Assembly: GCF_963506605.1 (NCBI RefSeq)
Contig: NC_083285.1
Location: forward strand, 27,342,001 to 27,406,000
From: Zootoca vivipara
Lineage: Eukaryota
Reading direction: 5' to 3'
DNA: 64,000 nucleotides
The notes below the pieces were generated by a model. The model had not been told where the DNA came from and did no database searches. It saw nothing but the letters and a program-made list of their open reading frames with translations. The translations under genes and the position numbers were made by a program. Every line of letters starts with the position of its first letter. The first letter of the stretch is position 1. Of the stretch, positions 1 through 64,000 are shown piece by piece.

Positions 1-13882: not shown

Positions 13883-14180
13883 CAGTGGTAGCTCGACTTA
13901 CGAACGACTCAACAACCGAATTTTTCGACTTACAAATGGGGGTAATGGCCACGCGCTTACAAATTTCTCGACATCCAAAAAACCACAACCGTGGCGGTTT
14001 TAGATAGGGATTTTTCGACTTATGAATTTTTAGATAAGGTTGCTTCGACTTACGAATTTTTCGGTTTCCAATGCATTCCTATGGAAATCGCGTTTCCAAT
14101 GGCGTTTTTCGACTTACGGATTTTTCGACTTACGAAGGTGCCTTCGGAACGGATTAAATTCGTAAGTCAAGGCACCACTG
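13883..14180. mobile_element. Tc1/mariner-type MITE, same subfamily as 47965-48253
   Basis: TIRs CAGTGGTAGCTCGACTTACGAA ... TTCGTAAGTCAAGGCACCACTG. The left TA is present and the right TA is lost. Confidence 0.85.
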
Positions 14181-14289
14181 CTCTAGAAGTAAAGTTACAG
14201 GGAACCAGGCTGAGGGCCTTCCCAGTGGCATCCACCTTGTGGAATGTCCCTCATCAGATGTCAAACAGATAAATAACTATATGATTTTT

Positions 14290-15088
14290 GTGTGTCGAGG
14301 CTTCCCAGAAATTACCTTAAATAACTCACAACTGACAACATAATTATGGTTTGGTTTTTGGCAAATAATTTAGGGCCACAACTTTATTAAATACACCAAT
14401 TTTAATCCGAGTGTTGGCTTAGGCTTTTGGTTATCCACTCATCCTTCCTAAAGAAGGACTATCACCATCTGTCCATTTAGGACAGGACTCAATCAGCTGT
14501 CCCCTTCGGACAGGACTCACCTCATCTGCCCAGTTGGGGCAGGACTCACATCATCTGTCACCATGGGACAGGACTCACCACTGTCCGCTTGGACAGTTCC
14601 TGCTCCGACTTCCTGAAGGGAAGTCAAGTAAACATACCTGGGGGAGAGGAGGTGGGGGGTAGGCATCTGTGTGCCACACCCCTCTACCAACCGATTAACC
14701 AACCAAAAGCCTAACCGCCAACCTAACAAGTTGTGACAATTTGCTAACGCAGTAGGCAAAAACCAAGAGGCAAAGCCAATCAGCCAATTGGAAAAATTCC
14801 TACTGGCCCCTGAATACAGGTGGCCCTGAAGGCAATAGCAACGTCATGCTAACCTGCAAGAAAAAAGGGCGGGTGGGAGGGGATTCGGACGCCAAGGCAA
14901 AATGTGCCTAGAAAATGGAGGGCAGGAGCTTAAAAGGGGGACCCTTCAACCAACCAGAACTCAGGGATTTACATACCCACGCCCCCATTGCTCAGCAATA
15001 CATGTGGCCTAGGCCATAACCCAAACCCTAAAGTAAATTTCCTCACAGCCCTACCACAATCCGCTTTATATTGGATGATATAAAGCGC
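14290..15088 (-). mobile_element. Unclassified ~800-bp insertion (LTR-like or DIRS/Ngaro-like remnant) with a structured hairpin cassette
   Basis: It cleanly interrupts the L2 between ...ctatatgattttt and tttagaagacatctg. The minus strand has a TGTGG...CGACA core, a TTTTAA box and AATAAA (+ tttatt 14383-88). Family assignment is uncertain. Confidence 0.65.
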
Positions 15089-17211
15089 TTTAGAAGACAT
15101 CTGAAGGCTGCACTGTATAGGGAAGTTTTTAATGTTTGGTGTTTTATGGTGTTTTCATATTTTGCTGGAAGCCGCCCACAGTGGCTGGTATAACCCAGTC
15201 AGATAGGTGGGGTACAAATAATAAAATTGTTGTTGCTGCTGCTGAGGAAAGGAATGAATGAATCTATTTCTCATCTGTATCAATTCCATATCTGGTTTCC
15301 ACATTCACCTTTCATTTCAAAACAATCCTCTCAAAATAGTAGTTAAATGCATATTTTATCTCAAAATACATGTCTATATTCTAATTTTGATGAATTTAAA
15401 GTACCAAGAAGGGTGTGATGGCATCTGGTAAAGTTAGACTGAGAGGTGAGAATCAGGCCATTTTCATATACTGTAGGAAATTAAAAATTTTCATATAGGA
15501 AATTTTTAAAAAAAGACTTGACGGAAGCTATGTCCAATATTCAAGGCTTTTTCACACAGCAGAAAGCAGAGCTACAAATAGATGGCAATTCTGCCTCCTT
15601 TATACCACAGGGATGGCTCTTCTGTCACTCACTTCTCACTCCCTAGGCTAGGGCATGACCCACGCAGGATCAACCTGAATGGATCTCATTAGTCATTTAA
15701 CCTGAAAGCACCGCTTTAAAAAGTTATAACTGGTTATGGGGTCTCCTAGATTTTCAACAGAATTTCAAATATGTCCTGGGAAGCTGAGAACAGAAGGTAG
15801 TGCTACCCATATGCATAACATTTGACTCTTTTTTTCCTCCAACACTGAGGCATCAAAGATCCTTTAAAACCCATTCATTCTCACGCTAAAGCAGCAGAGA
15901 AACCCAGCAGACCTTATTAGGTACATCAGACGCTGAGGAGGACAAAAAGAAACCATACTCCCCAAAGCCTCGTCTGGGATATGTGCAGCTGCCCTTAATG
16001 TTTCTTTGAAATTCCTTTGTTTCAGAGGGAGATCAGGAGATCATGCCCTTTGTACCTCAGTCAGAAATATCAGCTACGGCTGGAACAGAAGGAGCATATT
16101 AAGTTTTGACTCAGCATTCCTGCTAAAATATCAAGCACAAAGATGTTAGAATCCGGACACTGGCCTGCAGAGACCCCGAAGGGGCCAAACTCCTCACTCT
16201 AATAAGTACAGGGAATAAGACATGCTCTGTGGCATGGCTGGATAGCTTAAAATCTGGTACCTTCCAGAGGTTTTTAGATTACAACTCCTATCAGGTGGGT
16301 GGCATCAGGTTGAAGGCTGACAGATCTTGTGAAACAAAGTGCAACCCTACATCAAAAGAATTCTGCTTATTCCTGCACCATTTAGGGGATGGAACATGTG
16401 ATGCAAAAAGAAAAAGGCATTTGAGACCTCCTTTGTGCATATACTTTTACGGCTGAAGAACAGCAAAGCTGAAATAAGGCTCAGGGGCCTGAAGCTTTAA
16501 GAATGCAAGGAGCAGTCACACAAAAACATTCAGGTGGGGCATTAGTAGCTATCTGGATTAAACAGGGCTTGTAAACTTAAAACTCATATCATTAGTAAGA
16601 AGCCAGGCTGCATGTATATTTCAATGGCTGCGTTCAGACAGAAGGTTTACTGTCTTAGTTTTACCTCTCATAATGCTAGTGCTTCTGTTTCAATTTCTAA
16701 TATTTGTTTTACACTGCAGCATCTGATGTGCTATGGAACTGTGGCTTTTTAATCGATATATCGCCATGTTGAGCTAAATTTAAAATGAATAGGAAATAAC
16801 TGTATGCCAGGACACTGCCCCAAATTCTGTCGCATGAGTGGCACCCCCACAGTGCATCCCCACCAACCAACTTTTTCAGTTAATGGGGTTTAAAATTTTC
16901 TGAACAGCTACTAGGTAGGGGCTGTGACAGGAGTGTCAACCAGCTGAATCGCATGTATTTTGGCACTGTGTTCCTGAGTGAGTGAGCCAGCCAGCAAGCC
17001 AGCTGACACACACCTGAATTTTCGGTTGAAAGATGTTGGAGGGTATATCTATATGGGATGCTGCTTAAGTTACCCTTAACTTTATGTTGCTATAGGTGTC
17101 AGTGAGTGTATTCTTACTTCTTCACTTTTGTTATAACAACTCATAGAGGCAGCTTCCAACAGGGAGAGCTGACCCCAGAGTTAGCTCCCAGATAAACCTC
17201 ATATATAAATA

Positions 17212-17400
17212 TAGTGGTACCTCGGGTTACGAACTTAATTTGTTCCAGAGGTCCGTTCTTAACCCGAAACCGTTCTTAACCTGAGGCGTGCTTTCGCTAA
17301 TGGGGCCTCCCGCTGCCACCGCCACACAATTGTCGTTCTCATCCTGGGGCAAAGTTCTCAACCTGAGGTACTACTTCCGGGTTAGCGGAGTCTGTAACCA
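17212..17400. mobile_element. Truncated Tc1/mariner-type MITE, relative of 19136-19582
   Basis: Starts TAGTGGTACCTCGGGTTACGAAC. The internal sequence is the reverse complement of the 19136 element, and the other TIR is missing. Confidence 0.8.
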
Positions 17401-19135
17401 AAAGTTTCAGTTCTGCTGAATGAATGTCCAAATCCACACACACACACCCCTTGCAAAAGAAACAAACATTGATTTCAGACTTAAGGAATTACTGAGTCGA
17501 GTCATGGATCTTCTGCAGCTACGAGAGCTATAAATTCTAGCACAATTTTTACTGCAAAAAACATATTAATAAGAATGCATCACTTTTACATTTCTTTCAC
17601 AGCAACTCGGCTTGTTCTTGTGTATGTTAATAAAACTGGTTTCTTGATTAAGTGCTCCAATCACAGAGATTTCTTGCAGCCCACAGTGGTCTCGTTTAAT
17701 TTATTAAGAGTGTGTAATTTGGTGAGAACAGAAAACTAGTAGAGATGTAATGTGATCAACATGCTCTGCCCCAAATACTTTTTCTACCTAAAACAAAGCC
17801 CACTGGTGCTGGCTGCGTCCCCATCTCAATGGCAGGACTAGCTCAGCCCAGGCTAATTCAGGCACCAGGCACATCCTGAGCTCACCGCAGCCCAGCACTC
17901 TCTTTGCTTTCTGCTGCTGCTCAGTCAAAATGTACATCGTAAGCTGCGTGGGAACTGGGAGCTGTCCTCCCCTACACACACTTATGAAATGCTGCCTAGC
18001 TCCATATAAACCCATGGTACTGACAGTGTATTCCATTATATATTAATAAATACAGAAGGTGTGCACTGAAATGGTGAACACTTTCCCTTCAAAATAAGGA
18101 TCAAGAACATCCTGTATCCACATCAAACTAGAAGTACTGTACGCTAGTCTGATGGTGTGGTAAAAATGTAAGGCCTTTGATGCTTCATAAGTGGTTTTTA
18201 TTGTTGCCTTGAAATGAAGAGCAGGTGGCTGAACTTCATTTTTCTACCCTCATGACTGCTTTGTTGATTATCAGTGTGTTTCAAGGCTTTGTTCTTTTCA
18301 ATTGTCAGAATATCAGGAAAAAAATATTCCAAGTTTTTCTTCTAGTTTTCACAGAGAACTGCTGGCTGTCCACCTGTGTAATATCATCCCAGGAAAGATG
18401 GATGTTTATAAAGAAGTTGACCCTGTTTCACACAGGATTGAAGTAATTGCTATCATGCTGTTCTGGTGTGACACTGGCTTGAATACGGTTTGAGCAGAGA
18501 TTTATATTCCTCAAGCACTCACAATGGGAAGATTAAATAAATCCATGTAAATAAAATCTATTTCAGAAATTATCACTTTCAGCGTTGGAAATGACTGAAT
18601 GTCAACTTTACTCTTTGAAATTTTGAAAATGCTATGATAGCATTATAAAAAGAGATCACTTTCCCTCATATGCTAACTCACCACCATGTTTTGGTCAAAG
18701 AAAATGATGTTTCACTTGACATTCATATTAGGTTATTGCACTTTAAAATGTTAATTAATTTCTAGATGATGGCCTCATGCATAAAAATGTATTGGCAAGA
18801 GTAAATTACTTTTTGAAAGAAAAGAAATCAACAATAAACTGCATTAGACTGGGTAATCAATGTTTATTGAATTTTGTGCTGGAGGCCAGTTTCTCTGTCA
18901 ACAAAGGTCCTTCAAACACAGATTTTCACTTCAGCTTTAATGAACAAGGTTGGAATCATAAATTGAAATAAAATGCAGAAATAATAAACTATTCTTTTCC
19001 TTTTCAAGTCTCACTTGAAAGCAAACTGAAAATACAGCAAAACAGTGTATATGAAACACACATTTATTTATAACATTTCTGTGTATACTGCTTTGAGCAA
19101 ATGCATTATTTTCCTGGCAAAGAAAGCATGAAATA

Positions 19136-19582
19136 CAGTGGTACCTTGAGCTAAAAACGCCTCAGGTTACAAACGCTTCAGGTTACAAACTCCGCTAACC
19201 TGGAAGAGTTACCTCGAGTTGGGAACTTTGCCCCAGGCAGGGCCATCTTAAGCAGCTGTGGCGCCCTGGCGCCGTGATGCAAAGATCCCTCTGGCGCCCC
19301 TCCCCTCCCCGTTTCCCAGTGCAGCTGTCTGGTGGGCACAGCGGGCTGCGCGGCTGCCGCAGGCTCAGCCGCGCAGCACCCCCCCTAGCGGCCTGGCGCC
19401 CTGCGCCACCCAGCCTTGCCGTAGGGCCAGCCCTGGCCCAAGGATGAGAACAGAAATCGTGTGCCAGCGGTGCAGCGGCAGCAAGAGGCCCCATTAGCAA
19501 AAGTACACCTCTAGTTAAGAACAGTTTCAGGTTAAGAAAGGACCTCCGGAACAAATTAAGTTTGTAACCAGAGGTACCACTG
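19136..19582. mobile_element. Tc1/mariner-type MITE with a nested hAT insert
   Basis: TIRs CAGTGGTACCT ... AGGTACCACTG with a TA TSD. Confidence 0.9.
19238..19435. mobile_element. GC-rich hAT-type MITE
   Basis: Ends CAGGGC ... GCCCTG with TSD GCCCCAGG/GCCCAAGG (7/8). The empty site is visible in the sister copy at about 17335-17356. Confidence 0.85.
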
Positions 19583-20087
19583 TAATAATAAAATCTAACT
19601 GAGCTAGATAACAGTGATTTTTTTATATATATAAAAAAACCATTTAGAATTATGTTGCAATTATCATTCAGGTATTCACCAAAACTCAACATTAGTTAGT
19701 TCAGACCAGAATTCTCAGAATGCTCTTAGATCCATCTCATGTTATTTTTTCTGTAATCTGATTACCAACTCAGTAATCGGAGTCTGAGTTACTTTAAAGT
19801 TAATTTATATTTTATGCACTTATGTGGGTTTTTTTGGGGGGGGGGGAGACATACTCTCAAATTTACAGTAACACAAGGTGGTCTTTAGACTCTACTGGAT
19901 TGGAGGCACTTCCAAAAATGTAAGGAGCCCTTCTGTTTACAGAACTGATATTCTGGATCCAACCCACTAAACCTGGCCTGTGGTGCTATTTTTCTAGAAA
20001 AAAAAGAGGTGCTGGAACTCACCATGAACACCTCCCTCATTGTCTTAGAATGGCAACGGCACCCACCTGAGAGGTGCCGGAACTGAG

Positions 20088-20420
20088 TCGGAGGGTGGGG
20101 GAGCGTGCAGGAGCGTGCGGCCGGGTGCGCCCATGCGTATGCGCAAACGCTATTTCTGGCACACTCCCGACCTGGAAAGTGCCGGAAAGAGCTTCTGCGC
20201 ATGTGCAGGAGCCTCCACCGTCCCGGAAGTACACCGGAAATGACGCGCTTGCGAACGGCACAAGCTATTTCCGTCGCTTTTCCGGGTCAGAGTGGGCAGC
20301 CGCGCCACATCGAGCCAGTAAGAGCGGGCGGCGGCAGTGGGTGGCGGGGGTTGCCGGGGGCTGCATAAAAGAGCCTCGTGGGCCATATGCGGCCCCCGGG
20401 GCGTAATTTGGGGGCTCCTG
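20088..20420. mobile_element. GC/CpG-rich hAT-like MITE remnant
   Basis: Its right end, gcggcccccggggcgtaatttgggggctcctg, resembles hAT MITE termini. It has internal ccggaa/ttccgg and tgcgca motifs. The left end is unclear. Confidence 0.5.
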
Positions 20421-20499
20421 GTCAATACCTTTCCCCAGGGAAATCTGGGAATTGTAGCTCTGTTGTATGAATCTGCTTTTAATGTATAATGCAGACTGG

Positions 20500-21890
20500 G
20501 GAAAGTCCCCCTGTAAGCTGGAGCCAGGTCCCTGGAGGGATCAGCGAGCCGCCATTATGATGTCACAATAGGAAGGAATTTGTTTACCTCTTTGAGGTCG
20601 GGAACTGTCAGTATTGAAAAGAGCACAAAATATAAGGCTGTGAATAAGAAGTTTGATAAATGCTCTTTTTGTAAATGGACATAAAAGTTTTAAGGTATGA
20701 AGAAGAACTGAATATGCTAGTTTGCAACCAGTTCGGATATAATTTCTGTTTTTGAAGTTTGGAAATACGAACTGCGCCATTTCCTGCTTTGTAACCTGTG
20801 CTGTTCCCATGAAATTTGAGACAAGCAAGATGCCAGTAGACATAATAACATCTGATTTCTCTGATTTTCAAGATGAATTCCTGATATTCTTATGGGAACT
20901 AAGAAGTGAAGTACATCAGAATACAATACAGACTGGAAAAATAAACCAGAAGTGTACGGAAATTGAAAAATCATTAATTTCATCTGAGAGTGTAGAGAAG
21001 AAAGATGAACATTCATTAGTTCTGGACAATGCAATTGAATCAGAAGAAGAAGAAAAAGAAGGAGGAACATTGTGCTCCCAGTGAGGGGGGGGGACAAGAC
21101 CCATGCTTGACTCAAAGGGTTTTTAAAGAAGAACCAGCATGGAATAATGCCCTCCCAGTGAGAGAGGGAGAGTAGGATCCATGCTGGGGTCAGAATCTAA
21201 GGGGAATAAAAATTGTGAAAGGATTGAAAAGTGGAAATTTAGATGGATGGTATCGTGCAACAGTTAGAAAATTGGGGAGACAGCAGGGGACGAAGAAGGA
21301 AGTGTGGTGGATAGGTTGTGACAGAGTGGGAGTGGGGTGAGGAGTAAAAATAGATGTTATTTTCTGACTGATTAAGATGGTCCACAACTGGGTTGACCTA
21401 TGGAACTGGTTGAATCGTCTGGGAGACTTCAAGTCCAGGAGAGGGGGACTGAATCATATCTAAGTGTTTAAATGTTATTAGGATAGAAGAAGTAATGTTT
21501 GAATTTATGGATAATTTTTGGGAATAAATTTTAGGCTAAGGGGTGAAATAGAAGATAGATGGTTGGGAAAATAATTTCTGATATGGAATAATTGATGAAT
21601 TATAGGTTAAGGATAGTTGATGTTTATAGATTAGGGATAACTGAGAGATAATGAAAAAAAATGTGTTAAAATGATTTAAGATATAACATGAAAACTGCTT
21701 AAGTTGGATTTAAAAATGGACCCAGTGAGGGGGGAATTGAGGAAGTCTACAATGTCAAGTAAAAATGAAAGATTATTGTAATTGATATTTTTCTTTTTTC
21801 TTTTAGTTTTTTGTCTTTTTGTTTTTGTGTTTTTTTGTATTTTGTATTGTTTTAAAATGAATAAATATTATTTGAAAAACAAAACAAAAA
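20500..21890 (+). mobile_element. Internally deleted L1-like element (ORF1-like remnant, 3' UTR, A-rich tail)
   Basis: A-rich sense strand, short acidic coiled-coil-like ORF at 20752-21084, G-rich then T-rich 3' UTR, AATAAA, then an AAAAC tail at 21860-21890. No TSD found. Confidence 0.5.
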
Positions 21891-24800
21891 GTGTTTATGC
21901 CTTGCCATGTCAGTGGGCTATCATCTACTTTACTGTGTTCAACATAACTAAGGTGTGGTACAGTAAAATAAAACTTCAGTGACGCCAACAACTAACACTT
22001 CTTTAAGTCATGCTCTATGATACATGTAAACAATAAAAGCAAAGCACCATCCAGTGTAGTGTAGGTATTTATTTTCTGGAATGCAATCAACAGTAGAAAA
22101 ATTAAAAATTATGGCATGTAAAACGTATGCTGTAAACAGACCCCCTACAACGTCACAAGCTGCATATCACAGCAATAAGCAAAATTTTCTTATCCGGTTG
22201 CTTTCTCAGCCCTCCATTTTTTGATACCACGCTCAGAGTGCACAGTTATTACACACCTCAGCTATAGCCCAAATATGACTTGAATGCAATTCATTTTAAT
22301 GAGCCACACACATATTCATAGAATCAAAAAGATTATACTACGGAAAGAACAACTGGGTCAGCTAAACCCACAGGGCCCAGTGCAAATTTTAAAAAATTGT
22401 AAAGTCACAGACAATTACTGTGTAGCACATCACATTGATATTGTGACATAGAGCGAGCTGAATTTAGCTGAGTCCTACATTCAAATGCCTATGTGTTCTG
22501 CTTGTTATTCTTCAGCTTAACATTTTCTTGCCCTTTTGCGCAGCACCTTATTTCAGTAAAGAGTTTCAGTTTTTTGAATGTTTCATACTTTTGGGGACCT
22601 GATGCAAATCAACAAGTTGACATCATCTCTCAGAAATCCCATATTTTGTTGTCATCATGCATGCGTAGGAATACAAAAGCATCATGCCTTTTGACAGACA
22701 CTATGACCAATTTTAAAGACTTTGGAGAGTGAATAGGGTAGGGATCTTTCATATCTACCTCTTATTTTGTATGCTATTTAACACAAATAGTGTTAATTTG
22801 TTTTTCATTTTGTTTAAAGTATTTTAAGCCGCTTTTTGGAGCCATGTCCTCACAAAATGACATACAAATGGACAGATGACGTGCAACAAAAAAACAGTCA
22901 CACCAGAACAGTTCTACAGATTAATTTGGGAATACTACTTCGAGTATTAGTTAAAGGGAAATGTGAAGAGGAAGACCCTCAAGGACCACCTAAATGCCAG
23001 AACTGAAAGAGCAAGGCAAACGTCCGTTAGTAGCATGACAAAAACTTGCATGGCACTATTCGAGATAATTCCAACAGCAAAACTCCAACTGATTTCATGA
23101 AGCAGAACTGGCACCTTTGGTTGTTAAAACAACAATAATATAATCATAGATTTAGCTGTTGTTCTAGAAAGTCAGTCATTGTGAACAGAAATGCGTCTGT
23201 TTGTGCAATGAGCAGTTTCTCATTTAAACATAATGGCCCATGAGTCCTTTGGATTGCAACAATGACCTTACACTATTTTGTTCAGTCTCTGGAAATAATT
23301 TTTGTGACACATAATCCATCCTATCGAATTCACAGCCCTATTAAAGTTCTGAGTAATTCAGACGTCAAAGTATTAGTCCTTTATAATAAAAAAGTGGCAT
23401 GTTTTTGACTCTTCTATACAACATTTTAAAAACAGCTCTTAAGGTTGAAAATCTTTTTTGTATATTTTCTAATATTGTTATAATATTACCATTTGTCTCT
23501 GTTCTTTTTAATAGCTACATTCCATAACCAAAACTATCTTTGCTTTGCTCTCAGGAAAAGAATGTTTGAAATTCTTGTTCTTGTAACATGTAAAAGAGTT
23601 TGAACAAGGAGGAAATTTACTAATGTAATGTGAAATGTATCACAGCTACTCTGATTCTGGTACAGTTCATTTGGAATTTAAGGAATGTATGTCATACATC
23701 TTCAATTATCTCTGCTTGTCTCCATGCATTTTATTCTTTAATGTTATTTTATTGTATTTTTATTTGTGTTTAATGAATTCATTATTAACCAAAACAAAAG
23801 AGAATAAAAAATAAATGTACTATATCAAAAACACTACCTGGATCCACAAGAATATCCAATGATCCTAGATTTTGTGGAAGCTGTCTTAATAATTAATGAA
23901 CAGGTTTAACTGTTGTTAAATACACAAGCTTGAGTTTCCGGGTTTCAGCAAGCAATCCTTCCTTCAACATTAATTCTAACTGTGGCATTTTAACGACAAA
24001 CATGAAATTCCACTATTACCCAATGGAAAATTCTTGTTCTTTATTTTAGAATCCCACTCCTACACCAGTTGCGCTAAACGCATTCCTTTTATTTCTCAAA
24101 AAGAATTCTGATACTTGTGAGCCAACTGTGCAATTAGCCACATGTTTCTTTACCCAGGGCAAGCAGAAATTGCCCTGAGAGAGTAGCAAATGTCAGCAGC
24201 TCTTACGGTAATATTTTCTTTTGGTTCATAAAGGCAGTTGGAATGGGATCATAGGTGTCTCTACCCAACCAGGAGAAGTTGTACACAAAGCCCTATTTGG
24301 GTGTTTCTGCCAACACATGAGTGAGAAACACAATGATGCTGAGAGCCTGTCCGTGACCAAAGAATACAAATACAAATATTGTGTTGTGAAATACAAGAAT
24401 ATTGCGGGGGGGGGGGGGAGGAACGTAGTGGTGATCGGGAGACTTGCATCAAAAAATTCAAATAAGCGAGACTTTCAAAGGATAACTTTGAAAGTTTTCC
24501 TTGTGTATTGTTTCAGGAAGGGTGACAAGTGGGCTTGCAGTGAAATGTGAACCAAGCCAAATTTCTCCCCCACCCTTAGTTGTAAACCACTTCTGCTGTT
24601 TCATCAAAAGAACCTTGGGCATTTTAGACTGATTAAGAGAGCTTATATATTTATGTTAAGTGATCGCTGGCAACTTTACAGGACATCAAGATTTAAGTGT
24701 GATGTGGAATTGCCCTGAGTATTTCACACGCTGCGTTCCAACTTCTCATCCTCTCTGCCATGCCCTCTGTCTTTCTCTCTCTCTCCCAATTCTCCCAGGG

Positions 24801-25475
24801 TGTCAGCGAGAGGACTAGACACCTTGGGGAAATTCCCAAGACATATCAGAATTCCACCCAGAAACTATAAGCCTCCAGGAACACAACATTCAAATCACCC
24901 CCCCCCCCAAAACCTGTGAAAAGGACACATGGCATTGAAAGCCGAAAGCCAGGCCAAAAACCTAATCGGGGACTGATATGGAAGTTGTCTACTTCAAATA
25001 TGAACTGGTAAGGAAAAGAAAGAAAATTGATATAATTATTTAAAAATGGAATACTCCATCCCTCATCATATAAGGAACCTTGGCAGCTGTGACCATTTCT
25101 GATTAAAGCAGAGAGTTTTTGCCTCTCCTTCTTTGCCTGAAGAACAAATACCTAAAAGTGAAGACATATTACTTGTATTAATACAATAATAATATTAATA
25201 CATATTACTTGTTGCAGGTGTAGGTTAGTATTTACATTATGGTGTATAAATATATGTTGGCTAGCCATATCACACCGCAATTGTGCCCCATTTCCACATG
25301 TAAAGCACAGCAGTTCCTAACACATTCATATAATCAAGTACCCTGTCCTAACAATGGCAAAGCTTAGTACCAAGCAATCTCTGCTGATTAATCATCCTGC
25401 TTTACCCAAATCTTTACCTATTTTCTGTTTGTCCAAAATTGCATAGATTTGGTTGTAGAAAACTGGCAGAAACTT

Positions 25476-25476
<1 letters not shown>

Positions 25477-25523
<47 letters not shown>
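25477..25523 (+). repeat. (GT)n microsatellite
   Basis: Perfect GT run. Confidence 0.95.
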
Positions 25524-25525
<2 letters not shown>

Positions 25526-25921
25526 GACTAGTTCATTTCAACTGTTGGCTGGAAGTACATGATCTACATTTTGAGCCAGACTTATTGGAGGTTAAATAAA
25601 ATTTTTAAAAAGCCTTGCGTTACAGCTTCAGCTGGTTTTAGTTACTTAGAAACTTATAATTCCATTAGTTCTCTGGTCATGCCCCAGACTGAAATACTTT
25701 CTAATGGAAAGAAGACAGATTAAATCTTTTTTGTTGGGAGAAGGTATGGATTGAGATGAATGACACAGTTTTGGGCTGTTTATATAACAAGGCATATTCA
25801 AGAGTTTATATTCAGGTCAACTCTGTTCACTACACAATAGACTTCTAACAGAATGGAAATTCTAGCAGAAGTACGCACATTCTTATTAGGACATATTATA
25901 TTAGGGCATTAAGAATATGCA

Positions 25922-25926
<5 letters not shown>

Positions 25927-26011
<85 letters not shown>
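25927..26011 (+). repeat. Compound (TC)n(TG)n(AG)n microsatellite
   Basis: Three adjacent dinucleotide runs. Confidence 0.95.
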
Positions 26012-27064
26012 CCACTGTTTTAAATCTCCTGATTCTTCAAATTCATTTTGTGTCTTCTTCATTGCAACAGAATTCCCATTTATCTGCACCCATAGATTTT
26101 TGCATGCAGTGGTAGAGCTACCATTTTAACCTTCTGCTTCCATCACAATAGGACTTTTATGGAACTTGTTTAGGAAATTGTGTCATTACACATGTGCAGA
26201 GTGCAATCCTTTGATTCAAACAAAAATCAAGCATTGCTTTCAAACATTTCAAACATGGCCCCTATCTCCAGCTTGCTGTTTTCCTTCTAGGTTACATCAT
26301 TACCCCCCCAAAAAAACTCTGGCTTTATCTGTTGAGAGAGGGGTCCCCACCCATTAGCCGTCTTCCACCAAGCCCCTTAATGGCTCATCACCCAGGCTAT
26401 CAACTCACCAAGAGATGCCTGGCTACTCCAAGAATTAGAAACCTTGTTTAAATTCTAACACTTTCTGGATCCATGGATTAGAAAGGTCTGGTACCCAGCT
26501 TAACACACCAAACTGATAACAATACAGAGTTTGTTACAACACACACAAAAGCCACCTACTATTTCTCCTCCCAATTCCCCAATTTAAAAAAGGCACAAAA
26601 CAATTAAGTTAAAAACAGATCTTTATTATAGAATGAATCACTGCTGCTCTCTCTCAAGGTCACAAAACAAATACTAAACAAACAAAAAGCTCATCAATGT
26701 GGGAAACTCCGTTGCTTGTCTGGCCTTCAGGAAACCAGCTCTGAGCATGTTCAGAACCAGTGTACTGTATGTTTCTGAGTGCAGCTTGCCCACACTTCCA
26801 CTTGTCCCGTGCCTAGAAAACATGGGTCCAAGTGGTTTTCTGTTTGACCCACCAATTTCCCCAGGAAAACACACTCTTTAGTGCTGACTCGGAGCAAACA
26901 TAAATCCACAGAAAACCCCTGACATTTGTTCTGATTTAGTGCTAAAAAGCAGGTTTTCCCAGGGCAAGCAGAAGTCTGGATGAGCCTGGTGCTACTACAT
27001 CTGGGGCTGTTTTTTTGCAGCAGTCCTGACTCCTCCCATCTCTGCTACAGTAGATGTGCTGGAT

Positions 27065-27416
27065 GAAAGGTAAAGGGACCCCTGACCATTAGGTCCAGTC
27101 ATGACCGACTCTGGGGTTGCGGCACTCGTGTTGCATTATTGGCTGAGGGAGCTGGCACACAGCTTCCAGGTCATGTGGCCAGCATGACAAAGCCGCTTCT
27201 GGCGAACCAAAGCAGCACACGGAAACACCGTTTACCTTCCCGCTGTAGCGGTACCTATTTATCTACTTGCACTTTGACGTGCTTTCGAACTGCTAGGTTG
27301 GCAGGAGCTGGGACCGAGCAATGGGAGCTCACCCCATCGCGGAGATTCGAACCGCCGACCTTCTGATCGGTAAGCCCTAGGCTCTGTGGTTTAACCTACA
27401 GCGCCACCCGTGTCCC
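27065..27416 (-). mobile_element. Sauria SINE (full length)
   Basis: The minus strand starts GGGACACGGGTGGCGCTGTAGGTTAAACC (A box), has a GGTTCGAATC B box and ends GGGGTCCCTTTACCTTT. 13-bp TSD AGATGTGCTGGAT (27052-64, 27417-29). Confidence 0.92.
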
Positions 27417-30400
27417 AGATGTGCTGGATAGGCCTCCTAATAATAGATGGAGTGAGAGTCTTCTTAGTAGGGCTGAATTTCAAGCAGGCCAATCAGTCAT
27501 ATCTTTTTTTTCTTCTTTCATTTTAGAGATTCATGGGAGGGGGACCTTTTTTGCCACAGCTATAGTTTTTGATTAGGATTGGCTGAATGGTGCAGAGAAC
27601 ATTGGCAGGAATGCCTCTGTAAATTAAGGAAGTGGGACAAGAAAGAAAGAGTGTGTGATTTTGAGGAGGAAATTAAAAACTGCTTGACATTTTCAGTAGG
27701 AGGACTGTGCCCCAGCAGCCCTAGTCTCCCCTATCTGTATATTTAGGATGTTGCCTTGGCCACTCAGAAACAATAAACTACGTGTGAACCATTAACCTAA
27801 CTAAATGCAACTAATATCCTCCAGCATACATTAAAATGTGACAAAATTTCTGCATGCATGCAGAAACAGGAAGGCTATTATCTGTGCAACACAAACTTTG
27901 TAGTGGGAGTCCTTGGCCATTGCATCCCAAACTCTACCAGGGGGAGTAAAGCCTCAGGAACTTTACTAAAGGTGATGTGGGTGGGATGTTCTAATAATGT
28001 CCCATCCCTAGAGAATCATTATGGAGGCTCTGCTGGGTATTACACCTTTGCAAACAACGCAAGAAGAGTTATGCTGGCTAAAAAGAAAGGCCAGTCTAGT
28101 CAAGCAGCCTGGTCCCACAGTAGCCACCCAGAGGCCTACGAGAAAACTGTAAGCAGGGACCTGTAAGGATTTGAGGGAGGCAAGCTTGAATTACCTACAA
28201 CAGCTCAACATGTCGCCAAGATGTTGTAATTCAACATCCGAATGGCCACAGAACCACCATATGGTGCAGATCAGGCTCAAGCATAGTAACTCAGAACCAC
28301 CATACGAGCTTCTTAATTTAACTAGAATGTGTGTATTCCACATCCTTGCCTAATACCTTATCACCACAACAGATATCACCGTAACATAGGAAAGGCAGCC
28401 TTTAAAGATGAGCTACAGAGCCAGGACTCAGCGGCTGACGGTGGGGAGTAAGTTGCCAATGAGCGAAACATACTCTTTTATGTATTCCAGGCAATCACTT
28501 TGATCTAGAACTAACCAAGACGCCACCAGTGTTTGATGAATGGGGGCAGGCAAACCAAAACCACAATAGTGTTTGATGAATGGAACAACAACAACAAGCA
28601 TCAACCCTGCTGCCGGAACATCCAAATGCAGCAAAAAAGGGTAGAGCAGACATGACCAAGCATCATTTTCAAATGCATTTTAAGTTTACCAGGGTGATCT
28701 TGGTGAGGACAAGATCGTCATTGGGAAATAGAGTGGAATAACCCTTTTAATAAAGTGAAACGACCCAATTATAATCTCTCTTTTGTCATGACAAGTGTGC
28801 GCCCGACGTGTCATTACAATGAAACAAAACTGCACATGATTCTACAGTTACTTTGAACACAATAGTAAATGTCGGGTGCAAATGTGCACAGTTGACATGG
28901 TTTGTTTGCCTAAAATCAGCATGCAATTTGGCAAACATGTAGGCTTTTGGGGATCTGTGGAAAGAGAACAGAAAGCTTTCTAGGCAAGACAAAAATTATG
29001 TTGTCTGTTTCACACAAAAATTATCTTGTCTGTTTTTTAACATTTTGGAAGGATATATATTTTGGGTTTGTTCAGGCTTCTTTACTTCATGCTCTACAGG
29101 AAATGGTAAGCAGCAGGCAGGACAAAGGCATACTGTGAAGATAAGCAATCTGATGCAGGAAAGGGACAGAAAACAGCATTTTGTACACTGCAGAATGCCT
29201 CCCTGTGCTGTTGTACTAAGGCAGTCTTCACCTGCTTTTAAAGTGGTTATTGAAAGCTTTTTTCTTTCTGATGGGTAGCCTAAAGGCTAGCATATACATG
29301 GTTTCTTAAGCAGCAGGCTGTGAAACACAGGCTGTGTCTGTGATTATTAACTTGGAGGGGACCAGTAAATGCAAAGGGAAGCCAACTAACAAGGAAAAAT
29401 ATGCCCTTCACCTTTTTTTCATTCATTCATTCATTCATTGCTCTAGGGTAAGCAAGGCGAAAAGTCATTTGAATACACACACACAACTTAAAAGAATATA
29501 CTGCTCTATACTATACATGTCAAAGCACATTTGCTTCCCTCCAAAAAAATATTGGGAACTTTAGTTTGCTAAGGATGTGGGTAATTGCAGCTCTGTGAGA
29601 GGGTTTTTTAAATTAAAAAATCTGATCTATTTATTTCACAAGCCAGTTCTCTATGAAATCTTCCCATTCCCACATGCAGAGAGCTGTGTGTACTCACTGA
29701 TGCAGGCTAGAACTGGATCACATCCTTAGTCATTATTGTAAAATGACTTTTTAAACCCTGCTGAAATATATCTTAATTTGCACTGAGCTGATTTTAAAAT
29801 AAGTATCTTTTGGAATAATAAAGTATATATAAAAAGAAGACAAGCAGGGAAAAGTTCAGTTTTCAAGAGCCGATATATAAGACATCCATTATGATGAGTA
29901 AGTACTACTTAAGAAAATCTTTTATGCCATGACTAGCCTTAGAATGAAACTAGTGATTAAAAAGAGATTGCTCATGAGAATGAAATCCTACCACTCAAGT
30001 AATGCATGGATTGATTCTTCTCTGTGCTCTGTTGGAAAGACTCTGCAAATCTAATAAGAATTTATATAAATTGAGAGAGCATGGTCCAAGTATCTCACCT
30101 TTCTTCATTTAGATGTCATTAGAGTTATAGTTATATCTTTTTAAGGATGAAGGACTTGAGCAAACCTGTCAGTGTTCAAAATTAGTTTTCCATCTAGTCA
30201 GCCTATGAAATCCAAGGACATTCAGGTATAGAATTTTCAGACCTGCAATTTCTGTATCAAACATGTATTTTTTTCCCCTTGATACATGCAGATACCACTC
30301 TAAATGAAGGCCAGCAACATTACTGAAATATGACTGTAAAGAACCACCAATGGCAGCCCCTTGTTGCAAGCTGCAGCAGAAGCAGGTGAAAAACGTCCCA

Positions 30401-30838
30401 TTTTCTAGGAGAATCTTGATAAATATGCCTTTGTAGCTCAAGAAATATAGTAGGCAAAGGAATGAGGAAAGATGTAAGTTATCAGGAGGCAAAATAATCA
30501 AGGGATCTTAACAGGAGTGGAAAGCACAGCCAATTGGTCCTCATCTAAATACAAGCATAGGTTGGGAATAAGAGACAGTGCTGATCAAAGACAGAAGGGC
30601 GAGATACTAGCAAGGGCAGAAGCAGCTGACCAATCCTCATGCCCAAGTTTACTTAGAAAGGGTTAAATCCAGATGAAGTTGGCTATTTCAAGGCCATACT
30701 GAAAGTGTGTCCTACATGAATATTGGAAAGAAGTTGATGTAGTGGAAAACAAACACTGAAATTCTTATTACAGAAGAGGCAAGGCAGTCTGTTTGCTCAC
30801 TCTTTTGGGAAAACTGATTGTTTCCGGATATCACTGTT

Positions 30839-31390
30839 CAGATCAAGGGAAGTCATAGTACCATTCTATTCCGCCTTAGTCAGACCACACCTGGAATAGT
30901 GTGTCCAGTTCTGGGCACCACAATTTAAAAAGGATGTTGACAAACTGGAACGTGTGCAGAGGAAGGTAACTAGGATGATCAGGGGTCTAGAAGCCAAGCC
31001 TTATGAAGAATGGTTGAAGGAGCTGGGTATATTTAGCCTGGAAAAAGGGAGACTGAGGGGAGATATTATAGCCATCTTCAAATATCTGAAGGGCTATCGC
31101 ATAGAGGATGGAGAAAGCTTGTTTTCTCCTGCTCTGGAAGGTTGGACTCGAACCAATGGCTTCAAGTTGCAGGAAAGGAGATTCCAACTAGACATACAGA
31201 AAAACTTTCTGACAGTAAGAGCCGTTCAACAGTGGAACGGTCTCCCTCAGGAGGTTGTGGACTCTACTTGCTTGGAGGTTCCTAAGCAGAGGTTGAATGG
31301 CCATCTGCCATGGATGCTTTAGCTGAGATTCCTGCATTGTAGTGGGTTGGACTAGAGGACTGTTGGGTCTCTTCCAATTCTATTATTCTA
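30839..31390 (+). mobile_element. CR1 LINE 3' fragment
   Basis: Encodes the CR1 ORF2 C-terminus (ALVRPHLE*CVQFWAP...[16 protein letters not shown]...LEKGRLRGD) and ends in an ATTCTA-type tail. Confidence 0.92.
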
Positions 31391-31848
31391 GAACAGCAAA
31401 TCTCTGTCACATGGAACCACTCATGTAAAAGCTTGTGAAAGAGAGCAACTTGTTCTATTATATCAGATGATTCCTTTCATTTGCTAAGTGTGAGTTGTGA
31501 AAAAGCAGTGAGTATACTGAGTGCATATATTTTGGCCTTCATCAACACACTATTTCATCCCAAGAACAAGCTCTCTCGGCTGATGTTTAAAAGAGCATTT
31601 AAACACCTTCAAAAACTCTCCTCCCTTCAACTTAGTTCTCTAATGCATGCTGATCAGCTCAGTTCACACATGTCTTCCCCCCCCACCTCTCCAAGCACGT
31701 TTTTAATCCTATTTTGTCCTAACTTGTTTCCTTCTCACCATCAGGAATATACTTCGCTATTACATTAACTATTTACCATTGAAAGCACCATCATCTTAAA
31801 GGTCAATCACATTGGAAATTAGCAAATGAAACATTGTGAATGCTTAAG

Positions 31849-31895
<47 letters not shown>

Positions 31896-31901
<6 letters not shown>

Positions 31902-32241
31902 AAGGGACCCCTGACCATTAGGTCCAGTCGTGACCGACCCTGGGGTTGCGCGCTCATCTCACATTATTGGCCGAGGGAGCCGACGTATATCTTCCAGGTC
32001 ATGTGGCCAGCATGACAAAGCCGCTTCTGGCAAACCAGAGCAGCACATGGAAATGCCGTTTACCTTCCCGCTGTAGCGGTTCCTATTTATCTACTTGCAT
32101 TTTGACGTGCTTTCGAACTGCTAGGTTGGCAGGAGCTGGGACCGAGAAACGGGAGCTCACCCCGTCACAGGGATTCGAAACGCCGACCTTCTGATCAGCA
32201 AGCCCTAGGCTCAGTGGTTTAACCACAGCGCCACCTGGGTC

Positions 32242-32243
<2 letters not shown>
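31896..32243 (-). mobile_element. Sauria SINE (full length) flanked by (TA)n on both sides
   Basis: Highly similar to 27065-27416. (TA)n at 31853-31896 and 32244-32286, followed by (CA)n to 32325. Confidence 0.92.
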
Positions 32244-32327
<84 letters not shown>

Positions 32328-33039
32328 TCCTTCCTCTCGTAGGGGCTCAAGGAAGTTTACTGCATAATAAAGTTGAATTGAACAGGACTCAGACAAATCT
32401 CATAAAGGGTACATGCAAATGGCTCCCCACTTGTATTTCAACAAGTTTATAATAAGGGCACACCACAAGCCTAGATCTCCCAAGCAGCTGGGGAAGGCAT
32501 AGATATGGTTCAGGGCTGTACCAGTTCAGAACACAGGCATAGACTCATGTGAGTCTGGCCTTCCAGTAAATACAGTATTTCCCGTCAACTCTTCTCCCTG
32601 ACATGCAGTTTCCTGTGTGCAGGAGAAAGGTTTGTATGGAGGAGCATTCAATCACAAAAGCTCCAGTCTCGAGTAGTATGGTCCAGAGGCACGTTTTCAT
32701 CCCTGTGTTCTCTGACCGTAGATATTAATTTGCTTTCTTCACATTCATAAAGACAATAGGCTGATTGTCCTCCGCCTTTTTCAAGACCTTGGGAACTGAA
32801 GAGGCTGGCTGCTACAGGAAGACAATTTTACGCATGACCTGAATGGAAGTGAAGAGACAGCTGCTTGAACTGTCATCTGGTGTGTGGCCGCAATATGGCT
32901 TAGATGCCACTGTGCTACTTTAATTACACCTGTGGTCTTTGTCTGCTGTTTTTGAGAAATAATTCTCTGACTTGTGTGTACATAGTACCCATGTAGACTA
33001 GCATCAAATGTAAGCTAGATAAACTAGGGTTTATGTCTT

Positions 33040-33079
<40 letters not shown>

Positions 33080-33941
33080 GCAGGGATGGGTGGGTTGATA
33101 AAAGGTCTCCCTCCTCTAAGCTCTGCTGAAAGTTGTGGTAAGGGGGAGCCCAGTAGCAGTATCCCGGCCAGCAGAGCCTGGCGGAAAGCCCTGAAACTTG
33201 AACTGGTTTTGTGATCTGTTGGGTCCTGAGCCATCAGCATCCCCAATCTGGACCCAAATTCTGTGCCAGCCTGGACCTAGTTCAATAATAAAGTTTGATG
33301 GTCCAGCCCCACACCTTCCACAACAGCTACCTTGAGCAGCCATGATGTCCATGCAGTAGGGACTCCACCACTCTATTGTATGGAGTGGGGGCTAGAATTT
33401 CAGCCTAAGTCATAATCTTAGATCTTTCCCTTTGCCCCAATGTATCCACACGTACAATCCTGGACCCTCGGGGCTGCATGTGGCCCTGGGAAGCCTTCAA
33501 TGCAGTCACACAGGTGCCCAAGCTGCGCCCCTCCACCAATTCCTTTTGCTGCCTTCCTGAGAAATTCACACTCCTTTAAGCCCACAACCACCGGCCCCGT
33601 GTAAATTGTGCTCCTTTCAGCCACCCCCAACAACTGTTTGGGGGCCTGAAAGTTAGAGTGATGCACAGTCATTCCTACCGTGCACATTCTGCCTGTGGAT
33701 GTGAATGGCTTCTACTTCACCCATCAGCCTAGGCCCTGCCATGTCTACTGGCATTTAGCCCAATAACTGCTGACGTACCTTCATCCCACGTGGCCCTCAG
33801 CGGCAAAAACACCATGTGACCCTCTCCTGTAGGATGTTTTGGCTCCTACAGCTCCATGAATACTTTCCCCACATCACTATCACACAACTAGCATTTATGG
33901 GCATATTACTGATTATATATATTGGATTGCATATGGGAAAC

Positions 33942-34220
33942 TGAAATATACTTGGAGCCAAGAGTGAATTTCATGCTCTTTATTCAGCTTGTAGTAGCAA
34001 TAGAGGAAGAAGAGAAGAATGGCTTTCCCCAAAAACATCTGCTTATATACATTATTTACACAATGGGCCTTGCGTGATTGGCTACTTCAGGGCTGCTCCT
34101 GTAGGCCAATCAGGTTGCGGATTGACTTCAACCTGGAGCTGGATTGGGTGGCTCCTGCAGACCAATCAGACTGCTGCATTCTGGATCCTATTGTTCTAGG
34201 ATTCAGCTCAGTACATAACA
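33942..34220 (-). mobile_element. 279-bp solo LTR (Copia-like or other 5-bp-TSD LTR element)
   Basis: TG...CA termini and a 5-bp TSD GAAAC (33937-41, 34221-25). On the minus strand CCAAT boxes come first, then TATATAAG (34042-49), then AATAAA (33979-84). Confidence 0.85.
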
Positions 34221-34501
34221 GAAACTGAGATGCAACTCTTCAAAATCACATTTTACAGGCCCCTAACCTCAGATCCTACTGAGGAATGCCATAAGCAAAC
34301 ATGATGACCTGATAAAGACATGCATAACCAAATATGTGCAGATACATCCTAGTAATGTCAATCTTTGCATGGTCCAGGCAGCACCAGACACCCCATCTTT
34401 TCATCTGTGAGGAAGTTCATGCTGAAACAGGTCGTATGAAAGCAGCATTAGAGACAATTTGCAATAGTAGTGGAGGGCATGAGAAGCACCGTGTTTCATT
34501 A

Positions 34502-35020
34502 TGTCAGGGAACCACCAGGGGTCAGCAAAGAGCCTGGTGGGTCGGAGCGAGGGCTCTTGGACGCTGCCAAAGCCCCAGCACCTAGCGCATGGCAGCTTCC
34601 TCCGGAAGGTGGGACTAAGGCTCAGGAGGAGTTGCAAACCCTTTGGGATGTTGTGGAGATGGGAGCTCCAGAGGAAGAGTTGCAGAGGGCGGACCCAACC
34701 ACTCAAGAGGAGGAGGCTCCAAGAGCCACAGCGCCAGCCCCTCAATTGACCAGCTCTAGTGGAGAGGGTGCTCAACCAGCACCCTCACCCCAATAGAGGA
34801 CAGGGGCAAAGAGGAGGGAACAACGGAGGAGGTTCAAGGTGCCCCGGAGGTTATGCTGGCGTAAATCACGAAGGGAGGCGCTTCCGGATTCTGAATCGGA
34901 TCAGTGCAGTCATGCCTTTTGATGCTCTGTCTTGTACATGTGTATATAATAAAACCCTGTAAAAACCAAGCACGGGGTTTGGAGCCGCTTACTCGTGAGG
35001 AAGCTACAAATGCTATTACA
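34502..35020 (+). mobile_element. 519-bp solo LTR (Gypsy-like)
   Basis: TGTCA...TTACA termini, 5-bp TSD CATTA (34497-501, 35021-25), AATAAA at 34948-53. Confidence 0.85.
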
Positions 35021-36023
35021 CATTATGGAGAGGATGTGTGTTTAAAAATAAATCTGGCAGGACTAGGTCAAGTCATTTTTCTGCCCAAGGAAGAACTGGA
35101 AATGGTGCCCCGTCCCACAAGTCAAGATACATAATACCCAAGGCCAGCTAAGTTATTTTGACATCTGAGGCAGAAAGTCCTACAAGCACTTCTTCCCTTA
35201 CCTCACAGGAAAACTACAATAATTATAAATGAATAACTAACTACTTGCTGCCCTTTCACAACACCCAAAATCTGCTACCTGAGATGGCGGCCTCACTCTC
35301 CCTGGTGGAAAAGCCAACCTGGAGATTTGGTGCAGTGTCTTGTACTTTTAAACTCAAGTAACTCACAACAAAAAGGCATGTATTGATCTTTGCAGATTCA
35401 CCATTAATTATGCACTCCCCATCAATAAAAGGAAAGAAAATACTACTAGCTAACCCCATAAGATTGTTGTCAGAAAACAATGAGGCATTGTCCACACTGA
35501 AGTGCTGTACAAATGAAGAGCCACAGCATCAAGGGCTATCCTGTTCACATTTAATGCAGTTCCAACATTCATTGATCAATCCAGATATTCAACAAACAAG
35601 AAAAGAGCAGGGTAGGTAAAGTGAAGTTATACCAGGAGATATCCTAGGTTAACAGAGCTTCAGCAGTAGTAGCCAATGTTTAGTTTATTTATATGCCACT
35701 CTTCCATGGTGGACAGCCTAGATATCAAATGAATATCAAAATACACCATCATATTTTTTTTAAAAAAAGTAACAAAACATTTCAAACCAATAGGATTAAG
35801 GTGAAGAAGATGAAATTATACAATCACACCTAATATATAGTAACATAAATGTAAGATCGGAATTAATAGTAAGAAACCCAATAGCTCATAGGCAATGTTG
35901 TGCTCTCCAGGTGTTACTCCCATTATCTCTGATCGTTGGCCATGTGGGATGGGATTGACGGGAGCTGGAGTCCATCAACATTTGGAGAGAACCGTGTTAT
36001 TTACTCTGGATTTAATCTAACCT

Positions 36024-36536
36024 ACAAACCTAGACAGCATCTTAAAAAGCAGAGACATCACCTTGCCGACAAAGGTCTGTATAGTTAAAGCTATGGTTTT
36101 CCCAGGAGTGATGTATGGAAGTGAGAGCTGGACCATAAAGAAGGCTGATCGCCAAAGAATTGATGCTTTTGAATTATGGTGCTGGAGGAGACTTGAGAGT
36201 CCCATGGACTGCAAGAAGATCACACCTATCCATTCTTAAGGAAATCAGCTCCGAGTGCTCACTGAAAGGACAGATTGTGAAGCTGAGGCTCCAATACTTT
36301 GGCCACCTCATGAGAAGAGAAGACTCCCTGGAGTCTGATGTCGGGAAAGATGGAGGGCACAAGGAGAAGGGGATGACAGAGGAAGAGATGGTTGGACAGT
36401 GTTCTCAAAGCCACCAACATAAGTCTGACCAAACTGTGGGAGGCAGTGGAAGACAGGAGTGCCTGGCATGCTCTGGTCCATGGGGTCACAAAGATTCGGA
36501 CACGACTAAATGACTAAACAACAAACAAAAACAACA
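36024..36536 (+). mobile_element. Bov-B (RTE) LINE 3' fragment
   Basis: Encodes TNLDSILKSRDITLPTKVCIVKAMVFP...LRVPWTARRS...LQYFGHLMRREDSLE with frameshifts, and has a CAA-rich tail. Confidence 0.92.
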
Positions 36537-38242
36537 CTACTAGTGTGCGTCTTGTTAAAACTCCAGGGAACTCACCATCCCTTGCTTAAATACAGCTTTG
36601 TGGGGCAAAGCCTTCCCACTACCCTAAATGGTTCACAACTGGCTGTTTCATGTCTATCCTACAGAAAGCAGGACGCAGTAAAAGGAAAGTACTGGGGAGT
36701 GGCAGTGCTGAGATTTTTCTCCAGTTTTCTGGATAATTCCTTCTCTGAACATTCTGAAGAATGTTGCAGTATCCCAGGAGCTCTGTCCTTGTGGACTACT
36801 GAAACCATGCCTAAATAGTGAAGAAATAATCCAAGTTTGGGTCCTGTTCAGAAAGTATAATAATGATATACCAGAAATATACCTCTAAGCTTTCATTTGC
36901 CAAACTCAGCTACTTTAATGTCATCATCCCTCAGAAAGAAGCTTCTCTACTGAAAATGTTCAAAGGATGACACATTTCTAGTTCTTAAAACCCTTGATAC
37001 ATCATATATAGTGGCATGTATAGAAGCCTATTCAGCCTTTTAACTATTAATAGATACTGTTTTGTAAGCTCTATAAAACACTTGGGCTCCCGACATCACA
37101 CTATCATCAACGCAACTTCTACATAACAGTTCAGAAGACTGGCATGCTCAGGAATGCATTTCAGAAAACCAGGATAGCTGTTGCTGGCATGGTGCCATGT
37201 TCCTCCCACATTCCGCTTTGTTTTCTCAATTATAGTGTTCAGTATCTAGGGCACTGCTTTTAAATTTAAGCTAATGCACTGTGATCATATACGAGTTCAT
37301 GCAGGTGAGTAACTTGCCAGGGCCAGTTCCAGATCTGAGTGGGTTGAGTGGGCGAACTGCTCTCAGTTGAGCCCCCTTCTCCATCCCGTGGCTGCAGATG
37401 CTGCAGAAATATGGCAAGGACCAGAAGAGACAAATAACACTGAGGGAAAAGAAGAAGTCTAGGGTCTGGGAGATCAAGAAACAATAAGGCCTGAGTGGAA
37501 GGTTGGGTGGGGAGAGAGAGCAAGACAAAGGGTTGGGAAGAGGTTATGGGATGTAGGGTGAGCTTTTTGCTCTGCACTGCAGAAAAGGAAGGGTTTTTTT
37601 CTATCTTGTCATGGTTCTTTGACACCTGCCTGAAACCACAGCAACACCCCCTGCCTGCCTACTGCTTCCCGCCCGGCCTCTGAAGTGCTATGCTTCTCTA
37701 AGAACAGACTGCAGCGGGAATGTGATCGGTTGAAAGAATCCTGCCTGGAATGAATTCTGATTGGTGCAAGTACACCAATCAGCATAAAACTGGTGTTATT
37801 TTGAAGTGCTTGCAGTAGATTAGTTGTGAGAGTTGGCCCTGAAGAAATCATTCTTTGAAAATTGCAGGAAATAATTGTGTCCCGATTGGCCAGTTTCAAG
37901 GAACAAAAGTCATTTAGAGCATTAGTGTCTCTTGGTGACCTGCCTGAACACTTCTATAGGAAATTGCTTGGAAAAAGGTGACACACACTCTCTCTTTCTC
38001 CTGTGGACTGCAGCAGTGGGGTCAAGCCACAGTATGCTGATACCAGGCAAAGGGGGGAATTGGGCTCAAGCTCAGGGCTTTTAAGGTGGGGTTAGCTGCT
38101 CTTGATGAGGCACCACCCCTTTTTGCCCTTATGCCTTTATTACTGCAAACTGGTGAATTTCCCCTGCAGTGGCGGGCAGCCAGCGCTCCAAACAGGTGGG
38201 TCTAGCTGCTATTTAAATGTACTTCATTATTGTAGAGCAAGG

Positions 38243-38779
38243 TTTGTTGTTGTTGTTGTTTAGTCGTTTAGTCGTGTCCGACTCTTCGTGACCCCATGGA
38301 CCAAAAGCACGCCAGGCACTCCTGTCTTCCACCGCCTCCCGCAGTTTGGTCAAACTCATGTTCATAGCTTCGAGAACACTGTCCAACCATCTCATCCTCT
38401 GTCGTCCCCCTCTCCTAGTGCCCTCAATCTTTCCCAATATCAGGGTCTTTTCCAGGGAGTCTTCTCTTCTCATGAGGTGGCCAAAGTATTGGAGCCTCAA
38501 CTTCAGGATCTGTCCTTCCAGTGAGCACTCAGGGCTGATTTCCTTCAGAATGGATAGGTTTGATCTTCTTGCAGTCCATGGGACTCTCAAGAGTCTCCTC
38601 CAGCACCATAATTCAAAAGCATCAATTCTTCAGCGATCAGGCTTCTTGATGGTCCAGCTCTCACTTCCATACACCACTACTGGGAAAACCATAGCTTTAA
38701 CTATATGGACCTTTGTCGGCAAGGTTATGTCTCTGCTTTTTAAGATGCTGTCTAGGTTTGTCATTGCTTTTCTCCCAGG
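38243..38779 (-). mobile_element. Bov-B (RTE) LINE 3' fragment
   Basis: ORF 38213-38590: RVPWTARRSNLSILKEISPECSLEGQILKLRLQYFGHLMRREDSLEKTLILGKIEGTRRGGRQRMRWLD. (CAA)n tail. Confidence 0.93.
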
Positions 38780-40020
38780 GAATTTGAATGGCAGCTATAA
38801 CCCAGCTGCCCAATGCTGCTCAGAAGACTGGGCTATGGGGTGGGGGGGATAGAGGAAAGATCAGGTCAGGCACCAGTGCAGGTGCCCAGGCAGCTAGCCA
38901 AATATAGTTTTCAATCCCTGTATTAGTAAGTAAGAGATAACACGTATGTCTGCTGTTCCCCTGCAGTAACCTGCTCTTCCCCTGATTCTGCCTACCTGTT
39001 TCATTCTGCAGGGGGATCTTGAGTGCCAGCAGAATTAAATGGCCCTATGGATGGATTCCCATAATTCAAAACTAGGTGCATTTATTCCCAGTTGCACAGG
39101 ATTCTGCATTTCATTGCAGCAGGGAACTAAAATAAATAGCTTGCAAATATATTCCACTTTTCGAGTCTATGATTATCTACAGCTATTCAATCAATAAGTG
39201 TCAGGTTCAGCCAACTGTTCCTTTCTCACAGCAAATACAAACAACACTGCTGGGCTCATCAGCTATGGAAACCTTGATTCGCATCCTTGCTTAACTTATT
39301 CTCCAATGGGATTGTTGCAAGGTTAAGATGGGGCAACCTCATGTACTCCTTGGAGGAAGGGTGGGATACAAATTTGACAACAGATTAAAAGAAGAAATGG
39401 TAACTCACCTAGCCTGCTCAGCCTCTTATATATATTCATTCAGTCTGATTCAAATGAATTGCTCATCCCAAATGCTCATTTTTGTCAAAACTATTAATAA
39501 AATAATTCACACTTTTATCTCCTGCTACACAAGATTTTTGTGTTTATCTGTGGAACGGCTTTTGGACAGCTGGACTGAGAAACAGTTTGGGATAACTGAT
39601 TATTGCATGTGGGTGTCACTGCTAAACATGCGGAAGCCAAGTGTGACAGGGTTGAAAGTGCACAGAGCACAGGAATCAACAGTATGTAACTCGGTTACGG
39701 GTGCCTTTGTAAACTTAACATTTTAAAGCTACTAATAGTAATTTCAGATGTTAAAATTCTCCTCCTTGCAGTGTTCCCTTGCTTATATGTATTGGAGAAC
39801 AGCACAATACATTTGCAAAGACAGCAGTAACAATCCAGAAGTTAGTACTGTTATTGCAGATACTGAAAATTATCCTGGCTCAGTCATGAAATCCCTATGA
39901 AGACACTGCTGCAATATCTGTGGTTATGGATTTTGAAAAATAAGCAGCTTACCTGTAACATATATATTATTCATTTGGCCCACTGTGGAGCATTCTAGGG
40001 TACCTGTGGCTATCCAGTTA

Positions 40021-40311
40021 CAGTGGTACCTCGCTAGACGAATGCCTCACAAGACGAAAAACTCGCAAAATGAAAGCGTTTTGCAATTTCAATGGAGACT
40101 CGCAAAGACGAAGTTTCCTATGGCGTGCTTCGCAAGACTATTTTTTTCATCCCATAGGGTGCCTCGCAAGACGACCCCCCCTGTCTTGCGAGGCACCCTA
40201 TGGGAAACCACACTTCAATGTGTTCCTATGGGAGCCGCTTCGCAAAACGAATTTTTCACTATACGAAGCAACTCATGGAACAAATTAAATTCGTCTAGCG
40301 AGGCACCACTG
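40021..40311. mobile_element. Tc1/mariner-type MITE
   Basis: TIRs CAGTGGTACCTCGCTAGACGAA/TTCGTCTAGCGAGGCACCACTG with a TA TSD. It sits inside an older short hAT-like repeat (about 39995-40408). Confidence 0.9.
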
Positions 40312-42867
40312 TATTGCTGGACTCCAACACCCAAAATGGCCAATGGGCAATTGTTATGGGAGTTGTAGTCCAACAACATATGGAGGGCCACATGTTCCTC
40401 ATCCCTGTTCTAGAGCTCCAAATGAAAAGAACACCCTTCCTTCTTCCCAGCTACTGTAAATTTGATATAAAGCAAGGTTAAAGGGGCTGTGCACACATCT
40501 TCCTCTTCAGCCTATTGCTCACTGGAGTGGGAATAGCAGAAGCAAATGCCTTCTCCAAGTTTCTTCATGACTGCAAGCTCTTCAAAATATTTTTCCATCT
40601 TTAGTTTATAAATGCCATCTTTAAGTTAGATACTTTGAACAATTTAAACTTAGATTCTTCAGATGCTACATCATGGATCCAATATCAAATTATATGTTTG
40701 CATGGCGCAATATGCAGTTGTGCATGGAGGTATTAAACATGTATGGCCAAATTTTGCCCAAGACAATTCATTCTACTAGTTATTGTTTCTGTGCTGTTGT
40801 TTCTTCCAGGGTTTACTTCTAATGAAGCCCTAACACTTCATACTCATATATAGATGGCTGTACTTTCCTGCAAGTGCCTTTATGCAGAACTCCCAACAGG
40901 GTGGGGGTGGGGGGAGATAGGGGAAAAGGTAAATAAAAAAATAACACAAAGATTTCCAACAGAAGCACCCAATTTACAAAGCAAAACAAAGGAATGTAGG
41001 TGTATTGCTATTATGTTTCCTTTCTTCCCCCACTTTTAAAAATTACTTTGGAATTTCCATTCAGCAACAACAAAAGATGAAAGACAGTTTGCTCCACATA
41101 TAGAAAGGAATAGCTACCAAGAGGTCAAAGTAGCCACACTTAATGGTAATACAGACAACTGCAAGTTTGAGAAACAGCAACGCTCCATAGGACACCCTTC
41201 TGCAGCAATTACTATGTGTTCCACTTTCCTAGTCACTAGAGCAGCATAAGTAATGCATTCCAAGATCAGACAAAAATTGCAAAAAAGAAATTATAAGATA
41301 TGCTACTGATACAGCTCCCAAATCACTGATTACCAGATGCCAATAGGTTATCTGTTGGAATTTCATTTATTTATTAAGCAGCTTTTTCTTCCAACTTTGA
41401 AACCAGAAGGCATTCCCAACACCATACATGATCATTATACCTGAAGGTGAAGCAGCTACTCTACTGGTAGTAATATGATAAGATAAATGGCAAAAGTGTT
41501 TCCAATATGATAAATGGCAAAAGTGTTTCCAAGTTCAACATTTTTGAGAGACTAAACACTACCAGCTGTAAAACACCAGCATGAAATTACTATATGGTAT
41601 ACCTTGGGAGGCTTGAACATACAGAGAAAAGTCTATCATTTCATTCTAGGTGGACAATGAGATATCCTTACAGGACAACTCTATTCACAGTGCCATTTTT
41701 CACAGAATTTCGTCTTACCTATTTGTATCCTTTGCTTTCCTTTAATTTCTGTTGAAGTGCATTATTCAAGGGGAAACCTTGTTTAATTAGTTTCATGGTC
41801 TGGAAAGTGGTACAAGGACCAAAGTTGCTGAAGTTGGTATTTTAATTGTGTTCATTTTGTACAGTAATTTGCAGGTTAGTTTGACTAAGGTTTTGTATCT
41901 GATGCTACTATGAAATACTTGCTTAAAATATAGGAGCGCACTGGGCATGGAGAGTCAAAATTAGGATCAAATTACTTAATCCTCATCTTGTAAAAAAGTA
42001 AGGTCTACATTTGGGTTTTTAGCAGATATGGTTAGCTCCACTCCACTCCACTAAAGTGAACAATAAATATTCTACAAAAGAAATGTCTGCAAAAGAGAAA
42101 TGGTTAGATGTTAAATCATTTTTCATTGGCACAGCTATGTCAGAAGACCCAGCCATGTACATTTCCAAAATTGCAATCTAACTTTTTTTTCCTCCAAGGA
42201 AAGGGAGATATGCTACAGCACACTATGCATTAGCTTATAGCATCTCTACTTAACACGCAGTTGTTTAAATTAAAATATAATTGTTATATCTTTTTTAAAT
42301 GATAAATGCTCAGGATGCAGTAGACAGGAAACTATTCACTGCAAATATTTTAAATTAATAGCACCATGTTATACATCTGCTTGTGCCTGGCTGCTTATAT
42401 TGTCAACACCTTCAGCTTAAAGCATGGCATGATAGACTCAGCAATGCCTACATGTAGCTCCCCAACCCATTGTTCCCTCAGGCACTTCTGGGCATCTTCA
42501 ATCCTTTGGGATAGGCACAAGACAAAGCATGAACTCAGAGAGCTTACAGGTACTGTACAGAGAATATTTTGAGCACATTACATTTTCAAATACAATTTTG
42601 CACAGATCCTAAGCATGCTTTTGTTGCCTTGTTATAAACTGCAGCTGCAGACACTTGGCAACATAATACACTGACAACATAATTTGTTAATTTTTCAACC
42701 AGCACCAGAGAAAATAAACTTGAGCTACTTTCTCCTAGAAAGAACGAAGCAAAGCAAAAAACGTATCTACAAAGGGCTGACTTGGATTCAACAACCTTTA
42801 TGTTTAACTTCAACTTCTAAATTTATGCCTGAGTGCAACTACCATGAATGGTATTTTAAAATTCCTG

Positions 42868-42869
<2 letters not shown>

Positions 42870-42903
<34 letters not shown>
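42870..42903 (+). repeat. (GT)n microsatellite
   Basis: Perfect run. Confidence 0.95.
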
Positions 42904-42906
<3 letters not shown>

Positions 42907-43290
42907 CACACACATGATATATATTGAAAATACACACACATCAAGAGAAAGAGAGAGATGCAGACATGCACGTGCACTATTAGAAAAGGTCTGCAATATC
43001 AGTTTACAGCTTAAAGTGCTTTAATAAAAGGCTTGCAACAACAGAAATCAATTAACTGCACCTGAAATATTAACCATGGCTTTGAACCCTGCCTTTCTTT
43101 CATCCTACAAGATCATAAGAGCTTTAAAAAAATCTGCCAGTACATCTATGCAGAAATAAACAGTGTTTCTGAAATTCTTTAATACCTGTGTGAAATACAG
43201 TAGTATTCTGGTCTGCATTAGCATTTCATGCCTAAACGCAATAGTGGACATTTGTCACAGCAACAGAAAACATATTTATACAGTGCTTAC

Positions 43291-43423
43291 TTGGAAAGTG
43301 TTCCGAGGCATAATAATAGACATCCTCATAACCCTCATGATAATCCTCCTCTGGCCGGTACTTTTTGCCTTTTCTCCTCCTCGATCTTCTTATCTGCTTG
43401 ACAAAGCCCAAGAAACGCTCCAT
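43291..43423 (-). CDS. GRIP1: First coding exon (44 codons + 1 nt, phase 1), probably an alternative N-terminal exon of glutamate receptor-interacting protein 1
   Basis: Seen: ATG in strong context (GAGATGG), peptide MERFLGFVKQIRRSRRRKGKKYRPEEDYHEGYEDVYYYASEHFP, a canonical donor CCAA|GTAAGC at 43291/43290, and repeat-poor flanks. Recalled, not searched: this peptide as a GRIP1 isoform N-terminus joining ...ESPYTKSASQ, and that the GRIP1a/b first exons are also phase 1. The exon call is firmer (about 0.85) than the gene name (about 0.6). Confidence 0.65.
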
Positions 43424-44924
43424 CTCATTCAGCAGCCCACAATATCAGGTCTGTGTACCCTTTGTTGGTTTTGGCCAACAGCCGCACTTCACAAAAAGCA
43501 GCCTGAGCATGAATGAGCAGCAAATACAGGAGAACTGGCCCCTTTGACCAGCCAGCTTGGCACCATTCAAAAATCTGTTTAAGCTCTTACAATAAAGGAC
43601 ACTCGCTGCGTTACCTTTGCCAGATACTGAACAGAAAGAACCGAAGAGACCATTTCAGTCTGAAAACAAATATTTAAAAAGAGAAAACCATCAGCTGAAA
43701 AGCTATGCTCTTCGTGTCAAACACGCTCTAATAAATAAACAGAACAAAGTTCAAAAGACCTCCCTGACAGCAAGAGGAATCCCAGCACTAGAATTTCACT
43801 ATTCTGTGTCTCCATCATTTGAAGAGGGGACAGAGGGGCGGAGATAAACGTTACTCAATGGACTGAACCACATCTGAAAGTAGAAGAGGTTTTCTGCAAC
43901 CTAGTATTTACTACCTTGTTATTTGCAGTTACACACCTTCAAATGCCGCTTGATTTTTCTCTCTCCTCTTCTCTTCTTTGGTTTGCAGAACAATAAACAA
44001 TGAACGCATCGTTTCTGAATACCATACAATGCAGCCTGAACAAACAGAAAAGTGGTTTAATCCGTATACACAGACCACTCACTGGCAAGCATGTACTGAA
44101 TGTGTTAATTGGAGCAGCGGGGAGAAACCTTGGCAGCTGCTTCTAAATGACACATTTACCCATTGGGCATTGATATATTTCAATCATTATGCGAACTAAA
44201 TATTGCAATACATAGAAAGACTCCTTACAGATTAAGCAAACCATATTTATATCAAGCGAACAAACAAAGCAAGCTACATCATAAACATAGCATATGCCTC
44301 AGTGTTTTAAACTACGCACCCTTAAAAAATTTTTGGTGAGTTTTCAAACTTAAGAAAACACGTGAGCTGTGTATGTTCTTCTTTAAACCTACTTTCAGAG
44401 CTTGAAAGAATTGTCAGTGTGTTCTGCTTGAATGCCATTCCACAAGCATTCGCTAAGATAAGAAAGGAATTTCTAACAAAATCAAAGCCTCTTTTACAGC
44501 AAAAAAACAACAACAAAAACCAAGGCATGTTGATTTAAGTCCAAGCGGAATAACATTTGCCAGAAATGATTTTGCAACCCTCTCTACTCCAGCAAAATTA
44601 GGGGGGGGGGATCCTTTATCACTAGGAAGTATCAGTCTGAGATGCAAGACTGGAATGCAATTAGTATATCAGAAGTGAAAACAAGGTGGGAATGAGTGCA
44701 CTGCATGGTCACTGATACAGAGCACTGACCACTAGGGGTGAGGGCTCCAGATCTGTATTGGTGGTCACTGAAAGGCAGCAGAGTATAGCATACTTCAGTC
44801 CAGGAAATACTGTGCAAGCAATGCACAGGCATGGACAGACATTGTTGGGTCACACAAAGTGCTCCTGGCCATTCCTTAGCAGTATCCACACTACTCCTGC
44901 ATATCAGCAACAACCACCAATATA

Positions 44925-45107
44925 CAGTATATTCCTGCGTATAAGACTACTTTTTAACCCAGGAAAATCTTCTCAAAAGTCAGGGGTCGTCTTATACGCT
45001 GTGTCGTATTTCTTATACAGTGAGTATATCCCAAACTCTATATTTTAACTGGAAAAGTTGGGGGTCGTCTTATACGCCCAGTCGTCTTATACACCGGAAT
45101 ATACGGG
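44925..45107. mobile_element. pogo/Tc2-like MITE
   Basis: TIRs CAGTATATTCCTGCGTATAAGAC ... GTCTTATACACCGGAATATACGG, TA flanks, repeated GTCGTCTTATAC motif. Confidence 0.85.
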
Positions 45108-45944
45108 TAGTATACACTTCTCCCTTTGTTACTGGTCAGCACTGGAAGCCATTTCACTGCACTCTGCCCTATCACACTGGTCATCACCATGTATCAACCA
45201 AACTATCACCTTATCTTAGAACTAGAAAAAATGGCTGTCCTCTCATTATGTGGAAGTGGCTTAGACTTCCTGTTAAAATAAAATTATAGTGTCATTCTAA
45301 AACTGGACAGTGAACTCAGCTAGGCTTTAATTTACAGTAAAGGAGCCTTTCACTGATTCATCATTTCTGGGAAACCCCAGCACACAAAGCCAGCACTCTG
45401 AACTGACCAGCTCCTCCTCATCTATTACTATTTGAGTGCTGAATTTGAGCCAGAGCTCAGAAAGGATCACCCCAGGTTCATGCTTTCAGTTCCAGAGCTA
45501 AGCCCAGAATCTGTAACAGGATATTCAAGCCTTCACTTGGGCATCGCTTGCTGTCACATCTTACCAGCATCTTTGCCCATCACTGCTACTCCTTATATGG
45601 CAACATAGGCTAGAATCTTCCTAACCTGAAAGAAGAAATTTGTAACTCAAGCTTGCTTGGAAGCCATGTTTCATATAAATAGAACCTGTGCCGGACCTGG
45701 GTGCATCAAAAAGCAAAGGGCATTAATGACATGGTGAGAGCCTCTTCCCTGGTCAGCCTACATGTGCAGAGAAAAAGAGTCCTGACACTAACCCACAGGA
45801 CTTGGGTGGAAACACAGGTCAGGGCCTGACTTGCAATTCCCAGCACCCATTAACTTTCTCATGCTATTAAGAGTGTTCTGGACATATCAGCATACTGAAA
45901 TATATATTGGACCTGATGGTAAGCAAGCTGAAAGGCGGCGAGCT

Positions 45945-46122
45945 GGGCTGTAGCTCAGTGGTAGAGAACATGCTTTATATGCAAAAGGTTTCTGGTTCAA
46001 TTCCTGGAATCTCCAGGCAGGGCTGGGACTGGGAGAGACTCCTGCCTGACACTCTGGAGAGTCACTGCTAGTCAGCATCTGGGCTAGACGAACCAATCAA
46101 GTATAAGGTGCCTTCATATTTT
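45945..46122 (+). mobile_element. tRNA-derived SINE (Squam3-like)
   Basis: tRNA-like head GGGCTGTAGCTCAGTGGTAGAG...GGTTCAATTCCTGG followed by the body ctccagg..gggctggga..ctggagag..ctgctagtcag..agtataagg. Confidence 0.8.
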
Positions 46123-46419
46123 CCTCAGTTGCTGGGTCTGCCAGGCCACAACCTCTCCAATGCAACCCTGGAAACATCACCTGCTCCCAACAGATTTCAT
46201 GCTCACAAGCTGCTGTGGTTCCTTATAATACAGTACTGTGCAGGCAAAACCAATGGCAGGGGCAAGAGAGGGAAAGAGGCTCTGCAGCTTGGTCAAATAT
46301 ACTTGATTTATCTATTGACGGCAGATTACTGTAAGGTATACGGGTATCACTGCATATTCTTTAGTATGAAAGCTGCAAACCCAAAGACATTTATACTGTA
46401 ATGCATAGCTAGGAATAGA

Positions 46420-46694
46420 GGAAAAGCTGGATTCTGTTCACATTTGGGGCCAAATCCATCCAATTCACATTTTCTGAAATACTGTAATATGGGAACCAAA
46501 ACATAGCTATCCCTTAAAATTCATACTGATCCAAATTTTGCAATGCAGTTCTCCAACCAGCCAATGTTTACAAAAATGCATATATTAAGGGAAATCATGT
46601 ATAAAATGAAGATATTAGTGAAAACAGCATACAAAAATGCATTGTATCAGGGGGAAATGTTTGCAAAATGTGTACATGTATGTTACTCAAAACA

Positions 46695-46735
<41 letters not shown>

Positions 46736-46872
46736 TGTGTGTGTTTAGTACAAATTCACACTAAAATTCTATTGAATTTTCATGAAATTTCAAAAAAGGC
46801 AAATTGCTGCAAGATGTGAATAACTGAATTTAGAAATGGAGAGAACCAAAATTGATAGATCATTCCATCCCA
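46420..46872. repeat. Old interspersed repeat (related copies near 15250-15460 and 54925-55270) with an internal (CT)n(GT)n run
   Basis: Motifs ccaattcaca, ctccaacca, aaaatgca and tattaggg(g)aaa are shared with the 54.9-kb copy. Family not identified. Confidence 0.5.
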
Positions 46873-47964
46873 CTGCATAGCATGCATAATTCACATTGCC
46901 AGTCCTTCAGTGTTCTTTTTCCAGGAAATCACCTTCCCAACTCTTATCCTTTTTTGTTTTGGTCCTAAAACCTGGCCCATATCTCCTGTCACTATGTTTC
47001 CCTCTCTATTCCAAGGGATGCTTTGATTGGCTGAAAGCCATGAGGCCAACTGTGGTGCAGAGGCATACGTATTTATATTAAACATGTAAATAAGGGGCTG
47101 GCCCTTTCAGATAAATGCTTGAAAGTCACTGCAAAATTGCATTCTGAATGCCATAGTGCCAGCCATGCTGTGTGAGGTGAAATACTTTGCCTTACTGTCT
47201 ACAATCTTATCAAGGACTTATCTTCCTCTTTTTAAAAGATGCATGTGTAATTTTAACCCCTTGATTCTATTTGTGTCTCATAAGCAAAATATTTTGCTCT
47301 GTTGGGCCAGCAATGTAAAGAAAGAAAACGAAACCCATTATTCACACATGATGTATGACAGCAACTATTTATACTATTAAATATGTTTTGAAACATATTT
47401 CAGGGTAACAGAGAACAAGGAGAATAATTCAAGTCTGAAAACATAAAATAAATTTATGGACTCCCAGGAGATCATCTCTACACAATGTTTAGTGTGAAGA
47501 ATGAAAGCTAATTAGATGTCTAATGATCTGCATGACATTTTGTGAGCGCCACACATGGTTTCTGCAGCATAAGTTCTTTTGCGAAAGGATGGAAGCTAGA
47601 AAAGGGTAAACCACAGCCAATTACACATGCTCTAAGTCAAAGAGATGTGGCAGTTGCAACATTATATGTTTAGAAAATATCTGCTCATAAGGCAGAGGAG
47701 CCTGCAGTGAAACCATTTAAATGCAATAACAAACAAGAAGTTAGACATATTCTGATACAGACCATATAATTATTGTGTCCTCACTTATATTTTACTGTAG
47801 TATCCAGTATTCAATATTTTCATTACATGCCTTGCAGTCCATTCAATTAAATATTTTAATTCCAATGCAAGCTTTGATCAGTGGATCCTGTAACCACTCC
47901 CTTCAGTTTCTCATGCTAACATATATTTCCATCACTGGAACAGGGTGGTGGGGCTACTTAATTA

Positions 47965-48253
47965 CAGTGGTGCCTCGACTTACAAATTTAATCCATTCCG
48001 AAGGCACCTTCGTAGGTCACAAAAGTCGAAAAGTGCCATTGGAAACGCGATTTCCCATAGGAATGCATTGGAAACGGAAAAATTCGTAAGTCGAAGCAAC
48101 CCCATCTAAAAATTCATAAGTAAAAAAAAACCTATCTAAAACCGCAGTGGTTTCCGTTCGGATGTCAAGAAATTCGTAAGCGTGCAGCCATTTGCCCCAC
48201 TCGTAAGTTGAAAAATTCGGTTGTCGAGTCGTTCATAAGTCGAGGTACCACTG
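47965..48253. mobile_element. Tc1/mariner-type MITE, inverted relative of 13883-14180
   Basis: TIRs CAGTGGTGCCTCGACTTA/TAAGTCGAGGTACCACTG with a TA TSD. Confidence 0.9.
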
Positions 48254-48606
48254 TATATAGTTACCAAACAGTAGCTATGGTAAATAAGAGGATGTGGGAT
48301 CATTAAAAGCAAAAGAGCACACTAAAAAGACAGAGGCGGAGAGGTTTTATGCTAGTAAAAACAGAGCCACCCTTTACTGATCTTCAGCCCGGCTACAAGT
48401 TTCACTTGGTACCTCTTCCTCTTGAGTAGGCACCTCCTGCATCTCCCATCAGGCCTGTCTTTTGTCTAGCCCCGGGGCCTAGAAAGGGGAGGTCTAGGTC
48501 TACAGTGCAGTGTAGGGGCTCATTTGGGGTCCCAAGTGTTAAATGCTTGTGTGATCAGGTGATCCAGGGTGTTCCCACACCTATTTCTCAGATAAGGGCC
48601 GCCACA

Positions 48607-48892
48607 TGGAAGTTGGAGCAAGCTTTTTTTCTCCTGCTCTGGAGGCTAGGACCCAAACCAATGGATTCAAGTTACAAGAAAGAAGATTCTGGCTAACTAT
48701 CAGGAAGAACTTTCTGAAAGTAAGAGCTGTTCGACAAAGGAAAAGACTCCCCAAAGACGCAGTAGACTCTCCTTCCTTGGAGGTTTTGAAGCAGGGGCTG
48801 GATGGCCATCGGTAGTGTATGATCTAGTTGAGATTCCTGCATTACAGCGGGGCTCTCAGGGTCCCTTCCAACTCTACAATTCTATGATTCTG
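48607..48892 (+). mobile_element. CR1 LINE 3' fragment
   Basis: [30 protein letters not shown]..., matching the 3' half of 30839-31390, with an ATTCTATGATTCTG tail. Confidence 0.9.
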
Positions 48893-51800
48893 TGTAGTGC
48901 TAGAATATAAGTCAGATGGGTTCTTGAAACTGAGTCATCCATGTGCTAAGTGAATTTCAGTCTCCCTCACAATACATTACTGGCAATTATTAGCATATCA
49001 GTCTTCTGAAACACGAGGTCCAACAATATATTAAGTTGATTTAAAGCTTTATTGCCCTTGCATGGCTCACCAGATAGAACTGCTTGTCCTCAGTGGCCCT
49101 GTGAGGCAAAGTTAACCAGTGCCTTGCTGGATCAACTAAGCAATTCTTCTTAAATCTTAAATTTATTAAATAATACTACCTATGGCCTTTTAAACTGTGT
49201 GAGAGGGTTTTTGCTTTTGTTTGTTACTGTGGTATTTTTGTTTGTGTTTTAATATTGAAAACCACTCTGTGATCCTCGGTTGAAGGGCAATACAGAAATT
49301 TAATAGATATGTAATGATAATATCCTCAAAAATCCAAGTAAAAATTCAGTTTCTATTGCAAATGTTACCTCTAGAGGAAAGTTTTTTTTAATATATATAT
49401 ATATATATATATAATACTCTGTTTAGTATAGAGAATATCAATATCAAGAAGTTTAAGAGAACTTTAGGACCAAAGTTAAAGCACTGGATAAAGCCCAACA
49501 AGCTTCCCGAAAGCCAAAAGCAGGCTGTAGTCATAAAGCTTCTTCCAGTTATTGCTGCATGAAGATAACAATGATGAACAGAAGGATTTTTACTGCTGGC
49601 GAGCTCAAACAAGTAAGTTCTGGTTAGTGATAAAAAGGACAAATATATACCCATATTCTTACTGCAGTGCAAGTGCCTCGGCTTTTCTGAAGCTTCAGAT
49701 GAATAACAAAGCAAGGCTCTAAAGTTTATTAACTCACACTGGAAGTCCTTACACTTTCCACTAATTATTTTCATCCTACTAATTACAAAATAAATGCACT
49801 GGAATTAAGACATTTCTTATCCTTGTAAGTTCTACAATGAAAGCAAGTTTAAAAAGTAATGATGGCTGAAAACCCCCAGAAAGGCAAAGAGACATCCAAA
49901 TATATGTAAATGCATATGATTACTCTATTCTGACAACCTCAGTCAACAACCAGATAGCACAGTCCACTGAAAGCCATTGCGTCATATCCATTTCTCACAC
50001 TAGTATTTCTCAGCATGTTAAAAGATAAATGTGACCTCCAAGGCCATCTGAACCAATCTTTTATACAGTGAAAGGATTTATGGGTCACAAACAATTCTTG
50101 ACAGCCATCCATCCACTGTCTCCCTTTTAAAAATCAATACCACAATTCCTTCGGTAATCTTTTTCCATTGCCCAACTGCTCTTGCAGTTATTGGAAAGTT
50201 CTATATCTACCATCCAATCAACAATATTACAGCTGTCACCTAGAAGTTGTTTGAAACACCCTTAACATGGTGGTTGTTCCACACAACCTGCTAGGTCATG
50301 CAGATTGCTGCAGTTGCATTAAGCGTCTTCATGCCAGCACCAGCAGCTACCAAGGATGTTGTTCAGCTCAGGCACTGGAAACTGTCCATTGTCCAATACA
50401 ACAGTAGCAATCCCAGTTACAGAAAAACAAAAACTAAGCATAGGTGGGGCATCCTGTTTAAATTATATATATATATGTTGAAAGGTTGTTTATGAAGGAA
50501 GAAACAGGGAAGGGGGTTGAAATGTCGGGGCCTCAGTTGGAGCAGAGAGGATCTTGGGCAGAAAGGGCAACAGGGATGCTAGATTTTTCCTCTGGCCTTC
50601 TTGTGGAGCAGGAAGCCTCAGTGGAGGCTGGAGGAGAATTTGATCGGCCCAGGGGGAGGTTAAACAAAAGATGGTAGTATCTGAACCAGAGTTGGAATAG
50701 AAGGATGCAGTCTTGTCATCTAGAAGCAGGTTCCACCTTCACAGATGGAACCAGACCCCCCCCGCCCACCCACCACACCACACCACACCACACCAGCAGA
50801 ATGTGCACTTCCAATCTTAGCATTCCCACAAGTCCCACAAGTGAGCGCATCATGTCTCATCTTTAAAAAGCTTGGCAGGAAGGGCATAGAAGCTTGTTGG
50901 GACATCTTTGCCATTTCCATCCAATTCGGAACTTCTTGCCTTGCTTCTAGAATCCTGAATCATGACTCCAGAACAGTGTGCCTGCTGTCAATATGGACTG
51001 TTATTTGGATGAATAAAGATATTTTAATTCCTTACAAGTAGGAATGTGTGTGTGTGTGTGTGCGTGCGCGCGCACTGTAGGGAAGCAAAAAAGGGTGATT
51101 CTTTTTTTGATATTCTTAAAACATAGCTGTGTCAAATGAAATATTTTGTTGCTTTTGATCTGTTGAGCTATCTCCCCCTGAAGTGGGTGAGGGGGAGAGA
51201 AAATGATTTTCACTAGAAGGCTTTATTGCTTTCCACAAACAACCACCTCTGCTATGTTTATAAACCACCCTTAGAAACCAGGATTACAACCATGGCCATT
51301 TTTGCCTATGTAGATGTGACTTGCTAATTAGATGCTTGAAACTGAGGGGGCCAAGCTTTTCTCACAGCAGACCCACTGGACTTAATGACCTAAAGTTAGT
51401 CATATCCATTTATTTCAATGGGTCTCCTCTGAATATGATTAACACTGGCTAAGCCCCTGAAATTCTATACATGCTTACTTGGCAGGTAAGTCCCACTGAA
51501 CTCAATAGGACTTACTTCTGAGCAGAAATATATAGAACGTACTCTGAAAGCACAATTCTATCAGAAATCAATTTAATAGTACAGTCTGTAATGTCAGGCA
51601 TGTGCTAGGGTAAATTTAGAGTTGTGAGCACTTGCAAGTATTTAATGGCACTATCAATGAAGCTTTTGGCTTAGTGGCTATTACTACATGACACCTGCAA
51701 GCAAACAGATGTTACCAAACTAAAGTATTGAGGTTTGTTAATAATCTCTTTTAATGTATTAAATAAATTTGTATATTATAACATCTCAGTATCAATTACT

Positions 51801-52200
51801 TTTTCTGATATTTAAAGAAGCATGAGATGACTTACATTTTAAGAAACACAGGTTGCCACATAGCAGCTTAGTTCAGGTGTTACATTCCTAGTCTACTAGT
51901 CTAGCATACCATGGTTTGTTGGAGTGAGAATGTGCAATGAGCACAGGTGGTTCCTTCTCCTTCCTGCCTTACTCCTCTCAAGCACCCAACTGCAGAGAGA
52001 CTCCCTGGATTGCTAAATGAGTTTCTCCTAACGTCTTACTTAGGAAGTGTTGTTTAAGGGCACATCACACAGACTATGATTGCAAAATACAAATTGATTC
52101 TAGCTTACAATCCTGGTTTGTAGAGAGTGCTTCAACCAGTTTCCCAGTGTGCAGCCTTAGTGAATCATTGCAATGCTACAATTTACAGTTGCAGGAGTTA

Positions 52201-52466
52201 CAGTGGTGCCTCGCTAGACGAATTTAATTCATTCCACGGGTCAAATCGTATAACGAAAAATTCGTCTAGCGAATCCCATAGGAATGCATTGAATTTTTTT
52301 TAAAAAAATTAATTGAAATTTCAATGCATTCCTATGGGAAACCGCGATTCGCTAGACGAATTTTTCACAAAACAAATTTGTCTTGCGAGGCAACCTCCGC
52401 TCAAAAAATCTCTTCGTTAAGCGAAAAATTCGTCTTACAGGGCATTCATCTAGCGAGGTACCACTG
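52201..52466. mobile_element. Tc1/mariner-type MITE, sister of 5384-5670
   Basis: TIRs CAGTGGTGCCTCGCTAGA/TCTAGCGAGGTACCACTG with a TA TSD. Confidence 0.9.
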
Positions 52467-52565
52467 TAAATGCAAGTGTCAACTCTCATACAGGAATCAG
52501 TTGATCTGTAATTTTATGTGCCTACTGGTTTAGACTTAAGCACACATCAGTGACCCCGAGCATTA

Positions 52566-52567
<2 letters not shown>

Positions 52568-52600
<33 letters not shown>

Positions 52601-52617
52601 TGTCTGTCTGTCTGTCT
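52568..52617 (+). repeat. (GT)n(GTCT)n microsatellite
   Basis: Compound simple repeat. Confidence 0.9.
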
Positions 52618-52625
52618 ATCTAAGG

Positions 52626-52717
52626 CAGACATCCCCAGACTTCGGCCCTCCAGATGTTTTGGACTACAATTCCCGTCTTCCCCGACCACTGGGAGGGCCG
52701 CAGTTTGGGGGTGCCTG
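52626..52717. mobile_element. 92-bp hAT-type MITE
   Basis: TIRs CAGACATCCCCAGACT/AGTTTGGGGGTGCCTG with TSD ATCTAAGG/GTCTAAGG. The core ccctccagatgttttggactacaa is also seen, degraded, near 12960, 16260, 35910 and 40360. Confidence 0.8.
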
Positions 52718-55640
52718 GTCTAAGGTGTTGTTATCTCCAAGTGCTTATAAATCCTGAATTAGGATACCTCAGAAATAGGGCACTTGCACAGAGAGATATT
52801 CAAAAGCTTCTTACTTGCACTAGATTTTAAATGCTTAAGGTAAACACAAGCCAATTTTTCAAGCTTCACTACCCAACTGAGAGAGCTGCAAATGTTTTTT
52901 TTTTTGCATTCAGTTTAGATCGTAAGATTCATGATAAAATAACAGTGTCTGAAATTGAGTAGGCATTGTTTGTGTCCATAAATATTTAGATATTGATGCT
53001 GGAATATCAGGATCTTAGTCAACAACCTGTTTGCCATGTTTCAGTTTTAAATATGATTTTTCTACAATAGTAGCCTAAAATGAGAGAAACTCTAGTGAAG
53101 AGGAAATAATCTCATATTGGTAAAAAGAATAAGCTGAGCTGTAGGGGTTTACAACACAATGCTTTTTGGAAGCTAAGGATGACTGTTTGACATTTCATTT
53201 TCTAAGAAGTCTAAACAACCACAATAAATTTACAAATGTAGGCATGCCATACTGTTAAATTTCATTTCACGCTCAGTAAGCAAACATTACCAAACTGTCG
53301 TCCTCAGTCTTTTTAGCTAGAAATCTTGTAGCCAATAAAGATTTGACCTTGAAATATTTCACAGAAGGATAAATTGGCTTAGTTTGCTAGTCACTCTTTT
53401 AAAGAATCTGCTGGCCAGCAAGGTAAGATTGTGTTTACTATTGCATTATCACATGATACTGGGCAAAACCTAACTTAACCATCCATACCAATCAAACATA
53501 CACATCATATGGATGTACTGAGCACTGAATCAGATCAGGAAATATGTGTTTCCTAAGAGCTTTTAATACTTACTTTATTATAATAGAGAAGCATTTACAT
53601 TTCTACAGCCAAAGAACACACGTAGCTTTATAGGAAAAGATCATTAACTACTGCAAGTCCCTGTTCATCAGTTTTTGCTTTGAGTGCATCTACACATCAA
53701 AAAGAAAAATGCCCTTGTCTTATTTACTCAAGGGATGTTTATGCTATCTTAGCAAAGCAGTAATTCATTTGAAATATTGCACCACAGTAGCAGTGCAAAT
53801 TTGGAAAACAAATACAGAAGATGGAGCCATTTGCTTATTTGCATTACTCAATAACTGAGTTTATAAATGTGATCCATTTATATTGTTATTTCCTCACTAT
53901 TACGGTATTATAACACCATGGATTAAATTCAAGCTTACAAATACTTGTATATTATCAACATACACATAGACAAAATAAACAACTAAATACAGTATAAAAA
54001 AAACTTTTAGTTGGATATGTTGCAATACTGTAAAACATTATTTATTTAAGAAATTTATATTCTCCCTTTCAAAAAAAATTAAAAATCTTCAGGGTGAACA
54101 TAGAAAGCTGCTGGTCCATCTAGTTTAGAACTGTTTACTCTGACTGACAGGTTTCAAGCTATAGTTCCTGCCCCCCCCCCGTCCTATCTGGAGATACTAG
54201 AGATTGAGCATGGGAATTTCTACAGAAGGGGGGTGGGCTGTGTGGAGCCCAAACAATGGTGCAAATTTGGGTGATTTGGGAGTCTCCCTCTCCCTCCCAA
54301 GCATGATATCAATAAACACCCGACTCGAATCAAGGCCCTCGCAAAGCCTCATGCCACTCTGCCATTTCTGTCATTTTATGCATCCTTTGCGCCCCCGCCC
54401 CCCATTTCTTTGTTTCTCTGGTCCACAGGCTTTGCATAAAATGAAGCTGACCAATATATTGCCTGAGGAGCATTGAAAAGTTCTTTATTGTTGTTTGTTT
54501 GTTTGTTAAAACACAGTACTGGGTTTTTTTATAGAAAGCTTCATTTTTTTAAATAAATAAATCATACATTGCTCTTTTAACAACAACAGATCTGCACAGG
54601 GAACATTTTGCAAACCTATCAGAGGACATAAGGACCCAAAAAGAAAGAATCAGTATGAAGATTTTATATATATTAAATGCACACGAAAGAACACAAACCA
54701 CTTGGCAACCTCCTAATTATTTAAGGTAAGGAAGAGCAAGAGGCAACCCCTTGCCAAGGGATCATGGAGGGAAATGAGTATGTCTTACTGCCTTCGCACA
54801 AAGCCCATGGACCAATTTGCCTGAAATTTGGCAGACTTAAATCAATTTTCTCATGGGGCTCTTGTGCCTATAAATTTCACCCACTTTGGCCCAAAGGAGA
54901 GAAAAAAACAATGTTGTCATTCCTAGAGCTTGGAAAGGTATTATTTCATTTCATATTTTAAAGCAAGCTTACCCAATTCACACTTCCTGAATCAAAACAC
55001 AAAGCAAACCTCAAATATCATTTGAAATTTGCATTCTCTGAATTGCTCTCCAACCAAAAAATTAATACTAAAAAAAAAATCACATATATTATTAGGGGAA
55101 AGTTCATGGGGAAATGTGTATATTTGTAAACAAAATGTTTAAAGTACATTATATCAGATAAAATTGCTTTCAAAAGTGTGTGTATTAGAAAATGCACATG
55201 ACATACATGTTGACTTTAAAAAAAAAAATGCAAAATGAGGCAGAAATAGAACAAACAGAGCTTTTCTGAAGGAAGAGAAATATCAGAAGTCCTTTAGGCC
55301 ACTTACTAGTATTCCAAGCTCAGTTTTACAGTACCTTGCATTCAAAGTGTGTAATGCTTGCATTTATTGTTTCCCTGGACTTAATGATCCAATATTAACA
55401 AAATCAAAGAACCCATGTCCTAAAAAAAGTCGCCCATTCAGTACCCTGAAATTAGTTTCAAAAGTGCATTGATTGGCCCAGGAAACTTTCTTCTGATTCA
55501 TATATCAGAGTGGACTGCTTGAATTTAAAAGAGTTACGCTTAATGAATGTTTTTATGTAGCTACACTTGCCAAATAATTTTCCCCTGAAGAAGAACTTTA
55601 CAGCTTGAAATGTGCTCAGATATTGAACTTGGTTCAATAA

Positions 55641-56049
55641 CAGGTAGGTAGCCGTGTTGGTCTGAGTCGAAGCAAAATAAAAAAATTCATTCAGTAGCAC
55701 CTTAAACACCAACTAAGTTTATATTTTGGTATGAGCTTTCGTGTGCATGCACACTTCTTCAGATGTGCATGCACACTTCTTCAGAGCTTTTTGCATGCAC
55801 ACGAAAGCTCATACCAAAATATAAACTTAGTTGGTCTTTAAGGTGCTACTGAAGGAATTTTTTTATTTTGCTTCGACTCAGACCAACACGGCTACCTACC
55901 TGTAACTAGAACTATGGAAGGCACCACATTGAACCGCATGAAATGGAAGTCCATCTTGGTATCTGAAGAAGTGTGCATGCACACGAAAGCTCATACCAAA
56001 ATATAAACTTAGTTGGTCTTTAAGGTGCTACTGAAGGAATTTTTTTATT
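55641..56049 (+). mobile_element. Short non-autonomous or truncated Penelope-like element (inverted plus direct pseudo-LTR repeats)
   Basis: An inverted copy (55641-55751) is followed by two direct copies (55792-55902 and about 55974-56049) of one unit. It carries a hammerhead motif and a 12-bp flanking duplication TTGGTTCAATAA (55629-40, 56050-61). Confidence 0.8.
55956..55999 (+). ncRNA. Minimal type I hammerhead ribozyme motif
   Basis: Stem I TTGGTAT (55956-62)/ATACCAA (55993-99). Core CTGAAGA at 55963-69. Stem II is the palindrome GTGTGCATGCACAC (55971-84). GAAA at 55985-88. Vestigial stem III AGCT. Predicted cleavage after C55992. Confidence 0.8.
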
Positions 56050-56372
56050 TTGGTTCAATAAATCTTCATGCACCTTCTGCAATTTTCTGTGCAACAATAT
56101 TTAAGGCTAGTCACAAATATGCATCTTGAACTGAAGAGGGGAATGAAAACCAATCTGGTATGTGTTTGATTTGGCATGGGAAAGTATCTGGAAGGGAAAG
56201 GATTATGCACCCGTCACTTCTGTGCTTAAAATCACACACCACGCCCTACTAGAACTGTTAGCAACAATAGCATTTGGCTCTGTTGCATGCATTTTGTGCA
56301 TAGTTTTCCCTTAAAGAGTTGCTCCAGCTAATAAAACCCCTGCTCCTTTTTGGTCTGCTTGTCTTTATCTTA

Positions 56373-56538
56373 GGCTGTGTATACACCATGCATTTTAAAG
56401 CATCCCCCCAATGCAAGAAACCTGGGAACTGTAGTTTGTTAAGGGTGCTGTGAATTGCAGCTCTATGAGAGGTAAACTAAAGTTCCTAGGATACTTGGGG
56501 GTGAAAAATGTGTTTAAATGTATGGTGTGCATAAATCC
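56373..56538. mobile_element. PIF/Harbinger-like MITE
   Basis: Imperfect TIRs GGCTGTGTATACACCATGCATTTTAAA/TTTAAATGTATGGTGTGCATAAATCC flanked by TTA on both sides. Degraded relatives lie near 20430 and 29510. Confidence 0.65.
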
Positions 56539-56542
56539 TTAG

Positions 56543-56904
56543 CATAGCTGCCAAGTCTCCCGCTTTTCGCAGGAAACCCCCGTATTTTAAACCATTTCCT
56601 GCTGGCAGCCCAGATTGCAAAAAAAACCTGTAAATCCCCCAGATTTCCTACCTGCCAGGGAGGCTCCATTTTGGGTCCTGGCACTGCCCGATTTTTGGTG
56701 CCCATACATGGGTAGCGCGGCACCGGAAGTCGCTTCTACGTAGAAGCGACTTCCGGTGCCGCTCTGCCCATGCCTGGGCACAGAAAATCGGGCAGAGCGG
56801 CACCAGAAGTTGCTTCTACGCATGTCCAGACATACGTAGAAGCGACTTCCGGTGCCGCACCGCTGCTGATCCCGCATTTTTCAGCGGGAGACTTGGCAGC
56901 TATG
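56543..56904. mobile_element. 362-bp hAT-type MITE with CATAGCTGCCAAG termini
   Basis: TIRs CATAGCTGCCAAGTCTCCCGCT/AGCGGGAGACTTGGCAGCTATG and a perfect 8-bp TSD ATCCTTAG (56535-42, 56905-12). Confidence 0.92.
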
Positions 56905-58572
56905 ATCCTTAGTCATACCTGGAAAGACACTGAAAATTACTTCTGTAACTAGGGAGATAGTATCATAACGTCTGAAAATCTCTGACATAAAACATGGCAC
57001 TGCTATAGCTGACAATATGAGAGATAATATCCCAAATACTTCTGAGAAATTAGCAATTTGATGTCTCTCTAGCAGCTATTGCCAGTTCCAATGCTTACAG
57101 CTTCTGGTAGAAGTTTTGTTTACACTGGATCATTCTCTGCCCCCAGCATGATGACATCCAGGGAGCACCTCTTCTCCCCTATACACTAGGGCGTGTCATT
57201 TAAGGACGGAATTTTTTTTGTGTGAATTTGCTCAATGAGGGGTTCTAAAAATCCGTTATTGCACATGAGGAACCCAAACCTGCAATTATTTTTATGATTG
57301 GTTGATGATTAGCTTGGTAAATTGAGATCTGTTTGAAATACACTTCAAAAAAGCCAAAAACTCGCATTTTGAAGCAAAGTTAAAGTTTTTAATCATTTTA
57401 TACAAGCAAAAATATAAAGAAATTTTGTTTCCAGCTGTAACAACATATCATTACTTTATCTTATAACGTCCTATTATAGTAAAAAAAAAAAAAAAGAATA
57501 ATAAATGAACAACTTCAAGGGCTGGTGTCACATGATCATGTATCTGCTGAGGGCCCACATCTGAGCAGGAGAGCCACTGGCAGAAGCCCCCTGGACCATG
57601 CTCTTCAAAAGAAGTGTACACTGTTAAAATTTGATTCCTGTCGAATCTAAAGGCCTGCTCTTGATCCTCACAAAGATGGTGTCAGACTTAGAGAAACCAT
57701 ATTCCATGCAAGTCAAGACTTCTGTTCATTTAATGGTTCTGAAGCAGGAGAATATATAGTATTTCCATCCTTCCATCACTGTGATAGAAGGGTTACCATA
57801 ATGCTTATTATCCATGCTACTATGGTATTGAAGGAACTAAAATCTTGTCTTTCTTAAAATGCGGCAATCCTTCTCTTAAGATTGGGTACCTGTCCAACAG
57901 CCTGAATTCTACACTATCTGAATGCTGTTTTTGCACCCCCAATTTACCCAATAAGGAAAGAATGTCACTCGACTGAACTTTGGTAGCTCTACTTTACAGT
58001 GTATTTTTAACACCTCCAAGTAGTTTATCCAGTCCTCTGCATAGACTTCAGTATCGTGTTTATCACCATAGCTATTCTTCAAAGAAAACATGCTTTTCTC
58101 CTTCATGGGAATAAAATTCTGTTTGCAAAGGGTGGGAGTGAGCAACAAAGGGACACAATTCTCTGCTGAATATAGTATATATATACATATAGAATATAGT
58201 ATAGTATAATAAAATGATGTTGGTGGGAGAGGATCCCAGCTCCTTTGATGACCACACAATTGTTCTGGTACCAGAGATGCTCTGTAACATATTCAAGCAA
58301 GACCCCAGCCCCCAGTCTCCAAAGCAACACAGAAGACAATTGCTAGGGCTGGTTAGATGTCCTCATGCCACCCCATTCTGTCTATCTCGGATAGACGATA
58401 AATCTACTTGTCAGAGCATTTCGGCTTTGAAACCCCAACGACCTCAGTGGGTGGACTGGTGGTAGAAGCAAAAAATATATCACATACTGTTGTATAATAT
58501 TAATATTAATAGTACAGGTAACTACAATACATATATAAGAGAACTTATATATGCATGCCTCATATATGCATG

Positions 58573-58747
58573 CCTCACAAGACGAAGTTTCCTATGACCG
58601 CGCTTCACAAGATGAATAGAAACACATTAACTAAATGGGTAGACCGGGTAAACCAGGAAAATTTTAAACCATGCTTTGCAAGATGAATTTTTTGCTATAT
58701 GAAGCAACTCACAGAACAAATTATTTTCATCTTGCAAGGTACCACTG
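58573..58747. mobile_element. Degenerate Tc1/mariner-type MITE related to 40021-40311
   Basis: aagacgaagtttcctatg...gaagcaactca..gaacaaatta...AGGTACCACTG-TA. The left TIR is not found. Confidence 0.7.
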
Positions 58748-60595
58748 TAGCTTGTAATCAATTTTAGGCACTTATCAATATCAGTTTTCATCAAAATTGG
58801 GGAATAACCTATACCTTTAAATGACAGAATTTTTTTTAAAAATGTTAAAAAGTAGGAATTTTTCACATAGAGATTTACCAAGCAAGACCTAAATATTTAC
58901 AAGTAACCAAAATAGATTTCAAATTACCTCATCATACCACAACTTTTTAACACCCCTCAAATCAGGATTTTTAAAGATGATCAATTCAACATGCCCTACC
59001 TATACACTGCAAAGACTGAGAAAACCTCAATGGCTATTTGCCACTGGTCACTCATCCACCCAGGCAGGTTGGCAAATGGTAATGCAGAAAGGGAGCTGGA
59101 GGGAGCAGGGGGGGAGGAGCAGAGGGAAATCAGCTGCTGCTTTTGTACCCCATTTTTGCAGAGGCAAGTGAAAAACAGAGGCAAGGAACAGGATAAGACC
59201 ATTTTCTGGGGCTTCCCATGGGAATCTATTGCCCACTGGACTAGATGGGCTAGTGGCCTGATCCAGCAGGGAACACACCTACCTGCCCTTTTGCCTCTAT
59301 GAGATGGAGGCAGCTGCTATTCAATGCCTAATGGACATCACCCTGACCATGAACTAACTTAGATTTTCAAGTATAGCCTCATTTATTTTTTTAAAGATTT
59401 TTGATTAAAGATTTCTTGAATTACAAAGGTGTGTGCAGTGTATCTCATATTTTAACATGTATCATTTTTGCAAATCAGTTTCATTTGTTAAGACACTAAG
59501 AAGAAAGAGGGAAAATGAGGTAGATAGGGGGTGAGAGGGGAGGGAGGGTGCTGAATTAACAGCAAATTGGTGTAGCCAAGCACCACAAACAGACATGCAG
59601 AACAGAGACTTTTGAAGAGCTTAGAGGAAACATTTTAGCACCCAAGGACTATACTTCTCACATGAAAAAAAAATGTTTTACAGAACATTCAGTTCAGCCC
59701 TTACAAATCAGTTATCACCATGAGTAAGAAGGAAGAAAAAAAATCACCATAGGTCTAGGTTTTACAGGCTATGTGCCCCTTTCCCCAGAGTCCTAAATAC
59801 CGTATAAATAAGACGGGTTGAATTAAATCCATTTATTAACATTTATATACCGTCCTATAGGCTCCTAGCAGCCTACTTCTGTCACCATCTTTCCAGCTTG
59901 ATAATTCTGTAACAGAACGCATTGAAATGATGATGTTTGCATTTTTTCCCCCAGCAAACACATTAAGAAATGCAAATGCTACTGTCATTTTTGTGGTGGT
60001 GGAGGTACCATCTGTTTCAAGAAAGTTGTTATGCTCTAATATATGTGGATTAGGCTTGTTTTAAATAAAAAACACCACAACAACCTTAAGTTATATTTAA
60101 ATGTATGCATCAATTATTTATGGATGGTCATGTGTTTTATTATGTGGCATATTAAGAGACCTTTGGGGAGAAGAGAAAGAACTATGAGTCAGATATTAAG
60201 TGACTAAAATAGAGGCTTAAATTCAAATTATCTAGACAGCTAAGCAATATCGACGTGTGTGTGTGTGTGTGTGTAGATAGATGCCTTCAGGTGGAAAAGA
60301 TGAAAAAATTATCCAGTAGCAGTAGGCACTTGTTAGCTAAGACCAGAAAGAGTACTGTATATGCAAAGTTCTAACTCCATATCCTAGCACTTGTTAAACT
60401 AATATCAGCCTTAAGAAGAGATAGCAAAACCTATGTTTTTTAGTTCCCCTAACATTTTCTGTTTAAAGGTGGTTGGTAACTAAAAACCATAGATTTTGCT
60501 ATGTCTTCTTTACAGCTCACGGTATCAATTTCAAGTTGAAACCATTATTGTTTAAAAAAATAATGAAATATTTTAAAGTAATTCACTATCCATTA

Positions 60596-61078
60596 CAGTC
60601 ATACCTCAGATTATGGCCGATTCAGGTTGCACGTTTTTGGGTTGCGCACCACGCCGAACCCGGAAGTACAGTGGAACCTCGGTTTACGACTACCTCCGTT
60701 TACGAAAACCTCCGTTTACGAACGCCGCAGACCCGGAAGTGTTTACATCTGGGTTCCGTGGCGTCAGATGCGCAGACGCAATCTGTGCAGCTCACGCGTG
60801 CGTAGATGTGCTCTATCGGCGCTTCGCACAGGCACAGAAGCATGCCTTCGGCAAGCGAACGCCTCTGCAGAATAGATTGTGTTCGCAAACCAAGGTACCA
60901 CTGTACCAGAATGGGTTACTTTCAGATTTTGGCGCTCGCGCATGCGCAGAACTGCTAAATTGCACTTTGCACATGCGCAGAAGCGCTGAATCAAGACCCG
61001 CATGTGTGCAGACGCGGTGCTGCGGGTTGTGAATGTGGCCTCCTGCACAGATCACGTTCTCAACCCGAGCATCCACTG
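60596..61078. mobile_element. Tc1/mariner-type MITE hosting a second MITE
   Basis: Ends CAGTCATACCTC ... GAGCATCCACTG with TA flanks. Confidence 0.8.
60669..60903. mobile_element. Tc1/mariner-type MITE nested at a TA of the 60596 element
   Basis: TIRs CAGTGGAACCTCGGTTTACGA/TCGCAAACCAAGGTACCACTG, TA at 60667-68 and 60904-05. Confidence 0.88.
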
Positions 61079-61596
61079 TACTTTATAGTCTAGTAAAATA
61101 AATAAATTCTAGAAAACACATTCCTCTAAGTCTGCTAAAAGCATGTCATTAATTTTCAGTGCAATTCCAGAAAGTTATTTCTGCAAGTCCTTATGAACTT
61201 TGTGCTACAAAAAAGTGCAACACTGCTTTGGAAGCAACACCAATTCATTTGTTAAAAAATAAATATACTTACTAATACAGTAAAAAATACTTTTTTGTGC
61301 ATGCATAATATCAGCTATGGAGGAGTGCATAGCTCAGGGCAAACGAGATATGGGGAGGAATTGCAGTGCTGGGTTTTTAAAAATGCACTTTTCAAAAATA
61401 AGAGTGTGAGCTCTAATTTTTACAACAAATGAAGGGAAACCTTTCTTTCTGTCATTATCCTGCTATGCTCTGTTGCTCCAGGCAATCCCTGCCCCAGTTA
61501 ATCCCAGTTCACTGCAGTCACTTTTCTCCCAATAAGCAGCTCTCTAAGATGGGAGGGATTTATCGCAACTTATCTTTGCATCTTTTGATCTAAGTA

Positions 61597-61670
61597 CTGG
61601 GGTGGCTGGGGAAACCCAGCCAGATGGGCGGGATAAAAATAATAAATTACTACTACTACCACTACTACTA
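61597..61670 (+). mobile_element. L2-clade 3' tail fragment
   Basis: gtggctggggaaacccagccagatgggcggg...aataataaatt followed by a (TAC)n tail, matching the L2 ends at 13440 and 15180. Confidence 0.7.
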
Positions 61671-61838
61671 GACCAGACTGCACTTTATACCTGAAGTGTG
61701 CACAAATGGGGTCTCAATATTCTCCATCTAATTTTTAGGTAAAAGAATTGGTATGGGGCATTTTGCCAAATTTATGCAACTGGAGGAAGCATAATTTGGG
61801 GGTAGTGTCCCCATTTGTAGTGGCAGTAGCAGAGGTTA

Positions 61839-62081
61839 CAGTGGTACCTTGGTTTTTGAATGTAATCCATTTCGGAAGACCATTCCGAGTTCTGAAACGT
61901 TCGAAAACTGAAAATTCAATAGCCGACACCTCGGCCTCAGGATCTTGCACTCAGTGGAAGCTGCGTGGCATGTTCAATTTCTGAGGCGTGTTCGAAAACC
62001 GAAGCATTTACTTCCAGGTTTACGGCATTTGAAAACCGAAATGTTAGTCAATGGAGCCGTTCGAAAACCAATGTACCACTG
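61839..62081. mobile_element. Tc1/mariner-type MITE
   Basis: TIRs CAGTGGTACCTTGGTTTTTGAA/TTCGAAAACCAATGTACCACTG. Confidence 0.85.
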
Positions 62082-62339
62082 TGTTTCATGTCCTAGGGAC
62101 TTTTGTTTTGCTGCTGCTGCTGCTACAAGCAATTGTGTTTGCAGCCAGCTACCAATTTGTACCCTTCACAATACTCTAGATCAGGCATTGTTCTGGAGCA
62201 TTGGGGTAGGCAGGTGGGGTTGTAGCCCACACAGAAAGAAAACATCAATCGATCGATATTTTGGGAAAATTCTGCAAAGTTATTTTTCTTTTTCCTCAGG
62301 GGAGCTAAGAAAGAGCAGTGACAGAAACTGTCTCAGAAA

Positions 62340-63173
62340 CATTTTTATACCAGCTTATCAGAAAATCCTGCATTTGAGAAAATTAAACGCAGATTGTTAG
62401 ACAACGAATTTCAAGAACGTAGTAGCCAAATCAGAAATAGCACCTGTGAGCAGATAAAAATGATGGACTATGCTGAACTTGCTAGATTGACATGCAAGAT
62501 TCGTGACCAGGGGGAGACAAGGTTTCAAAAGGACTGGAGTAAATATGTGGACTATATGGAGAAAAACTGTAGATCATTAAAAACTCTCGCAGGATTAAAA
62601 TAAACCTTACGAATTGACCAATATGTTAAAAAAGGAACTGCAAAAAAGGGAATTAACAAGAAAACCGCATGAAGGGAGGGGGGGAAGTCATAGCTCGGCG
62701 GAGCAAGGTAAAAGATGTGAATATAAGATTTTGTATAAAAGATTGGTTTTGTTAATTTGTTGAATTTGGAAAATCGGAATAAAATGTATTTTAAAAAAAA
62801 AAGAAATAGCACCTGTGCAATGTCGACTTATCTCGACTTAACCCTAAATCAACAAAGGGTGTATATGCTAGTGAGACAGAATGTGCTACCATCAGCAATA
62901 CTACAGGGGAGATTCCAGCAAATACCACTCACAGAGAGACCATGTCCTGGTGGACAGAATCATACAGAATCAGTTGCGCATGTTCTTTTGCACTGCCCCT
63001 TGTATCAGACAATTAAGATCATTCATCAGATGGCTGTTAGCCAGGAATGGCAGTCAGATGAATGTAAGGCAGCTTTCCTAATGTTTACCCAGGATGGGGA
63101 TAAGATGAAGATGGCAGCCAGGTTTCTGCAACAGGCAATGAGGATCCGTGAATGTTATACAACAGTATTTTAA
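62340..63173 (+). mobile_element. 3' end of a non-LTR retrotransposon ORF (RTE-X-like C-terminal Cys/His motif), interrupted by an L1
   Basis: LPSAILQGRFQQIPLTERPCPGGQNHTESVAHVLLHCPLY resembles the GR...ERxC...E..H.LL.C..Y zinc-knuckle tail of LINE ORF2. Clade assignment is tentative. Confidence 0.65.
62449..62801 (+). mobile_element. 5'-truncated L1 with poly(A) and a 16-bp TSD
   Basis: TSD AGAAATAGCACCTGTG (62433-48, 62802-17). Encodes QIKMMDYAELARLTCKIRD...FQKDWSKYVDYM (L1 ORF2 C-terminus type), then a 3' UTR, AATAAA and an A tail. Confidence 0.88.
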
Positions 63174-64000
63174 TTATTAGATCCATATTTTCCAGAGTGG
63201 TTTCATTGCACTGAACCTTTTGGGATTTTGTCTATATGCCAACAAAAGGCTTGAGATTGAAAAATTGAAACATTTTGTACACAAACTCGATCAGCACAGA
63301 AACAAGCTCAGGCAACAAACATGGCTCCCCCACCCCCATAATGTTTACTTTGGCCCTGAAAACTTTAAAAGAAAATGGAACGAGTGAAAGTTCCTGAATA
63401 AAACTTGATGTTTGAACTGCTTCACAGGTCATCCTCTGCTCCTCCAGAAACAGCATTTCCTACTTTATTTTCATCTAATCAAATGCAATGTTGCTTATAA
63501 AAATTTTAAGCTAATGGTATAAAGAAATTCAAAGAACAATACAGCAGTCAGAAGTACTTTTGTCAATAAATAAATGATGAGGATCACAATGTTTCAGTTT
63601 CAAGGGGAAACTAAAGATGACTAGAGGCATAGAGATTTAAAAAACCCAAATTTATGCTCCATCATACACATGGCTTTGCAAGTGTCCATACCTCCATGCT
63701 AGGTAGTTACTATCCACACAAACAGAATGCATGTCCTATGTGGCTAGCATGTATTCGGGTTTTTTTCCTCCTTCCTGCTTCAACGCCCACTGCATCTACA
63801 CAGTTTGATTTATGGAATGTGGAATGCAAAATAAGGCTTCTGATAAGATTTCCTCTCTATTAGACCAGTTCATTCCACTACTTTCTGTTAAAAAGTAGCA
63901 CACAAAATGGATGTGCCTCAAATCTATCCAACTGCCGCCATAAGAAGTCAGAGAATGTGTTTCTCGGTGAAAAAAGTTAACAGTATTTGCAACACTAAGT

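What the first reader, a model, noticed from the sequence alone, without database searches (positions are those of the whole stretch)
55956..55999. Intact minimal hammerhead ribozyme in a Penelope-like insertion
Seen: all conserved core residues (CUGAAGA, GAAA, UC), a 7-bp stem I, a self-complementary stem II, and stem III reduced to the palindrome AGCU. Established: Penelope-like elements carry such minimal type I hammerheads in their pseudo-LTRs, and these are thought to cleave as dimers through the palindromic stem III. A second plus-strand half copy (stem II-GAAAGCUCAUACCAA, 55792-55817, lacking CUGAAGA) lies about 180 nt upstream and could pair with it. Inference: a possibly active self-cleaving RNA about 12.5 kb upstream of the exon. 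The complete copy is antisense to the host gene.
Basis: partly seen in the sequence, partly recalled or inferred. Interest (0 to 1): 0.7.

Follow-up and report, generated by a model that had tools for sequence, protein, structure and literature searches.

The report
Ordinary Penelope hammerhead in lizard intron
This self-cutting RNA motif is real, but its core is one of about 17,000 identical copies spread by a Penelope-type jumping gene in a lizard genome, and this copy, lying backwards in a GRIP1 intron with its would-be partner predicted to be locked in a long hairpin, is likely inactive: an ordinary insertion.

Summary
The motif at 55956-55999 is there as described, plus an unpaired A between core and stem II that is typical of Penelope minimal hammerheads. 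It is the 3' unit of a 410-bp fragment of a Neptune-type Penelope-like element with an 11-bp target duplication, in intron 1 of one GRIP1 isoform. The 34-nt core has 17,230 exact copies in the genome and the 44-mer has 357. A sister subfamily (96% identical) has full-length 901-aa RT + GIY-YIG ORFs. Three corrections. (1) Native stem I is 4 bp; the extra 3 bp are junction bases. (3) A dimer with the half copy would cut only at C55810. At family level, about 0.7% of copies begin at the predicted cut site, while 31 of 48 truncated copies begin just 5' of the core. Cleavage is untested. The scan noted the same kind on other lizard DNA. Known class (Cervera and De la Pena 2014); low interest.

The parts
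55629..55639 (.). Target-site duplication, left copy (11 bp)
   Evidence: Identical to 56050-56060
55640..55764 (-). Inverted pLTR copy with a complete hammerhead core (starts 55762, C17 at 55733) but only 2 bp of stem I; sense to GRIP1
   Evidence: (I4, I6); folding it as a hammerhead costs +34.6 kcal/mol in context
55765..55791 (-). Inversion junction: a second short copy of core + stem II (55765-55784) and 7 further bases
   Evidence: Sequence
55792..55913 (+). Half copy: starts inside the stem II palindrome, has GAAA-GC-UC (C17 at 55810) and the rest of the pLTR; lacks CUGAAGA
   Evidence: 96.3% to the autonomous copy over 55792-55955
55914..55955 (+). First 14 codons of the element's ORF (the 'tail' end of this unit)
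   Evidence: 13 of 14 residues match the start of the 901-aa ORF
55956..55958 (+). Three junction bases that extend stem I from 4 to 7 bp
   Evidence: Absent from native upstream sequence of all subfamilies seen; ten other copies with these bases all have different upstream sequence
55959..55999 (+). Complete minimal hammerhead motif: core 55963-55969, extra A 55970, stem II 55971-55984, GAAA 55985-55988, predicted cut after C55992; antisense to GRIP1
   Evidence: 17,230 exact copies of the 34-nt core
56000..56049 (+). Rest of the 3' pLTR unit, ending in the T-rich stretch
56050..56060 (.). Target-site duplication, right copy
43289..43423 (-). GRIP1 alternative first coding exon (context only); another first exon lies about 77 kb beyond the motif, so the insertion is intronic for that isoform
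   Evidence: upstream exon in L357, 18 of 18 residues

Best explanation
The motif is the minimal hammerhead of a Neptune-type Penelope-like retrotransposon's pseudo-LTR, carried in a 410-bp truncated insertion in a GRIP1 intron, and this copy is likely catalytically silent in place. Shown: the insertion has a target duplication and three pLTR pieces (inverted, half, complete), and the family has intact RT + GIY-YIG relatives. Inferred origin: the element's RT began in the pLTR, ran off an RNA end just 5' of the uncut hammerhead, added or picked up three bases, re-started at the ORF-start 'tail', then folded back at the stem II palindrome to make the inverted arm. Predicted behaviour: GRIP1 pre-mRNA reads the complete motif in antisense and folds the inverted and half copies into a 112-bp hairpin, so the sense core cannot form. 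A plus-strand transcript would leave the complete motif as a monomer with no helix III, which would need a second copy or the element's protein to cut.
For: TSD and anatomy. 17,230 exact cores and 20,065 exact 3' flanks genome-wide. Five of seven fetched candidate loci hold an uninterrupted 901-aa ORF; the one scanned has RVT_1 (E 2.4e-10) and GIY-YIG (E 5.9e-5) and the C-X4-C-X2-C linker of Neptune/Nematis. Folding: 112-bp hairpin on both strands; dimer +82.4 and minus-strand core +34.6 kcal/mol. Single min-HHRs showed no detectable cleavage in vitro (PMC4209133); the Anolis PLE hammerhead cuts only with protein (PMC11167929); 8 of 9 Xenopus dimers gave no product (bioRxiv 2026.07.22.740005). 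No reads on the unique flanks in two RNA runs, about 6% of each read.
Against: No cleavage assay. ViennaRNA ignores the core's tertiary energy and co-transcriptional kinetics. The isolated 44-mer does form stems I and II as its best fold (-12.7 kcal/mol, z -2.7), better than the native 4-bp form (-7.6, z -0.2), so this copy is better pre-folded than its parent. The RNA runs are of unknown tissue and shallowly read. No full-length copy of the window's own subfamily was among the loci fetched; the intact ORFs belong to a 96%-identical sister. The RT path is inferred from junctions only.
Confidence: 0.85

Rival explanations
1. The complete copy is an active ribozyme in a plus-strand (antisense to GRIP1) transcript, helped by its longer stem I, by a second transcript pairing in trans through AGCU and the stem II palindrome, or by the element's protein.
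For: Core intact and identical to that of the autonomous copies; stems I and II form in isolation; across 47 native copies changes concentrate at position 7, the one free core position (9 changes), so the family motif looks selected for function; family pLTR RNA is present in RNA runs.
Against: No helix III in a monomer; monomer fold only about 0.2% of the ensemble in full context; the promoter-like upstream sequence of native copies is missing here; no reads on the unique flanks (weak).
Confidence: 0.08
2. One reading: the half copy pairs with the complete copy in cis to give a dimeric hammerhead.
For: Both AGCU palindromes are intact, and all 16 pairs of the dimer are Watson-Crick.
Against: +13.4 kcal/mol in 55790-56050 and +82.4 in the full insertion. 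The inverted arm is transcribed first on the plus strand. Only the C55810 site would have a complete core.
Confidence: 0.03
3. The 182-nt unit is a non-autonomous retrozyme that is excised by two hammerheads, circularised and re-inserted.
For: Unit length is close to the reptile mean of 176 bp (bioRxiv 2026.07.22.740005); the search lists 40 near-full-length matches to this 1.5-unit arrangement at 93-100% identity, the window included.
Against: The junction between units differs from copy to copy and lies at the ORF start and the foot of stem I, not at the cut site; only one complete plus-strand core here, below that paper's criterion of two; about 0.7% of copies begin at the cut site.
Confidence: 0.04

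Closest known systems
Minimal type I hammerheads (min-HHR) in pLTRs of metazoan Penelope-like elements (Cervera and De la Pena 2014, PMC4209133; parts 1-2 of 4 of the text read, supplements not seen)
   Same: Core, extra nucleotide between 9 and 10.1, G10.1-C11.1, long helix II, native helix I of 4 bp, palindromic remnant of helix III, thousands of single or opposite-strand copies; reported there for turtles and snakes.
   Different: This copy has a 7-bp helix I from junction bases; 17,230 cores are identical, whereas the paper stresses sequence variability.
EN+ Penelope-like elements of Neptune/Nematis type (PMC8557442, passages read)
   Same: [quoted passage not shown]
   Different: The window holds only pLTR pieces and 14 codons; Neptune versus Nematis was not separated by a tree.
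PAc, Poseidon element of Anolis carolinensis (PMC11167929, parts 1-2 of 4 read)
   Same: Lizard PLE with a pLTR hammerhead, internal RT start near the ORF beginning, no RNA ends seen at the cut site.
   Different: Different clade; there the ORF starts in stem II, here about 105 nt after the cut site.
Non-LTR retrozymes (PMC7229834 passages; bioRxiv 10.64898/2026.07.22.740005 parts 1-3 of 5)
   Same: Short pLTR-derived units with type I hammerheads in tandem.
   Different: One complete core per strand, variable junctions, minimal rather than canonical motif.

Membership tests
PLE minimal hammerhead | Conserved core CUGANGA, GAAA, UH | tested here: met
PLE minimal hammerhead | Extra nucleotide between A9 and G10.1; G10.1-C11.1 pair; long helix II | tested here: met
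   A55970; G55971-C55984; 14-nt palindrome
PLE minimal hammerhead | Helix III absent or reduced to a palindrome | tested here: met
   AGCU 55988-55991; no helix III in predicted folds
PLE minimal hammerhead | Located in the pLTR of an RT + GIY-YIG element | tested here: met
   Same motif 3,030 bp apart flanking 901-aa ORFs in L062, L063, L064, L065
PLE minimal hammerhead | Self-cleavage | not testable with these tools
   No assay; no read ends at the site, which are weak for ends
Neptune/Nematis-type EN+ PLE | RT followed by C-terminal GIY-YIG in one ORF | tested here: met
   Pfam RVT_1 432-577, GIY-YIG 799-840 in L062; not in the window itself
Neptune/Nematis-type EN+ PLE | CX2-5CxxC linker, DKG motif, two cysteines inside GIY-YIG | tested here: met
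   Read from the translation against PMC8557442
Neptune/Nematis-type EN+ PLE | Placement in the Neptune clade by RT phylogeny | not tested
   No reference set at hand; Neptune is preferred because the bioRxiv survey found only Neptune and Poseidon in vertebrates
Non-LTR retrozyme | [quoted passage not shown] | tested here: not met
   One complete plus-strand core; the upstream unit lacks CUGAAGA
Non-LTR retrozyme | Circular RNA monomer | not testable with these tools
   No suitable data

The most novel reading that the evidence does not exclude
At family level, the genome records that Penelope RT copies uncut RNA: insertions start at an RNA 5' end a few bases before the hammerhead core (likely the transcription start, below a TATA-like and Inr-like sequence), rarely at the cut site, and the hammerhead's own palindromes serve as fold-back primers that build the inverted pLTR. 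The motif would then shape insertions as a structure rather than as a cutter of the template.
Probability: 0.35. Interest if true: 0.5.

Novelty: new member of a known kind. Interest (0 to 1): 0.13.

Why it matters
This copy matters little: a core like it occurs on average every 84 kb in this genome. If it did cut, it would be an antisense ribozyme inside a neuronal scaffold gene, but nothing points that way. The family is more useful. PMC8557442 calls the function of PLE hammerheads unclear, and a young family with about 20,000 near-identical copies and intact ORFs allows a full census of where insertions begin relative to the cut site.

Tried and rejected
Rfam at gathering and at E<=10 gave no hammerhead hit. 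My first motif scan found nothing because it lacked the extra nucleotide; corrected. No solved structure matched the 901-aa protein. The Atlas gave only RT/GIY-YIG clusters. No RNA holder was listed for the stretch, which is no evidence on expression. Read pile-ups: none at the cut site in X20-X22, but fragmented Illumina reads show ends poorly. Insertion polymorphism: contigs of X17 and X19 run 23-25 bases from the unique flanks into the element, below the tool's 31-letter bar, and one run may be the window's source; suggestive of presence only. The 5' tally double-counted overlapping loci (125 rows) and was redone without duplicates (98 copies). A cap-derived G was considered but not established: 10 of 30 G copies have CAG, mostly the end of an inverted arm, and in 6 the G belongs to the apparent target duplication. 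Templated fold-back as source of the three junction bases: only modest excess (907 of 2,075, then 357 of 907, against T 0.27), so chance or AT-rich targets suffice. Literature searches listed no paper on this lacertid family or on a genomic census of cut-site starts; supplements of PMC4209133 were not seen and may list the motif. Look-up of earlier notes near this place was empty.

Full report
Observation. The sequence at 55956-55999 has a 7-bp stem I, CUGAAGA at 55963-55969, an unpaired A55970, a palindromic stem II, GAAA, GC and UC with the predicted cut after C55992. Folded alone it forms stems I and II but no helix III. The extra A is a listed feature of Penelope minimal hammerheads (PMC4209133). 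Rfam does not detect the motif. The half copy is 182 nt upstream.

The whole insertion. It spans 55640-56049 between two copies of an 11-bp target duplication. From left to right: an inverted pLTR (55640-55764) with a complete core but a 2-bp stem I; a short junction; the half copy starting inside the stem II palindrome and running through the pLTR into the first 14 codons of an ORF; three junction bases; the complete motif and the rest of the pLTR. The inverted copy pairs with the half copy over 112 nt at 98%.

Host context. The exon 12.5 kb away is an alternative first coding exon of GRIP1 on the minus strand, with lacertid proteins as the best full-length matches. A further first exon lies about 77 kb beyond the motif (200 kb fetched), so the insertion is in intron 1 of that isoform. 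The complete motif is antisense to GRIP1 and the inverted one is sense.

Family. The 34-nt core has 17,230 exact matches in 1.44 Gb, the 26-nt 3' flank 20,065 and the 44-mer 357; reversed controls gave 0. Of seven candidate regions fetched, five hold an uninterrupted 901-aa ORF, in units of 3,030 bp. The ORF scanned has RT and C-terminal GIY-YIG domains and the linker and cysteine motifs of Neptune/Nematis elements. It is 96.3% identical to the window over 164 bp. No full-length copy of the window's own subfamily was among the fetched loci. In 47 native copies from an unbiased set, upstream sequence falls into several subfamilies while the motif is kept; position 7 has 9 changes, the stem I base next to the core 4, and no other position more than 2. 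This fits selection on the motif in the lineage, not on this copy.

Stem I. In autonomous and other native copies the base before the 4-bp arm is almost always U, which cannot pair. Copies with G there number 2,075, with A or C 1,022, with UG 907 and with UUG 357. Ten UUG copies examined all had different upstream sequence. The 7-bp stem is therefore a junction product found in about 2% of cores. The G excess is about 4.5-fold over base composition but has several possible sources (cap, inverted-arm end, target microhomology) that I could not separate.

Can this copy cut? In the dimer model each core uses its own CUGANGA and GAAA and the partner's UH (inference from the model described in PMC4209133), so pairing with the half copy would cut only at C55810. 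Forcing that fold costs 13.4 kcal/mol in 55790-56050 and 82.4 in the full insertion; the monomer fold costs 3.7; the minus-strand core costs 34.6 (free folds). These models omit tertiary energy. Published tests: a single min-HHR showed no detectable activity; the Anolis element's motif cuts only with its protein, and its mutants do not affect insertion in vitro; 8 of 9 Xenopus dimers did not cut. In two RNA runs, about 6% of each read, family pLTR reads were abundant, 94-96% running on into unlike sequence, but none lay on this locus's unique flanks; this is weak evidence.

Where copies begin. Copies with a non-C at the cut position number 359, at the next base 161 and at the previous base 139. 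Inspecting the first listed loci, 28 of 73, 37 of 51 and 30 of 49 were junctions rather than point changes, giving about 138 (98-181), 117 (94-135) and 85 (64-104) of 20,065. Ten of the 37 look by eye like another element inserted at a TA; without them the second figure is about 85. An excess of up to about 1.6-fold at the cut site is thus not excluded, and several of those junctions show microhomology. In 98 distinct copies from the first 3.2 Mb of one contig, 50 keep native upstream sequence, 31 begin just 5' of the core, 11 in the core or stem II, 5 within 2-14 nt of the cut and 1 within 0-1 nt. No read pile-up was seen at the cut site on a full-length copy.

Comparison and verdict. It works like, and by every sequence feature tested is, a PLE minimal hammerhead; catalysis is untested. 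It fails the two-complete-units criterion for a retrozyme. The class, its presence in reptiles and the inverted and tandem layout are published, and the scan has noted the same on other lizard DNA. The copy is an ordinary, likely silent insertion. Interest 0.13. The family-level junction pattern is the only part worth pursuing.

Noticed in passing
G000, e.g. L100, L104, L111-L113, L116, L313, L315, L320, L327: Ten pLTR copies appear interrupted by another element at the TA just after the hammerhead cut site; in L112/L113 the same insertion is in both inverted arms.
   Followed up: no
G000, e.g. L070, L072, L083, L092: A subfamily with native upstream sequence carries U instead of C at the cleavage position (5 of 5 copies); another varies at core position 7.
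   Followed up: partly
L062:815-855 and other native copies: All subfamilies keep a TATA-like word about 30 nt before an Inr-like word just 5' of stem I (motif names recalled); may be the element's promoter.
   Followed up: partly
L021-L023, L218 (G000:C1:2776500-2780400): Tandem array of 598-bp internally deleted units, each with a complete hammerhead core; a better retrozyme candidate than the window copy.
   Followed up: no
window 5381-5676, 17204-19590, 47962-48258, 52198-52472, 61836-62086 and others: Many copies of a short-terminal-inverted-repeat DNA transposon family flanked by TA.
   Followed up: no
window 36024-38761: Two long inverted arms (about 500 bp, 87-95%) with LINE-like RT fragments (ORFs 36139-36513, 38213-38629); would form double-stranded RNA in the GRIP1 intron.
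   Followed up: no
window 30900-31322: CR1-like LINE 3' ORF fragment (label recalled); related copy near 48594-48851.
   Followed up: no
L062 protein residues 541-545: This full-length ORF has Asn in place of the second catalytic Asp of the RT motif, while L061 has both Asp.
   Followed up: no
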